The notes under the pieces: generated by a model
What the model was told of the DNA's origin: nothing
The model's input: the letters and a program-made list of their open reading frames with translations, nothing else
Databases searched by the model: none
Made by a program: the position numbers and the translations under genes
Shown here: one piece after another, positions 1-64,000 of the stretch
Layout of the letters: the number at the start of each line of letters is the position of its first letter
Position numbering within the stretch: position 1 is the stretch's first letter
Origin: an uncultured Chitinophagaceae bacterium
GTDB lineage: Bacteria; Bacteroidota; Ignavibacteria; UBA10030; UBA8401
Direction: 5' to 3'
Length of the DNA: 64,000 bases
Assembly: GCA_964355925.1 (NCBI GenBank)
Contig: CAYHFN010000005.1
Location: 50,706 to 114,705 of the forward strand

Positions 1-1302
1 GCTTATATCGCTTTTTTTATTCTTTTCTATACATACGGAATGGAATCTGCCTATTTTCGATTTGCTTCCTCAAAAGAATTAGGAAATGAGAAAGATAATT
101 TCAGCACTCCCTATATTTCCATCCTGATCATTTCAGCAATTCTTTCAATTGTGTTGTTCTTGTTTGCAATCCCGCTGACTTCATTGTTTATGATTGATGC
201 TTCAATGTATCGTCTTATTTATTATGCTTCCGGTATATTATTTTTTGATGCGATCGTGTTTGTACCGTTTGCATCATTGAGAATGCAAAAGAAGGCTAAA
301 TATTTTGCTTCGATCAAAGTCATTAATATTGGATTCACGATTGCCCTCAATATACTTCTTGTATATTATTTTAAGTGGGGAATTGAAGGAATATTTTTCA
401 GCAATCTTGTTGCATCATTCGTCTCATTTTTGCTCTTGCTGCCGACAACTGTTCGTCAATTCGAATTTTCATTCCATCAAACTCTTTTCAAAGAACTGCT
501 CAAATTTGGTCTGCCGATACTTCCGGTGGGAGTTTCGGGAATTCTGCTTCAACTTGTGGATCGGCCGATCCTATTATATCTTATGGATGAAGCATCTGTT
601 GGAATTTATCAGGCGAATTTTCGTCTTGGAATATTTATGGCTTTGGTGACCGGAATGTTTGAATTTGCCTGGCGTCCGTTTTTTTTATCTCACGCGAAAG
701 ATCCAAATGCAAAGACGTTATTCTCCCGTGTGATGACATATTATTTGTCTGTCTGTGCCGTTGTATTTCTTCTGATATCATTCTTTGTGGACGATGTGAT
801 AAAATATAAATTTCATGGACATTATATCCTGCGTCCGGAATATTGGGATGGTTTGGCGATTGTTCCGCTTGTGCTTGTCAGCTACATCTTCAGCGGTATA
901 GGGACGAATCTCAATGCTGGGATACAAATTGAGAAGAAGACCAAATATCTTTTCCCAACGTCATTCTCCGGATCGTTAACAAAAATTATTCTTACGTTCG
1001 TTCTTGTGCCGAAGTACGGGATTATGGGAGCTGCGTACGCAACGATATTCGGTTATATGATGGTGGAGATCACACTATACTACGTTGTGCAAAAATATTA
1101 TTACATTGAATACGAGTTTCTCCGTATCGGAAAACTTGTGCTAACAGTATTGATTGCATTTACAGCCGCAAAATTATTCTTTGACAGTGTTCTCATAAAG
1201 TTCATAATTTTGTTGATTTGGTTTTGCAGTTTATTCTTGATCGGTTTTTTTACCAGCGGAGAATTGTTGCGGTTGAAAAACATGGTTGGAAAAAAATCTT
1301 GA
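1..1302 (+). CDS. Wzx/MOP-family oligosaccharide flippase (5'-truncated by the window edge)
   Basis: Frame is open from base 1 (AYIAFFILFYTYGMESAYFRF...); many TM helices; typical polysaccharide-flippase motifs. Confidence 0.8.
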   Translation, partial: AYIAFFILFYTYGMESAYFRFASSKELGNEKDNFSTPYISILIISAILSIVLFLFAIPLTSLFMIDASMYRLIYYASGILFFDAIVFVPFASLRMQKKAKYFASIKVINIGFTIALNILLVYYFKWGIEGIFFSNLVASFVSFLLLLPTTVRQFEFSFHQTLFKELLKFGLPILPVGVSGILLQLVDRPILLYLMDEASVGIYQANFRLGIFMALVTGMFEFAWRPFFLSHAKDPNAKTLFSRVMTYYLSVCAVVFLLISFFVDDVIKYKFHGHYILRPEYWDGLAIVPLVLVSYIFSGIGTNLNAGIQIEKKTKYLFPTSFSGSLTKIILTFVLVPKYGIMGAAYATIFGYMMVEITLYYVVQKYYYIEYEFLRIGKLVLTVLIAFTAAKLFFDSVLIKFIILLIWFCSLFLIGFFTSGELLRLKNMVGKKS

Positions 1303-1327
1303 CATCCGTGTTCAGTTGTGTTATCTT
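1299..1327 (+). promoter_or_regulatory. Sigma70-type promoter of the B12 locus
   Basis: TTGACA(1299-1304)-17 nt-TATCTT(1322-1327) with an extended-10 TG; overlaps the flippase stop codon. Confidence 0.7.
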
Positions 1328-1354
1328 AAAGAAACATTGTTCTTTTCAATGAAT

Positions 1355-1517
1355 ATGTTGGTGTCCCGATATCATGATCGGGATGAAAATGGGAATCTCG
1401 TGATTCAATAAACTGAATAATCGAGAGCTGACCCGCAACTGTGATTCTTTTCAACGGAAAGAAGAGCCAGGAGACCTGCCAATATATAGTTCGATTCACC
1501 TTCGCGGAATGAGGTGG
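1355..1517 (+). ncRNA. Cobalamin riboswitch 1 (short, class II-like)
   Basis: GGTG...GGGAA-P4(TCTCG/CGAGA)-GCTGACCCGCAACTGT...AGCCAGGAGACCTGCC, then P13 CACCT/AGGTG whose loop GCGG is complementary to L5 CCGC. Confidence 0.93.
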
Positions 1518-1545
1518 CAGAAATATTTGATGTTAAAATCTTTCG

Positions 1546-1571
1546 TGCCTCATTATATATGAGGCATTTTT
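1546..1571 (+). terminator. Riboswitch 1 intrinsic terminator
   Basis: TGCCTCAT-tatat-ATGAGGCA-TTTTT; AATGAGGT (1508-1515) can pair with its 5' arm as an antiterminator. Confidence 0.8.
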
Positions 1572-1605
1572 CGTTTAAAGAACCTGTAACAATTAAGGAG
1601 ATACA

Positions 1606-2124
1606 ATGAACAAGAGAACTTCTTTTATATTTGCTGTAATATTGATTGCGTTAGCGGCATTTTCCCGGTTGATACCGCATCCTATGAACTTCGCGCCTAT
1701 CACTGCCATTGCATTATTTGGCGGAGTATATTTCAATGGAAAATATTCACCAATACTGCCACTCGGGGCATTGCTTATCAGTGATCTTTTCCTTGGATTT
1801 TATGATGGAATCCTTTGGGTGTATGGTAGTTTTTTGCTTGTCGTAGTAATAGGATTGTTAATTCGCAGATATAAAACAGTCCCGGTTGTATTTGGTGCGA
1901 CAATAGTCAGTTCATTACTTTTCTTTTTAATTACAAACTTTGGCGTTTGGCAAGCCGGTTTGTTTTACACAAAAGATTTAACGGGATTGGTTGAATGTTA
2001 TGCTGCAGCAATTCCGTTCTATCGGAATGCAGTATTGGGTGATCTATTTTATGTTACTATGATGTTTGGTGCCTATGAATTGGTCACGAAATATTTACCA
2101 AAAGTGCAATCAACAAAAGCGTAA
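1606..2124 (+). CDS. DUF6580-family membrane protein; putative S-component-like cobalamin transporter
   Basis: 172 aa, about 6 TM, SRLIPHPMNFAPI motif, AAGGAG SD, directly under a B12 riboswitch. Confidence 0.75.
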   Translation: MNKRTSFIFAVILIALAAFSRLIPHPMNFAPITAIALFGGVYFNGKYSPILPLGALLISDLFLGFYDGILWVYGSFLLVVVIGLLIRRYKTVPVVFGATIVSSLLFFLITNFGVWQAGLFYTKDLTGLVECYAAAIPFYRNAVLGDLFYVTMMFGAYELVTKYLPKVQSTKA

Positions 2125-2153
2125 TATTTAAATTTTTGTTCTTTTCAATACCA

Positions 2154-2354
2154 ATGTTGGTGTCCCGATAAAATTATCGGGGTGAAAATGGGAATCTCGT
2201 AATTCATTAATCTGAAAAATCGAGAGCTGACCCGCAACTGTGATTTTGAGAATCCTTGCGAAGGTGTAGAATCTTCGCAAGGTATTCAAGAATAAGCCAG
2301 GAGACCTGCCAATGTTTTGATTCAATACTCCTTCGAGGACTGAGGATGGATTGA
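2154..2354 (+). ncRNA. Cobalamin riboswitch 2 (paralogue of riboswitch 1 with a longer P6 hairpin)
   Basis: Same core motifs (GGGAATCTCG...CGAGAGCTGACCCGCAACTGTGA...AGCCAGGAGACCTGCC); P13 TCAAT-AC-TCCT / AGGA-TGG-ATTGA. Confidence 0.93.
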
Positions 2355-2384
2355 GAAATTATTTATTTTCAATTATTATTTCTT

Positions 2385-2420
2385 AGCCCAGCTTTCTATT
2401 GATGAAGGTTGGGCTTTTTT
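2385..2420 (+). terminator. Riboswitch 2 intrinsic terminator
   Basis: AGCCCAGCTTTC-tattgat-GAAGGTTGGGCT-TTTTT (12 bp, 2 G-U). Confidence 0.8.
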
Positions 2421-2435
2421 ATTTCTGATTCTATT

Positions 2436-4367
2436 GTGAAAAAAATTATCACTGTATCATTGTTGTTAGCGTATTCTCTTAATTGTGAAGAGGATTCTTC
2501 ACGCGTATACACATTGAATGGTATTGTAGTCACGGGAACTCGTAATCCCGTTGCAGTTGAAAAGCTTTCGTCAACAGTTCAAATTGCAGATAGTGTTATG
2601 ATTGCACAGAACAATGGTTCTACAGTTGCAGATGTTATCCGTTCGTTATCAGGAGTTTCGCTTCGAAGCTATGGCGGAAATGCAGCTCTGCAATCAATTT
2701 CAATCCGAGGGATGGGATCAGATTATTCTTTGATTCTTGTTAATGGACAACGTTTTACAACATTTCAAACAAATACGGTTGATATAGGAATATTCTCGTT
2801 ATTGGATGTTGATAGAATTGAAGTTGCGGCCGGTGGAAATTCTTCATTGTATGGTGCTGATGCAGTGGGTGGTGTGGTGAATATTATTACAAAAAAACCA
2901 AATGGTAGAACAACAGGTTCAATTTCAAACAATATCGGGTCATTTGGAATGAATGGTTTTCAATTTTCTGTTGGAATTGGTGATGAACAATTTTCTCTCA
3001 TTGCTTCATTAAGAAAAGAACGAGCCAGTAATAATTTTGATTTTTTTTATACTGAAGGATTTGATCGGAAAAAATTGCAAAGAGCTGGGACTGATTATTT
3101 GTTCAATAATTATTCACTTACGGCACGAAACGTTATTGATACTTTTGCAGTTTCAACTATTATGATACGTTATTCTAATGCCGATAGAGGGCAGCCAGAT
3201 GCCGTAACGAGTAATTATCAGAATAATCTCGCTCGGATTAATGACAAAGATCTCTTTATCATTAGTAATACGGAAATCGAACTTTTCAATATGATAGAAC
3301 TTACGTTACCGGTTTCATTCTACAATAAATATCAAACATATCGTAATCCGAATCTTATTTCAAATAATATTCCGGTATCGAGTATTTATGTGAACAATAA
3401 TTTTTCCATTGCGCCATTAATTTGCTTTTCAATTTTGCCTGGACATATTTTAATTGTAGGAAATGATGCAACAATTGCTTCAATATCAAGCAATGAAGTC
3501 TTTCAGTCGCGACGCGTGCAATTCAGCGGATTTATATCCTCTCAGCATACGTTCAATATTCCGTTTGAAATCATTGTATATCCATCCGCCCGTTATGATT
3601 ATTTTTCGGATACGGAAGGAGCTTTATCACCAAAGATTGGAATTAATATTGGAATTTTAGATCAATCCTTATTGCGATTACGTACAAGTTATGGTAAGAA
3701 CTATCGTGTCCCAACTTTTAACGATCTTTATTGGATAAATGGTGGGAATCCACTCTTAAAGCCGGAACGGTCAAATAATTTTGACGTTGGTTTTATCACT
3801 GGAGTAACGGATGAATTGCTCGACGCAAATCTTGAATTGAACTATTTTGCCATTGACGCGAGCAACAAAATAGTATGGCAGCCAATTTCGGGAAATTTAT
3901 GGTCACCCAAAAATCTTCAATCAGTTTCATCAAAAGGTCTCGAAATATCGGTTAAAGCGAATATTCTTAAAAATATTCTAATGTTGAATTATCATTATAG
4001 TTTTGTTCAAGCTGTTAAAACAAGCAACGATTATCCGGGTGATGAAACTCAAAATAAAATATTAGCATTTGTCCCCCAAAAAACCTCCACATTTATAGTT
4101 GGTAGTTCTTTTAATGGTATTTCAATGAATGTGATTTATTCGTTCACCGGTTTCCGTTATCAAACTGCTGATAACAATACGCGTTTCATCTTACCTACAT
4201 TTGATAAGGTGGATTTAAATCTATCGTACAGTTTTAGATTTACATCAATGTCGGTTCGTTTCAAATTTGAAGCAAATAATATCTTAAATACAGATTATCA
4301 GTTGATCTCGGGTTATCCAATGCCATTAAAAAATTATATGGTGACTTCAGAAATATCTTTCTACTAA
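2436..4367 (+). CDS. btuB: TonB-dependent vitamin B12 receptor
   Basis: Plug domain (VVTGTR, LILVNG, IEVAAGGNSSLYGADAVGGVVNIIT) plus barrel; downstream of a B12 riboswitch. GTG 2436 preferred because the track start (2409) lies inside the terminator. Confidence 0.85.
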   Translation: MKKIITVSLLLAYSLNCEEDSSRVYTLNGIVVTGTRNPVAVEKLSSTVQIADSVMIAQNNGSTVADVIRSLSGVSLRSYGGNAALQSISIRGMGSDYSLILVNGQRFTTFQTNTVDIGIFSLLDVDRIEVAAGGNSSLYGADAVGGVVNIITKKPNGRTTGSISNNIGSFGMNGFQFSVGIGDEQFSLIASLRKERASNNFDFFYTEGFDRKKLQRAGTDYLFNNYSLTARNVIDTFAVSTIMIRYSNADRGQPDAVTSNYQNNLARINDKDLFIISNTEIELFNMIELTLPVSFYNKYQTYRNPNLISNNIPVSSIYVNNNFSIAPLICFSILPGHILIVGNDATIASISSNEVFQSRRVQFSGFISSQHTFNIPFEIIVYPSARYDYFSDTEGALSPKIGINIGILDQSLLRLRTSYGKNYRVPTFNDLYWINGGNPLLKPERSNNFDVGFITGVTDELLDANLELNYFAIDASNKIVWQPISGNLWSPKNLQSVSSKGLEISVKANILKNILMLNYHYSFVQAVKTSNDYPGDETQNKILAFVPQKTSTFIVGSSFNGISMNVIYSFTGFRYQTADNNTRFILPTFDKVDLNLSYSFRFTSMSVRFKFEANNILNTDYQLISGYPMPLKNYMVTSEISFY

Positions 4368-4395
4368 TTCAATAACTCTTTACCAAGGAAACATA

Positions 4396-5451
4396 ATGAA
4401 AATAACCATCGCAATTCTCTTCTCGATTCTGCTTTTTGACGGATGCAAAATGGATGATCCGAATGCTCCTGTTCTGGAAAACCCGGTAGTTACTAAGGGA
4501 GTTTATATTCTGAACGAGGGAGGATTCACTAAATCGAATTCATCATTAAGCATCTATGTTCCGGATTCGAATAAAGTTTATCCAGATGTATTCAACGCCG
4601 CAAATAATCGTTCCCTTGGTGATGTTGCAAATGATATCGTGTTCTACAATACAAAAGCATATATCGTTGTCAATAATTCTCATAAGATTGAAATCATATC
4701 TACAGACACACATAAATTGCTCGGTACAATTTCTGTTCCCGGTAGTTCACCGTTTAAAATCATTATCCTAAATGAATCAAAAGGATATTTCACTAATCTT
4801 TACAAGGGAACGGTAACTGCTTTTAATCCAACATCATATACGATCATCAAAGAAAATATCTTTGTTGGTTTGAACCCGCAGGGAATTACAGCTGCAAATG
4901 GAAAAATATTTGTCTGTAATTCCGGTTACGGTTATGATAGTACAATATCGGTGATTGATCCAACCATTGATTCTGTCATCGCAACAATAAAAGTTGGAAA
5001 AAACCCGACAGATATTTCAGTCGACAACGATGGTGAAGTTATAGTATTAAATAATGGATTTACTGATTTCAACAATTCGAGCAACGATACTCCTGGAAGT
5101 ATTTCAATCATTGATCCAAAATCATTTTCTGTCGTTTCAACAATATCATTGCCTCTTGCATTATTTGGTCATCCCAATGAGCTTGCCATTTCAAATAAAG
5201 GCTATGGATTTACGGTTGTGAAAAATGGAATTATGAAATTTGATACAAAATCAAATTTAATCGTGTCTTCACAATTCATTCCAAAAACACCATATTCAAT
5301 TGCCGTTGATAATGTGACAGAACGAATCTATCTTGGTGATGCAAAAGATTATAACTCTAATGGGAAAATATTTGTTTATGAAAAAAATGCTATCCTAAAA
5401 GATTCTGTAACTGTTGGAATTATTCCCGGAACAATTATATTTAAACGATAA
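4396..5451 (+). CDS. btuG: BtuG-like (YncE/DUF5074) beta-propeller surface lipoprotein, probable B12 capture
   Basis: Lipobox LFDGC; YILNEGGF and LGDVANDI motifs; adjacent to btuB. Confidence 0.75.
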   Translation: MKITIAILFSILLFDGCKMDDPNAPVLENPVVTKGVYILNEGGFTKSNSSLSIYVPDSNKVYPDVFNAANNRSLGDVANDIVFYNTKAYIVVNNSHKIEIISTDTHKLLGTISVPGSSPFKIIILNESKGYFTNLYKGTVTAFNPTSYTIIKENIFVGLNPQGITAANGKIFVCNSGYGYDSTISVIDPTIDSVIATIKVGKNPTDISVDNDGEVIVLNNGFTDFNNSSNDTPGSISIIDPKSFSVVSTISLPLALFGHPNELAISNKGYGFTVVKNGIMKFDTKSNLIVSSQFIPKTPYSIAVDNVTERIYLGDAKDYNSNGKIFVYEKNAILKDSVTVGIIPGTIIFKR

Positions 5452-5479
5452 ATATTGGTTTCTATTTTTGGACTTGGTT

Positions 5480-5507
5480 AAAGGCGATGATATTCATCGC
5501 CTTTTTT
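5480..5507 (+). terminator. Terminator of the btu operon
   Basis: AAAGGCGATGA-tat-TCATCGCCTTT followed by a T-run. Confidence 0.8.
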
Positions 5508-5557
5508 GTTTTTTCTGGCTATATTCAATAAGAATTTCACAAAATCAAGGGGAAAAT

Positions 5558-7261
5558 ATGCCTTCAATTTCAATATCATCAGGTCTACTTCAGGAAAATC
5601 TCAATAATCAATTTACGTCATTTGCCACTCATTCAATCATAAAACGATTTTGGGAAAAAGATCATACGATTTGGCGCAATGAAGAAGTGCACAAGAAGTC
5701 AATTCTTAACCGTTTGGGTTGGCTTAATAGTTTGGATCTGATGCTAGCAAACGTTGATTCTCTTATCGGCTTTGGAAACGAAATTAAGGATGCTGGATTT
5801 AAAAATGTTGTTGTTTTAGGAATGGGCGGGAGCAGTTTATGTCCCGATGTGTGTCGATCAACATTTGGCTCAGCAACAGGTTTTCCCCAGTTACAAGTTC
5901 TTGATAGCACTAATCCGACTTCGGTTCTGCGAATTGAACATCAGATTGATCTTGCAAAGACATTGTTCATTGTCGCCTCTAAATCTGGTGGAACGACTGA
6001 AACAAATATGTTTTATCAATATTTTTACGATCGTGTTAGTTTAGCCAAAAAGAACCCCGGAGAGAATTTTATTGCAATTACCGATGCAAACACAAAAATG
6101 GAAAGTATCGCGAAAGAGAAACAATTCCGACGTATTTTTATTAACCCGGAAGATATTGGGGGACGATATTCTGCACTTTCATATTTTGGTCTTGTTCCTA
6201 TGGCATTGATAGGGATGGATGTAAAGAAAATGCTACATTCTGCAGATGAGATGAGAAAGCAAAGTAAATTTGAAACTGTTCAGAATCCTGCAGCACAAAT
6301 TGGATTGTTGATGGGCGAAGCACATAACGAAGATATTGATAAAATGACATTCATTCTATCCAAAGAGTTTGCAACATTTGGTTATTGGGCAGAACAGCTA
6401 ATTGCAGAGAGTACGGGTAAAGAAGGGAAAGGGATTTTACCGGTAGAAGGTGAGATCATTCCGCAAAGTTTTGATGTAAATAAATTTGGAGAAGACCGTT
6501 TCTTCATTTTTATACTTCTCGAAAAAGATTCACAAAAATATTCTGTACTTCAGAAAGATCTAACTGAAAAGAATATTCCATTTGCTATTATTATCCTGAA
6601 AGATATCTATGAACTTGGATCGCAGTTCTTTCTGTGGGAGTTTGCAACGGCAATTTCTGCAATTGTATTAAAGATCAACCCATTTGATGAACCAAATGTT
6701 AAAGAAAGCAAAGATAATACCGTTCGAGTGATTGAAGAATTCAAAACAAACGGAAAACTTCCTACGAATAATTCTGCAATCAAACAAATGCCGTTTTCTC
6801 TCTATGCGGAGCCAGCATATATGTCTAAACTTTCTGCATCTTCTGTATCGACAATGCTCAAGAACCACTTTTCGGGTATTAAAAATGAAGATTACATCTC
6901 ACTTCTTGCATATATCGACCAAAATCCTGCGAACGAAAAAATTCTTTATTCGCTGAGAGAAGAGTTGACAAAAATGTTTGACCTGCCGGTAACGGTCGGT
7001 TTTGGACCCAGATATTTACATTCAACCGGTCAATTGCATAAAGGCGGAAAGTCGAATGGAATTTTCCTGATCATTGTTGGTGATGAACCACATGATTCAA
7101 AGATTCCGGGTGAAGTATTCTCTTTTGAAGTGTTGAAGAATGCCCAATCACTTGGTGATTACCAATCGTTTGCCAATAGAAAATCGAGGTTATTATATAT
7201 TCATATCTCAGATGATTTAGGTAAAGGATTAAAACAGATATCTCAAGAGATTATGAAATGA
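5558..7261 (+). CDS. pgi: Glucose-6-phosphate isomerase (type matching the PGI half of Tal-PGI fusions)
   Basis: LGMGGSSL, SKSGGTTET, GGRYS, EQLIAESTGKEGKG, NPFDEPNVKESK motifs; ATG 5558 has AGGGGA SD. Confidence 0.8.
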   Translation: MPSISISSGLLQENLNNQFTSFATHSIIKRFWEKDHTIWRNEEVHKKSILNRLGWLNSLDLMLANVDSLIGFGNEIKDAGFKNVVVLGMGGSSLCPDVCRSTFGSATGFPQLQVLDSTNPTSVLRIEHQIDLAKTLFIVASKSGGTTETNMFYQYFYDRVSLAKKNPGENFIAITDANTKMESIAKEKQFRRIFINPEDIGGRYSALSYFGLVPMALIGMDVKKMLHSADEMRKQSKFETVQNPAAQIGLLMGEAHNEDIDKMTFILSKEFATFGYWAEQLIAESTGKEGKGILPVEGEIIPQSFDVNKFGEDRFFIFILLEKDSQKYSVLQKDLTEKNIPFAIIILKDIYELGSQFFLWEFATAISAIVLKINPFDEPNVKESKDNTVRVIEEFKTNGKLPTNNSAIKQMPFSLYAEPAYMSKLSASSVSTMLKNHFSGIKNEDYISLLAYIDQNPANEKILYSLREELTKMFDLPVTVGFGPRYLHSTGQLHKGGKSNGIFLIIVGDEPHDSKIPGEVFSFEVLKNAQSLGDYQSFANRKSRLLYIHISDDLGKGLKQISQEIMK

Positions 7262-7305
7262 TGATGACCTCAATGAAAGAAAATATAAATACCAACATTT
7301 GAATT

Positions 7306-8007
7306 ATGAATAAACTTATAATAAAACTCTCTGGCGGTCTTATTGTCTCCTGTCGAACAGAAAATGATGATCCGTTTAACAGTCCAGATCTTATAACAAA
7401 ATTTGCACTTTCAGCTCAGATGGGTGGTGCGTCGGCGATTCGAGCTCAGGGTATTGAAAATATTAAAACAATTCGTGAACAATTAGATATACCGATCATA
7501 GGAATTGTTGAAGGACGATTTGAAAATAACTGGGTTTGTATCACTCCTGATTTTAACGATATAGAAAATATTATTGATGCCGGGGCAGATATCGTTGCAC
7601 TTGATGTAACTCCTCGAAAACGTCCGAATGGAATGGATGGGATTGAATTTTTTGAAGACATTAGAAACAGATATGATATCCCTTTAATGGCGGATATCTC
7701 TACATTTGAAGAAGGAATTCGCGCAGCAGAGATGGGAGCAGATATTGTAGCTACTACACTTTCAGGATTTACTCATTACACAGAAAAATATGCTACCGAT
7801 GAACCTGACTTTGAACTTGTGGAGCAATTATTCAGGGGAACAAAAATCCCCGTTGTAGCTTCGGGAAGGATCTGGAATCCACAGCAAGCGAATGAGGCAT
7901 TAACACGCGGGGCATTTTCAGTTGTTGTTGGATCTGCAATTACCCGTCCAAGAGACATTACTAAAAAATTCGTTGAAATGATGAATAGAAAAAATAATCA
8001 AATATAA
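7306..8007 (+). CDS. NanE (ManNAc-6-P 2-epimerase) family TIM barrel with a non-canonical active site
   Basis: IVSC, AIRAQG, MADIST, TTLSGFT, GSAITRP motifs, but the catalytic Lys position is Glu (see findings). Confidence 0.8.
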   Translation: MNKLIIKLSGGLIVSCRTENDDPFNSPDLITKFALSAQMGGASAIRAQGIENIKTIREQLDIPIIGIVEGRFENNWVCITPDFNDIENIIDAGADIVALDVTPRKRPNGMDGIEFFEDIRNRYDIPLMADISTFEEGIRAAEMGADIVATTLSGFTHYTEKYATDEPDFELVEQLFRGTKIPVVASGRIWNPQQANEALTRGAFSVVVGSAITRPRDITKKFVEMMNRKNNQI

Positions 8008-8021
8008 AAGGTTGAAATGTA

Positions 8022-9659
8022 ATGTATAAAGTATTTCTGTTATTGTTTCCGATATTGTTATCCTCACAATCTGTCTATCTTTCTGCAACTCATCCGATAT
8101 ATAAATATTTGGATAAGATGGAAGCCAAGCAGGTGATTACTGGTTATCGTGATGCGGTGAAGCCTCTTTCTCGTGATGCTATTGCGAAATATATCGTTCA
8201 AATTGATACAACCTCGATGCCATTAACGCTGGTAGAGCAAGATGAACAGTTTTATTACAAAGAAGAATTCTTTCAGGAATTGGAAAATATTGGTTACGAA
8301 AATATCATTGAAGAGCGCTGGCATCTGTATCAATACAAAAGTAACCCAGGGAAAATTAACATCGATTTTATCGGAGGATATTCTTATCACAAGCGAGGTG
8401 ATGGAAATACAACTAAGAAAACATCGAATGGTCTGAGTGTTTATGGATATTTGGGAAAACACGTTGGTGCGGATTTTATGTTTCGAGATAATGTTGAGTC
8501 CGGTTCGTACGTAAGTGCTTCAAATCCATTTTCTTCGGAACCAGCACAAGTAATCGCAAGAAAGCTAGGGAGTTTTATTAATTACGATCCGATCGATGCC
8601 CAAGTTAATATTGATTTGGATTTTGTTACATTATCTGTCGAAAAAATGCATAATGTTTGGGGAGTAGGAGAACAAGGCAACATTATTCTCTCCAACAAAG
8701 CACCTTCATATCCACAGATTAAAATTCGTGCTCGCCTCAGTGAAAATATTGATTTTACGTATATCCATGGATGGCTGTATTCCGATATTATTGATTCACT
8801 TCGTTCATATCAGGTTGCTGATATTTCCGGCTCTCCTGGTTTTCGACGCGTAAATCGACAAAAATATATTGCAGCACATATCATAGAGTTTACTCCTTGG
8901 AATGGAGTAGATCTTTCAATCGGAGAATCAGAAGTATACGGCAGTCGAAGTCCGGAATTATTGTATCTCATCCCAATTATGTTCTTTAAAGCAGGAGAAC
9001 ATTGGATGAACGACACTGATAATTCTCAAATGTTCTTTTCCGCAGATTTGAATATTGTCAAAGATCAGAATTATTACTTGTCACTTTTTCTGGATGAATT
9101 TTCAACGGAAGATTTTGCGAGAACTGATCGTCAGAGAAATCAATTGGGATTTACAGTTGGAACAAAAATTTACGATCTATTATTCTCAGATTCTAAATTA
9201 ATGATAGAGTATACCCGCGTAAATCCGTGGGTTTACAATCATAGATTCTCTGATGATACATATCAAAGTCATAAGATCAATCTGGGCCATTGGATAGGAC
9301 AAAATGCAGATTTATTTTCGATTGGTTTTAATTATAAGCCAATTCGCAGTTTAGAGGTCGGACTCATCTTTGAATCACTTCGCAAAGGAGGGAAGGATTC
9401 TACTATTTTTCAATATCGACTTCCTACCCCGACATTTTTATATTCTCCTTTAACAAAACAACAGACATTTGGAATTGTAGGAAATTATGAACCAATTCGA
9501 GATTTTATAATTGATTTCAAGATATTGCAAAGTCGTTTTACCACACAGGTGACAACAACCAGTTATTCGTACACAAACAATCCTAATGAGTATTATATCG
9601 TGCAGGACTATGCAAAAAAGTGGGATATCTTCATCGGATTGCGTTATAATTTTGATTGA
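8022..9659 (+). CDS. Wzi-like (capsule assembly family) outer-membrane beta-barrel
   Basis: Signal peptide, HPIYxYL N-terminal helix, alternating beta-strands, C-terminal YNFD. Confidence 0.6.
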   Translation: MYKVFLLLFPILLSSQSVYLSATHPIYKYLDKMEAKQVITGYRDAVKPLSRDAIAKYIVQIDTTSMPLTLVEQDEQFYYKEEFFQELENIGYENIIEERWHLYQYKSNPGKINIDFIGGYSYHKRGDGNTTKKTSNGLSVYGYLGKHVGADFMFRDNVESGSYVSASNPFSSEPAQVIARKLGSFINYDPIDAQVNIDLDFVTLSVEKMHNVWGVGEQGNIILSNKAPSYPQIKIRARLSENIDFTYIHGWLYSDIIDSLRSYQVADISGSPGFRRVNRQKYIAAHIIEFTPWNGVDLSIGESEVYGSRSPELLYLIPIMFFKAGEHWMNDTDNSQMFFSADLNIVKDQNYYLSLFLDEFSTEDFARTDRQRNQLGFTVGTKIYDLLFSDSKLMIEYTRVNPWVYNHRFSDDTYQSHKINLGHWIGQNADLFSIGFNYKPIRSLEVGLIFESLRKGGKDSTIFQYRLPTPTFLYSPLTKQQTFGIVGNYEPIRDFIIDFKILQSRFTTQVTTTSYSYTNNPNEYYIVQDYAKKWDIFIGLRYNFD

Positions 9660-9663
9660 GGTT

Positions 9664-9691
9664 AAACTTTTATGTCAGTTCTTTTGTCAAA
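9664..9691 (+). promoter_or_regulatory. Putative ECF-sigma (RpoE-like) autoregulated promoter
   Basis: AAACTT-16 nt-GTCAAA just upstream of the ECF gene. Confidence 0.5.
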
Positions 9692-9704
9692 AGTTCATTA
9701 ATGA

Positions 9705-10256
9705 ATGAATAATCCTGACGAACTTAAGTTAATTCAAGACTTTAATGATGGTGACGAACAAGCGTACAATCAATTAGTACTTCGTTACAAAGAAAAGGTC
9801 TATTGGATTGTTCGGCGGATGATTCCAGATCATGATGATGCGGATGATATTACTCAAAATGTTTTCATAAAAGCATATCAGTCGTTACGATCATTCAAAG
9901 GAGATTCAAGTTTTTATACCTGGATATATCGGATTGCGATCAATCTTTCGTTGAATGAGATCCGTAGAAAAAAATTCCATAAAACATTTTCAATTGATGA
10001 AGAGATACATCAGATCAGTACTTCGGACGATCAACCGATACAAATATTGATAAAAGAAGAGCGCACCCGATTAATCAAAGAAGCAATTGAACGACTGCCG
10101 GATAAGCAAAAAAAAGTCTTTTTGCTGCGCTACTATGAAGAGTTGCCGTATGAAGTGATTGCAAAAATTCTTCATACAAGCGTTGGTGGTTTGAAAGCAA
10201 ATTATTTCCACGCGGTGAAAAAGATAGGGGAGTATCTAAAAAATGAACGAGAATGA
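9705..10256 (+). CDS. ECF RNA polymerase sigma factor
   Basis: DADDITQNVFIKAY (region 2), FYTWIYRIAIN, region 4 HTH. Confidence 0.92.
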   Translation: MNNPDELKLIQDFNDGDEQAYNQLVLRYKEKVYWIVRRMIPDHDDADDITQNVFIKAYQSLRSFKGDSSFYTWIYRIAINLSLNEIRRKKFHKTFSIDEEIHQISTSDDQPIQILIKEERTRLIKEAIERLPDKQKKVFLLRYYEELPYEVIAKILHTSVGGLKANYFHAVKKIGEYLKNERE

Positions 10257-10875
10257 ATTACATGAACGTTTGATTGATTATGTTGAAGGGAATATTTCGC
10301 CCGAACAAAAGACTGAAATTGAAGCTTTTCTTACAAAGTCTCCTCAGATGCAAAATGAGTTTGATCTAATCCAATCAGCGTTGACAGAATTGAGTAGTAT
10401 ATCAGATGAGGATGTTCCGAATCATTATTTTTCGAATTTTCTTCCACGTCTTCGTGATCGTTTGGAGTCTGGTAAGGTTCATTTACCGATGTTCATTCCG
10501 GAATGGTATCGTTTGTTCTCAGCTCCCTTGATAGTTTCGGCAATTGTTTTATCGATTATCATTATGTATCAAACATTTAACCCCGAACAAATACACTCAT
10601 CGATATATTCATTGGTGAATGATATGGAACGGTCCGAGATGAATTATATTGTTGATGAATCATCTGATTTTGTATTAAGCTCCAAAAATACTCGCAATGC
10701 TGATATTCTCTTTAGTGATGTTTCGAGTGTAAGAATAATTGAATCAAAACTTACTGAAGATTTGCTTGTTCTTGATGTCTCTTCATATCAATCTGAACAT
10801 GAGCTAATTTCGAATTTGGGTGATAAAGAGATTGAACAAGTGTTAGATCGTTTAGACAAACCAAATGTACAATAG
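10243..10875 (+). CDS. Putative transmembrane anti-sigma factor
   Basis: N-terminal ASD-like LIDYVEG helix, single TM, overlaps the sigma stop codon. Confidence 0.7.
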   Translation: MNENELHERLIDYVEGNISPEQKTEIEAFLTKSPQMQNEFDLIQSALTELSSISDEDVPNHYFSNFLPRLRDRLESGKVHLPMFIPEWYRLFSAPLIVSAIVLSIIIMYQTFNPEQIHSSIYSLVNDMERSEMNYIVDESSDFVLSSKNTRNADILFSDVSSVRIIESKLTEDLLVLDVSSYQSEHELISNLGDKEIEQVLDRLDKPNVQ

Positions 10876-10890
10876 ACAAAAGGGGCTGTT

Positions 10891-11373
10891 ATGAGATATT
10901 TATTTAGAATGATATTATTTCTTGTTTGTTTTGTAATGACCTGTATCGCACAACCACCCGAAGGTTTTGGAGAAGGGAAGAAACGTTCATCTGAACGATT
11001 GGAACGATATAAGAAATTACAGATGATCGAGGTTCTGAAACTTGACGAAGAAACAGGTCTAAAACTTATTAGTCGGTATAATAATCACAGAAAAAATATA
11101 CAGCAATTAGAAAAAGAGCGCGGAGAATTGATGGATAAACTTGAATCACAGATTCAATCTTCTGTTGCCGATGTTGAATATCAAAAATCATTTGGTGAAC
11201 TAATTGATATTGAACGGAAAATTACAGAAACACGGAAAAAATATATGGAAAGCTTGAAAGAAATATTTTCAAACAAACAAATTGCAGAGTATCTCATTTT
11301 TGAACGAAATTTCATGAAGGATCTTCGAAACGTCATAAATGACGTTCAAAAACAACGAATGAAAAGAGATTGA
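10891..11373 (+). CDS. Spy/CpxP-like periplasmic helical protein
   Basis: Signal peptide, charged helices, C-terminal FSNKQ (LTxxQ-like) motif. Confidence 0.55.
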   Translation: MRYLFRMILFLVCFVMTCIAQPPEGFGEGKKRSSERLERYKKLQMIEVLKLDEETGLKLISRYNNHRKNIQQLEKERGELMDKLESQIQSSVADVEYQKSFGELIDIERKITETRKKYMESLKEIFSNKQIAEYLIFERNFMKDLRNVINDVQKQRMKRD

Positions 11374-11395
11374 TTGTAGTAACATATAATGTGCT

Positions 11396-11425
11396 AAAAG
11401 GCAGATTGTTCTCCTGCCTTTTTTT
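11396..11425 (+). terminator. Intrinsic terminator
   Basis: AAAAGGCAG...CTGCCTTTT followed by a T-run. Confidence 0.75.
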
Positions 11426-11466
11426 GTTTTTTTTGCTTCTTCTTTAATTAAACGATATATTTTTAC

Positions 11467-12639
11467 GTGAAAATAAAAGAACAGCCAATATATCTTGATT
11501 ATAGTGCAACAACTCCCATTGATCCCCATGTGGCCTCGGTGATCGAAAGTCATTTTCATAACACTTATGGTAATGCATCATCAATACATTCTTATGGACG
11601 CATTGCAAAAGTTATTCTTGAGGAAAGCCGAGAAATTATTGCGCGTAGTGTTGGAGCCGAAGCATCCGAAATATTTTTTACTTCTGGAGGAACAGAATCG
11701 GATAATCACGCTGTGATTGGGAGTGCATTCGCTCAACGAAGAAAATATGGAAAAGATCATATTATTGTTTCTGCTATCGAACATCATGCAGTATTGGATG
11801 CTGCCGAATATTTAAAGAATCATGGTTTTCAAATCACGCATTTATCCGTAGATAAAAATGGAATTGTAAATGTTCAAGAACTTGAAAAAACAATTTGTGA
11901 CAAAACTGCATTAGTTTCAGTAATGCACGCAAATAATGAAACTGGTGTCATTCAGCCGATAAAAAAAATTGCCGAGTGGACAAAAAATAAAGGCATTGTA
12001 TTTCATTCTGATACCATTCAGACAATAGGAAAAATACCGGTAAAAGTGAATGACCTTAGGATGGATCTGTTGGCAATATCTGCCCATAAAATTTATGGAC
12101 CCAAAGGAATTGGTGCAATTTATATTCGTAAAGGAACCGATATTGATGCACTATTGCATGGCGGATCACAAGAACGAAAAAATAGGGCGGGAACGGAAAA
12201 TATTCCTTTGATCGCTGGTTTTGCAAAGGCATTAGAATTAGCTGATATAGGACAAGAAGAATTATTTCGGCATACTGAAAAACTGCGTTCATTATTAAAA
12301 GAAATGATCCAAAATACTGTTCGCAATGTTATTATCAACAGTCAAGACGAACTCTCAATTCCACATATCCTTAATGTTTCACTTGATTCATCAAATTACA
12401 ATATTGAAAGTGAAACATTGTTGTTAAATATGGATATGAAAGGAATTGCTGTCTCAAGCGGCTCTGCCTGCACATCCGGAAGTGTCCAGCCATCGCATGT
12501 ACTATTGGCGATGGGTCACGATCCAAAGACAACTCAGGCAACAATACGTTTTTCGTTTGGAAAATTCACAACAATTGAGGAAGTTGAGAGTGCAGGGCGA
12601 ATATTCCATGCAATTGTAGCATCTCTTCCTAAAAAATAA
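11467..12639 (+). CDS. iscS: Cysteine desulfurase
   Basis: YLDYSATTP, SAHKIYGPKG, SGSACTSG motifs. Confidence 0.92.
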   Translation: MKIKEQPIYLDYSATTPIDPHVASVIESHFHNTYGNASSIHSYGRIAKVILEESREIIARSVGAEASEIFFTSGGTESDNHAVIGSAFAQRRKYGKDHIIVSAIEHHAVLDAAEYLKNHGFQITHLSVDKNGIVNVQELEKTICDKTALVSVMHANNETGVIQPIKKIAEWTKNKGIVFHSDTIQTIGKIPVKVNDLRMDLLAISAHKIYGPKGIGAIYIRKGTDIDALLHGGSQERKNRAGTENIPLIAGFAKALELADIGQEELFRHTEKLRSLLKEMIQNTVRNVIINSQDELSIPHILNVSLDSSNYNIESETLLLNMDMKGIAVSSGSACTSGSVQPSHVLLAMGHDPKTTQATIRFSFGKFTTIEEVESAGRIFHAIVASLPKK

Positions 12640-12660
12640 TTTTTGAGAAATGTAAATACT

Positions 12661-13191
12661 ATGAAAAAATTTATCTTTAGTTTGGTGGTTTTGCTTTTTG
12701 GTTGTTCAGATCCCGGTGATCAGGCAAGTACGAATCTTAAAAAAGGGGATGAATTCTTTGCTAAAAATGAATATGAAGTTGCAGAATATTATTATGATCA
12801 GATACCGGAGGACAGCCCGTTCTTTCGTCAGGCACAAAAAAAATTGAATGCGATTGCGGTTGTTAAAGCAAAATGGAAAGTTGTTGAAAGCGATTCTACT
12901 GAAATATCACAAGTTGTTCTCGTTGAGAACAAATATAAAGCCGACAACGTTTCGAGAGTACCTATCCATAGCATTACTATTGCAAACAATTCAAAGAAAA
13001 AATTAGAATCTGTCAATATCGAATTTACGTATTTTAATCAGGAAGGTACGGTTATTGCAACGTTGCTTGGAGATGTCAAAACACCAGTAGACCCAGAGTC
13101 TAAAAATATTTTTGATAATGTGTCACCAGGTATTTTGCAGGAACGGTTTGTGAATTGTGAAGCGCGAATAATTAATGCACATTTTCATTGA
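12661..13191 (+). CDS. Lipoprotein with a TPR-like helix pair and an FxLYD-like domain
   Basis: MKKFIFSLVVLLFGC lipobox; IANNS...VNIEFTYFNQEG pattern. Confidence 0.55.
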   Translation: MKKFIFSLVVLLFGCSDPGDQASTNLKKGDEFFAKNEYEVAEYYYDQIPEDSPFFRQAQKKLNAIAVVKAKWKVVESDSTEISQVVLVENKYKADNVSRVPIHSITIANNSKKKLESVNIEFTYFNQEGTVIATLLGDVKTPVDPESKNIFDNVSPGILQERFVNCEARIINAHFH

Positions 13192-14108
13192 AATATACCC
13201 TCGATCTCTCTCAATAAGATCCCATATCTCAATCCGCGGTCGCTGACTGTGATTTGTTTCAGTCCGCTTTTTTCCATAAAACCCATCAAGATCATAATTC
13301 CGGCAAGAATAATATCTGCTCGTCCAGCCGATATTTGCGGGATTGTTGAAATCTGTTCAACTGATTTATCTTTTAAGGATGCAAACATCGAGCAGATATC
13401 ATCAAAAGTAAGATGATATCCATTGATCATTTCAGGTACATATTCTGGCAATTGTTGATGCAGAGCAGCAAGTGTTGTTAATGTACCTGCAACACCGATA
13501 GTGAATGTAGAACGAATGGTTCGTATTTGTTCGACAGGAATAGTTGAAAGGATGAACTCATGTGCTTCTATCAAGGCCGAAATCTCCGGCGGAGAATCTT
13601 TTAAGATCCTTTCAGTGATCCTCACACTTCCTATATCGAGACTCACTTTGGATAGTATTCCAATAGAATTTCCCGTGATAATTTCAGTGCTGCCGCCGCC
13701 AATATCAACCACTGAATACTTCTCTGCACGCCCAATGAAATCGGAAATACCTCCACGATAGGTCCATTTTGCTTCTTCGCTACCGGAAAGTATTTCTATT
13801 GATAAGCCGACTGCATCTTTGATGTAGTTAATGAACTCAACATTATTGTGCGCGTCACGAAGGGCACTTGTACCAACTGCTGAAATTTGTTCCACCGAAA
13901 AAGAATTGCACACACCCTTATAATGGGAGAGAAAATCTTTCGCACGAACAAATGTTTCTTGATTGATGATTCGTTTGGCATCAACTCCTTTGCCAAGTCG
14001 TGCGATTACTTGTTCATCATGTAATATTTTTACAATTCCATTTTTGTTTACGTCAGCAATGAGCAGAAGGATTGTATTCGTTCCAATGTCAATGGATGCA
14101 ATTCTCAT
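13185..14108 (-). CDS. ppx: Ppx/GppA exopolyphosphatase (short form)
   Basis: IDIGTNT, GTSALRDA, DIGGGSTE, RADII, GLRYG motifs. Confidence 0.88.
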   Translation of the reverse strand: MRIASIDIGTNTILLLIADVNKNGIVKILHDEQVIARLGKGVDAKRIINQETFVRAKDFLSHYKGVCNSFSVEQISAVGTSALRDAHNNVEFINYIKDAVGLSIEILSGSEEAKWTYRGGISDFIGRAEKYSVVDIGGGSTEIITGNSIGILSKVSLDIGSVRITERILKDSPPEISALIEAHEFILSTIPVEQIRTIRSTFTIGVAGTLTTLAALHQQLPEYVPEMINGYHLTFDDICSMFASLKDKSVEQISTIPQISAGRADIILAGIMILMGFMEKSGLKQITVSDRGLRYGILLREIEGIFQ

Positions 14109-14956
14109 TTTCGTTCAGCAGCGATTGCAATCCAGTCGTTTTCTTTAAGCAGAGAAACGATCTTAAAATTTCTTTCGATCAATGCGTGTTCAATGATTGG
14201 CTGATCTGCACTAAGCAATCCAGAGAAAAATATCCGGCCTTTCCCTGAGAGTTTTTGTAGCATGGCATCTAACAAATCTAAAATTGTATTTCGAAAGATG
14301 TTGGCAAGAATAATATCAAAACTGGATTCGGTCACCACCTCCAATGAACCGATACGTATTTCAATACTGTTTTCCACCCCATTTTTTTGAATATTTTCTA
14401 ATCCATTATCTAGCGACCATTCATCGATATCAATCGCAACTATTTGATTGGCACCCATTTTTGCAGCTACAATTGCTAAAATCCCCGTTCCAGTTCCAAC
14501 ATCCAATACACTACTGTCTTTCGTGATATAACTTTCCATTAATCGGATCATTAAACGGGTTGTTTCGTGGTACCCAGTTCCAAATGTCATTTTTGGATCG
14601 ATGATGATAACAGTCTTTGTATCATTTTTATCATTATTCCACGAAGGTGCAATGACGAAACGTTCAGAAACCTGAATCGGTTTGATCGATTGTTCCCATT
14701 CTTCGTTCCAATTTTTATGTTGTATCTCGGTGGTTGAAATATACTGCACGAAAGGGAAATTATATTGCTCTGAGATTTCCTTTATTATTGATTCAATATC
14801 TTCATGCCAATCGTCTTTTTTAATGAAACAATGGATACCAAGTTCATCTTCAACATATCCCTCGAATGAGTATTCAGATAATGCAGCGGGAACGATTTCG
14901 CGAATGCTCTCATCAGGTGAAACTGCAATATGAAAATCCAGATAGATATCGTTCAT
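14105..14956 (-). CDS. prmA: Ribosomal protein L11 methyltransferase
   Basis: DPKMTFGTGYHETT, LDVGTGTGIL, ILANI motifs. Confidence 0.92.
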   Translation of the reverse strand: MNDIYLDFHIAVSPDESIREIVPAALSEYSFEGYVEDELGIHCFIKKDDWHEDIESIIKEISEQYNFPFVQYISTTEIQHKNWNEEWEQSIKPIQVSERFVIAPSWNNDKNDTKTVIIIDPKMTFGTGYHETTRLMIRLMESYITKDSSVLDVGTGTGILAIVAAKMGANQIVAIDIDEWSLDNGLENIQKNGVENSIEIRIGSLEVVTESSFDIILANIFRNTILDLLDAMLQKLSGKGRIFFSGLLSADQPIIEHALIERNFKIVSLLKENDWIAIAAERK

Positions 14957-15606
14957 TATTGTTTTCTTCGTTTGCGTATTAAGGAATCTACGATCTCAGT
15001 GTTCATCTCAAGCCAAAAAATTTGGTCTTGATAATTTTCTTGCATTTTTCGGTCTGCTTTATTGTACCTCACATTCAATCCGTAGACCAGCCAAATGATG
15101 AATACCGTTGTTACCGCAATCATATTTGTGTTTTGCGTTGCTGCAATTTGAATTACTAATGCAATAATTCCTAGCAGGCCAAACCAAAACGAAGTTCTCC
15201 GGATATTGATCATGATATGATAGATCATTCCAAAGAAGAACACTTTATCGTACATCGTTATTGGTATGTTGTGATTGAGAATGAAAAAATAGAGACGGCG
15301 TGCATCATCTTCAGTAAGAGGATTTGCAGGGTAAAGTTCCCTTGAACGATCCATGATGTAGATGCTTGGTTGATTGGTTTGAAAGGCTTTCCGTTTTTTT
15401 GGAGTTTCTTTTGAATAAAAACTTAATCCGGCGACAATGGAACCAAGAATGAACAGTGGTAAACTAAATTCCAATGATATGTACGGCCACAAAGAAATCT
15501 TAAATGCATTGACCAATGCAAAGATTAAAAATATGGAATATGATCCTGGAACAATGATCCGCAACAATTCAAATGAAGCAAATCGAGATGAAGATGAGGT
15601 ATTCAT
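14956..15606 (-). CDS. Hypothetical 4-TM membrane protein
   Basis: 216 aa ORF tightly packed in an operon; no motif recognised. Confidence 0.7.
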   Translation of the reverse strand: MNTSSSSRFASFELLRIIVPGSYSIFLIFALVNAFKISLWPYISLEFSLPLFILGSIVAGLSFYSKETPKKRKAFQTNQPSIYIMDRSRELYPANPLTEDDARRLYFFILNHNIPITMYDKVFFFGMIYHIMINIRRTSFWFGLLGIIALVIQIAATQNTNMIAVTTVFIIWLVYGLNVRYNKADRKMQENYQDQIFWLEMNTEIVDSLIRKRRKQ

Positions 15607-15607
15607 A

Positions 15608-16591
15608 TTATTTTTTCAGTTTTGTATAAATCACAGCTGACAATACTTTTCCAACTGCTTCCAAACTTTCGGAACTGCATTTGTCTGGCGTGTCCTGATG
15701 TGTATGCCAATAGGGATATTGGAAGTCAATAATATCGATAGTCGGAATTCCAACTTCATTTAACGGAAGATGATCGTCAGAAATTAATTCTCCGGGAACT
15801 CTAATAAAATTTGTTACCGCCACTTCTTCAGCAGTTGACCAAATAATGTCCATTAACCGAGGTGCGAAGCGCAGAGAGTTCTGTTCTAACGGTAGTTGAA
15901 GATCTCGATCGCCGATCATATCCAAAAGAATTCCGTATTCAGGGGTATAAGCAATACTTTTCGTTTTTGCAAAATGTTTTGCACCAAGAAAATACAGATC
16001 GGTATTTCCATCCTGACGTGAATATCCATAATCTTCTCCATCGGTGAATAAAATATCAACTCCAATTGGCAAAGGATTGTTTTTGAAGAGCCGAGCAAGT
16101 TCAAGTAACACCGCAACACCACTTGCACCATCGTTCGCTCCTATGATCGGTAGATTTCTTTTTTTTGGATCGGCATCTTCTTCAGCACGTGGTCGTGTAT
16201 CCCAATGAGCAAGGAGGATAATTCGTTGCTGCAATTCCGGTTTGAATTGGGCAAATATATTTGTTAAATGAAGAATTTCATTGTATCCCTGCTGAGTAAA
16301 TTTTTGTAACGTTACTTTATCGGCATATTTTTTCAATTCACTTTCCAAAAATTGTAAACATTGTTGGCGACCCGGGGAATTTGGATTGCGCGGTCCGAAA
16401 TTTGTCTGTTGTAATAAATAGTTAAAAGCGTTTTTACCGTTAAAAACAGGGAATTGTTTTGTCATTGTTTTTGTCGATTGTTGCTGAGTTGCAGGCTTGT
16501 CTGATTGTTTTTGTTCACATCCTAATAAAAGAGATGAAATGAATATTATTGTAAAGAAAGGATAATTCTTTGCTTGAAAGTAGTTTTCCAT
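15608..16591 (-). CDS. M28-family lipoprotein, probable glutaminyl-peptide cyclotransferase
   Basis: Lipobox LLGC; FGPRNPNS, AHWDTRP, GANDGASGVA, DGEDYG, LLDMIG, DDHLP, YWHT motifs. Confidence 0.75.
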   Translation of the reverse strand: MENYFQAKNYPFFTIIFISSLLLGCEQKQSDKPATQQQSTKTMTKQFPVFNGKNAFNYLLQQTNFGPRNPNSPGRQQCLQFLESELKKYADKVTLQKFTQQGYNEILHLTNIFAQFKPELQQRIILLAHWDTRPRAEEDADPKKRNLPIIGANDGASGVAVLLELARLFKNNPLPIGVDILFTDGEDYGYSRQDGNTDLYFLGAKHFAKTKSIAYTPEYGILLDMIGDRDLQLPLEQNSLRFAPRLMDIIWSTAEEVAVTNFIRVPGELISDDHLPLNEVGIPTIDIIDFQYPYWHTHQDTPDKCSSESLEAVGKVLSAVIYTKLKK

Positions 16592-16665
16592 CTTAAAAGA
16601 TTCTCATTTGTAATGAAGCTCAGATTTAGTATCTTTACAAAAGAATATAAGAAATTAAAGCCAAA

Positions 16666-17490
16666 ATGCCCTTACGAAAAGCTGTTTATTGGAGTATCTT
16701 CTGGATTGCGTTGTCCCTGACGTTTAATGTAGTTCTTTACTATACGCATGGTCAGCAAAAAGCTCTCGAATTTCTCACCGGATATCTGATTGAAAAATCA
16801 CTATCAGTTGATAATTTATTCGTCTTCCTTATTGTATTTACAATCTTTGGTGTGGAAATAAAGGATCAACGTCGGGTATTAAATTATGGGATTGTCGGTG
16901 TTATTCTTCTTCGAGGTGTTTTAATAGTTTTAGGTGCTACGCTTGTCAAAGAATTTCATTGGATTCTATACATTTTTGGCGCGATGCTGGTTTATGCCGG
17001 TTATCGAGTTGTTTATGGCGAAGATGCCAAAGTTGAACCGGAAAAGAATTTTGTTGTAAAACTTTTTCGTAAAATCATACCGATAGATAATCAATATCAT
17101 GGACATAGTTTCTTTATAAAAAAGACCGGAAAATTAGTTGCTACACCACTATTTGTCTGTTTGATAGTAATTGAAACAACTGATGTTGTCTTTGCCATTG
17201 ATTCTATTCCTGCAATTTTTGCAATAACTACAGATACATTTATCATCCTTACATCAAACCTCATGGCAGTTTTAGGACTCAGATCACTGTATTTTGTGCT
17301 CGCAGAAGTACATGCTTCTTTTGAGTACGTAAAATATGGTGTTGGAGTTGTTTTAGCGTTTGTTGGTGTTAAAATGTTAGTAATGGATTTATTTAAGATT
17401 GATACAATGGTCTCGCTTATTATTATTTTAGGTATTCTTACCACTTCTGTAATTCTTTCCTTCTTAAAAAACCGTAACCCATCTAAGTAA
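16666..17490 (+). CDS. TerC/Alx family metal-homeostasis membrane protein
   Basis: EKSLSVDNLFVF, DVVFAIDSIPA, LGLRSLYF motifs. Confidence 0.9.
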   Translation: MPLRKAVYWSIFWIALSLTFNVVLYYTHGQQKALEFLTGYLIEKSLSVDNLFVFLIVFTIFGVEIKDQRRVLNYGIVGVILLRGVLIVLGATLVKEFHWILYIFGAMLVYAGYRVVYGEDAKVEPEKNFVVKLFRKIIPIDNQYHGHSFFIKKTGKLVATPLFVCLIVIETTDVVFAIDSIPAIFAITTDTFIILTSNLMAVLGLRSLYFVLAEVHASFEYVKYGVGVVLAFVGVKMLVMDLFKIDTMVSLIIILGILTTSVILSFLKNRNPSK

Positions 17491-17631
17491 TCATTAGAAT
17501 GTTTTAATTTGCCTCGTAAGTCCTCTTTTGGGTATCTTTGTATCATAAAGATGATATGTTCTGTATAGTCTTTTTGCAATAAAGTAAGCCTTCCTATGTA
17601 AGAAGGGATTATCCAACAACTTGAGGGAAGA

Positions 17632-18348
17632 ATGAGAAAGATTCTATTCAATGCTTTTTGGTTTGTGCCGATTGTTATATTTGGGTGTTTTGACGGGTCA
17701 TTTACCGGAAAGTCTGATAAGATCTTTATTCAGGAAGAGGTCAGAACAAAACTTGACCAAAAATCCTTAGTAATACTGAATAAATATGGTAAAACAATCC
17801 GAACATATTCTGCTCGATATGGTGTAGATTGGCGTTTGGTGGTTGCTGTTATGAAAGTGGAATCACGATTTGATCATTCTGCGGAAAGCGAAAAAGGGGC
17901 TAAAGGATTGATGCAAATTATGCCTGCAACACAGAATGAAATTGCAGATAAAATAGGAATAGAAACAGAAGCATTTGATGATCCTTACGGGAATATCCGG
18001 GGAGGGATTTTTTACCTTGCCCAACTACATAAACAATTTGGGAATGAAGGATTAAGCGAAGAAAACCAGCTAAAATTCACTCTTGCAGCATATAATGCAG
18101 GACCCGGCAGAATCAATGATGCCCAGAAAATGGCAACTTATGTAAACGACGATCCAAAGGAATGGAAATCTGTAAAAAACTCACTTTCCTTACTTTCAAA
18201 AAAATATTCATCCCTTCATAAGTTTGTGTGGGAAGAACAGAAGCCGTTAAATGGCTATTTTAAGGACTGGAAACAGACATCCAATTATGTTGAATCAGTA
18301 ATGGTTTATTACAATGATTATAAAAAGATTTTTGATATTAAGGCTTAA
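17632..18348 (+). CDS. Lytic transglycosylase (SLT domain)
   Basis: ESRFD catalytic Glu, GAKGLMQIMP, AAYNAGPG motifs. Confidence 0.88.
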   Translation: MRKILFNAFWFVPIVIFGCFDGSFTGKSDKIFIQEEVRTKLDQKSLVILNKYGKTIRTYSARYGVDWRLVVAVMKVESRFDHSAESEKGAKGLMQIMPATQNEIADKIGIETEAFDDPYGNIRGGIFYLAQLHKQFGNEGLSEENQLKFTLAAYNAGPGRINDAQKMATYVNDDPKEWKSVKNSLSLLSKKYSSLHKFVWEEQKPLNGYFKDWKQTSNYVESVMVYYNDYKKIFDIKA

Positions 18349-18367
18349 AAACACTCAGGGGAAAACA

Positions 18368-18397
18368 AAAAAAGGGACGATTTAGCGTCCCTTTTTT
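18368..18397. terminator. Bidirectional terminator between convergent genes
   Basis: AAAAAAGGGACG-atttag-CGTCCCTTTTTT. Confidence 0.85.
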
Positions 18398-18420
18398 GTT
18401 TTAAACAGGTTTTTTAGTAT

Positions 18421-18969
18421 TTACGGTAACAGAACTGCGGCAGAAATAACTGTCGTCCATTTCCCATCCTTATCACCTTCGGCTGATTGAGTAACATTGA
18501 ATGTTTTCAAGATTTTTCCGCTCAACTTAAAGTGTTTTTCACGTTCATCCCAAGCAATGTTCGGATCAAACTCAATTCCTAAGGTTGTTGCCAACATTGT
18601 CGCTGCTAAATCTTCAGCGTATTCGCCACATTTTTCTTCAGTTTCGCCAAAAGGATGATGTTCTGAGAGATATCCGTATTGGGAATCATCAGCTGCCATT
18701 GCAACTCCAATAGATGATGCTACAAGACGGTTTGGTTCATTGGTAGCATTTCTTGCCATAACGCAGAATGTAACCTGTCCCGGTTCGAGAACTTTTAGTC
18801 CTTCGGCAACGGGAATGCGTTTGCATTTTGGGGGATAAATACTGGAAACTGTGACAAGATTGCATTTTTCAATGCCGGCGTTTCGAAGGGCAAGTTCAAA
18901 TGATTGTAGATAATCTTTATGTCTGCCTACGCCTTTGGTGAAGAACATTTTGGCTGGGACGAATGACAA
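18421..18969 (-). CDS. pdaD: Pyruvoyl-dependent arginine decarboxylase
   Basis: [25 protein letters not shown] with the Ser-Ser autocleavage site; TTG start with AAGGAG SD. Confidence 0.85.
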
Positions 18970-19131
18970 CGTTTTATCTCCTTTTGAGATTAGTAAATAA
19001 AAAAATTAAGGTATTTTTGTTTTATAGAAAATTTTCATAGATCATCCGATAGTGAGTGTTGTGATCGTTTGAGTGATGCGAAATATACAGATTGTTACAA
19101 AAAATACAAATAGAAAAATTGTTAAATTAAA

Positions 19132-20349
19132 TTAAGTTGATCCAGGAATCACTTTCAAGAATTTTCTTTTCCCGACCTTAACTATCATCGGATCGTTCAG
19201 TTGAATTTCGGATTTGGTGTCTGTTATCTTCTCATTATTTATTGAAACACCCCCTTGTTCAATCAATCTTCGTGCTTCACCTTTAGAAGGAACAAGTTTC
19301 GTATCAGTGAGAAGTTGAAGGATATTCACCAAACTATCTTTGGTTCCATATATCAATTCTTCGATTTCATCAGGTACATCTTTTTTTACAAAGATCCTGT
19401 CAAATTCTTCTTCGGATGCTTGGGCAGCATCTTTTGAATGATATAAAGTTACAATTTCTCTTGCCAACCGCCGTTTTGTATCACGCGGATTATTTGCAAT
19501 TTCAGTCTTAAGTGCGGGCAATTTGGAATTTGGGATATTGGTGGCCAAAAGAAAAAAATCATACATTAACTTGTCGGGAATAGATAGTGTCTTTCCGAAC
19601 ATTTCTCTTGGTGAGTCACTGATTCCAATATAATTATCCAGCGATTTGCTCATTTTTTCAATGCCGTCCGTTCCGGGAAGAATTGGCATAGTTATTATCA
19701 CCTGTGCTTCTTTCCCGAACTCGCGCTGAATCGAACGGCCAACGAGCAGATTAAATTTTTGATCTGTCCCTCCGAGCTCTACGTCACTTTCAATTGCAAC
19801 GGAATCCATCGCCTGCGCTAGTGGGTACAAAAATTCGTGAAGAGAAATTGGTTCTTCTTTATTGAATCGCGTGTGAAAATCTTCGCGTTCTAACATTTGT
19901 GAAACAGTATATTTACTTGTCAATTTTATCACTTCAGCAAAACTCATTTTCCCAAGCCAGTCGGAATTGTAGATCATTTTTATATTGTTGTCCGATAAGA
20001 CTTTCTTTGCTTGATCAAAATAACTTTCACCGTTCTTTCGTGTCTCTTCGAGCGACAGGGAAGGGCGCGTCTTACTTTTTCCGGAAGGGTCGCCGATCAT
20101 ACCGGTAAAATCTCCGACAATGAGGATTGCCATATGTCCAAGATCTTGAAATTGTCTTAGTTTCCTCAACACAACAGAATGTCCCAAATGAAGGTCGGGA
20201 CGGCTTGGATCGCATCCAAGTTTAATGATTAGTTGTTTATTTGTCTTAATGGATTTTTCTATCTTTCGAACTAGTTCATCTTCGGGAATAATTTCTGAAA
20301 CACCCCGTTTGATGACATCCATTTGTTCGTTGAGTGGTGCAAACTTCAT
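19132..20349 (-). CDS. tyrS: Tyrosine--tRNA ligase
   Basis: HLGH, GGTDQ, KMSKS motifs; C-terminal S4 domain. Confidence 0.97.
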   Translation of the reverse strand: MKFAPLNEQMDVIKRGVSEIIPEDELVRKIEKSIKTNKQLIIKLGCDPSRPDLHLGHSVVLRKLRQFQDLGHMAILIVGDFTGMIGDPSGKSKTRPSLSLEETRKNGESYFDQAKKVLSDNNIKMIYNSDWLGKMSFAEVIKLTSKYTVSQMLEREDFHTRFNKEEPISLHEFLYPLAQAMDSVAIESDVELGGTDQKFNLLVGRSIQREFGKEAQVIITMPILPGTDGIEKMSKSLDNYIGISDSPREMFGKTLSIPDKLMYDFFLLATNIPNSKLPALKTEIANNPRDTKRRLAREIVTLYHSKDAAQASEEEFDRIFVKKDVPDEIEELIYGTKDSLVNILQLLTDTKLVPSKGEARRLIEQGGVSINNEKITDTKSEIQLNDPMIVKVGKRKFLKVIPGST

Positions 20350-20379
20350 TGTAATCCAATTGTGTATAATGAAAAAATA

Positions 20380-20838
20380 TTAAACGTGTTTTGCTCTTTG
20401 CATTTCTCGTGTTACGTCCCGTTCTTTAATCGATTCTCGCTTATCGTGTAGTTTTTTCCCTTTGCCAATTCCCAGTTCAACTTTTGCAATTCCTTTTGTG
20501 AAATATAATTTCAGCGGAATAAGCGTTAACCCTTTTTCATTGGTTTTGATCTGTAATTTTGCAATTTCACTTTTGTTCAGGAGTAATTTTCGCGTACGAA
20601 GCGGGTCATGATTGAACTGATTTGCCTGTTCATATGGATTGATGTGCATATTCAACAGCCATACTTCGGCATTTTTCACTAATGCGTAGCTATCCTGCAG
20701 ATTTGCCTTTCCTTGTCGCAATGACTTTACTTCAGAACCAACAAGGACGATTCCTGCTTCGAATGTATCAAGTATTTCATACTCGAAACGAGCCTTGCGG
20801 TTAGAGATTGCTATGCGTTCTTCACTCTTGGTTTCCAT
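20380..20838 (-). CDS. smpB: SsrA-binding protein
   Basis: [29 protein letters not shown] motifs. Confidence 0.97.
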
Positions 20839-20997
20839 TTTCGTAAAAGGAAATTAACGAAAACATACACTATTTACAATAGAATCTAATTAGAAATCAA
20901 TCTTGGAAAAACAATCATTGTGCGTTATCTTGATGTACAATCGACAGCAAAAAAAACGAGATCGATTACTTTAAATTTAAAATGTAACTAATCATCA

Positions 20998-22539
20998 ATG
21001 ACCCACACTGAATCCATTCTTATTCTCGACTTTGGTTCACAATTCACACAACTGATCGCACGACGAGTTCGCGAGTTGAATGTCTATTGTGAAATTCATC
21101 CGTTCAACATTTCATATGAAAAAATTGAATCATTCAATGCGAAAGGAATTATTCTTTCCGGCGGTCCTTCGAGTGTGTATGCAAGTGATGCTCCAATTCC
21201 CGATAAAAGAATTTATGAACTCGGTGTGCCGATCCTTGGGATATGTTACGGGCTTCAACTGATTGCATTTCAAAATGGCGGGGTAGTGAATAAAGCGCCA
21301 CGCCGAGAATTTGGCCGGGCACAATTGCTGATAGATAACTCTGAAGATATTTTTAAAGGTCTTTCATCTTCAACAGAAGTGTGGATGAGCCACGGAGATG
21401 AAGCGACAAAAATTCCTTTGGGGTTTGAGAAGATCGCTCATTCAGAGAATGCAGGAATTTGTGCAATTAGAAATGCTGAGAAAAAGATCTTTGGAATACA
21501 ATTCCATCCTGAGGTTGTGCATTCCAAAGATGGGAAAGCAGTGATAAACAATTTCATCAAAGGAATCTGTGGATGTACGGGAAATTGGAATGCGGATTCA
21601 TTTATTGAGAGTGCAATCGCCGATATTCGAGCGGTGGTCGGAACTAAAAAAGTATTGTGTGCTTTAAGCGGCGGAGTCGATTCATCGGTTGCTGCCGTAT
21701 TGCTTCATAAAGCTATCGGAGAACAATTATTTTGTATCCATATCGATAACGGATTGATGCGTCACGGTGAGAGTGAGCAAGTGATCAAAACATTTCGTGA
21801 TGAATACCATATTGCACTGGATTTTGTTGATGGAACGGAATTGTTTCTTGAGCGGTTAAAAGGAGTTTCCGAACCTGAACTGAAACGAAAGATCATTGGG
21901 AAAGCATTTATTGATATTTTTGAACAGGAAGCAAAAAAAGTTTCCGGAGCAGAATTTCTTGCGCAAGGAACATTATATCCAGATGTAATAGAATCCGTTT
22001 CTTTCAAAGGTCCTTCGCAAACGATCAAATCACATCACAATGTTGGCGGACTTCCTGAAAAAATGAATTTAAAACTCATTGAACCATTCCGTGAATTATT
22101 TAAAGATGAAGTGCGAGCGGTAGGTAGGAAATTGGGATTATCGGATTACCTTATTGAACGCCATCCGTTTCCGGGACCAGGACTTGCTATCCGCTTGTTG
22201 GGTGACATTACGCAGAAGCGCTTGGAAATTCTGAAAGATGCAGATGAAATTTTCATAAGTGAATTACGAAAACAAAATCTCTATAATTCAGTATGGCAGG
22301 CATTTGTTGTGCTGCTCCCTGTACAATCGGTTGGCGTAATGGGAGACGAGCGGACATATGAAAACGTGGCTGCTGTTCGTGCAGTGACAAGTGTTGATGG
22401 AATGACTGCAGATTGGGCTCATTTGCCGTATGAATTTCTCGCACATGTATCGAATAGAATTATCAACGAAGTTCGTGGAATCAATCGTGTGGTATATGAT
22501 ATCAGCTCAAAGCCGCCTGCAACAATAGAATGGGAGTAA
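20998..22539 (+). CDS. guaA: GMP synthase (glutamine-hydrolysing)
   Basis: [42 protein letters not shown] motifs. Confidence 0.97.
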
Positions 22540-22548
22540 TTCTTTCGT

Positions 22549-23280
22549 ATGATTGAACTTAAAAATCTTAAAAAAACATTCGGATCGTTCGTGGCGGTCG
22601 ATGATGTTTCACTATCAATTCCGTCGGGAGAATTCTTTGGTTTTCTTGGTCCAAACGGTGCCGGAAAAACCACAACGATCAAAATGATGACGGGATTATT
22701 CACGCCAACATCCGGACAGATTGTGATCAACGGATTTGATGTAGTGAAGCAGCCATTAGAAGCAAAATCTACATTCGGATATATCCCTGATCATCCATAT
22801 TTATATGATAGACTTACCGGACGTGAATTTATTTACTATATGGGTGGTCTGTATAAAATGGAAAAAAATGATCTAAAAGAAAATGTCGAACGAGTGATCG
22901 ATCTTTTGGAACTTGCGAGTTGGATTGATAAAAAGACAGAAGATTATTCTCAGGGAATGAGGCAGCGCGTAACTTTTGCATCGGCATTTGTTCATAAACC
23001 CAAGACTATTATCATCGATGAGCCGATGGTCGGTCTTGATCCTCGAAGTGCGCGTATTGTAAAAGATTCCTTAAAACAGCAAGCCAACGACGGGGCTTCG
23101 ATCTTTATGTCGACACATATTTTAGAAATGGCGGAAGAATTATGCGATCGGATCGGCATCATCAATAAAAGTAAAATAATATTTCTTGATACCAGAGAGA
23201 ATCTCCATCTCCATAAGATAAAATATGATGGGAATCTTGAATCCGTATTTCTTGAATTGACGAAAGAAGAGAAGGATTAG
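22549..23280 (+). CDS. ABC transporter ATP-binding protein (EcsA-like)
   Basis: GPNGAGKT Walker A, YSQGM signature, IIDEP Walker B. Confidence 0.92.
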   Translation: MIELKNLKKTFGSFVAVDDVSLSIPSGEFFGFLGPNGAGKTTTIKMMTGLFTPTSGQIVINGFDVVKQPLEAKSTFGYIPDHPYLYDRLTGREFIYYMGGLYKMEKNDLKENVERVIDLLELASWIDKKTEDYSQGMRQRVTFASAFVHKPKTIIIDEPMVGLDPRSARIVKDSLKQQANDGASIFMSTHILEMAEELCDRIGIINKSKIIFLDTRENLHLHKIKYDGNLESVFLELTKEEKD

Positions 23281-25028
23281 TGAGTACATTCTTTCATATA
23301 CTTTGGTTCAAGAACCTGATGTTCTGGAAGGTCTCTTCTAAAAAAGATTTTGGAACAGTGATCCGTAATCTCGGATCGTTCATTGTCTTTGGATCGTTTG
23401 CCGTGGGGGCATTTTACTTCTCTAACTTTGTTACTGCATATTTGTTGGAAAATGTGAAGATAGGTTTGTTTCTCTTTCATCGATTTATTGGGATGCTGTT
23501 ATTTGTTTTCTTTATCACGATCAATCTTGGAAATATGGTTGTGTCGTTCTCGACTTTGTATCGGTCTCCAGAAATGAATTTTTTGCTTACATCGCCGGTT
23601 TCATATCTCAACATCTTTGTCATTAAATTTCTCGACAATTTCTTTTACAGTTCCGGTACACTCTTTATGGTCGGATTTTCTGTTTTGTTAGGGTATGGAT
23701 TTTATTTTCACCTGCCTTGGCATTTTTATCTGTTTATGTTGTTTGGCGTGTTGGTTCCATTTATGTTTCTGGCTGCGTGTGTTGCTGTTATAGTTCTGTT
23801 ATTGGTAATGAAACTTGCTTCAAAGATCAATTTCCGTCTGCTTGCGGGGGGAATTGTCATTTTGTACATGAGTCAAATATATTTTTATTTTAAAGTATCC
23901 AGTCCTGTGCATCTTGTTCAGGAGGTAATGAAATATTATCCGAATGTAGATCTTTATTTTGGAATGCTCGATCCACTTGCAATAAAAGTATTGCCAAATT
24001 TTTGGGTTTCAGAGATCATGTATTTTTATGTTACAAAGAATATTATATCTGTCATTCAATATACTTCATTACTTATTCTTTCAACTGCCGGATTATTTGT
24101 TATTGCTCTTGCTGTTGCAAACGGATTTTTTTATTCAACGTGGATCACTTCATTGTCTATTAAGTCTCTTACCGTGCGGTCACTTGAACTAAAGAATACA
24201 TTTTTTAGTTTCGGTAAACGTTCTTTTTTTTCTCCGCAAACGGAAGTATTGCTTAAGAAAGAACTGTGGCAATTCTTACGTGAACCGAGTCAATGGATCC
24301 ATTTTTTGGTGATGATGGCGTTGTTGATCGTGTTCTTAGCGAGCGTCAGTAGTTTAAGTATAAAACTAGAATCACCGGAGTTGAAGGGAGTTGTCTATTT
24401 GATAGTGTTTATATTCAATATCTTTTTGATCAATTCAATTGCATTGCGTTTTGGTTTTCCTATGATCAGTCTTGAAGGAAATGCATATTGGTCTATACGA
24501 AGTGCTCCAATTTCTGCTACAACAATGTACTGGATAAAATTTTCTATTATAATGACCTTCCTTACAGTATTAAGTATTGTCATTGCGTGGTTGTCAAATA
24601 TTCCTTATCTCTACGCACAAAAGGTAATCAATCAATATCCGATGCCACCATCAATTGTTGAACCACATACCTCTATAAAAATACTAGCATATTATTCTAT
24701 TATTGTCACTCCAATCATTACGGCAACGTTGGTAAGTATCAATGTCGGTTTAGGTTCGGTCTATTCTAATTTTATAGAAAAGAATCCAATTCGTATTGCT
24801 TCTTCGCAGGGAGCAACAATGACATTTCTGTTGAGTGTAGTTTATTTGGTAATTATTTTGGCGGTATTTTATTTGCCGACAACAATGATGTTCGTGTCAG
24901 CGTCCAAGAACTCTTCGGTCAACTGGAATATGTTGAAGATCGTTTTTCTGATTATCACTGTTCCTTCGTTATTTATTATTGGAATTTCTCATTTACTCGG
25001 TATTCGTTCATTACGAAGAGATTACTAA
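23280..25028 (+). CDS. ABC exporter permease (EcsB-like)
   Basis: Multi-TM protein translationally coupled to the ATPase; SLEGNAYW motif. Confidence 0.7.
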   Translation: MSTFFHILWFKNLMFWKVSSKKDFGTVIRNLGSFIVFGSFAVGAFYFSNFVTAYLLENVKIGLFLFHRFIGMLLFVFFITINLGNMVVSFSTLYRSPEMNFLLTSPVSYLNIFVIKFLDNFFYSSGTLFMVGFSVLLGYGFYFHLPWHFYLFMLFGVLVPFMFLAACVAVIVLLLVMKLASKINFRLLAGGIVILYMSQIYFYFKVSSPVHLVQEVMKYYPNVDLYFGMLDPLAIKVLPNFWVSEIMYFYVTKNIISVIQYTSLLILSTAGLFVIALAVANGFFYSTWITSLSIKSLTVRSLELKNTFFSFGKRSFFSPQTEVLLKKELWQFLREPSQWIHFLVMMALLIVFLASVSSLSIKLESPELKGVVYLIVFIFNIFLINSIALRFGFPMISLEGNAYWSIRSAPISATTMYWIKFSIIMTFLTVLSIVIAWLSNIPYLYAQKVINQYPMPPSIVEPHTSIKILAYYSIIVTPIITATLVSINVGLGSVYSNFIEKNPIRIASSQGATMTFLLSVVYLVIILAVFYLPTTMMFVSASKNSSVNWNMLKIVFLIITVPSLFIIGISHLLGIRSLRRDY

Positions 25029-27001
25029 TGAAACACTTTATCATATTTATTTGCTTCTTCACTTCATTGCTTTTCACGCAAGAGGTTGAAGTATACTATC
25101 ATCGACCCGCAGAAGATAATTTTTTACTTGGCATGCGTCAGTATGCTCAAAAGGATTTCAAAGCCGCACTCCAGTCTTTCGAACAATCAAAATTAAGTTT
25201 TCCGCTAAATCATCGCATTACTGCAGCAATGATTATGGAAGCAAAGACATTGTACGCATTAAAAGAGTTTGAGTCAGCAACCACTGTATGTGATTCTCTT
25301 GCAACACAGTTTCCTTCTTCGCTTTATATGGAAGATGTATTATTTACTCGTGGAATGTGTTATTATAATCAAACTCTCTATGAGAAGACGTATCGAGAAA
25401 TGGAAAATGTTGTTCGTGTTGCTCAACAGCGGCTCAATAAAGAACATTCTATTAAAGTGATAGAGCATCTTGCTGCTGAATTCTTCACGGTTAGTGAGAT
25501 CGATTCGTTGATCAGTTCATCGACGAATGATGACATTAAGAATGTATTGACGGTAGTTCAATCCGAGCGATTATTTCTAGGAGGAAATATTGAAGCTGCT
25601 AAACAGCGGATCGCTACATTCAATCTGAACAGCGCAGAGCAAAATTTGATATTTCGAATCAATCGGTTAAAATCGCGTATTGAAAAAGGAAATGCTGTTC
25701 GCATTGGAGTGCTTCTTCCGTTGATGAGTTCGTTACCAGGCGAAACACGCGAAAAAAAAATTGCTGTGGAAATCCTGGAAGGTGTTCAACTTGCCGTTAG
25801 TGATTATGAAGAACGTACTGTACCCGGGCAAGTGACGGTTGAATTGGAAATTAAAGACTCAGAAAAAGATTCCGCGAAGATACTTTCAATTATTTCGGAA
25901 TGGTCCGCAAATAATAATATTATTGGGATTATCGGTCCAGTATTTAGTACTGAGACAGTCCATGCGGCAAAAACTGCACAAACTCATTCAATTCCTATAA
26001 TCTCCCCAACTGCAACCGATGAAGGAATTTCTTCTATTGGCGGATTTGTTTTTCAAGCAAATTCTACCAATGGCTCTCGCGGAAAAGCTCTTGCACAATA
26101 TGCTTTAAATATTTTAGGTGCCAAAAATATTGCGATACTAGGTTCATCACAGTTTCTTACTTCATTACAAGCAGATTCATTTATCATTGAAGCAAAACGA
26201 CTTGGTGCCCGCATTGTTATTGACAGACGATATAAAAAAGGGGAATCTGACTTGCGGACCTATGTGAGGGCAATTCGAGATGCCGCTGCAAATTTAAATC
26301 CAAGTTATATCGTAACGCTGCGAGGAAAATTAGATGTAATAGAAATTACCCGCCGATTGGTTTCGCTTGGTGTTCGTTTTTCCTTGATCGATTCCATTGT
26401 AGCAAAAGGAGCATCCTTAAATCTTACACCGCTCTTTGGAGACAGTGCTCGAAACATTGCCGATCAACTAAAACTTCCTTACAAAAGAGTGATACCGTAT
26501 CTGGACAGTTTACAATATCCGGTTTCGTCCATTGATGTGATCTTCTGTCCAATTTCAAACAGTCATGAAATCGGTGTATTATCATCTCAATTAGCATTCT
26601 ATAATATCAACGCAACCATTCTAGGATCAGGTGAATGGTATGATGCCAATGAACTAGATCTTAACAAACGATATACTGATGGCGTTATTTTTGGAAGTGA
26701 TCGATGGGTTGAACGGAATGATCAGACAAACAGGATATTGTCGAAATATGCTCAACGGTTTGGGAGAACAATTTCAGAGAATGTGATGTTCGGATATGAT
26801 GTGATGACATTGATCATTCACCAATTTAAAGATGGTGCGTTAACGCGCGATCAACTTGCGGATGCGTTGAAAAAAGTTAATGAGTTTACCGGTATACGAA
26901 ACACCATTTCGTTGACAAAAGATCGTGTTAATAGTTCTATACATATTTTGGAATATAAGCACGGAGCGGTTTCGAAGCTTCAAACGTTTTCATATCAATA
27001 A
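25028..27001 (+). CDS. TPR plus periplasmic-binding-fold protein (LpoA-like / ABC substrate-binding)
   Basis: Signal peptide, N-terminal TPRs, RIGVLLP and IIGIIGPVFS type-I PBP motifs. Confidence 0.65.
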   Translation: MKHFIIFICFFTSLLFTQEVEVYYHRPAEDNFLLGMRQYAQKDFKAALQSFEQSKLSFPLNHRITAAMIMEAKTLYALKEFESATTVCDSLATQFPSSLYMEDVLFTRGMCYYNQTLYEKTYREMENVVRVAQQRLNKEHSIKVIEHLAAEFFTVSEIDSLISSSTNDDIKNVLTVVQSERLFLGGNIEAAKQRIATFNLNSAEQNLIFRINRLKSRIEKGNAVRIGVLLPLMSSLPGETREKKIAVEILEGVQLAVSDYEERTVPGQVTVELEIKDSEKDSAKILSIISEWSANNNIIGIIGPVFSTETVHAAKTAQTHSIPIISPTATDEGISSIGGFVFQANSTNGSRGKALAQYALNILGAKNIAILGSSQFLTSLQADSFIIEAKRLGARIVIDRRYKKGESDLRTYVRAIRDAAANLNPSYIVTLRGKLDVIEITRRLVSLGVRFSLIDSIVAKGASLNLTPLFGDSARNIADQLKLPYKRVIPYLDSLQYPVSSIDVIFCPISNSHEIGVLSSQLAFYNINATILGSGEWYDANELDLNKRYTDGVIFGSDRWVERNDQTNRILSKYAQRFGRTISENVMFGYDVMTLIIHQFKDGALTRDQLADALKKVNEFTGIRNTISLTKDRVNSSIHILEYKHGAVSKLQTFSYQ

Positions 27002-27097
27002 GATATGAGACTCCCAAAATTGTTTTTGATAATTTATTAAGTATACTGTCTGTTTAGATCGAACGATATACTTCAAAAATCATTAACGCATACCACA

Positions 27098-27826
27098 ATG
27101 GATAAACCGAATCGCAATGAATCCTCGGAACCTTTGGTGCGGTATTCAACGATCAAAGAGTGGCCCGAAGATGAACGTCCGCGTGAAAAATTGATACGGC
27201 ACGGTGCCGCATCGCTCTCTGATTCTGAACTTCTCGCAATCCTCATTAACATTGGAACGAAAAAATTCTCCGCGGTTGATGTTGCAAAAAAACTTCTTCG
27301 GGAAAATAAATCGCTCCGAAACATCGCATCTCTTTCCGTTGCTGATCTTCGCCAAAAAAAGAACAAGGGAATTGGAACTGCGAAAGCTGTAACAATTGTT
27401 GCAGCTTTTGAACTTGCGCGAAGAATATCCATATCAGGATCCGAGAATGATACACCGATCCGTTCTCCGGAAGATATTTTCCATCGTTTTGGTCCGCAGT
27501 TACGCGATTTAAAACAAGAAGTATTTATGGTGCTTTGTTTAAGCACTTCCAACAAGATCATTAACGAACGGATCATTACGAAAGGATTATTAAATTCTTC
27601 GCTGACTCATCCGCGGGAGGTTTTTAGAGAAGCAATTTTAGAAAATGCTGCAAGTGTGATATTGCTTCATAATCATCCCAGCGGGAATCTTGAACCTAGC
27701 AGGGAAGATATTTCAATTACAAAACAGATCAGTGAAGCGGGAAAGATCATTGGCATTTCTGTTCATGATCATATTATTATTGCGGGAGATGGATTTACGA
27801 GTTTGATGGAGAAGGGATTGATGTAG
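27098..27826 (+). CDS. radC: RadC/JAB-domain protein
   Basis: WPEDERPREKL, HhH, HPREVF, HNHPSG...D JAMM motif. Confidence 0.93.
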   Translation: MDKPNRNESSEPLVRYSTIKEWPEDERPREKLIRHGAASLSDSELLAILINIGTKKFSAVDVAKKLLRENKSLRNIASLSVADLRQKKNKGIGTAKAVTIVAAFELARRISISGSENDTPIRSPEDIFHRFGPQLRDLKQEVFMVLCLSTSNKIINERIITKGLLNSSLTHPREVFREAILENAASVILLHNHPSGNLEPSREDISITKQISEAGKIIGISVHDHIIIAGDGFTSLMEKGLM

Positions 27827-28012
27827 TTGTTCGGCAGTAGTGAAGATTTGACTGTTATTATTTCATCGTTGGGAACAAAATATAAGCGAAGTACCAATTC
27901 ATAAGGTAATTTGAGAGACTAAGTTCCATTTTATTTAACACTCAAACACCTTTCCGACTTAGTCGTTCAAGCGGGGAGTTTGGGTCTGAAATTAAAAATA
28001 AAGGAGGGCAAT

Positions 28013-28558
28013 ATGAAAACGTTAACAAACATAGTTATTATTAGCATGACTTTGTTCTTTGTGGGTTGTCCAGCTCGTTCATTTTATCCATTTTTTACAG
28101 AAAAGAATCTTATGTTCAATCCGGGCTTAGTTGGCGCATGGATGGACCAAAATAAGAAAGAAACGTATTTCTTCCAGAAAGCAGAAGGGAAGAATTATTA
28201 TATCATTGTTTGTGAAGAAAAAGGAGATACATCATATTTTCAAGCGCAGTTAGGTCAGATTGGTAAAGTATGGTTCTTAGATTCTTATCCGAGTGAAGAG
28301 TCAGAAAATTTTCAATTAGTTCCAACACACATCATTTCCAAAATGTGGTTCAATGGAGATACGCTGACATTTGCATCGTTAGAAAGTGACTATGTTCAGA
28401 AGCTTATCGAATCAAAAAAAATAAAGATCCCTTATACAACTCAAAAAGGAGATATTATTCTGACAGCATCTACCGAAGAACTTCAGCAATTAGTCCTGCA
28501 GCTTGCGCAGGACGATAAGGCATTTCCAAATCCAACAAAATTGGTTCGTGTGAAATGA
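28013..28558 (+). CDS. Hypothetical lipoprotein
   Basis: AAGGAGG SD, lipobox FFVGC. Confidence 0.7.
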   Translation: MKTLTNIVIISMTLFFVGCPARSFYPFFTEKNLMFNPGLVGAWMDQNKKETYFFQKAEGKNYYIIVCEEKGDTSYFQAQLGQIGKVWFLDSYPSEESENFQLVPTHIISKMWFNGDTLTFASLESDYVQKLIESKKIKIPYTTQKGDIILTASTEELQQLVLQLAQDDKAFPNPTKLVRVK

Positions 28559-28625
28559 TTCGGAGTATTGTATCTTATAAATATGGATCAACAGAAAAAT
28601 CGCCTAAAAAATTATCTTAATAAAA

Positions 28626-29030
28626 ATGATCAAAAAAATAAATCATATCGGTATTGCGGTCAAAAGTCTCGGATTATCATCCGATGTATTTTCCAAATTA
28701 TTTGAACAAACCAAACCGCATACGGAAGCCGTTCCCGAACAAAAAGCGACGATTGCATTCTATCCGGTTGGTGAAAGTTCTGTTGAATTGATCGAATCAA
28801 CATCAAGTGATTCGTCAATTTCTAAATTCATCGAAAAGCGCGGTGAAGGAATTCACCACATTTGCTTGGAAGTTGATGATATCAAATCTGAGATTGTTCG
28901 ATTGAAGAATCATCAGTTCCAATTTGTGAATGATTTTCCCACTGCCGGCGGCGATGGTTATTGGGTAGTATTCCTTCATCCAAAATCAACGAATGGTGTA
29001 TTGATTGAGTTGTGTGAAAAGATGAAATAG
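28626..29030 (+). CDS. mce: Methylmalonyl-CoA epimerase
   Basis: NHIGIAV, RGEGIHHI, FLHPKSTNGVLIEL motifs. Confidence 0.92.
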   Translation: MIKKINHIGIAVKSLGLSSDVFSKLFEQTKPHTEAVPEQKATIAFYPVGESSVELIESTSSDSSISKFIEKRGEGIHHICLEVDDIKSEIVRLKNHQFQFVNDFPTAGGDGYWVVFLHPKSTNGVLIELCEKMK

Positions 29031-29056
29031 TTATATTCACTAAACGTAAAAAATTA

Positions 29057-29120
29057 TCTCGCAAAGTCGCAAAGCTCTCAAAGAAGAAAAACTTGGCGGT
29101 CTTAGCGTCTTTGCATGAGA
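29057..29120. repeat. Mirrored short-repeat palindromic (REP-like) element
   Basis: Three GCAAAG-type units facing three CTTTGC-type units with mirror spacing. Confidence 0.65.
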
Positions 29121-29151
29121 CAGAAAACTAGTTTAGATATTCCCAAATTTA

Positions 29152-31044
29152 ATGGAAAACAACCCAATACAAATATCATTCGTTGATAAGCTCGATCTGC
29201 AGGATAAGCTGGCTGGTTTACCGACAAGTCCAGGTGTGTACCAATTCAAGAATAAAGAAGGAGTGATTCAGTACGTCGGTAAAGCAGTAAATCTGCGAAA
29301 TCGCGTACGGCAATATTTCCATACATCGCGCAATCACGAACCTCGTATTGCTTCAATGGTGGCAAAAATATCAGATCTTGAGATCATTGCAACCGACTCT
29401 GAAGTTGAAGCGCTCATTCTTGAAGCAAATCTTATCAAACTTCACAAGCCACGCTACAACGTAAATCTCAAGGACGATAAATCGTATCCATACATTGTTA
29501 TTACAAAAGAACCATATCCTCGGGTATTTGTAGCACGAAGATTCAACCGAAAGACAGTAAAAGTATTCGGCCCTTACACAGATGTGAATACAATGCGCGC
29601 TGCATTAAAAACGGTGAGGGATATTTTTATGATACGCAGCTGCAATTATTTGATCAACGATGAATTTATTGCAAAGAAAAAGACTCGGGTGTGTTTGGAC
29701 TATCACATTAAAAAATGTGAAGGTCCATGCGAAGGATTGGTTTCCGAAGAGCGATACAATGAAATGATCGATCAGATTGCGAAAGTGCTGAATGGAAAAA
29801 ACAATTCAGTTGTAGAACGTTTACAAGATCAAATGCAAACATCCGCGACCGAAATGAAATTTGAAGATGCGGCAAAATATCGTGACCGATTAAAACAATT
29901 AGAAATCTATTCTTCGAAACAAAAAGTTGTTGATGTCGATCTTCGAGATCGTGATATTGTTGCCGTTGCTGCAGAAGATGATGATGCCTGTGGTGTGATT
30001 TTTAAGATACGAGAAGGAAAAGTTATCAGCCGGCAGCATTATTATATGAACGGCGTTGAAGGGAAGAACGACAGCGAGATCATCGAAACACTGGTTGAGC
30101 GTTATTACTTAGAAGCGTTAGATATTCCAAAAGAAGTTGTTCTTTCATACGACATAGAATCGAGAACAATTGTTGAACAGTGGCTTTCGTTAAAACGTAG
30201 TGGCGGTGTTTCATTCCACATTCCCTCGCACGGTGAAGTTGCAAAACTTCTTGAAATGTGTAAAAAGAATGCGAAATATCTGCTTGACGAGTTGAAGTTG
30301 CAAAAATTAAAACAAAAAGATTTCATTCCTGCCGCAGTTCGTTCGTTGCAGCGAGATCTGCGAATGGAAAAACCTCCGCGCCGAATAGAATGTTTTGATA
30401 TTTCTCATTTTCAAGGAACGGAAACTGTAGCATCAATGGTTGTGTTCGTAGATGGCAAGCCAAAGAAAAGTGAATACAGAAAATTTAAAATTAGAACAGT
30501 AGCTCCTTCCGACGTGAATGATTTTGCAAGTATGAAGGAAGTAATCTTTCGACGGTATAAACGCGTAGTAGAGGAAGTCTTGGAAATGCCCGAGTTAATT
30601 ATGGTCGACGGAGGGAAAGGGCAGCTTTCGAGCGCATTGGAATCATTACTTGAGTTAAAATTGGAAAATCACCCGATCATTAGTCTTGCCAAACGATTGG
30701 AAGAAGTATTTGTTCCTCATCAAAGTGATGCTCTGCCAATCCCAAAATCGTCTTCTGCATTACGATTACTTCAGCAGATCCGTGACGAAGCTCATCGATT
30801 TGCCATTACATTCCATCGATCGTTACGAGATAAACGAACACTACAGACCGAATTAGACCTTATAGAAGGCGTAGGGAAAAAGCGAGCAAAAGAACTACTA
30901 GAAGTATTTGGATCTGTTCAGGGGGTGAAATTTGCAACATCAGAGCAACTTTCAGAGGTTGTTGGTGAAAAGACCGCACAAAAAATTCAAGAATATTTTG
31001 TTACGGATAATGTTCCGACTGAACAATTATCTCCTCCGTTTTAA
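29152..31044 (+). CDS. uvrC: Excinuclease ABC subunit C
   Basis: GIY-YIG (PGVY, YVGKA), ECFDISH, DGGKGQ, RDEAHRFA, HhH motifs. Confidence 0.97.
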   Translation: MENNPIQISFVDKLDLQDKLAGLPTSPGVYQFKNKEGVIQYVGKAVNLRNRVRQYFHTSRNHEPRIASMVAKISDLEIIATDSEVEALILEANLIKLHKPRYNVNLKDDKSYPYIVITKEPYPRVFVARRFNRKTVKVFGPYTDVNTMRAALKTVRDIFMIRSCNYLINDEFIAKKKTRVCLDYHIKKCEGPCEGLVSEERYNEMIDQIAKVLNGKNNSVVERLQDQMQTSATEMKFEDAAKYRDRLKQLEIYSSKQKVVDVDLRDRDIVAVAAEDDDACGVIFKIREGKVISRQHYYMNGVEGKNDSEIIETLVERYYLEALDIPKEVVLSYDIESRTIVEQWLSLKRSGGVSFHIPSHGEVAKLLEMCKKNAKYLLDELKLQKLKQKDFIPAAVRSLQRDLRMEKPPRRIECFDISHFQGTETVASMVVFVDGKPKKSEYRKFKIRTVAPSDVNDFASMKEVIFRRYKRVVEEVLEMPELIMVDGGKGQLSSALESLLELKLENHPIISLAKRLEEVFVPHQSDALPIPKSSSALRLLQQIRDEAHRFAITFHRSLRDKRTLQTELDLIEGVGKKRAKELLEVFGSVQGVKFATSEQLSEVVGEKTAQKIQEYFVTDNVPTEQLSPPF

Positions 31045-31183
31045 GATACAATTCTGCTTAAATCAACAATTTTCCTGCAAGTTTTCGTTGTTTTTAAGGG
31101 GTATTTCGATTATCTTTTGTTTTACAAAGACTTAAAATCTCATCATTTCATAATATTTTTGCAGTAAGGAGTTATAACGCAGT

Positions 31184-33274
31184 ATGGGTATAATGACAAG
31201 AATGCGTAACAATATGCCTGTTATTTTAATAGGATTGGTTATTGTTTTTATCATAACGATCGTTTTTGAATGGGGAATGGATTACCTCGGAATGTCTCGA
31301 CAGAGCGACACCGTTGGAACAATTGAAGGTAAAAAAATCTCGTATCAACAATTCTCTGAAATGGTTCGTGAACAATCGGAGCAGTATAAAAAGCAGAGTC
31401 AAAAAGATCCTGACGAAAATATGACGCGTCAGATTCGTGAACAAGTTTGGAATAATCTTGTTACGCAATCACTTCTTGATCGTGAAACAAAACGTGCAGG
31501 AATTACGGTTACCGATCAAGAGATTATTGATTGGGTTCGTGGAGAGAATCCACCGGAATTTTTGGTACAGCAATTCCGTGATTCAACGGGTAATTTCCGA
31601 AGAGATGCTTATGATCAAGCAATAAACGATCCGAAGAATAGAGAAGTATGGCTTCAGGTAGAAACGGCGTTACGTCAACAACGTCTTGCAGAAAAGATGC
31701 AAAGTGTAGTATTTGCTTCTGTTCGAGCAACCGAGGGAGAAATCCGCGACCGATATATTGACCAGAATCTAAAAGCGAATATTCAATATGCCTTCTTTGA
31801 CCCGGATAAATTTGTTGCTGATAATGCAATAACACTTTCTGATGAAGACATTAAGAAAGTCTATAATGAAAATACCGATGAATTCAAACAACCGGCAACA
31901 CGCAAATTGAAATATGTATTGTTCAATGATCAAGCATCGGCAAAAGATTCAGATGAAGTCAAAGTTGAGATCAGTAGTATCCTGCAGCGGATCAAATCCG
32001 GATTCGATTTTCTGGAAGTTCAGAAAGATTATGCAGAAACATCTCCGAAGCCTGCATTCTTTAAGCATGGTGAATTGACTAAAGAAAAAGAATCAGCAGT
32101 ATTCGCAGCAAAAGTTGGGGATATTGTCGGTCCTATTGCTGATTATGAAGGCGAACATCTTTTCAAAATTTTGGAAGAAAAGAAATCAAATGATGCATTT
32201 ATAAAAGCTCGTCACATCCTTTTGAGTGCAGCAACCCCTGACCAAGAAGCATCGGCGAAGAAACTTGCCAATGAATTGATCATGCGCGCAAAACGCGGCG
32301 AAGATTTTTCTGCGCTGGCAAAACAATACTCGACCGAACCCGGTGCAGCATCATCCGGCGGCGATCTTGGCTGGTTCGGAAAAGGGAGAATGGTAAAAGA
32401 ATTCGAAACTGCTGCTCTTGCAGGCCGTCCTGGGCAGATTCTTGGTCCAGTGAAAACACAATTCGGAATTCATATTATCAAAATTGAAGGACGGGATAAC
32501 AGGGAATTGAAAGTTGCAGCAATCTCTCTTCCGGTCAAAGCAAGTAATTCCACAAAAGAAGAAGCATTTCAGCGTGCTCAAGATTTTGCATACATTGCCA
32601 AAAAAGGAAACTTTGATACTGACGCAGACGGCAGCGGTCTAAAAATTCAAGAAACATCGGAATTTACAAAAGGTACTTTTATTCCCGGTCTTGGACAATT
32701 TGAATCGGTAAATAAATTTGCATTTAAAAACAGTCTTGGTGCAATCAGTGATGCGTACCAGGTCAACAATGGGTATGCAGTAGTGAAGGTCTCGGAAGTG
32801 AAAAAAGAGGGAGTGCGTCCTTTTGATGAAGTAAAAGAATCACTTCGTCCGCGAACGCTGCGGCAGAAGAAAATGGATCAGTTAAAAGAGATAGCAAAAC
32901 AGAAATTCTCTGCTCTTGGTGAGAACGGTGATCTGAACACATTGACCTCTGATGCAAATATCTTGGTTCAAACGACTGGAGATTTTTCATTTGGCGGTGC
33001 TATTCCCGGTATGGGACGTGAAAATGCAGTAAGTGGGTCCGCAAAGAACGGACAGACACAAAAAATATTACCGCCGGTTGAAGGAAAACGTGGATATTAT
33101 CTTGTCAAAATTCTCAATCGTACTGCATTCGATACATCGGCATATTCTGCCACAAAAAATATGCTTTCGATGCAATTGATCAACGAAAAAAAACAGCGTG
33201 TGCTTACGCAATGGCTTGAAAAACTAAAAGAAACGGCAGAAATAGAAGACAATAGAGATACCTTCTTCCGTTAA
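31184..33274 (+). CDS. PpiD/SurA-like peptidyl-prolyl isomerase chaperone
   Basis: N-terminal TM anchor, SurA-N domain, parvulin motifs (ARHILL, GGDLGWF, TQFGIHII). Confidence 0.85.
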   Translation: MGIMTRMRNNMPVILIGLVIVFIITIVFEWGMDYLGMSRQSDTVGTIEGKKISYQQFSEMVREQSEQYKKQSQKDPDENMTRQIREQVWNNLVTQSLLDRETKRAGITVTDQEIIDWVRGENPPEFLVQQFRDSTGNFRRDAYDQAINDPKNREVWLQVETALRQQRLAEKMQSVVFASVRATEGEIRDRYIDQNLKANIQYAFFDPDKFVADNAITLSDEDIKKVYNENTDEFKQPATRKLKYVLFNDQASAKDSDEVKVEISSILQRIKSGFDFLEVQKDYAETSPKPAFFKHGELTKEKESAVFAAKVGDIVGPIADYEGEHLFKILEEKKSNDAFIKARHILLSAATPDQEASAKKLANELIMRAKRGEDFSALAKQYSTEPGAASSGGDLGWFGKGRMVKEFETAALAGRPGQILGPVKTQFGIHIIKIEGRDNRELKVAAISLPVKASNSTKEEAFQRAQDFAYIAKKGNFDTDADGSGLKIQETSEFTKGTFIPGLGQFESVNKFAFKNSLGAISDAYQVNNGYAVVKVSEVKKEGVRPFDEVKESLRPRTLRQKKMDQLKEIAKQKFSALGENGDLNTLTSDANILVQTTGDFSFGGAIPGMGRENAVSGSAKNGQTQKILPPVEGKRGYYLVKILNRTAFDTSAYSATKNMLSMQLINEKKQRVLTQWLEKLKETAEIEDNRDTFFR

Positions 33275-33291
33275 TGTATTGATGGTAGAGA

Positions 33292-33981
33292 ATGAAGAAA
33301 ATTGTTCTGCTGAACATTGTTCTTGCATTGACCCTTTTTGGGAATGAACATAAATTTTCGCTCTCATTGAAAGGGACATTTACCACCAGTACGAGATTTT
33401 TGTACAATATCAATAATCCAAATGTGTACAGTGAGTCACGATCGATTGCTTCAAATTTTGGATATGGTGCAGATGTGCGCTGGAATATTTTATGGGATCG
33501 ATTTTTTTTAGGATTCTCAACGGAAAAAATAAGTGCACTTCAAACAACACCCGTAATTTACCCACAATTTGATGAATTACGAGTGCCGTATAAAGAGGGT
33601 TTTGAACTTTTAGCGTTGGAATTGAGCGGTTATTTTGTCGTGCCGATCAGCAACGAGCGTGTAAAGTTTTATCTTGGCGGCGGATTTGGGACGTATGACG
33701 GAAAACGTTTTTTTTCTGTAGCTGAAGTCAATTCGGAAACGATCTCATCAAAGTCGTACATCGGAATTCACGTGATGACCGGTGTTGATTACGAAATCCA
33801 TTCACGAATCGGTCTTCGTTTTGAAATAAAGTTCAGAGATCCGCATTTTGATGTTACAACAAAATTCGATCAACAATCAGTAAATTATTTAGGATATCAG
33901 ATACAACTTCCGCCAGAAGAAACCGTTAAAGTGAATCTTTTTGGCGTAAACTATGTCGGCGGCGTAGTGATCTTCTTGTAA
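33292..33981 (+). CDS. Small outer-membrane beta-barrel protein
   Basis: Signal peptide; FYLGGGFG and TGVDYEI strands. Confidence 0.65.
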   Translation: MKKIVLLNIVLALTLFGNEHKFSLSLKGTFTTSTRFLYNINNPNVYSESRSIASNFGYGADVRWNILWDRFFLGFSTEKISALQTTPVIYPQFDELRVPYKEGFELLALELSGYFVVPISNERVKFYLGGGFGTYDGKRFFSVAEVNSETISSKSYIGIHVMTGVDYEIHSRIGLRFEIKFRDPHFDVTTKFDQQSVNYLGYQIQLPPEETVKVNLFGVNYVGGVVIFL

Positions 33982-34049
33982 TTCTATGTATTCAGATTAT
34001 TCTAATTCCTGCTTTACAATAGCGGGAATTTGTTTTTTAGTGACTTGGA

Positions 34050-34604
34050 ATGAAACATAAAGAAAAAAAATCAATAATTTTTTTAACCGGATTTATGGGG
34101 AGCGGGAAAAGTACCGTTGGACCAATCCTTGCCAATACGATGGGTTACAAATTCATTGATCTCGATCTGTTGATCGAAGAACGAGAGCATCGTAAGATCA
34201 GTCAGATATTTGCTGCTGAAGGTGAACAAAAATTCAGGTTGTTGGAACGTGAAATGTTAAAAGAAATTCTCGTCAACAATTTAACGATTATTTCGCTGGG
34301 CGGCGGGACGGTTGCAAACAATGAAACTCTTGATCTGGTAAAACATCACGGCGTGATGGTATATCTAAAATCAGATGCTGAGCATATCTTTCAGCGACTC
34401 CGTACAAAGAGTGACCGCCCTATGCTTCGTGATGACAATGGACAATTGTTGGATGGAGTCGACCTCAAGAAAAAGATCGATCGATTGCTTACAACACGTG
34501 AACAATTTTACCAACAAGCCGATATCGTTATTACAACAGATGATAAAAAAATCGGATATACCATTGATGAACTTGCAAAAAAGCTCTCTCCATACATTGA
34601 CTGA
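34050..34604 (+). CDS. aroK: Shikimate kinase
   Basis: GFMGSGKST, EQKFR, LGGG, RPML motifs. Confidence 0.95.
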   Translation: MKHKEKKSIIFLTGFMGSGKSTVGPILANTMGYKFIDLDLLIEEREHRKISQIFAAEGEQKFRLLEREMLKEILVNNLTIISLGGGTVANNETLDLVKHHGVMVYLKSDAEHIFQRLRTKSDRPMLRDDNGQLLDGVDLKKKIDRLLTTREQFYQQADIVITTDDKKIGYTIDELAKKLSPYID

Positions 34605-35706
34605 TAACTACCATATAGTGAAAGTACCGCTAGGGGATCGATCCTATCCGATCTACATCGGTACAAATCTGGTAAAGAACATCGGCAAATTATGTATCAA
34701 TCATAAAATCTCTAGAACAGTCGTCATCATTACCGATGAAAATGTTGCACGGTATTACCTTTCTCAGGTGAAGACAAGCCTGGAAAAGAAAAAATTTTCA
34801 GTGCAGATGATCGTTCTTCCATCAGGGGAACGGCAGAAAAGTTTAGAAACTGCAGAAAAGATCTATACAAAATTGCTGGGATGGAATATTGAACGAAACT
34901 CAACGATCGTTGCATTGGGCGGTGGTGTTGTTGGAGATCTTGCAGGATTTATCGCCGCCACGTATCAACGCGGAATTGGTTTTGTACAAATCCCGACGAC
35001 GTTATTGGCGCAGGTTGATAGTTCAGTCGGAGGTAAAGTTGGCATCAATCATTCTCTCGCGAAGAATATGATCGGTGCATTTTATCAGCCTCAATTTGTT
35101 CTTGCTGACACATCCGTTCTGAAGACATTATCGAAACGAGAATTGATCTGCGGAATGGGTGAAGCAGTGAAGTATGGAGTTATTTTAGATAAAAAATTTT
35201 TCTCCTTCATAGAACAGAATTTGAGCAAGGCACTGTTGGGAGAACATACAATCGTATCGCATATCATCCGCCGCAGCTGCGAACTAAAAACATATGTTGT
35301 TTCTCGCGATGAAAAAGAACTGAACCTAAGGACTATCTTGAATTTTGGTCACACCGTTGGCCATGCACTGGAACATGCCGGAAAACTATCATCATTGAAA
35401 CATGGTGAAGCTATTCTGTATGGAATGATCGCCGAAACAAATATTGCTTTTGAATCGGGAATGATTTCGTTTGACGACCAAGAACGATTGGAGCGATTGA
35501 TCCAACGCATTCCAATTCCATCGCTGAGTTCACTCCGTTTGAAAAATACGAAAATGATTGAAACGATGAGAAAAGATAAAAAAGTAAAGGATGGTTCGAT
35601 TCGTATGAATCTTCCATACACGATCGGAAAGATTTCATTACCAATGAACGTTGATGAACGATTGATCGAAGGTGCAATTGACTACGTGAAACTCTTTGGC
35701 GTATAG
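34597..35706 (+). CDS. aroB: 3-dehydroquinate synthase
   Basis: ALGGGVVGD, PTTLLAQVDSSVGGK, LNFGHT motifs; TTG start overlapping the aroK stop (track start 34375 is too far upstream). Confidence 0.93.
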   Translation: MTDNYHIVKVPLGDRSYPIYIGTNLVKNIGKLCINHKISRTVVIITDENVARYYLSQVKTSLEKKKFSVQMIVLPSGERQKSLETAEKIYTKLLGWNIERNSTIVALGGGVVGDLAGFIAATYQRGIGFVQIPTTLLAQVDSSVGGKVGINHSLAKNMIGAFYQPQFVLADTSVLKTLSKRELICGMGEAVKYGVILDKKFFSFIEQNLSKALLGEHTIVSHIIRRSCELKTYVVSRDEKELNLRTILNFGHTVGHALEHAGKLSSLKHGEAILYGMIAETNIAFESGMISFDDQERLERLIQRIPIPSLSSLRLKNTKMIETMRKDKKVKDGSIRMNLPYTIGKISLPMNVDERLIEGAIDYVKLFGV

Positions 35707-35849
35707 CAGATAATACAACTGATTTACATTCTTTTTTTTATCCTCAATTCCTAAACGTTGTCAGATTTTTGTAAAAAAGTAAAAGAACTCACTGTGTTTT
35801 TTGTGCAGTACTCTCACCTTGAAAGAAATTTGTGTATAGTAAAGAATTT

Positions 35850-38432
35850 ATGAAAAAAATATTCACTGCGATATTAGCAATATCACTCGCCGGGACAGTT
35901 TTTTATTCGATTGTAAAAGATCGTAGAGAACGAGAGGACGAAACCGGACATGCCGATGAAGCATTTGAATGGTGGTATTCTCAACGAGCACTTCCAGGAA
36001 ATGCAATTCAACCGGATGGAATCGCAAAGGCATTTGAATATACTCAGCGAACTATGTTTGCAAAGAAAAAATTTCTTTCTGAAGAACCATGGCAATCAAT
36101 TGGTCCGGATAATGTCGGAGGAAGGGTTCTTTCGTTAGCGATCGATCCCGATAGTTCAAATATTGTTTGGGCAGGGTCGGCCAGTGGAGGGTTGTGGCGT
36201 TCACGATCAGGCGGGGTTGGTGCACAAGCGTGGGAATATGTGAATACAGGATTTTATGTTATTGCTGTGAGCACAATTGCAATCAATCCGCTGAATGCGA
36301 ACGAAATGTATATCGGAATGGGAGAGATCAGTGGATATAATCTTGGACAAGTGGGAACACCAGGTGCACGCACAACCTATGGTGGCGGTATAGTAAAAAG
36401 TATAAATCGTGGAAAAACATGGCAGGTTACAGGTTTGAATTTCCTCTTTAGTCAAAATCGTTCCGTTCAAAAAATTGCGATCAATCAAAAAAACCCAAAA
36501 ACAATTTTTGCGGCAACATCTGAGGGAACATATCGATCGTATGATGCCGGAGCAACATTCGTTCGTGTCCATGATACATTAATGGTAATGGATGTTGCGA
36601 TTAATTCTGTCGATACAACTATTGTCTATGCTGCCTGCGGTCAACGCAATACTGCACCCAATCCGGGATTATATCGCTCACTCAATGGAGGCAATTCATT
36701 CACTAAGTTAACTATTGGACTTCCGACGGTTGATTTTGGAAGAACCTCGATTGCAATTTCACCATCAAATCCGAGCACTGTTTTCGCAAGTATATCAAAT
36801 GCTACTACTCATAATCTTGATGGCCTTTATAGGACAACGAACAACGGAGATACATGGGAAAAAATGTCCACCATAAATTACTTAAATGGTCAAGGCTGGT
36901 ATAATAATATTTGTATCGTTCATCCTACAAATCCAAGTATCGTTTATGGTGCAGGATTGGATATCTATAAATCTGTTGCGGGTGGAAGCAGTTTAACGCA
37001 GAAGTCTTTTTGGTATAAAGGTCTAGAAGGAGTTATTCCACCGGGAGGTAAAGAAGGATCAGATAATTCGTATGCACATGCAGATCATCATGCGATGGTT
37101 ATAGATACGAAAAATTCAAATAGAATGTTTTTTGGAAGTGATGGAGGTGTTTTTGAATCTACCGATGGCGGTGAAACATTTATCGGTAGGAATGGCGGAT
37201 TTATTACAGCACAATTCTATAATGGATTTGCAAATGCAATGACAGATTCATTGATTGCTCTGGGTGGTTTGCAAGACAATGGATCGGTGAAGTGGGAAGG
37301 TAAAAATTCGTGGAATAAAGTTTACGGTGGCGACGGGGGATGGAGTGCAATTGACCCTGTCAACAAAAATATCATGTATGAAGAATATGTCTATTTGGAT
37401 ATCTCGAAATCTACGAATGGAGGAGTATCATGGACTGGAATATTAACATCAAATGCAGATTCTTCAAATTTCATTGCTCCATTCGTTGTTTCACCGAGTA
37501 ATGGTAATGTATTATATGCCGGTGCAAAAAAATTATTTAAATCGACTAATGGTGGTACAAATTGGTTTGCAACAAATAGCAATACTGTCTTAAATGGAAC
37601 AAATATTTCATGTCTCGATGTAAGTTATGGTAACTCCGATACTGTTATTGCCGCAACCGGACAGAGGACAAATCCTATCTTTGAAATATTTTATTCTACC
37701 AATGGTGGATCACTTTGGACAAAAACAGCGTCGGCAATTCCCAATCGTTATCCAACAGATATTGCATTCAATCCGTCTAACAGTAAGATTGCGTTTGTAA
37801 CATTTTCGGGATATGGAACTTCACATGTTTTTAAATCAACTGATGCTGGAAAGACATGGAATGATATTTCCGCAAATCTTCCGGATTTACCAACGCAATC
37901 CGTTTGTGTAGATCCCGTTGATGGGAACGTCATCTATGTTGGAACCGACCTTGGTGTTTATCGTACGCTCGACGGCGGAAAAATATGGGAACCGTGGTTT
38001 GACGGTATGCCTTATGCAATGATTATCGATGTATCCATTTCTCGTGTTGATCGAAGATTGCGCGCGGCAACATTCGGAAACGGTGTGTATCAACGAAAAC
38101 TTTCTATTCAGAAACCGGCATTAGTTTTTGCAGAAAATGCAAATGTTCCGTTTGAATATTCACTTTCCCAAAATTATCCGAATCCGTTTAATCCATCAAC
38201 GACAATATCGTATTCAATTCCCGCAGAAACGGACGGTCATTCGCTCCAGAATGTAACATTAAGAGTGTACGATGTTTCGGGAAGAGAAATTGCGATACTT
38301 GTGAACGAACAACAAAAAGCTGGAATATATTCTGTGAAATTCAGTGCATCAAAACTTTCGAGTGGCGTATATTTCTATACACTTCAAAGCGGAAAATATT
38401 CTGAAACGAAAAAATTTATATTGATGAAGTAA
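35850..38432 (+). CDS. BNR/sortilin-like beta-propeller protein with a T9SS C-terminal sorting domain
   Basis: Repeated SxxGGxxW Asp-boxes; C-terminal SLSQNYPNPFNPSTTISY...SGVYFYTL. Confidence 0.8.
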   Translation: MKKIFTAILAISLAGTVFYSIVKDRREREDETGHADEAFEWWYSQRALPGNAIQPDGIAKAFEYTQRTMFAKKKFLSEEPWQSIGPDNVGGRVLSLAIDPDSSNIVWAGSASGGLWRSRSGGVGAQAWEYVNTGFYVIAVSTIAINPLNANEMYIGMGEISGYNLGQVGTPGARTTYGGGIVKSINRGKTWQVTGLNFLFSQNRSVQKIAINQKNPKTIFAATSEGTYRSYDAGATFVRVHDTLMVMDVAINSVDTTIVYAACGQRNTAPNPGLYRSLNGGNSFTKLTIGLPTVDFGRTSIAISPSNPSTVFASISNATTHNLDGLYRTTNNGDTWEKMSTINYLNGQGWYNNICIVHPTNPSIVYGAGLDIYKSVAGGSSLTQKSFWYKGLEGVIPPGGKEGSDNSYAHADHHAMVIDTKNSNRMFFGSDGGVFESTDGGETFIGRNGGFITAQFYNGFANAMTDSLIALGGLQDNGSVKWEGKNSWNKVYGGDGGWSAIDPVNKNIMYEEYVYLDISKSTNGGVSWTGILTSNADSSNFIAPFVVSPSNGNVLYAGAKKLFKSTNGGTNWFATNSNTVLNGTNISCLDVSYGNSDTVIAATGQRTNPIFEIFYSTNGGSLWTKTASAIPNRYPTDIAFNPSNSKIAFVTFSGYGTSHVFKSTDAGKTWNDISANLPDLPTQSVCVDPVDGNVIYVGTDLGVYRTLDGGKIWEPWFDGMPYAMIIDVSISRVDRRLRAATFGNGVYQRKLSIQKPALVFAENANVPFEYSLSQNYPNPFNPSTTISYSIPAETDGHSLQNVTLRVYDVSGREIAILVNEQQKAGIYSVKFSASKLSSGVYFYTLQSGKYSETKKFILMK

Positions 38433-38454
38433 CATTAGATTTGTGAAATAGCAA

Positions 38455-38484
38455 CGCCCTAAAGTCTTTGAGGAATTTAGGGCG
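38455..38484. terminator. Hairpin between convergent genes
   Basis: CGCCCTAAA...TTTAGGGCG, no clear U-tract. Confidence 0.45.
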
Positions 38485-38520
38485 CTTAATTATCCTTAAC
38501 AATATTAGATATATTCGTAT

Positions 38521-40809
38521 TTAAAATTCTGCACTTACTCCTATTGATGGCAATAATGCAATTCCTCCCGAAGGTTGTTTAACTACTTTTGTTCGTTCGT
38601 CAAATATAGGAATATCGATTGCCTTGCGGTTATAAATGTTTTGAATGTCAATATATGTGATCAAGTTCCATCGTTCAAAGTTCCAGCGGCGGTCAACACG
38701 AACATCTAAACTGTGATTGGCTCCAATGCGGGATGAGTTGTATGCGCTCACAATTTGTGTTCCATTGGCATTGTAAGGTGTGTACGGTCTGCCGGTTGCA
38801 AATCTAAATTTTCCGCTGAACTCCCACAATTCATTCAAAATATATCCACCGCCAAGATTAATGATCCATCGCTGATCATATGCACTTGCTCGTGAAATGC
38901 CATCTAATGCAGTGAATTTTGTTTCATTCCAACTAATGCTTACAAGACCATAACAAGGAACTTCCGATAATTTTTTTTGTAAGAATAGCTCAAGTCCTCG
39001 CGCATTACCATTTCCTTCGCTCACCAATGGATCAAGTCCAAATGATGCATAACCATCCTGCGAGCCGCCAAAACCGGCACCGGTATTTGCAAGAACAAGA
39101 TATGGACGTGTTACGCTTGCAGGATAATCAGAATAGTTTTTGATGTAACCTTCAAGACTAACTTTCACGTCAGAACGCAGAAGGTATTCTATTCCTGCAA
39201 CATACTGATCTACCGTAACATAATTAAGATTTCTATTGGCTGGATTTGCTACCAGCCAAATATATGAAGGTGCCTGATGATACTTACCGATGCTTGTTGT
39301 TAAGGTTAACACTGATGACGCAGCATACGAAAGAGAGAATCGCGGAGAAAATGAAATTGGATTTTTGATCAAATTGAAATAATCTAATCGTCCACCGATC
39401 GTTAAACGGATGTTATTAGAAATGGTTTGTGAAAGTTGAGCATACCCAGCTGATTTTATTGCAGTGGTATCGAGTGTTGCATTTACGGTAAGTTGTTGTC
39501 CAAAATTCGTCCAAAATGGTGTAGGTAAAATAATATTCGACCTGAAATCAATAAATTTTGCAAGTCCACCAAATGAAAATTCCGATTCTTTACTAAATTG
39601 AACAACAACGTCCGTTCGAAGCGATGTTTCATATTCGTCTGAAGAACTTTTAAAGATTGGATTAAGCAGACTATCATTCTGGATAAAACTATATCCATTA
39701 TAGGTTTGACTGAATGTCACGTTTGAAAAACCATGATCGAGCAAATGCCTCCAAGAGACGCCGCCAAGAAATTGTATTTGGTCACTAGCAAGGATCCGGG
39801 AGTTCGAAAATTTTTTGTCGTCTGTATCATTAAACAGTTTAACATTATCAAGTGCAACAACTCCCAGAACATTCAACTGATCTTTTGGTGAAAGTTTGTA
39901 ATTCACTTTTCCCAAGAAATCCCAATACTCCGGAACGAATCCGAATCCGGCAGCTTTAAAAATAAAATCAAGATAACTGCGTCGAGCTGAGAAAAGAAAT
40001 GAACCATTCTCATTTGTTGGTCCTTCAAGATTTAAACCGAATTGAGAAGCAGAAATTGTCGCTTTCCCGCCGAGCCGATCTGTTCTTCCATCCTTCAATT
40101 CGATTGTTAGAACTGAAGAAAGCTTATCACCGTATTTTGCACCGAATCCACCGGTTTTAAATGTCGTTTCATTCACAAAATCTAGATTGACGTAACTCAG
40201 AGGTCCGCCGCTTGCACCTTGTGTTCCAAAATGATTGATATTGGAAACTTCAATGTTATCAATAACAAAGAGATTTTCCGATGGAGCGCCGCCGCGAACA
40301 ATAAGATCATTCCTGCCGTTTTGCACCTGTGCGACTCCTGGAAGAATTGAAATAGCACGGACAACATCTTCCAATCCGCCGGGCAGGCGCCGTATTTCTT
40401 CTGCGCCGAGTGTCTGAGCACTAATCGGAGCATCCGGAGATCTTTGAAAATATTCTGTTGTTATTGTAATACCTTCAAGTTCTACCGACGACTCCATCAT
40501 TTCAAAATGAACATGGGCAGGTTTTCCAACAGAAACAACAATGTCGGTCTTGACCATTGGTAGAAATCCAAGAGCACTTGCACGTACATTGTAGGTTCCG
40601 ACTGGAACATTTTTTATAACAAAATTACCTTCAATATCTGTTACCGCGCCTGTTTTTGTTCCTTGAATCACAATTGTTACACTAACAATTGGTTCCTTCG
40701 TAGAAGAGTTCACCACTGTCCCATTTAAAAAACCGGTCTGTTTTTGCTCTACTTCTTGAGCAACCACAGTTAATGTTAATAGAGCGAATACACTTAAAAA
40801 TAGTTTCAT
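38521..40809 (-). CDS. TonB-dependent receptor with an N-terminal carboxypeptidase-regulatory-like domain
   Basis: GAVTDIEGNF, VRGGAPSEN, GGFGAKYGD plug motifs; C-terminal F. Confidence 0.88.
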   Translation of the reverse strand: MKLFLSVFALLTLTVVAQEVEQKQTGFLNGTVVNSSTKEPIVSVTIVIQGTKTGAVTDIEGNFVIKNVPVGTYNVRASALGFLPMVKTDIVVSVGKPAHVHFEMMESSVELEGITITTEYFQRSPDAPISAQTLGAEEIRRLPGGLEDVVRAISILPGVAQVQNGRNDLIVRGGAPSENLFVIDNIEVSNINHFGTQGASGGPLSYVNLDFVNETTFKTGGFGAKYGDKLSSVLTIELKDGRTDRLGGKATISASQFGLNLEGPTNENGSFLFSARRSYLDFIFKAAGFGFVPEYWDFLGKVNYKLSPKDQLNVLGVVALDNVKLFNDTDDKKFSNSRILASDQIQFLGGVSWRHLLDHGFSNVTFSQTYNGYSFIQNDSLLNPIFKSSSDEYETSLRTDVVVQFSKESEFSFGGLAKFIDFRSNIILPTPFWTNFGQQLTVNATLDTTAIKSAGYAQLSQTISNNIRLTIGGRLDYFNLIKNPISFSPRFSLSYAASSVLTLTTSIGKYHQAPSYIWLVANPANRNLNYVTVDQYVAGIEYLLRSDVKVSLEGYIKNYSDYPASVTRPYLVLANTGAGFGGSQDGYASFGLDPLVSEGNGNARGLELFLQKKLSEVPCYGLVSISWNETKFTALDGISRASAYDQRWIINLGGGYILNELWEFSGKFRFATGRPYTPYNANGTQIVSAYNSSRIGANHSLDVRVDRRWNFERWNLITYIDIQNIYNRKAIDIPIFDERTKVVKQPSGGIALLPSIGVSAEF

Positions 40810-40872
40810 AAACCTTTCAATGATTATTCAGTTCTGAATTGGTAACGCCGAGATTCTGAAAAATGTTCCACA

Positions 40873-42237
40873 TTAGATCAATGATTCTGCAATTGTAGAA
40901 ATATTGTTGAATAACTCAGGAACAAATAGTTCATGTTCCGGTTTCATTAATACACTGCGTAACACTTTGGTGACGGGGGAATCCGGAATGAATGTTGGAT
41001 GCCGTTTTTTTATTATGGAGGAATTTACGGCCAATGTTGCGAGATAAAATGGTGAATTGGGATGATTCATACCAGTGGAAAATATTTTTTCGGTTATCAG
41101 AGAAACATTTGAAGCAGAGAATGGGTTTGTTCTAGGTAAAAAAATTACGATGTCAAGATCAGGTTCGGCGAATTTGATAAGTGATGAATTGGAAGAAATC
41201 AATTCACTCCATTTTAATGCTGCTCGTCGTGTTTTCTTTAAGATAGTTCCGAAACCATTGTTTGATTGCAAAGGAAAAGCTTGTAGAGTTGCCCAGAGTG
41301 CTGCTGCTGATGCGCCAGCACGGGAACACTCTAAAGAAATTTCACCTAAATGCAAATCTTTGGAAGTAAAATAGGTGTAAGGAGAATCGTGTTTATAGAA
41401 TTTACCAACATTGATGTCATTGAAGAGAACACAACCGCAACCGTATGGTTGTAATCCGTGCTTGTGTGGATCGATGACGATGCTGTCACAATCTTTTATT
41501 GAAAGGAACGGTTCGGGTGAAACAATAGGGTCTTCATCCTTTGCAAGCAGAGTAAAGAAACCGCCGTAGGCACAGTCTGCATGAACTCTCACACCATATT
41601 TTTTTGATAGTGGAAGGATCATATGCAATGGTTCAACTGCACCAATTCCTGTTGTCCCAATTGTTACAACAAGAGTTCCGATTGTTCCTTTTTTTAATTC
41701 AGTTTCTAGCAATTCAAGATTACCATAGTCTATTTCTTGCGAATCTGTTTGAATGACCTCACACATTCTTTTGTGTGTGTAATGCGCATGTGCAGAAAAT
41801 GCAATCGATTTTGAAGGATGAATTGAACGGGCAACCCACAGTGCTTCAAGATTTGCAATTGTACCGCTGGAAGTAAGATGGCCGAGATGATTAGTATAGC
41901 CAAACATCTCTGCAATCTGTTTCACTGCTTCTATTTCCATCTTTGCAGTCGCCGGGCCTCCATCCAATGCATGGTTATTTGGATTGATCTGCAAAGCCAT
42001 CAAATATGCTGCAATAGCAATTGGATGCGGCGGTTTGATCATTTGTCCGGCATATGAAGGATGAAAGAATGGATAATTATTTTGGAGACGTTCCACTAAT
42101 GTTCCGAGGATCGATTCGACCTTCGATTGTTCGATAAAAAGAGATGAATCGGGTGCAAATTGACCCCACTGATTCCGGAAGTTCAGTTGAGAATCTACGC
42201 TTCTGTTGATAAGTTCGCGATATTGTAATTCAGTCAT
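40873..42237 (-). CDS. Group II PLP-dependent decarboxylase
   Basis: TSSGTIAN, HADCAYGG, DPHKHG (PLP Lys), ECSRAG motifs. Confidence 0.82.
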   Translation of the reverse strand: MTELQYRELINRSVDSQLNFRNQWGQFAPDSSLFIEQSKVESILGTLVERLQNNYPFFHPSYAGQMIKPPHPIAIAAYLMALQINPNNHALDGGPATAKMEIEAVKQIAEMFGYTNHLGHLTSSGTIANLEALWVARSIHPSKSIAFSAHAHYTHKRMCEVIQTDSQEIDYGNLELLETELKKGTIGTLVVTIGTTGIGAVEPLHMILPLSKKYGVRVHADCAYGGFFTLLAKDEDPIVSPEPFLSIKDCDSIVIDPHKHGLQPYGCGCVLFNDINVGKFYKHDSPYTYFTSKDLHLGEISLECSRAGASAAALWATLQAFPLQSNNGFGTILKKTRRAALKWSELISSNSSLIKFAEPDLDIVIFLPRTNPFSASNVSLITEKIFSTGMNHPNSPFYLATLAVNSSIIKKRHPTFIPDSPVTKVLRSVLMKPEHELFVPELFNNISTIAESLI

Positions 42238-42405
42238 AAGGTATTGATAGCTTATGGAATACACAAATATAGAACGAACTGTCTTACTAATCAATATTAA
42301 TGCTATTAATAGATAGTAAATTAGATTGAACAGCCGGGAATATTTCTTTATTTTGAATCAAAATAATATCCATTTTTCAAATTTATTTTTATTACTATTA
42401 GCAGT

Positions 42406-43191
42406 ATGATAAACATAGCAATTGAAGCAGCACTTGAATCCGGGAAATTTCTTCTTGAAAATGTTGGTAACATTAAAAATATTGAACGGAAGATCGGTCA
42501 AGAAACAAATCTTGTAACAGAAATTGATAAGCAATCTGAAAAACTCATTATTAAAAAAATTCTGCAGCATTATCCCGACCATGCAATTTTAGGAGAAGAA
42601 GGGGGAGCTCAGGATCAGAAGTCAGAATATCGATGGATTATTGATCCGCTTGATGGAACGACTAATTATACTCACGGTCTGCCGATCTTTTGCGTAACCA
42701 TAGGAATTGAACATAAAAATGAAATTGTTGCCGGTGTAATTTACGATCCGAATCGAGACGAATTATTCACTGCCGAAAAAGGGAAGGGAGCATTTTTGAA
42801 TGGTAAAAAAATCTCTGTCACTAAGACAGATTCACTTATCAATTCTCTGCTCGTCACTGGTTTCCCTTACAACGTAAATGAAAATCCACAAAGTGTAATT
42901 GAACATTTCAATAATTTTCTCCCAAAGGCGCAGGGAGTTCGCCGTTTGGGATCCGCAGCAATAGACCTTGCTTATGTTGCGTGCGGTCGATTCGATGGAT
43001 ATTGGGAAGTTTATTTACATCCATGGGATAAAGCAGCTGGAGTTCTTCTTGTTAAAGAAGCAGGCGGTATTGTTACAAATTTTGTAAACGATGCTAACGA
43101 TATTATTTACAATCCCAATACTCTTGCATCAAACGGCTTGATCCACACAAAGATGTTGGATGTGATACACACCATTACGGAAAAATCATGA
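42406..43191 (+). CDS. suhB: Inositol monophosphatase family protein
   Basis: IIDPLDGTTNY, RRLGSAAIDL, WDKAAG motifs. Confidence 0.92.
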   Translation: MINIAIEAALESGKFLLENVGNIKNIERKIGQETNLVTEIDKQSEKLIIKKILQHYPDHAILGEEGGAQDQKSEYRWIIDPLDGTTNYTHGLPIFCVTIGIEHKNEIVAGVIYDPNRDELFTAEKGKGAFLNGKKISVTKTDSLINSLLVTGFPYNVNENPQSVIEHFNNFLPKAQGVRRLGSAAIDLAYVACGRFDGYWEVYLHPWDKAAGVLLVKEAGGIVTNFVNDANDIIYNPNTLASNGLIHTKMLDVIHTITEKS

Positions 43192-44294
43192 GTGAAGTAA
43201 AACAGATCATTTTAATGGTTGATGATGAAGAGAGTTTAATCGATATCGTCGGCTCTGTTCTTGAAGCGGAAGGATTTACAGTATTGACTGCAAAGAACGT
43301 AGACAAGGGAATTGAACATCTTACTACGATCACTCCGGATCTGATCATTTCGGATATTACGATGCCGGGGAAAAATGGATTTGATTTTTTTGCTCACGTG
43401 CGTTCGTTACCGCATCTTCAACAAGTTCCTTTTTTATTTTTAACTGCTCATAGCGATCCTGAAAGTATCTTGGTCGGTAAAGAAATTGGAAGCGATGATT
43501 ATCTTACCAAACCGGTGGACTTTCATCTGTTACTTTCATCGATACGCGGGAAATTGAAACGAAAAGATCAGTTGAATAAGGCAGTGAATTTTCAAACTGA
43601 AAAGATGAAAAATGAGATCTTCCGATTGATTACTCATGAAATGCGAACGCCATTGACCTCCATTCTTGGTGCAACGGAGATGCTGGCCGATACTCAAAAT
43701 GAATTTTCACCGAAAGAGTTGACCGATTTTTTGCAGATGCTTCAAAACAGCAGTAAACGATTGAATATAATGGTCGATGATTTTTTAACGGTAACAAAAA
43801 TTGAATCGGGTGAGATTACCAGAGAAATGGAAGTCCTTAATTCTCGGATCAATCCTCATCAAATCGTTAATCGAGTAATAGGAGATTTAGAATATAATTG
43901 TTCCCATCAGGCTATTACCATCAAGAATACCATTCCCGATGCAACCATTTCAGTATTTATGTTTGCGGCGCATGTTGAGAACATTCTCCGGCGCCTGATC
44001 GATAACGCTGTCAAATTCTCACATCCTTGTGGTGTTGTAACTGTGGGTCTAAATGAAAACGATTCATTCAAGTTTTCTGTAAGTGATAATGGTACCGGTA
44101 TTGCGGAAGATAAGAAATCGGTTGTATTTCAAAAGTTCGGACAGATCGATCGAGAAAAACATGAACAACAAGGGTCCGGTCTTGGATTGTTCATAGCATT
44201 TCACCTTGCAAAACTTAATGGCGGAGAATTGTCGTTTGAAAGTATTGAAGGAAAAGGCTCAACATTTTACCTGAAAGTTCCAAAACCGAGATAG
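43188..44294 (+). CDS. Receiver-HisKA-HATPase hybrid sensor kinase
   Basis: N-terminal REC (IISDITMP...YLTKP), HEMRTPL H-box, GSGLGL. Confidence 0.9.
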   Translation: MSEVKQIILMVDDEESLIDIVGSVLEAEGFTVLTAKNVDKGIEHLTTITPDLIISDITMPGKNGFDFFAHVRSLPHLQQVPFLFLTAHSDPESILVGKEIGSDDYLTKPVDFHLLLSSIRGKLKRKDQLNKAVNFQTEKMKNEIFRLITHEMRTPLTSILGATEMLADTQNEFSPKELTDFLQMLQNSSKRLNIMVDDFLTVTKIESGEITREMEVLNSRINPHQIVNRVIGDLEYNCSHQAITIKNTIPDATISVFMFAAHVENILRRLIDNAVKFSHPCGVVTVGLNENDSFKFSVSDNGTGIAEDKKSVVFQKFGQIDREKHEQQGSGLGLFIAFHLAKLNGGELSFESIEGKGSTFYLKVPKPR

Positions 44295-44312
44295 CGGTTG
44301 CCTTGTAAATAT

Positions 44313-44350
44313 AAAAAAAAGGGAGATGAAGTAATTCACCTCCCTTTTTT
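44313..44350. terminator. Bidirectional terminator
   Basis: AAAAAAGGGAGATGAA-gtaa-TTCACCTCCCTTTTTT. Confidence 0.85.
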
Positions 44351-44383
44351 GTTAAACAATATTTCACTATTCATAAAAAATAT

Positions 44384-45646
44384 TTAGAACTCTTCACTGG
44401 CTACACGAATGATTGAAGCACCAAGTGAAGAGAGTTTCTTTTCGATTGTTTCATAACCGCGGTCTAGATGATAAACACGCAACACCTCGGTCTCTCCTTC
44501 GGCTTTTAAAGCCGCAAGTATCAGTGCTGCAGAAGCACGAAGATCAGTTGACATTACTTTAGTACCGTAAAGTTTCTTAACACCGCGGATAATTGCAGCA
44601 TTGTCCTTCATTTCAATGTTTGCACCAAGTCGGGCAATTTCAGGGACGTGTGCAAATCGATCATGATAAATCGTATCGGTAACAGTGGAAGTTCCTTTTG
44701 CAATTGTCATTAACGAGATCCACTGTGCCTGCATATCTGTTGGGAATCCAGGATAAACACCAGTTGTTATATCAACAGGCTTAATTGATTTTGGTGCTGT
44801 TACTTCAATTGAAGATTTTCCGATCGATAATTTTACACCTGCATCTTCAAGCCGAGCAGTAACGGCTGAAAAATGTTCCGGTATGACATTTTCAATTGTA
44901 ATTTTACCGCCGCACATTGCGCCGGCTATCAACATCGTTCCTGCTTCGATCCTGTCCGGAATCGTTTCAACATTTGCAGGATGAAGTTCTTCAACCCCTT
45001 CTATCTCTAATGTTGTTGTACCTATTCCATTAATCTTTGCTCCCATCGCAATCAACATTTCAACAAGATTTGTTATCTCGGGTTCCATTGCTGCATTTTC
45101 AAGACGAGTAGTTCCTTTTGCCAGTACTGCTGCCATTAATATATTGCCAGTGGCACCAACACTTGAGATGTTGAAAGAAATACGTGCTCCTTTTAGTCGT
45201 TTTGCTTTTGCGTGAATATAACCTCGCACGAGTTCTATTTTTGCTCCTAATTTTTTCATTCCTTCAATATGAAGATCGACAGGGCGCGGACCCCAGGCAC
45301 ATCCGCCGGGAAGAGAGACTTTTGCTTGTCCATATCGTGCGAGCAATGGACCAAGAACATAAATTGATGCACGCATTTTTTTAACATGCTCATACGGTGC
45401 TTCAAATTTATTCACTCGAAATGTATTCACTTCAAGAGTTTTTTCATTTCGTTCGAATGTTACTCCCATTGTCTGAAGCAATTTAGACATCGTAACAACA
45501 TCACGCAGATTTGGGGTGTTGTGAAGCTGATATTTCCCGCTGGCGAGCAATGTAGCCGGCATTAATGCAAGTGTTGCATTCTTCGCTCCGCTAATGGAGA
45601 TTGTTCCATTTAATTTCTTTCCGCCTTTAACAACAAACTTATCCAT
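44384..45646 (-). CDS. murA: UDP-N-acetylglucosamine 1-carboxyvinyltransferase
   Basis: GAKNA, LPGGCAWGPRPVDLH (active-site Cys), TDLRASA, HLDRGY motifs. Confidence 0.97.
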   Translation of the reverse strand: MDKFVVKGGKKLNGTISISGAKNATLALMPATLLASGKYQLHNTPNLRDVVTMSKLLQTMGVTFERNEKTLEVNTFRVNKFEAPYEHVKKMRASIYVLGPLLARYGQAKVSLPGGCAWGPRPVDLHIEGMKKLGAKIELVRGYIHAKAKRLKGARISFNISSVGATGNILMAAVLAKGTTRLENAAMEPEITNLVEMLIAMGAKINGIGTTTLEIEGVEELHPANVETIPDRIEAGTMLIAGAMCGGKITIENVIPEHFSAVTARLEDAGVKLSIGKSSIEVTAPKSIKPVDITTGVYPGFPTDMQAQWISLMTIAKGTSTVTDTIYHDRFAHVPEIARLGANIEMKDNAAIIRGVKKLYGTKVMSTDLRASAALILAALKAEGETEVLRVYHLDRGYETIEKKLSSLGASIIRVASEEF

Positions 45647-45695
45647 AAACCTAGATCCTTATGTTGAATTTCAAATTGGATTAATTCCCCGCATC

Positions 45696-45825
45696 TTGCC
45701 GCATTATTCCTGAATGTTTTTTATCGGGAATCTATTCTAAATGGATGCACGTTCAACGAATCTTCGACCTATACCATGGTACGAATGAATTTCTTGAGAC
45801 GGTCACCAAGAATACATCAGCACTT
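45696..45825 (-). ncRNA. ssrS: Putative 6S RNA (short form)
   Basis: Rod fold by eye: closing stem UGCUGAUGUAUUCUUG / CAGGAAUAAUGCGGCA, about 12x12-nt central bubble, inner stem containing UUGAAC. Confidence 0.55.
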
Positions 45826-47313
45826 TTAAGTATTGATTTTTTGTTGGTTGTAAAATTTCCTAACATAACTAGACAAATTTCCAACCGCGATTGTAGCGCC
45901 ACAACCTATTAATGTATGCCAGGTGAAATCGATCTTTGTAATTGAGAGAACAATGATCATAGAAATAATGCCTGCAATAAAACCGCAATATGCATCAAAT
46001 TGATTTGTTCGTTTGAATAACAATCCGAGAAAGAATGTTCCAAGTAATCCACCATACGTGAATGATGCAATTTTCAATCCGATCTCCACTACAGGGTTTT
46101 TCGTGTCAGTAAAAAGCATTGCACCGCCGATAAGAATAAATCCCCAAAGCAACGTGAATCGTTTTGACCATTTCACTTCGCTTTTCTCATCGAGGTTCTT
46201 TCCTCGCGCTGTGAATTTGAACAGATCCAAAAAGGTTGACGAAGCCAATGAACTTATTGAAGATGACAATGTTCCCATTGCTGAAGCAAGAACGCCCGCA
46301 ACAACAAGTCCTGCTAAACCGGTAGGGAGATTTTCAACAATGAATTTCGGAAATATTTCGTCTGATGACGATAACCCGAGTTGCTGCAGAGAAGCACCGT
46401 TATAAAAAGCAAATAGACACAATCCTAAAATAAGGAAGAATGCAAACTGTAGAACAATGATCGAAGCGTCGAGCATCAACGCTTTCTGACTGTCCCATTT
46501 TGTTTTGCATCCGAGCAATCGTTGAACAAGTAATTGATCAGTCCCATGCGATGCCATGGAAAGGAATGTTCCTCCAATTATCCCACCGAATATTGTGTAT
46601 GGTGACGAGAGAAAATCACTGATGGAATTTCCATTTCCAAAATTAATGATCGAGAATTTATTTGTGCCGTCCATCGATGCAACGGAAACGACATCACTCC
46701 ATCCATTGGGCAAATGATTTAGGATCAGCATCATTGCAGCAAATGCACCGACAAGGTAAATGAACATCTGTACAACATCCATGGCGACAACAGCTTTCAA
46801 CCCGCCTACGTAAGTATAGATCAATGTGAATATTCCAATGATAAAGATACTTGTACTATATTCATATCCGGTAATGAGGTGTACGGGAATCGCTGTGGCA
46901 AACAATCTTACTCCGGAAGCAAGAACCCTTGTAACAATGAATACCGAAGAAGTGAATTTCCGTAACGACATTCCAAATCGTTTGCCAAGAAAATCATAAG
47001 CAGTTTCAAGATCACCGTTGTAATAAGCAGGAATAAAAATTATACTGACCAATAAACGTCCGATGAAATATCCCACAGCGAGTTGAAGGAAATGCATATC
47101 GCTTTTATACGCGAGTCCTGGAATGCTGATGAATGTAAGTGTGCTTGTTTCGCTTGCAACAATTGAAAAACCGACCGACCACCATGACATTTCCTTCCCA
47201 CCGAGAAAATAATCACGTGAAGTTTTTTGTTTCCTTCCGATGTAAGCACCAATTAGTGTGACGGCGGTGAGATATGTTACAACAATGATGTAGTCGAGTT
47301 GGGTGAATCCCAT
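45826..47313 (-). CDS. Sodium:solute symporter (SSS/SLC5)
   Basis: ASETSTLTFISIPG, GTDQLLVQR, ASAMGTLSSSI motifs. Confidence 0.9.
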   Translation of the reverse strand: MGFTQLDYIIVVTYLTAVTLIGAYIGRKQKTSRDYFLGGKEMSWWSVGFSIVASETSTLTFISIPGLAYKSDMHFLQLAVGYFIGRLLVSIIFIPAYYNGDLETAYDFLGKRFGMSLRKFTSSVFIVTRVLASGVRLFATAIPVHLITGYEYSTSIFIIGIFTLIYTYVGGLKAVVAMDVVQMFIYLVGAFAAMMLILNHLPNGWSDVVSVASMDGTNKFSIINFGNGNSISDFLSSPYTIFGGIIGGTFLSMASHGTDQLLVQRLLGCKTKWDSQKALMLDASIIVLQFAFFLILGLCLFAFYNGASLQQLGLSSSDEIFPKFIVENLPTGLAGLVVAGVLASAMGTLSSSISSLASSTFLDLFKFTARGKNLDEKSEVKWSKRFTLLWGFILIGGAMLFTDTKNPVVEIGLKIASFTYGGLLGTFFLGLLFKRTNQFDAYCGFIAGIISMIIVLSITKIDFTWHTLIGCGATIAVGNLSSYVRKFYNQQKINT

Positions 47314-47426
47314 AAGATATTTGTTATAATAAACCGAATGTTTTCTGTTCTAGCGATTAATAAATGCATTGAACAGTTTCGGATTGATTGGATAAAACCA
47401 AAGAAAATATTATCAGCAAAATTGCT

Positions 47427-47759
47427 TCAGTCTTTTTGTGCTTTTGCAATTGTATCGAATATTGGAAACACTTTATCCAATTGTGATATTTTGAGCAGAG
47501 AAAGAACTTTTTTATGTACACCCACAAGTTTTATAACACCTTTGTGTTCGCGCATTAGGCGGTCAGCAATAAGAAGTGCACTTAACCCGCTGCTATCACA
47601 GAATTCAACCGTTGAAAGGTCGAGGATAAGAGATTTTAATGTTGGCCTACAAAGAAGAATAAATTCACCTTTTAATTCAGGTGATACGGAAACATCCAAT
47701 TTTCGCTCTTTCAGAGTAAGTACTGCCGTACTGCCATTTTTTGTAACATCAAATTTCAT
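47427..47759 (-). CDS. STAS-domain anti-sigma factor antagonist
   Basis: LDLSTVEFCDSSGL phosphorylation loop. Confidence 0.88.
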   Translation of the reverse strand: MKFDVTKNGSTAVLTLKERKLDVSVSPELKGEFILLCRPTLKSLILDLSTVEFCDSSGLSALLIADRLMREHKGVIKLVGVHKKVLSLLKISQLDKVFPIFDTIAKAQKD

Positions 47760-47776
47760 AAATTCTCCTGTAATGA

Positions 47777-48316
47777 CTAAAACATGGATAGAGTCTTAAA
47801 TAATTGTTCGTATTTGGTCTTTGCATTACGGTTTGGTGCAGATTTGAATTGAAAATTATAATATGCGTCTGCATGGTCCTGTGAAAATCCAACTTTTAAT
47901 GGTGCTTTAATTTGTCTGCATAAATATGCCGCTGATGGAACAAGAGAAAAATTTAAATCGAGAATAATATCGAATTTCTGATTCAGAAGATAAGCCATTT
48001 CAGTTTTCTTTGGGAGAAAGAAAAAATTAAGATGCTCATTCTTTATTGTAGTTACATTGGATCGATTCAACGTTGTAGAAAAATTCCTATTCGCTTCATT
48101 CACTACAAAGGTCAGTTTATTTCCTTGAAATTTGTTTTGCAGTGAGATAATCATTTGAGAAACGACTGAACGCTGTTCGGAATTCTCAGGGATGATGACC
48201 AATGCTGTTTTTGCATTCGAAAATGAATTGGAGAATGACATTGGTTTCGCCTCTTTTGCCTGCGATATCAACCGGGTAAGAATAAGCCCGAATTTCCGAC
48301 GTTTTTCTTCAAACAT
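47777..48316 (-). CDS. Hypothetical protein (DUF6913 / GT9-N-terminal-like)
   Basis: FDIILDL...KAPLKVGF pattern. Confidence 0.5.
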   Translation of the reverse strand: MFEEKRRKFGLILTRLISQAKEAKPMSFSNSFSNAKTALVIIPENSEQRSVVSQMIISLQNKFQGNKLTFVVNEANRNFSTTLNRSNVTTIKNEHLNFFFLPKKTEMAYLLNQKFDIILDLNFSLVPSAAYLCRQIKAPLKVGFSQDHADAYYNFQFKSAPNRNAKTKYEQLFKTLSMF

Positions 48317-48407
48317 AATATGAACTCAATTAATACTGGTTGTAAGGTGCAAAAGGTTTTGATGAATTTCAAGAAAAGAAAAATCCACGTTTCAATTGGT
48401 TTTTGAA

Positions 48408-51208
<2,801 letters not shown>

Positions 51209-51295
51209 GTATTTTAAATTGTATAACTGTTGAGTTGTGTATATAAGGTAAAAAAAAAAGAAGTTGGCTACAAGAAACAATATTAAATAGTACCA

Positions 51296-53482
51296 CTATA
51301 CATCTAGCACTTCACGAATTTTCTTTGCTAATTCTTCCATTTTGTATGGCTTTTGCAGAAATCCATCGATGTTCTTGGTAAACTTCTTTTCTTCAAGGAT
51401 CGCATCGCTGTACCCGCTTGAAATAATAACTTTGCACGGCAGTTTTAATGACTTAAGTTTTTGGAATACTTTTTTCCCGCCGATTTGCGGCATGTTCATA
51501 TCAAGGATCACCAAATCGAAATCATTCTTGTGCAAAAGAATACTGATTGCCTCTTTTCCCCCCGCAGCAGATGTCACCGAATACCCAAGATCACTAAGCA
51601 TTGTACTCAATGTTTGTCGAATGAACTCTTCATCATCAACTACCAAAACGGACTCTTTGCCCCCGACAATATCTTTGCCTGGAGTAATGAACATTTCCAA
51701 AGGAATCTTGTCATAGAGAGAGAAGGAAAGAGTAAAAGAAGTTCCTTTACCAACTTCACTTTTGAATGAAACAGTACCATTATGTGATTTCATAACTCCA
51801 TAGACAACGGAGAGTCCTAACCCGGTACCTTTGCTTTGCCCTTTTGTGGAAAAGAATGGAACAAAAATTTGCTGTTGCACTTCTTTTGACATTCCAGTTC
51901 CCGAATCGGTGACATTTACTTCAACAGTTTTTTCTTTTTTAATATCAACGACTGTTTGAATTTCCAACTTACCGCCTAAAGGCATTGCGTCACGGGCATT
52001 AATTAGTAGATTTAAAATTGCTTGCTGTATCTGACCTTCATCTCCATTAATAATGGCGGGCACTTTGGAAAAATTCCGCACAATGTCTACAACAGAATTT
52101 GCACTTGGTTCAAAAATACGAAGTGTTTCATCAATAATTGCATTAAGATTTATTGGATGGAATTCGATTGGAGTTCTTCTCGCAAATGTTAGCAATTGCT
52201 TTGTTAAAGATTTCCCTCGCGTTGACGCAGTTTCAATGATATCAACGAATGGATACATTTGATTGTTTGGCTTCATGCGTCGTCGCATGATCGATGATGC
52301 ACCCATAATTGATGTAAGGATATTGTTGAAATCATGTGCAATTCCACCGGCAAGATTACCGATACTGTCGATTTTTTGTGCTTGCATGATTTTATTTTCG
52401 AGCAATTTCTGCTCCGTAATATCACGAACAACACAACGCATCAATAATGGATTATTATTCTCATTGAATACTAATGATGTACTGACTGAAACATCAATCA
52501 ACTTGCCCGCTTGAGTTACCATCTGCTCTTCGCTGCCGCGAATCTCTTTATTCCCAGTAAATGAATTTTTAAGGAGTTCATTGATATCTGTGTGCATTTC
52601 TATTGGGTAGAGAAATGTTAAATGTTTACCAATGATCTCGGGTTTTGTATAACCCAATGTCTGAGATTCCGTTAAGTTACAATTTACGATCATTCCGTTA
52701 TTGTCTACTAAATGGTACATGTCCGGAGAATGTTCAAAAAGATCGGCGTATCGTTTTTCTGACTCCGTAAGTTTATCGAATAGATGGGCATTGTTCAATG
52801 CGACACTTATCTGATTGCTGAATGCTGCAATCAAACTTACTTTTCGTTCAGGAAAAAATCCTTTTGTTTCACTTGCAAGGAGTAATATCCCTTCCGTTTT
52901 ATCGGCGACTTTTAACGGAACTGATACCCACGAAACGATATTCAATAATTGAAGATTGTTATGAAAGACAATTCCCTCGGCGGACTTTGTTTCCATGTTC
53001 GTACGAATCTCTTTGGTCCACTCTAAAAATATTTTACTGGATAACATTTTCTCTGAAAAAAATCCAAACTCTGCACCAAAGGTTTTTTTTAATTCTAACG
53101 TATCACCGTGAAGAACGTAAAGCCATCCAAACTCAGTATTCAATATTCTTGCGACATTTTGAAGTGCATTGCTGAAGATGTAATTGAGGTTTATTGATTT
53201 GTTAACAACTTGTGCTACGGTATTGAGTGCTTCAAGTTCGCGGCGTTGTTCTTCCAATTGCTGCCCATATTTTAATGAAAAATACACGCTTGCAAAACCA
53301 ATGGTACCTGCAGTAAGGATGCTAATGAAATCGAGTATTCCTACTTCTTTTTGGATTATAATATTAGCTGTAATGATCGTTACCATCATTACGATAACGG
53401 CAGTAGAAGCGACGATCTGGGCTTGTTCCACAAGTCCAAGATTGAAACTGATAGAACGGACTCGGTTAAAGAATTTTTTCAT
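51296..53482 (-). CDS. Membrane hybrid histidine kinase (2TM-GAF-PAS-HisKA-HATPase-REC)
   Basis: AGGIAHDFNNIL H-box, NARDAM, GTGLGL, C-terminal LDMNMP...KP. Confidence 0.9.
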   Translation of the reverse strand: MKKFFNRVRSISFNLGLVEQAQIVASTAVIVMMVTIITANIIIQKEVGILDFISILTAGTIGFASVYFSLKYGQQLEEQRRELEALNTVAQVVNKSINLNYIFSNALQNVARILNTEFGWLYVLHGDTLELKKTFGAEFGFFSEKMLSSKIFLEWTKEIRTNMETKSAEGIVFHNNLQLLNIVSWVSVPLKVADKTEGILLLASETKGFFPERKVSLIAAFSNQISVALNNAHLFDKLTESEKRYADLFEHSPDMYHLVDNNGMIVNCNLTESQTLGYTKPEIIGKHLTFLYPIEMHTDINELLKNSFTGNKEIRGSEEQMVTQAGKLIDVSVSTSLVFNENNNPLLMRCVVRDITEQKLLENKIMQAQKIDSIGNLAGGIAHDFNNILTSIMGASSIMRRRMKPNNQMYPFVDIIETASTRGKSLTKQLLTFARRTPIEFHPINLNAIIDETLRIFEPSANSVVDIVRNFSKVPAIINGDEGQIQQAILNLLINARDAMPLGGKLEIQTVVDIKKEKTVEVNVTDSGTGMSKEVQQQIFVPFFSTKGQSKGTGLGLSVVYGVMKSHNGTVSFKSEVGKGTSFTLSFSLYDKIPLEMFITPGKDIVGGKESVLVVDDEEFIRQTLSTMLSDLGYSVTSAAGGKEAISILLHKNDFDLVILDMNMPQIGGKKVFQKLKSLKLPCKVIISSGYSDAILEEKKFTKNIDGFLQKPYKMEELAKKIREVLDV

Positions 53483-53503
53483 AGTGAAGACCAAAGAACG
53501 TAA

Positions 53504-54502
53504 TTAAATATCAATCGTGCGCCGCATCTCCCGCGCACGACGTAACCGTCCTTCAACAGCGGCTAGTAAGAGTTCATTATCGATTGGCTTGGTTAAATAA
53601 TCATCAACTCCAAGTTTCTTTCCGGTACGGAACAGTTCTTTTTGATTGAGGGCGGAAATAAAAATGAACGGCGTTGAGGCAAAGCGTTCTAAGGATCGGA
53701 ATCTTTCATAGAACATAAATCCATTCATATTTTGATGTCCGAAAGCAATATCGCAGAGTACAAGATCAGGTGAAAAATGTTCAAGCAATACCAATGCTTC
53801 TTCGCCGGATGCAGTATTTAATGTATGGTATCCGTTTTTTTCTAATATTCGTTCTACGAGCAGCAAAAAATGTTTATCGTCATCCAACACAAGAACTACG
53901 CCTTTAGATTTAAGGGACTTTATGAGTCGTTCAACTTTTGGTTGTAGGATAGAATCTTCTTCGTCCGTAAGATGAAATTGTTCCTTTAAGTTTGAAAAGT
54001 CGCGCATTCCTTTATCCCAACCGTTTTTTATTGCACCCAGAAAACAAGTCAATCGTGCGTTTTGCTCAAAGTATTCGTGTTCTTCCAGTGAGACAGCAAA
54101 AAACGTTCTCATTGCAATAATTCGTTCTTGTTCAAACGGTGTTACAAATCCATCCTTCCAAACTTCATCTAACAAAGTTTTGTAGGCTACAAGAATTGCA
54201 TCGGATAGCTTTCTGTGAAGTACCAATGGAGCTTGTTCAATTTCTTTCTCTGCGGGTAAAGAAAAAATGATTTGTTCTTGAACTTGACTCTTTGAGGAAG
54301 TGGACTCTGGAGCAGGTGTTTTTTCCTTTGTTTCCATCAACAGTGATGAGATTCGTTCACTGTATGCACGTGCGTAGATATTCTTAGGATTGATCTCGAG
54401 AATCTTTTCAATAAGATTCTTTGCTTCTTCTAGGTTTCCAGCTTTTATGATCTTGTCAATACTTCGAAGTAGTTCAATAATATATTTTGCAGATTCATTC
54501 AT
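53504..54502 (-). CDS. TPR-like / TerB-like / receiver protein B
   Basis: C-terminal REC (LDDD, LCDI, ISAL, TKP); paralogue of the upstream gene. Confidence 0.8.
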   Translation of the reverse strand: MNESAKYIIELLRSIDKIIKAGNLEEAKNLIEKILEINPKNIYARAYSERISSLLMETKEKTPAPESTSSKSQVQEQIIFSLPAEKEIEQAPLVLHRKLSDAILVAYKTLLDEVWKDGFVTPFEQERIIAMRTFFAVSLEEHEYFEQNARLTCFLGAIKNGWDKGMRDFSNLKEQFHLTDEEDSILQPKVERLIKSLKSKGVVLVLDDDKHFLLLVERILEKNGYHTLNTASGEEALVLLEHFSPDLVLCDIAFGHQNMNGFMFYERFRSLERFASTPFIFISALNQKELFRTGKKLGVDDYLTKPIDNELLLAAVEGRLRRAREMRRTIDI

Positions 54503-54530
54503 AAAAGAATAGTATAGTAAATATGGTACA

Positions 54531-55637
54531 CTAATTTGCTCGTCGTAGTTCTCTTGATCGACGAAGTTTTCCTTCAACAGTTGCCAGTAACATTTCCGTA
54601 TCGATGGGTTTTAAAAGATAATCGTCAGCACCAAGTTTTTTTCCTGTTCGAATAAGAACATCTTGATCCAGCGCACTAAGGAAAATAAATGGCGTTGCAA
54701 GAAATTTATCAATTGATCGGAATTTTTCATAGAAGGCAAAACCACTCATGTTGGGTTTGGTAAAATTGATATCGCAGATAACGATGTCTGGTGTCATTGT
54801 ATCAAGCAATTGTAATCCTTCTTCACCAGTTGTTGCCGTAAAACAATAATAGCCACCTTCGCTTAGCAATCCTTTGATTAATGTTAAGAATGGAACTTCA
54901 TCATCAAGCAGCAATACAGAACCATTGGATTGAAGGGATTGCAGTAACTGAAATACCTTTGGCTCCAGACTGATCTGTTCCTGGTCAGCAATGAGGAATT
55001 TCTTTCGCAATGTGTCAAAATTAGTTACACCTTTACGCCACTCAACTTTAATGGAATTCAGATATAATGTCATCCGGACATCTTTTTCGATCACGGAATG
55101 TTCATCCTGCGTTATGGCGAATGTCTCACGCATTGATTCAACTCTTGCTTGTTCATCGGACGTAATTGCGCCATCGCTCCATATTTCCATCATCAAAGTT
55201 TTGTACGCTTCGGAAGCAACAATAGATCGTTTGATTAAATGGGGCTTGTTCTGAATTGTGGGTTTATTGTTCACGTGTTCTTCTTGCGCTACCCATTTCC
55301 ATTTTATTGGAACGGTATCGATTGGCGGAATTCGTTCGATGATCGGTGTGGCGGTGTGTGGTTCTTCTTCTTTCTGTTTAGGAATATCTTTGGTCTGTTC
55401 AGGAATTTGTTCGATAAATTTCGCTTCAAACGCTCGTTGTTCAGCATCGATCCGCGAAATACCCTTGGCTTCCATGAGCGAAATTATTCTTTCTCGATAT
55501 GCTTTTGCATATACATTTTTTTGTTCTATCGAAAATATCTTGTTGATATATGCCATTGCCTGCACAAGATTCTCGTTCTTGATTTCTTTGTCTGCTAAAC
55601 GGAGAAGATCGCTGATATTTTTTTGAAGATCGTTCAT
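54531..55637 (-). CDS. TPR-like / TerB-like / receiver protein A
   Basis: C-terminal REC (LDDE, ICDI, LSAL, LKP). Confidence 0.8.
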   Translation of the reverse strand: MNDLQKNISDLLRLADKEIKNENLVQAMAYINKIFSIEQKNVYAKAYRERIISLMEAKGISRIDAEQRAFEAKFIEQIPEQTKDIPKQKEEEPHTATPIIERIPPIDTVPIKWKWVAQEEHVNNKPTIQNKPHLIKRSIVASEAYKTLMMEIWSDGAITSDEQARVESMRETFAITQDEHSVIEKDVRMTLYLNSIKVEWRKGVTNFDTLRKKFLIADQEQISLEPKVFQLLQSLQSNGSVLLLDDEVPFLTLIKGLLSEGGYYCFTATTGEEGLQLLDTMTPDIVICDINFTKPNMSGFAFYEKFRSIDKFLATPFIFLSALDQDVLIRTGKKLGADDYLLKPIDTEMLLATVEGKLRRSRELRRAN

Positions 55638-56524
55638 TTATTGTTCCCATTAATCTGCATCAGTTCTTTCAATACTACTTCACGTGCAATATGAATCGGA
55701 AATTCATGATGAGTAAATAATTCAAAGGCTTTTGCCCCTTGACCAAGCAGCATTTCAATTCCGCTGATTGTTCGTGCACCTGCATGATGAGCAACTTTAA
55801 TTAGTGCCGTTTCAATTGGATTATAAACAATATCAAACACCAATTGATTCTTTTGAATGACTGTGTTCGGCGGAAGCGGGTGGAAGTTGACCAGCGGTTT
55901 CATCCCAACGGAAGTTGTGTTGATGAGCAGACACGCAACATTAATATCGCGAACTGCTACATCATGATCATTTGTGGAGAAAAATTTAGTCAATCTAAAC
56001 TTTGGTCCAAACTCTTCTGCAATTGCTGTTGCATTTTCCAATGTTCGGTTTACGATCATAATTCGTTTTGGTGCAAAGAATTTCGCTACTGCATATATCG
56101 CAGCTCGCGCAGCACCGCCTGCGCCGAATATTACAACGTGATTGTTCTTGATTTCTTCTGCATAATATGCGAGTGAAATATAAACTCCGTGCGCGTCAGT
56201 ATTATATCCGACAAGCCTTCCATTATTATTGACTATCGTATTCACTGCGCTGATCATCTTTGCTTCTTCAGAAACCTCGTCTACCAAATGAATAACCTTT
56301 TCTTTAAATGGAATTGTTACGTTTGCCCCGCGAAAATTCAGTGTGCGTAACGAATCGATCAGATTTGGCAGCATGATTGGAGAAACATCCATAACGCCGT
56401 AATCGTAATCCAAATTCAATTTTTTGAATGCAGCGGAATGCATTGCCGGTGACAGTGTATGGTCTATCGTATTACCGATAATACCAATATGCCGCTGGTG
56501 TTCCGAGAATTTTGGCAGTTTCAT
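55634..56524 (-). CDS. aroE: Shikimate dehydrogenase
   Basis: TLSPAMH, GANVTIPFK, AVNT, NTD, GAGGAA, DIVYNP motifs. Confidence 0.95.
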   Translation of the reverse strand: MKLPKFSEHQRHIGIIGNTIDHTLSPAMHSAAFKKLNLDYDYGVMDVSPIMLPNLIDSLRTLNFRGANVTIPFKEKVIHLVDEVSEEAKMISAVNTIVNNNGRLVGYNTDAHGVYISLAYYAEEIKNNHVVIFGAGGAARAAIYAVAKFFAPKRIMIVNRTLENATAIAEEFGPKFRLTKFFSTNDHDVAVRDINVACLLINTTSVGMKPLVNFHPLPPNTVIQKNQLVFDIVYNPIETALIKVAHHAGARTISGIEMLLGQGAKAFELFTHHEFPIHIAREVVLKELMQINGNNK

Positions 56525-56554
56525 AAATGCAATATACTCTTTATTTACTATGAT

Positions 56555-56586
56555 AAAAAAACCTAATCAATGGATTAGGTTTTTTT
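56555..56586 (-). terminator. Terminator downstream of the TPR gene
   Basis: AAAAAAACCTAATC-aatg-GATTAGGTTTTTTT. Confidence 0.8.
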
Positions 56587-56611
56587 AGTGATGGAGAACA
56601 ATTAACAACAC

Positions 56612-58033
56612 TTATCTCAATATGGTTTTAAAGTCTTTTGTCGAAAAAAAACTATTAAAATCGATCTCAATTTTTTGTTCTAATTCGGGATTAAGTAGAA
56701 TTGATTTTTTGAGAGATTCTATTCCTTCCGACTTCATTCCCATTGCGAATAGAGTTTTTGCAAGACTGTAGTGGGCATCGGCAAATGTCGGATTTAATTC
56801 TACCGATCTATGAAGCGCCTTCAATGCTTCGGTGGTGAATTCCATGAAGAACAATGTGTCACCATAATCAAACCAGGCTTCATAATTGTTTGGATCGAGC
56901 TGGACGACCATTTTATAACTTAAGAGACACTCTTTAAATTTCCCTAAATTAAATTCTGCATCTGCTTTTGCATACCATAATTCCGGATATTCGCGGAACA
57001 ATTCAATGGCACGATTGTAATCTGTTAATGCTTTGCGATATTGTTCCATGGCATCGTAACAACTGCCGCGGCCAAAAAATGATTCATAGTGCGTATTATC
57101 TAATTTTATTGCTTGGGTGAAGCATTTTATCGCCTCGGAGAAATTTTCCTGATCTTCGTATGCATTTCCCAAATTATGAAGGGCCGGAACATCTTTTGGT
57201 TCAAGTTGAATTGTCTGTTTATAGCATTCTATTGCTTCATTCAATTTACCTTGTAATGCAAATACATTCCCCTTATTGTAATAGGCGGCAGGAAAATTTT
57301 CTTTGATTGCCAACGCCATATCATAACTGTCTAGCGCTTGCTCCAGAAGGCCCAAACGATTGAGTACAATTCCCTTATTATACCATGCGTTAAAATTATA
57401 CGGTTCCAAGTCAATATGCTTGTTATAACAATCGAGAGACTCCTGAATGTTGTCCATTAGATCATTGCAAAAAGCAAGTTCAAACCAAACATCGGCATTT
57501 TCCGGAAACTCTTTTACTAAAAATGTTAAAATCTCAAATGCTTCTCCAAATTGTTCAAGTTTCTCTAATATAACCGCTTTATTCAGTAACGCTTCGGTAT
57601 CAGCAGGATTCAGAATCAGAGCCTTCTCAAAATCGGCAAGAGCTTCATCATTTCGATTAGAATTATCCAACGTAATTCCACGATTGATAAATAGATCGCT
57701 GTCATTTGGATTGAGCGAAATTGCTTGGTTGTAACATTCCAATGCTTCATCATAACGAAAAAGATTGTTTAGGATCATTCCTTTTTTCATCCACGCATCG
57801 GAAGAATAGGGGGCAAATTCTACAAGTTGGGTCGCAAAATTCAACGATTCGTCGTATTTTTCTTTTTCAAAATAAAAACTGATGATTTCTTCCAGGGCTT
57901 CGATACTTTTCAAACCACTGCCGCCGCGACGAAGAAGCTCCTTAAAGCGCTCTATTTCCTCATTACGATCCCTTCGAGGAGAAGAATCACCTTCAAAATC
58001 ATCTTCAAAATTATCGTGGTCGAAAGTGGACAT
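56612..58033 (-). CDS. Multi-TPR protein
   Basis: About 11 tandem TPRs (AWYNKG, EAIECY); acidic N-terminus. Confidence 0.88.
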   Translation of the reverse strand: MSTFDHDNFEDDFEGDSSPRRDRNEEIERFKELLRRGGSGLKSIEALEEIISFYFEKEKYDESLNFATQLVEFAPYSSDAWMKKGMILNNLFRYDEALECYNQAISLNPNDSDLFINRGITLDNSNRNDEALADFEKALILNPADTEALLNKAVILEKLEQFGEAFEILTFLVKEFPENADVWFELAFCNDLMDNIQESLDCYNKHIDLEPYNFNAWYNKGIVLNRLGLLEQALDSYDMALAIKENFPAAYYNKGNVFALQGKLNEAIECYKQTIQLEPKDVPALHNLGNAYEDQENFSEAIKCFTQAIKLDNTHYESFFGRGSCYDAMEQYRKALTDYNRAIELFREYPELWYAKADAEFNLGKFKECLLSYKMVVQLDPNNYEAWFDYGDTLFFMEFTTEALKALHRSVELNPTFADAHYSLAKTLFAMGMKSEGIESLKKSILLNPELEQKIEIDFNSFFSTKDFKTILR

Positions 58034-58216
58034 AGGTGAAATGAATCGTTGGTTGAAGTGCAGTAGTTCTTAGTTCAAATAAACAAAAAAAGGGGGGGGA
58101 AGTCAATAATTGTGTAGCAACAATTTATTTTCTTTGAAAATCGCTTAAAATAGACGAAATTTGAGCAGTTTATAGACCATTAAAACATCACTTAAACCAA
58201 AACTTGAAGCTTCATA

Positions 58217-58678
58217 ATGACTACACTTAAAATACGCATCAATAGAATTTCTGAAATTACGAATGATGTTCCTCTTCCAACATATGCAACCAATGGATCA
58301 GCAGGAATGGATATTTATGCCGCAGTTGAACAAGACCTAACTGTTATGGTAGGTGTTACACTTCTTGTCCCTACCGGATTTTCTATGGAAATTCCAATTG
58401 GTTACGAAGCACAAATCAGACCGCGGAGCGGATTAGCGATAAAACATAATATTGGATTGATGAACTCTCCAGGAACGATAGATTCGGATTATCGCGGTGA
58501 AGTCAAAATTGTTTTTACCAATTATGGCAAATCTGATTTTGTTGTTAAACGGGGAGATCGTATTGCACAAATGGTAATTGCAAAGTACGAACGTGTTGAA
58601 TGGATAGAAACTGATCAACTTTCTGAGACAGTAAGAGGTACCGGTGGATTTGGTCATACCGGAATTTCACAAAAATAA
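58217..58678 (+). CDS. dut: dUTP diphosphatase
   Basis: [32 protein letters not shown] motifs. Confidence 0.96.
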
Positions 58679-58690
58679 AATAAAAAAAAT

Positions 58691-59968
58691 ATGGCACGTC
58701 CAAAACAAAAAATAGAATCTAAACTTGATGTTTCAATTGAAAACGGATCTCAACCCGCAGTCCCAACATCGTTGGAGGTTGTTGTAATTTCCACCGGACT
58801 TATTTTACTGATGCTGCTTCTCTATTCACTTCAAGCATTAGTTTCACCGTTTTTGATCTTTGGAACGATTCTTTTTTTATTATATCCTTTACGCGAAAAT
58901 ACAGTGGCAAAGAATGTTATGATCCTTTCCGGATTATTGTTCTTTATATGGTTTTTTTATACGATTGAAACCATTCTTTCGCCATTCGTTCTTTCGTTAT
59001 TTTTGGCATATTTACTTCATCCAATCGTTACAAAATTGGAAACATCGTGGAAAGTTCCGCGATGGAGTTCTGCAATGTTCATAATTGTGGTTAGTGTTTC
59101 CATTGCTGTTCTATTGATCATTATAGGGCTCCCTCATATCGTGGGACAGTTTGAAGGAATTTTACTTGCCATTGGAACTATTTCCACACAATTCGTTGAA
59201 TGGGTGCTCGATGGGCGTTTTATTAAAGCATTTCAGAAATACGGAATCTCTGAAACACAGCTCCGGACAATGCTTACAACAACAATTGCCCCGCGAGTGG
59301 AAGATATCCTTAAAGGAATTTTAAAGGGAACATTCGGCATCGTCAGCGGGTTGCAAGTGCTTGTTTCCGGAATAGTGAATATTGTAATCATTCCATTTTT
59401 AACTTTTTTTCTTTTAAAGGATTTTTTTCTTGTCCGCCATCGATTGAAGATGTTGGTCCCTAAAAAGAGAAGAGAACAATCAATTTTATTCTATCATCGT
59501 GTTGATGAGATCCTTGGCCGTTACATACGAGGAACAACGATCATTGCAATTTTTGACACGGTTGCAGTTTCAATCGGACTTTGGTTGATCGGAATTCAAT
59601 ATCCGCTTGTTCTCGGAATTCTTTCTGGATTGTTATTCTTTGTGCCGTATTTTGGATTCCTTACAATTTTGAGTGTCTCTGCTTTTGTTGCATCGCTTAG
59701 TATGGGTGTACTTGCATTACCGGTGATAACAACGGTTGCATTTCTTTCCCTTCTTCACATAGTTGAATTGTATATTATCACACCAAAAGTTGTTGGCGAA
59801 AAGATAGGATTGCATCCGGTGGTATTGATCTTTTCAATTTTTATTTTTGGGTATTTTCTTGGTTTTATTGGAATGTTGATCTCAATTCCGGCTGCTGCAA
59901 TCATCATTGTATCAATTAAAGAATGGGAAATGAATTTGAGAAAAGAAATAAAACAAGCGAAATCGTAA
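58691..59968 (+). CDS. AI-2E family transporter
   Basis: LAYLLHPIV, FVPYFG, PKVVGEKIGLHP motifs. Confidence 0.88.
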   Translation: MARPKQKIESKLDVSIENGSQPAVPTSLEVVVISTGLILLMLLLYSLQALVSPFLIFGTILFLLYPLRENTVAKNVMILSGLLFFIWFFYTIETILSPFVLSLFLAYLLHPIVTKLETSWKVPRWSSAMFIIVVSVSIAVLLIIIGLPHIVGQFEGILLAIGTISTQFVEWVLDGRFIKAFQKYGISETQLRTMLTTTIAPRVEDILKGILKGTFGIVSGLQVLVSGIVNIVIIPFLTFFLLKDFFLVRHRLKMLVPKKRREQSILFYHRVDEILGRYIRGTTIIAIFDTVAVSIGLWLIGIQYPLVLGILSGLLFFVPYFGFLTILSVSAFVASLSMGVLALPVITTVAFLSLLHIVELYIITPKVVGEKIGLHPVVLIFSIFIFGYFLGFIGMLISIPAAAIIIVSIKEWEMNLRKEIKQAKS

Positions 59969-60002
59969 AAAGAAAGCTCGATCATTATTTATTAAGGGAA
60001 CA

Positions 60003-60683
60003 ATGTCAGGGAAATTATATCTTGTTGCAACACCGATCGGTAATTTAAATGACATGACATTTCGTGCCATAGAGACTTTAAAGAATGTTGATATTGTCGT
60101 CTATGAAGAACGAAAAGAAGGAAGTCGATTACTCCGTCATTTTGGAATTGAAAAACCGGTCGAAAGTTTGAATGAACACAACGAAGCTGCATCAACATTT
60201 ATTATTCTCGATCACTTAAAGAATGGAAAAAATGTTGCCATTGTTTCAGACTGTGGAACCCCTGTATTTTCTGATCCCGGGCAATTACTCGTTCGCAAAG
60301 CAGTCGAAGAGGGAATTAAAGTAGTACCAATTCCCGGAGCATCATCCTTAATGCCGGCGCTGACGGTGTCCGGATTTTCAATTGATCAATTTGTGTACTA
60401 CGGATGGTTGTCACCGAAACGACCGCGCCGCATTGCAGAATTACAGCAATTGCGCAGAGAACTTCGAGCAATTATTCTGATGGATACTCCATATCGACTA
60501 GTTCCATTGATGAAGGATATTGCTGAAGTATTTGGGGATTCCCGCCGAGTTTGTGTATCGTTCGATCTTACAATGGCAGATGAAGAAATTTTTCACGGAA
60601 CAGCACCGCAACTTACTTCAAAATTTGAGAAAGAAGAGCGTAAAGGTGAATTTGTTATCGTTATAGAAGGGAAAGGTAAGTAG
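60003..60683 (+). CDS. rsmI: 16S rRNA C1402 2'-O-methyltransferase
   Basis: LYLVATPIGNL, SDCGTPVFSDPG, PIPGASS motifs. Confidence 0.93.
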   Translation: MSGKLYLVATPIGNLNDMTFRAIETLKNVDIVVYEERKEGSRLLRHFGIEKPVESLNEHNEAASTFIILDHLKNGKNVAIVSDCGTPVFSDPGQLLVRKAVEEGIKVVPIPGASSLMPALTVSGFSIDQFVYYGWLSPKRPRRIAELQQLRRELRAIILMDTPYRLVPLMKDIAEVFGDSRRVCVSFDLTMADEEIFHGTAPQLTSKFEKEERKGEFVIVIEGKGK

Positions 60684-60722
60684 TTCAATTGCTCTTTCTT
60701 TATTCATTCTCTATATTATTTT

Positions 60723-61739
60723 GTGAAAGCATTACACCAAACATATCAATCAACCAAAGCACCGGAAATTTTTGGTGATCATTGGTTCAATTCCGAACCG
60801 ATTACGATTCGTGAATTCCAGGGACAATTGATTGTATTGTTGTTTTGGGACTATACTTCTCCTTCTTCATTGCGGTTGCTCCCTATCATCAATGAATGGT
60901 TTCATCGCTATACGCCTCTCGGTGCACAGTTTATCGGAATCCATTCCCCTGAATTTTCTTTTGCAAAAGATCCGGGTTCGGTGAATGCGATGCTGAAAAA
61001 GTATGAAATTCAATTTCCTGTTGTATCGGATAATGAACGATTTATTGCAAATGCATTCCGTTTATCAGAATTTCCATCGATCGCATTAGTTGATGCTTCC
61101 GGAAATGTATATGATGTGGCACAGCATTATTTTTCAGCAACTCGATTAGAAAGGTCAATCCAATATTTGCTGCGTCAAGCAGGTTTCTTTGGCGAGCTTC
61201 CAATGTTAGATTCTTTCTACAACGAACACCTCAATGATCAATCAACCTCTGAAATCTATACAGGATATCTTCACGGGTCATTAGGGAATACAGAAGGATA
61301 TAGTCCCGAGATTCCTTCGATGTATGAAGATCCGCATTATTATGTTGAAGGGAAATTCTATGCACACGGAATCTGGCGCGCTTCACGCAATTCAATTGTT
61401 TATGAAGGTGAATCTCTTGATGGATATTTGATCTGCTCAAGTAATGGTGCTGACGTTGATGTATTGATCGGTAGTGATAAAAAAGAATCTGTCCGAGTAA
61501 AAATAGGTGACGAGCAGATGCCTGTTGAACTGATGGGTGACGATATGCGGCGTGATTCAAAAGGAAATTCGATTCTTACAGCAGGAGAAGAGCAGATCGT
61601 TTCTGTGGTGCACAATCAGCAATCTGAAAATCAAATCGTAAAATTCATTCCAATGAATAGCGGAATAACATTCTATATGTTCTCCTTCCATAAAGAACAG
61701 ATTCGCAAAAATGTCGAACGACCTATCAGCAAGAACTGA
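60723..61739 (+). CDS. DipZ-like thioredoxin-fold protein lacking CxxC
   Basis: FWDYTSPSS..., IGIHSPEF, P motif and a DipZ C-terminal-like domain. Confidence 0.7.
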   Translation: MKALHQTYQSTKAPEIFGDHWFNSEPITIREFQGQLIVLLFWDYTSPSSLRLLPIINEWFHRYTPLGAQFIGIHSPEFSFAKDPGSVNAMLKKYEIQFPVVSDNERFIANAFRLSEFPSIALVDASGNVYDVAQHYFSATRLERSIQYLLRQAGFFGELPMLDSFYNEHLNDQSTSEIYTGYLHGSLGNTEGYSPEIPSMYEDPHYYVEGKFYAHGIWRASRNSIVYEGESLDGYLICSSNGADVDVLIGSDKKESVRVKIGDEQMPVELMGDDMRRDSKGNSILTAGEEQIVSVVHNQQSENQIVKFIPMNSGITFYMFSFHKEQIRKNVERPISKN

Positions 61740-61746
61740 TCTAGTA

Positions 61747-62688
61747 ATGACAAATCGAGTAACACAACTCTTCAAGATTAACTTTCCGATTGTTCAGGCA
61801 GGAATGGTTTGGGTTTCAGGGTGGAAATTGGCTTCCACTGTTTCCAATGCCGGTGCTCTAGGGCTGATCGGTGCTGGTTCTATGAAACCGGATCTGCTTC
61901 GTGAACACATTCAAAAAACTGCTTCTGCAACTTCCGCACCATTCGGTGTGAACATTCCTCTGCTTCGCGGTGATATCGATGATCTGATAGCGGTTATTCA
62001 AGAAGAGAAAGTAAAAATTGTGTTTACTGCAGCCGGACATCCTGGTCGTCATATAGAAAAATTTAAAAAATCGGGAAGTATTGTTGTTCACGTTATTGCA
62101 AATGTTAAGCAGGCACTCAAAGCGGAAGAATGCGGCTGTGATGCAATTGTTGCAGAGGGATTTGAAGCAGGCGGACATAATGGGCTTGATGAAATTACAA
62201 CGATGGCACTTGTTCCACAGATTGTTGATACCGTTAAGATTCCGGTGATTGCTGCCGGGGGAATTGCCGATGGTCGAGGAATGATGGCTGCATTTGCTTT
62301 GGGTGCAGAAGGAGTTCAGATCGGGACTCGTTTTGCGGCAACAATAGAATCTTCAGCACATGAAGTGTATAAACAAAAAATTGTTGAAGCGGCTGATGGG
62401 GATACCATCATAACCTATCGGAATATTCTCCCTGTGCGTGCGGTGAAAAATCCGTTTATGGCTCTCGTGCAGAAAGAGGAAACACAAAAAGGAATGACAA
62501 AAGAGAGAATGATGGAACTTCATGCTAAAGGTCGCGAGAGGAAAGGAATTTTTGAAGGAAATTGGGAAGAAGGAGAGATGGAAATGGGACAAAGTTCCGG
62601 ATTGATTCACGATATAGTAAGTGCAAAAGAAGTCGTTGATCGTTTGATGAAGGAATTTGAAGAAACAAAACGCAAACTGTTATTTTAG
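61747..62688 (+). CDS. fabK: FabK / nitronate monooxygenase family FMN enzyme (probable enoyl-ACP reductase II)
   Basis: PIVQAGM, EGFEAGGH, AAGGIADG, GVQIGTRF motifs. Confidence 0.78.
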   Translation: MTNRVTQLFKINFPIVQAGMVWVSGWKLASTVSNAGALGLIGAGSMKPDLLREHIQKTASATSAPFGVNIPLLRGDIDDLIAVIQEEKVKIVFTAAGHPGRHIEKFKKSGSIVVHVIANVKQALKAEECGCDAIVAEGFEAGGHNGLDEITTMALVPQIVDTVKIPVIAAGGIADGRGMMAAFALGAEGVQIGTRFAATIESSAHEVYKQKIVEAADGDTIITYRNILPVRAVKNPFMALVQKEETQKGMTKERMMELHAKGRERKGIFEGNWEEGEMEMGQSSGLIHDIVSAKEVVDRLMKEFEETKRKLLF

Positions 62689-62757
62689 GTATAATGAGAA
62701 GATGGAATTGAGTTGAATGTAACAGTAAGAAATGCAACAGTAAGAAACTCCAAATTG

Positions 62758-62786
62758 TTGTAATTGATAGCAACCTTTCTTAAATT
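62758..62786 (+). promoter_or_regulatory. Sigma70-type promoter of the metH leader
   Basis: TTGTAA-17 nt-TAAATT, ending 6 nt before riboswitch P1. Confidence 0.65.
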
Positions 62787-62792
62787 GTCACA

Positions 62793-62901
62793 GTGGCGAT
62801 TTGAAAACGACAGCTTGCCCGCCACCTGCATCTCTCTAAAAATTATAAAAGATTTTTGGTGAACGTGTAGCCACCACAATGTGGAAATTGCTAAAGCGTC
62901 G
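62793..62901 (+). ncRNA. SAM-II riboswitch, long-loop type
   Basis: P1 GTGGC/GCCAC, GATTT, TTGC, AAATTGCTAAA, pseudoknot CGAC-A-GC / GCGTCG; upstream of metH. Confidence 0.85.
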
Positions 62902-62926
62902 AAAGGTCAATTCTTCATTGTACCCC

Positions 62927-62965
62927 GACGCAAACCCAAAAAATGCTGTTGGGGTTTTTCGTTTT
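62927..62965 (+). terminator. SAM-dependent terminator
   Basis: GACG-C-AAACCC...GGGTTT-TT-CGTT followed by T residues. Confidence 0.6.
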
Positions 62966-62968
62966 ATG

Positions 62969-63003
62969 GAGCAGTTTTCAGTGATATGTTTTAAGTAATA
63001 AGT
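62969..63003 (+). repeat. Left array of five heptads ending in AGT/TGT
   Basis: GAGCAGT TTTCAGT GATATGT TTTAAGT AATAAGT. Confidence 0.7.
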
Positions 63004-63012
63004 GGCATTATT

Positions 63013-63369
63013 ATGCAAGATTTCAAAAAACTTAAGGTTTGGGAAAAAGCACATCAGTTAACATTAGATGTGTATGCAATTACCAAAAAATTCCCAAAAG
63101 ATGAGATGTTTGCTCTAACAAGTCAAATTAGGAGAGCATCATCATCTGTTGCTGCAAATATTGCCGAAGGATGCGGTAGAAAATCCAAAAATGAATTTTC
63201 ACATTTTTTAGCAATTGCAATTGGTTCGATCAGCGAAGTTGAATATTTTCTTCTCCTTGCAAAAGATTTGAATTATATGACTCAAACAGATTATGAAAAA
63301 TTAAATAGTATGGCGAATGAAACAAAACGAATGTTAATATCCTTTCAACAAAAAGTAGAGCAACAATAA
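63013..63369 (+). CDS. Four-helix-bundle protein (23S rRNA IVS / Avd-like family)
   Basis: FKKLKVWEKA, FPKDEMFALTSQIRRASSSVAANIAEG, GSISEV motifs. Confidence 0.92.
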   Translation: MQDFKKLKVWEKAHQLTLDVYAITKKFPKDEMFALTSQIRRASSSVAANIAEGCGRKSKNEFSHFLAIAIGSISEVEYFLLLAKDLNYMTQTDYEKLNSMANETKRMLISFQQKVEQQ

Positions 63370-63403
63370 CTTACTACTTCTAACTTAAGACTTATAACTT
63401 TCC
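63369..63403 (+). repeat. Right array of five heptads starting ACTT
   Basis: ACTTACT ACTTCTA ACTTAAG ACTTATA ACTTTCC. Confidence 0.8.
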
Positions 63404-63407
63404 ACAA

Positions 63408-64000
63408 ATGAATAAAAATTTCTTACAAGTATTGAACGAAAAGATCATTGTGTTTGATGGTGCAATGGGAACGAATATCCAAACGCAAAATCTTACAGCG
63501 GATGATTTCGGCGGCGAGCATTTGAACGGCTGCAATGAATATCTTCTCATATCCAAACCATCGGCGATTGAAAAGGTACATTCAGATTTTCTTGCTTCGG
63601 GAGTTGATGTTATTGAAACCGATACATTCGGTTCATCCTCCTTGGTGCTTGGGGAATATGATCTGCAGGATCGCGCGTATGAGATTAGTAAAAAAGGTGC
63701 AGAGTTAGCAAAAAAAGTAGCGAAAGAATATTCGACTGCCGCGCATCCAAGATTTGTTGCCGGTTCGATCGGTCCAACAACAAAACTTCCATCGCTCGGA
63801 CATATTTCTTTCCGTGATATGGAAAAAACATATTACGAACAGATTGCCGGGCTTGTTGAAGGCGGAGCCGATCTGCTGATCGTAGAAACGTGTCAGGATG
63901 TTCTTCAAATTAAAGCAGCACTTGGTGCCGCGTTCGGATATTTCAAAGACAAACGGATCAAACTTCCCGTAATGGCTTCGATCACGATTGAAACTATGGG
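63408..64000 (+). CDS. metH: B12-dependent methionine synthase (5' part, runs off the window; missing from the ORF track)
   Basis: MNKNFLQVLNEKIIVFDGAMGT, GCNEYL, IETDTFG, RFVAGSIGPTTK, IVETCQD. Confidence 0.95.
   Translation, partial: MNKNFLQVLNEKIIVFDGAMGTNIQTQNLTADDFGGEHLNGCNEYLLISKPSAIEKVHSDFLASGVDVIETDTFGSSSLVLGEYDLQDRAYEISKKGAELAKKVAKEYSTAAHPRFVAGSIGPTTKLPSLGHISFRDMEKTYYEQIAGLVEGGADLLIVETCQDVLQIKAALGAAFGYFKDKRIKLPVMASITIETM

Follow-up and report, generated by a model that had tools for sequence, protein, structure and literature searches.

A short gene for a 118-aa four-helix-bundle (4HB) protein, placed between a SAM-II-like riboswitch with its terminator and the methionine synthase gene metH, is bracketed by two inverted arrays of five 7-nt units each, and comparison of 82 homologous loci from about 10 phyla indicates that such an inverted heptad bracket is a hallmark of the 4HB gene family. 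The arrangement is best explained, with a probability of roughly 45%, by a resident cassette of the intervening-sequence (IVS) type, in which the two arms pair, the ORF loops out, and a pentamer of the encoded protein probably reads the units, with binding or processing of the RNA as the predicted outcome.

All coordinates given here are positions in the window—the whole 64-kb stretch of DNA that was analysed—and the arrays, the ORF, and metH are read on the (+) strand. The cassette, composed of left array, ORF, and right array, occupies 62967..63407 (441 nt, without a strand of its own) and corresponds to an insertion/deletion unit. Its left array (62969..63003), located by direct reading and pattern search, consists of five heptads of the nnT-N-A-G-Y type, gagcAGT, tttcAGT, gataTGT, tttAAGT, and aatAAGT, with ends at 62975, 62982, 62989, 62996, and 63003; four of the five terminate in AGT and one in TGT, the cores being cAGT, cAGT, aTGT, AAGT, and AAGT. 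The ORF follows at 63013..63369 and encodes a member of the '23S rRNA intervening-sequence protein' family (PF05635/TIGR02436). The right array (63369..63403), located by direct reading, TRF, and pattern search, comprises the units ACTTact, ACTTcta, ACTTaag, ACTTata, and ACTTtcc, which start at 63369, 63376, 63383, 63390, and 63397 and which, being of the ACTTnnn (R-C-T-N-A) type, are the reverse complement of the left-unit type. It starts on the final base of the ORF's TAA stop codon and ends at 63403, the metH ATG lying 4 nt further on at 63408. An earlier inspection of the letters without database searches (hereafter, the sequence-only reading) had described mirror-image five-unit arrays with a 7-nt period at these positions, and both direct reading and pattern statistics confirm them. 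A search for (ACTTN3)x5 with up to three mismatches returned the two arrays alone in 64 kb, on opposite strands, as against a mean of 0.01 matches in shuffled sequence, where none of 100 shuffles reached 4. TRF reported a single period-7 array in the window, at 63366-63400.

Mirrored arrays were found at other 4HB genes across the family. At least five in-phase cores are present in the left arm of 64 of the 82 loci (78%) and in the right arm of 44 (54%), compared with 17 of 294 controls (6%). Arrays with a lag of 7 occur upstream of the gene in 63/82 loci and downstream in 45/82, but in 18 of 601 control windows; the lag that scores best is 7 in 63 of 65 cases on the upstream side and in 45 of 47 on the downstream side. 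The same bracket pattern is seen in an independent set of 16 loci. On the left the consensus is nnTNAGY, to which the right-hand consensus is reverse-complementary; with A-G at fixed phase, the nnT-N-A-G-Y pattern is shared by 60 of 70 loci from different phyla. Five is the modal unit number, with a sharper mode on the left than on the right (five left-arm units in 19 of 42 dereplicated groups), and to this extent the proposed tie between five repeats and the family holds; unit numbers range from 3 to 15, however, and a strict count of five does not. Heptad arrays also occur apart from the gene: 64 of 160 have no 4HB gene nearby, and ORF-less inverted pairs have been encountered (L105, L107, and L112), some of them in the same contigs and some upstream of metH in other lineages. 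A code linking the protein to its cores was considered and dropped. Among 8 independent non-Bacteroidota lineages, 6 conform to a rule by which H79 accompanies AGC cores and proteins without this histidine have AGT cores (Fisher p 3e-4), but two of five new independent loci broke the rule, which is therefore a weak lead only.

The units are constrained within the orthologous group. Core positions are invariant at 18 of 23 sites on the left (four orthologues for this array) and 21 of 25 on the right, together 39/48, as compared with 32 of 118 third codon positions of the ORF (p 2e-10), whereas the spacers are invariant at 3 of 10 positions in either array, together 6/20. The 5-nt cores are therefore conserved like amino-acid-determining codon positions, and the 2-nt spacers drift like third positions. 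The sequence-only reading had recognized a constrained core of AGT/ACT alone; a sequence-constrained core does exist, but it is 5 nt long (T-N-A-G-Y and R-C-T-N-A) and not 3. The same reading had favoured a periodic array over a plain hairpin, a view that gains weight from invariant cores, drifting spacers, and an RNAalifold consensus without covariation support. For the ORF, dN/dS among orthologues is 0.03-0.04, a value indicative of strong purifying selection, and on the strength of these comparisons the arrays and the protein are both under selection.

By curated profile cut-offs, the protein belongs to PF05635 (143.3 bits, cut-off 33.8; E 3.7e-42) and TIGR02436, also called 'S23p' (134.8 bits, cut-off 24); in one search, 3716 relatives exceeded the threshold. 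Its AF2 model (pLDDT 96.5) contains four helices, 8-24, 35-54, 59-85, and 91-117, arranged as an up-down bundle superposable on Xcc0516 and BT_0352, with TM values of 0.94 to 2GSC (Xcc0516, pentameric), 0.76-0.83 to 2RLD, and about 0.8 to the Avd structures 4DWL and 8UB7. The solved homologues 2GSC and 2RLD have five chains per entry, by analogy with which the window protein would form a pentameric ring. Helix 2 carries the R-x3-S-x3-N-x2-E motif described in PMC3936711, represented in the window protein by R41, S45, N49, and E52; R40, S45, N49, and E52 are invariant among 35 homologues. The protein matched no Pfam families besides PF05635 and bAvd, a search for anti-phage defence gave no PADLOC matches, and no HEPN-like fold appeared among the structural neighbours of the model. 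A diversity-generating retroelement (DGR) context, a role in anti-phage defence, and a HEPN-like relationship were accordingly dropped as candidates.

Upstream of the cassette lies a SAM-II-like riboswitch aptamer (62783..62903, + strand) with the P1 stem GTGGCG/CGCCAC, the elements GATTTGA...GCTTGC, and the pseudoknot strand GCTAAAG at 62890-62896. As the alignment with relatives reveals, the window aptamer is broken up by ~48 extra nt (roughly 62833-62880) that the relatives do not have. RF00521 scores 14.3 bits in the window and 31.1 bits (E 1.4e-5) in the orthologue L001, below its gathering score of 36; at gathering threshold, Rfam reported no riboswitch at this locus, be it in the window or in L001-L004, and the element falls short of SAM-II membership as defined by RF00521 or RF01726. 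A SAM-II-type motif precedes metH in nine further loci (L085-L088, L090, L094, L101, L108, and L001), and the combination of GAUUUGA...GCUUGC...GCUAAAG with a terminator and a methionine-gene context recurs in 10 loci. Judging from these features, the element looks like a SAM-II-type variant and is not filed as a SAM-II member. It is followed by a terminator-type hairpin, CCCCGAC...GTTGGGG, and a T-run (62923..62965, + strand; direct reading), presumably the expression platform of the riboswitch, which is kept in all relatives, cassette-bearing or not, and which a simple hairpin scan omitted because its loop exceeds 8 nt. On the other side of the cassette, the 5′ part of metH, encoding cobalamin-dependent methionine synthase (63408..64000, + strand; PF02574, E 7.5e-50), runs off the window; full-length metH lies downstream of the cassette in L001 and L181-L187. 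Since the cassette is located 3′ of the SAM-II-like terminator, its transcription would depend on the riboswitch allowing RNA polymerase to pass. The earlier proposal that the 4HB gene is under SAM control agrees with this position and with the one metatranscriptome contig covering the locus (62938-63179), which runs from the terminator into the ORF. No ends, joints, or cut at the left array were seen in that single contig, which is uninformative as to excision.

The two arms are complementary and are predicted to form a long-range segmented stem with the ORF looped out (62958..63412, + strand), in which 62958-63003 pairs with 63369-63412, including the metH start region. Both arms are paired in the MFE fold of 62955-63415, and the arm duplex is calculated at -21.2 kcal/mol, as against -12.4 +/- 3.2 for shuffles (z -2.8). 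Over the family, the median z for the energy of the arm duplex is -2.4, with 51 of 79 loci below -2. When the right consensus is reverse-complemented, it agrees with the left one at 5.1 of 7 positions if both come from one locus and at 3.7 of 7 if they come from different loci; the variable core positions, 4 and 7, show covariation from arm to arm (0.67 vs 0.25 and 0.83 vs 0.41, respectively). The consensus fold of five orthologues contains 28 pairs, of which three alone show a compensatory change, and RNAalifold found no covariation support in it. Complementarity between the arms at unit positions 1-2 is no better than chance, which interrupts the helix after each block of 5 bp. In a strand-asymmetry G-U test, sense duplexes were 1.6 kcal/mol more stable than antisense duplexes (p 0.10); as this difference is not significant, pairing at the RNA level is not separated from symmetry at the DNA level. 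With -21 kcal/mol, a 366-nt loop, and an interruption every 5 bp, the modelled window stem is weak and would be a poor canonical RNase III substrate.

The closest precedent for this architecture is the 23S IVS of Coxiella burnetii and Leptospira, in which a PF05635 ORF likewise resides in a ~430-450-nt unit closed by terminal inverted repeats. In Coxiella, the S23p ORF is preceded by tandem heptamers within the terminal stem—two to three copies of GACAGAT, the number differing between strains—and RNase III cuts at the first repeat (PMC4990558). The sequence-only reading had missed both this heptamer-bearing IVS and the family-wide bracket. The two systems differ with respect to location, stem, and coding capacity. 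While the Coxiella IVS is situated in helix 25 or 45 of 23S rRNA, the window copy sits in an mRNA leader between riboswitch terminator and metH, and no rRNA match was found in the window. Terminal inverted repeats closing a stem are present here as well (MFE fold z -2.8; 28 consensus pairs), but the segmented stem is weaker than the near-perfect 28-bp helix of Coxiella. Finally, decay is presumed for the Coxiella ORF, in contrast to the strong purifying selection on the window ORF.

Two other systems are relevant to the protein. Avd, from DGRs, has the same fold and forms a pentameric barrel, and a cryo-EM complex of the DGR ribonucleoprotein has pentameric Avd bound to a defined RNA element (10.1101/2023.10.23.563531). 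The window protein scores below the Avd profiles (33.4 bits vs 40 for bAvd; 37.2 vs 80 for NF033474); no reverse transcriptase, template, or variable repeat was found beside the gene, the neighbours of which are NMO and metH, and the DGR RNA, unlike the cassette, is not known to contain heptad arrays. To our knowledge, no function outside DGRs has been assigned to PF05635 since its discovery in rRNA IVSs about 30 years ago. TRAP and HutP are ring oligomers in which each subunit binds one triplet (G/U-AG for TRAP and N-AG for HutP), the triplets being spaced along an mRNA leader; the HutP spacing of NAG plus 4 nt amounts to a 7-nt period. The left array of the window, (nnUNAGY)5, places A-G at this very period and is a putative binding array. 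However, the folds are unrelated, neither the TRAP nor the HutP gene is known to lie between copies of its own binding site, and the window has a complementary second array.

The IVS-type reading combines these elements as follows. A unit of ~440 nt would consist of a gene for a small ring-forming protein—pentameric by homology and putatively nucleic-acid-binding—and of a pair of inverted arrays with about five 7-nt units apiece; every unit has two free bases and a 5-nt constrained core, which reads U-N-A-G-Y on the 5′ side of the gene and R-C-U-N-A on the 3′ side. In the transcript, the arms may zip into 5-bp blocks separated by 2x2 mismatches, leaving the ORF looped out and the stem reaching the metH start codon. 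By analogy with its rRNA-borne relatives, such a stem would be a processing site at which RNase III could excise the ORF RNA, metH then retaining a very short leader. The cores would putatively be read by the cassette's own pentamer, one core per subunit, much as TRAP or HutP reads NAG triplets. By binding the 5′ arm beside its own start codon, the pentamer might regulate synthesis of the protein and control the formation of the stem. An IVS-type cassette is supported by the family-wide bracket, the complementary arms, the constrained cores, the Coxiella precedent, and the indel status of the unit, and further in that the Avd pentamer binds RNA, the homologues are five-chained, and the modal number of units is five. 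On the other side stands the fact that a protein reading UNAGY in RNA sees the 5′ arm alone; also counted against this reading are the range of 3-15 units, the ORF-less arrays, the failures of the H79 rule, the weakness of the stem, the similar sense and antisense duplex energies, the uncut RNA contig, and the retention of metH in L085 beside a half-deleted cassette.

Heptamer repeats have been described in other genomic settings. TAACTGA repeats end a few nucleotides from SD-less start codons in Beggiatoaceae, Cyanobacteria, and Bacteroidetes (PMC4679880). Such repeats usually occur in 2-6 tandem copies that vary by 7-nt indels, and GGGAATC forms 70-75 convergent pairs in Xanthomonas (PMC4679880, PMC4692102, 10.1101/2022.06.06.494920); the binding partner is explicitly unknown to the authors (PMC4679880, 10.1101/2022.06.06.494920). 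In contrast to the arrays considered here, neither a link to PF05635 nor an inverted gene bracket is mentioned in these papers for TAACTGA, STRR, other Nostoc repeats, or GGGAATC, and a G-quadruplex, as has been proposed for GGGAATC, does not suit the A/T-rich units of the window. No 7-nt indel polymorphism of the arrays was seen in public metagenome contigs. Integron attC sites, CRISPR mini-arrays, and G-quadruplexes were dropped as candidates, the units being 7 nt long and A/T-rich with no integrase or cas context. The bracket with its shared core, the modal five units, and the selection on the cores therefore tie two puzzles together: the unexplained PF05635/TIGR02436 proteins, for which there are thousands of genes in bacteria and two crystal structures, and the abundant start-proximal heptamer repeats, for which several groups have sought a binding partner (PMC4679880; 10.1101/2022.06.06.494920). 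The bracket suggests a purpose for the 4HB proteins and for many of the 7-base repeats in bacterial genomes. It is conceivable, if still somewhat doubtful, that PF05635 pentamers are the missing sequence-specific partners of 7-nt repeats such as STRR, TAACTGA, and GGGAATC, with one subunit per nnUNAGY; the genes would carry their own sites for autoregulation, dispersed arrays and ORF-less pairs, including those at metH, would form a genome-wide network of post-transcriptional control or RNA processing, and the 23S IVSs would be the first-noticed members. Apart from this network, the loci examined place IVS-type cassettes in mRNA leaders and operons as well, and their processing or binding there could alter how host genes such as metH are expressed.

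Several features of the locus could also be accounted for by the stem alone. According to this explanation, which we regard as unlikely, the arrays serve solely to form double-stranded RNA for cleavage by RNase III or a different RNase, as in the 23S IVS, the protein is uninvolved, and the 7-nt period is a by-product of stem growth through slippage and conversion between the arms. The complementarity of the arms, the covariation of core positions 4 and 7, and the existence of inverted pairs without an ORF are all in keeping with it, and in Coxiella, where RNase III cuts the heptamer-bearing stem, the authors question whether S23p is produced (PMC4990558). However, a stem requires neither a fixed period nor a shared motif, yet the period is 7 nearly everywhere and T-N-A-G-Y recurs across phyla. 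Despite near-saturated synonymous divergence among orthologues, the cores are identical rather than replaced by compensatory pairs. The chance-level complementarity at unit positions 1-2, which interrupts the helix at every fifth base pair, and the strong purifying selection on the ORF are likewise unexpected if pairing is all that matters.

A second alternative places the function of the arrays in DNA, as terminal inverted repeats or recombination sites of a formerly or still mobile cassette, with the 4HB protein as trans-acting factor or passenger and the ORF-less pairs as non-autonomous derivatives, comparable to REPINs with RAYT genes or MITEs with IS elements. RAYT genes are bracketed by inverted REP copies, and REPs are also dispersed as ORF-less inverted pairs (REPINs), so that both systems feature a gene within inverted short repeats that recur without it; RAYTs, however, are IS200/IS605-type transposases of known mechanism, the 4HB protein is without a known catalytic motif, and REPs are single palindromes rather than tandem heptads. 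The presence or absence of the cassette in otherwise near-identical strains speaks for this alternative. A contig from run X7 joins 62966 to 63408 via 36 unrelated nt, with flanks that differ by 1/213 and 3/193 letters (about 99% identity), and the identical empty allele is found in X14 and X15. The unit replaced in that strain, 62967-63407, is nearly the one delimited by the sequence-only reading, and the empty riboswitch-metH junctions that this reading had envisaged were found in the relatives L086-L088, in which riboswitch and terminator lie directly 5′ of metH. In L085, metH is kept while the cassette is half-deleted, and the cassette is therefore not needed for metH expression. The site is empty or decayed in other relatives; the wider clade retains the cassette. 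Members of the family also occur inside rRNA genes and unrelated operons, e.g., between cmr3 and cmr2 (PMC3936711), ORF-less inverted pairs are present in the same contigs and 5′ of metH in other lineages, and sense and antisense pairing energies are indistinguishable. Against this, no transposase or recombinase was found in or beside the cassette, no convincing target-site duplication or footprint emerged when the junctions were set against the empty alleles (L-loci, X7), and the cassette is single-copy in the 64-kb window; lacking a transposase ORF, further copies, and a target-site duplication, it does not qualify as an IS or MITE. All homologues at 70-74% identity keep the order Trx-NMO-riboswitch-4HB-metH, and other clades likewise hold fixed insertion sites of their own. 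Recent mobility is thus not supported; stable synteny is what the sequence-only reading had itself named as evidence against its proposal. The DNA-level explanation as a whole seems quite improbable.

Least probable among the functional alternatives, and held with considerable doubt, is a role of the right array as a start-proximal repeat of the TAACTGA type that promotes or tunes downstream initiation and stops translation in three frames, the left array and ORF being secondary. Its five forward units next to an SD-less start agree with the definition of such repeats (at least two units; PMC4679880), the array lies 4 nt from the metH ATG and contains stop codons in every frame, and the unit TAACTTA is one base off TAACTGA. 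In addition, ORF-less pairs in other lineages also abut the metH ATG with their right arm, and Nostoc heptamers near start codons affect expression (10.1101/2022.06.06.494920). What this explanation leaves aside is the left array, which is equally conserved and has the sharper mode at five, and the inverted symmetry of the bracket; moreover, an array-free leader drives metH in the empty-site relatives, and many loci have no start codon near the right array. The observation that the array occupies the ribosome-binding region of metH carries no weight because the lineage has no Shine-Dalgarno sequences: they are also missing before metH in the empty-site relatives, and their absence is a lineage trait.

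The notion that slippage produced functionless simple repeats beside the gene by chance can be set aside as having almost no prospect of being right: some genomes do have many heptamer simple repeats (PMC4692102), but the expectation in the window is 0.01, the association extends over 82 loci in many phyla, and the cores are as conserved as non-synonymous positions. As to the empty sites, the one in L086 contains a 13-bp perfect palindrome, GTAAGACGGGATG/CATCCCGTCTTAC.

The leader of metH, whose upstream neighbour is an NMO-family gene with its stop codon at 62688, contains a SAM-II-like aptamer (62783-62903), a terminator-type hairpin with a T-run (62923-62965), and a cassette (62967-63407) that reaches the metH ATG (63408 onward). 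The cassette comprises a left array of five 7-nt units ending in AGT, AGT, TGT, AGT, and AGT (62969-63003), an ORF of 118 codons for a four-helix-bundle (4HB) protein (63013-63369), a right array of five units beginning with ACTT (63369-63403), the first base of which is the last base of the 4HB stop codon, and the four bases acaa (63404-63407). The period of both arrays is exactly 7. Searching for (ACTTN3)x5 with at most three mismatches retrieves only the two arrays in the 64 kb, one per strand, against a mean of 0.01 matches in shuffled sequence, and TRF reports only one period-7 array in the window; on both grounds, the five-plus-five heptads described in the sequence-only reading stand. 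The 94%-identical orthologue L002 has 16 extra nt between left array and ATG (~335-359), which create a GGAGGA Shine-Dalgarno-like box; the window has no such box.

The ORF is, judged by profile scores, a clear PF05635/TIGR02436 member (143 and 135 bits, respectively), i.e., a relative of the "23S rRNA-IVS protein" S23p. Its AlphaFold model (pLDDT 96.5) has four helices and superposes on the two solved close homologues, Xcc0516 (2GSC, TM 0.94) and BT_0352 (2RLD), each with five chains, and on Avd (4DWL, 8UB7; TM about 0.8), the accessory protein of diversity-generating retroelements. Identity with Avd was rejected, the Avd-specific profiles being sub-threshold and no reverse transcriptase lying near the 4HB gene. 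Synonymous divergence among four sequences, the window's and those of three orthologues, is near saturation (pS 0.5-0.84) at a dN/dS of 0.03-0.04, indicating that the protein is made and matters. In the same comparison, 39 of 48 positions in the 5-nt array cores are invariant (81%), as are 200 of 236 first and second codon positions (85%), 32 of 118 third positions (27%), and 6 of 20 positions in the 2-nt spacers (30%); core invariance differs from third positions with p 2e-10 and from spacers with p 1e-4. RNAalifold of five orthologous arm pairs returns 28 pairs with a positive covariation term, compensatory change occurring in only 3 of them. Conservation thus bears on the core sequence itself, in its 5+2 rhythm, and goes beyond a capacity to pair.

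The same bracket was found around homologous genes. For this comparison, 80 loci encoding homologues at 46-61% identity were fetched, spanning Bacteroidota, Acidobacteriota, Chloroflexota, Planctomycetota, Proteobacteria, Nitrospirota, Actinomycetota, and other phyla. Lag-7 self-similarity is significant in the upstream flank of 63 and the downstream flank of 45 of 82 loci; of 601 windows drawn at random from these contigs, 18 show it. The proposed periodicity is borne out; lag 7 is best in 63 of 65 upstream and 45 of 47 downstream cases, and at least five in-phase cores are present in 78% of left flanks, 54% of right flanks, and 6% of controls. The pattern recurs in an independent set of 16 loci, which were drawn from a different collection and include homologues at 41-46% identity. 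The unit varies by lineage (TAAGT, TCAGC, TTAGC, TGAGC, TCAGT, GCGC-containing, CAGG, and others), and in every locus the left array is matched by its reverse complement on the right, the two consensuses agreeing at 5.1 of 7 positions within loci versus 3.7 of 7 between loci. Phased on the A-G common to 60 of 70 loci, the left unit reads n-n-T(72%)-N-A-G-Y(92%); the bases at positions 4 and 7 depend on lineage, and those of one arm covary with those of the other; positions 1-2 are free, with complementarity between arms not beyond chance. Five units were rightly taken as typical: in each arm five is the commonest number, with a broader distribution on the right; numbers run from 3 to 15 overall, and after collapsing related loci to 42 groups, 19 have five left units and 32 have four to six. 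In the more distantly related orthologue L183 (2858-2950), ACGTA units have taken over the right arm while the left is mostly still TAAGT with one TACGT, so arms can drift apart at the N position. A cyanobacterial 4HB gene is followed 3′ by four near-identical 34-nt heptad arrays of AGCTGAn type, in one orientation and ~70-150 nt apart (L041 3614-3936). Outside Bacteroidota, AGC-core brackets accompany H79 (27/29) and K/R2 in the 4HB protein; AGT-core brackets there are mostly non-H79 (6/8) and Q2 (5/8) and arose several times. The window's protein has Q2 and F79. The H79 rule is broken in two of five additional loci, and no robust protein-to-core specificity code was found.

In Coxiella, a 428-nt intervening sequence (IVS) of the 23S rRNA gene encodes S23p and carries two to three tandem GACAGAT units just 5′ of the ORF, inside the terminal stem; RNase III cuts this stem at the first repeat, and unit number differs among strains (PMC4990558). 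The cassette is named an IVS-type S23p cassette, located here in an mRNA leader. PF05635 genes have also been noticed within cas operons (PMC3936711). Across the whole PF05635 family, the genes lie between inverted nnTNAGY heptad arrays that are strongly selected, a feature that seems unreported: our full-text literature search found no paper tying heptamer arrays to the family in general, although such a paper may exist. The family-wide bracket is directly testable.

Arrays also occur apart from the gene. The 916 kb of DNA fetched, a sample enriched for 4HB loci, contain 160 arrays of period 7; 96 of them have a 4HB ORF within 200 nt, and the remaining 64 have none that close. Several of these 64 form convergent pairs whose members are 70-100 nt apart and enclose no ORF (L031 4772-4924; L034 4807-4972; L064 1541-1683; L082 6015-6126), 1.3-2.7 kb from 4HB genes, and share the core of the neighbouring bracket in L031 and L064 but not in L034 and L082. 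In other lineages, ORF-less inverted pairs occupy the position that the cassette has here, between riboswitch terminator and metH ATG, the right arm abutting the ATG (L105 -70..-1; L107 -115..-1; L112 -115..-1; L164 -150..-25 relative to the ATG), with unrelated units: AAATCGT/ACGATTT (L107), ATTGCCG/CGGCAAT (L112), and GGTAAAT/ATTTACC (L105). 4HB genes therefore nearly always come with arrays, and arrays need no 4HB gene in cis.

The two arms are able to pair. In the minimum free energy fold of 62955-63415, 62958-63003 pairs with 63369-63412, closing the cassette and taking in the metH AUG; the arm duplex reaches -21.2 kcal/mol versus -12.4 ± 3.2 in shuffles, and the median z across 79 loci is -2.4. 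The difference between sense and antisense duplexes is not significant (p 0.10), so that RNA pairing is not separable from plain DNA symmetry on these data. A reading by protein is favoured because the 7-nt ruler is fixed across phyla, because pairing alone does not require a shared core, and because the modal five units match a five-subunit ring whose homologue, the Avd pentamer, demonstrably binds RNA. Precedent for a ring reading periodic units, as proposed here for the 4HB pentamer, exists in HutP, which reads N-A-G at a 7-nt period, and in TRAP, at shorter spacing. In the composite model preferred here, the arrays would be the cis sites of the cassette, pairing with each other in the transcript so that the ORF is looped out; arm pairing would create a processing site, as in the rRNA-borne relatives, and the cassette's own pentamer would probably read the cores, about one per subunit. 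We assign this model a tentative probability of roughly 0.45, since the stem is weak and interrupted, arrays occur without the gene, unit numbers reach 15, and the search for a specificity code failed.

That the cassette is a discrete unit, as had been supposed, is confirmed by a close strain: a contig from metagenome run X7 matches 62754-62966 (one difference) and 63408-63600 (three differences), and 36 unrelated bases replace 62967-63407. The same empty allele is present in two further metagenome runs. L085 (metH 95% identical) has a remnant of the cassette (~2190-2398): metH is preceded there by the right array and the 3′ half of the ORF, a deletion having removed some 62 codons from the start of the ORF together with the left array. 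In three relatives with metH 82-86% identical (L086-L088), 40-70 nt separate the riboswitch and terminator from the ATG, and their leaders contain neither arrays nor ORF. At -52..-26 from the metH ATG, the empty site of L086 holds a perfect 13+13 palindrome (GTAAGACGGGATG/CATCCCGTCTTAC) whose outer bases (TAAG...CTTA) resemble one left plus one right unit; either a footprint or chance could explain it. The cassette is kept in a 92%-identical groundwater relative, in L090, and in every homologue looked up at 70-74% identity, all with the order thioredoxin-like, NMO, riboswitch, 4HB, metH; other clades have their own fixed sites, e.g., within an arginine-biosynthesis operon in Chitinophagaceae and Sphingobacteriaceae. 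Recent mobility finds no support: this order is stable, and neither a target-site duplication nor a transposase was found. The cassette is an insertion/deletion unit, not visibly mobile now; the picture is of an old resident that selection maintains, with occasional loss or replacement. Because empty and decayed alleles exist, it is dispensable for metH at this locus; any tuning of metH is hypothetical, and the cassette is best seen as a selected passenger riding on SAM-controlled transcription.

SAM-type control of the locus, also proposed earlier, is supported by the aptamer and terminator 5′ of the cassette. Rfam gives no match at the window's leader at gathering score; with relaxed thresholds, RF00521 (SAM-II) scores 14.3 bits there and 31.1 bits (E 1.4e-5) in the orthologous leader of L001, the cut-off being 36. 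The window's poor score arises from ~48 extra nt (~62833-62880) that, in the alignment, separate the aptamer's P1 stem from its pseudoknot strand, GCUAAAG. This segment, with a hairpin of its own (CACC...GGTG), is absent from L001-L004, present in the X7 empty-allele strain, and present with small changes in a relative from run X12. In 10 loci, metH is preceded by the motif GAUUUGA...GCUUGC...GCUAAAG and, after it, a terminator; with scores below the cut-off, the element is named SAM-II-like and not filed as a member. Immediately 5′ of the riboswitch's conserved TTGTTGTAATT promoter-like box lies a 15-nt tandem repeat (AATGCAACAGTAAGA x2.1; 62716-62747), and the equivalent position in L086 (2265-2304) holds a different 14-nt unit, ATTGGAACTCACAA x3. 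Control elements related to B12 and methionine are plentiful in this region: at the window end opposite the B12-dependent metH, the + strand carries two cobalamin riboswitches, both full-length (1342-1497 and 2141-2327; RF00174, 75 bits apiece) and separated by 650 nt.
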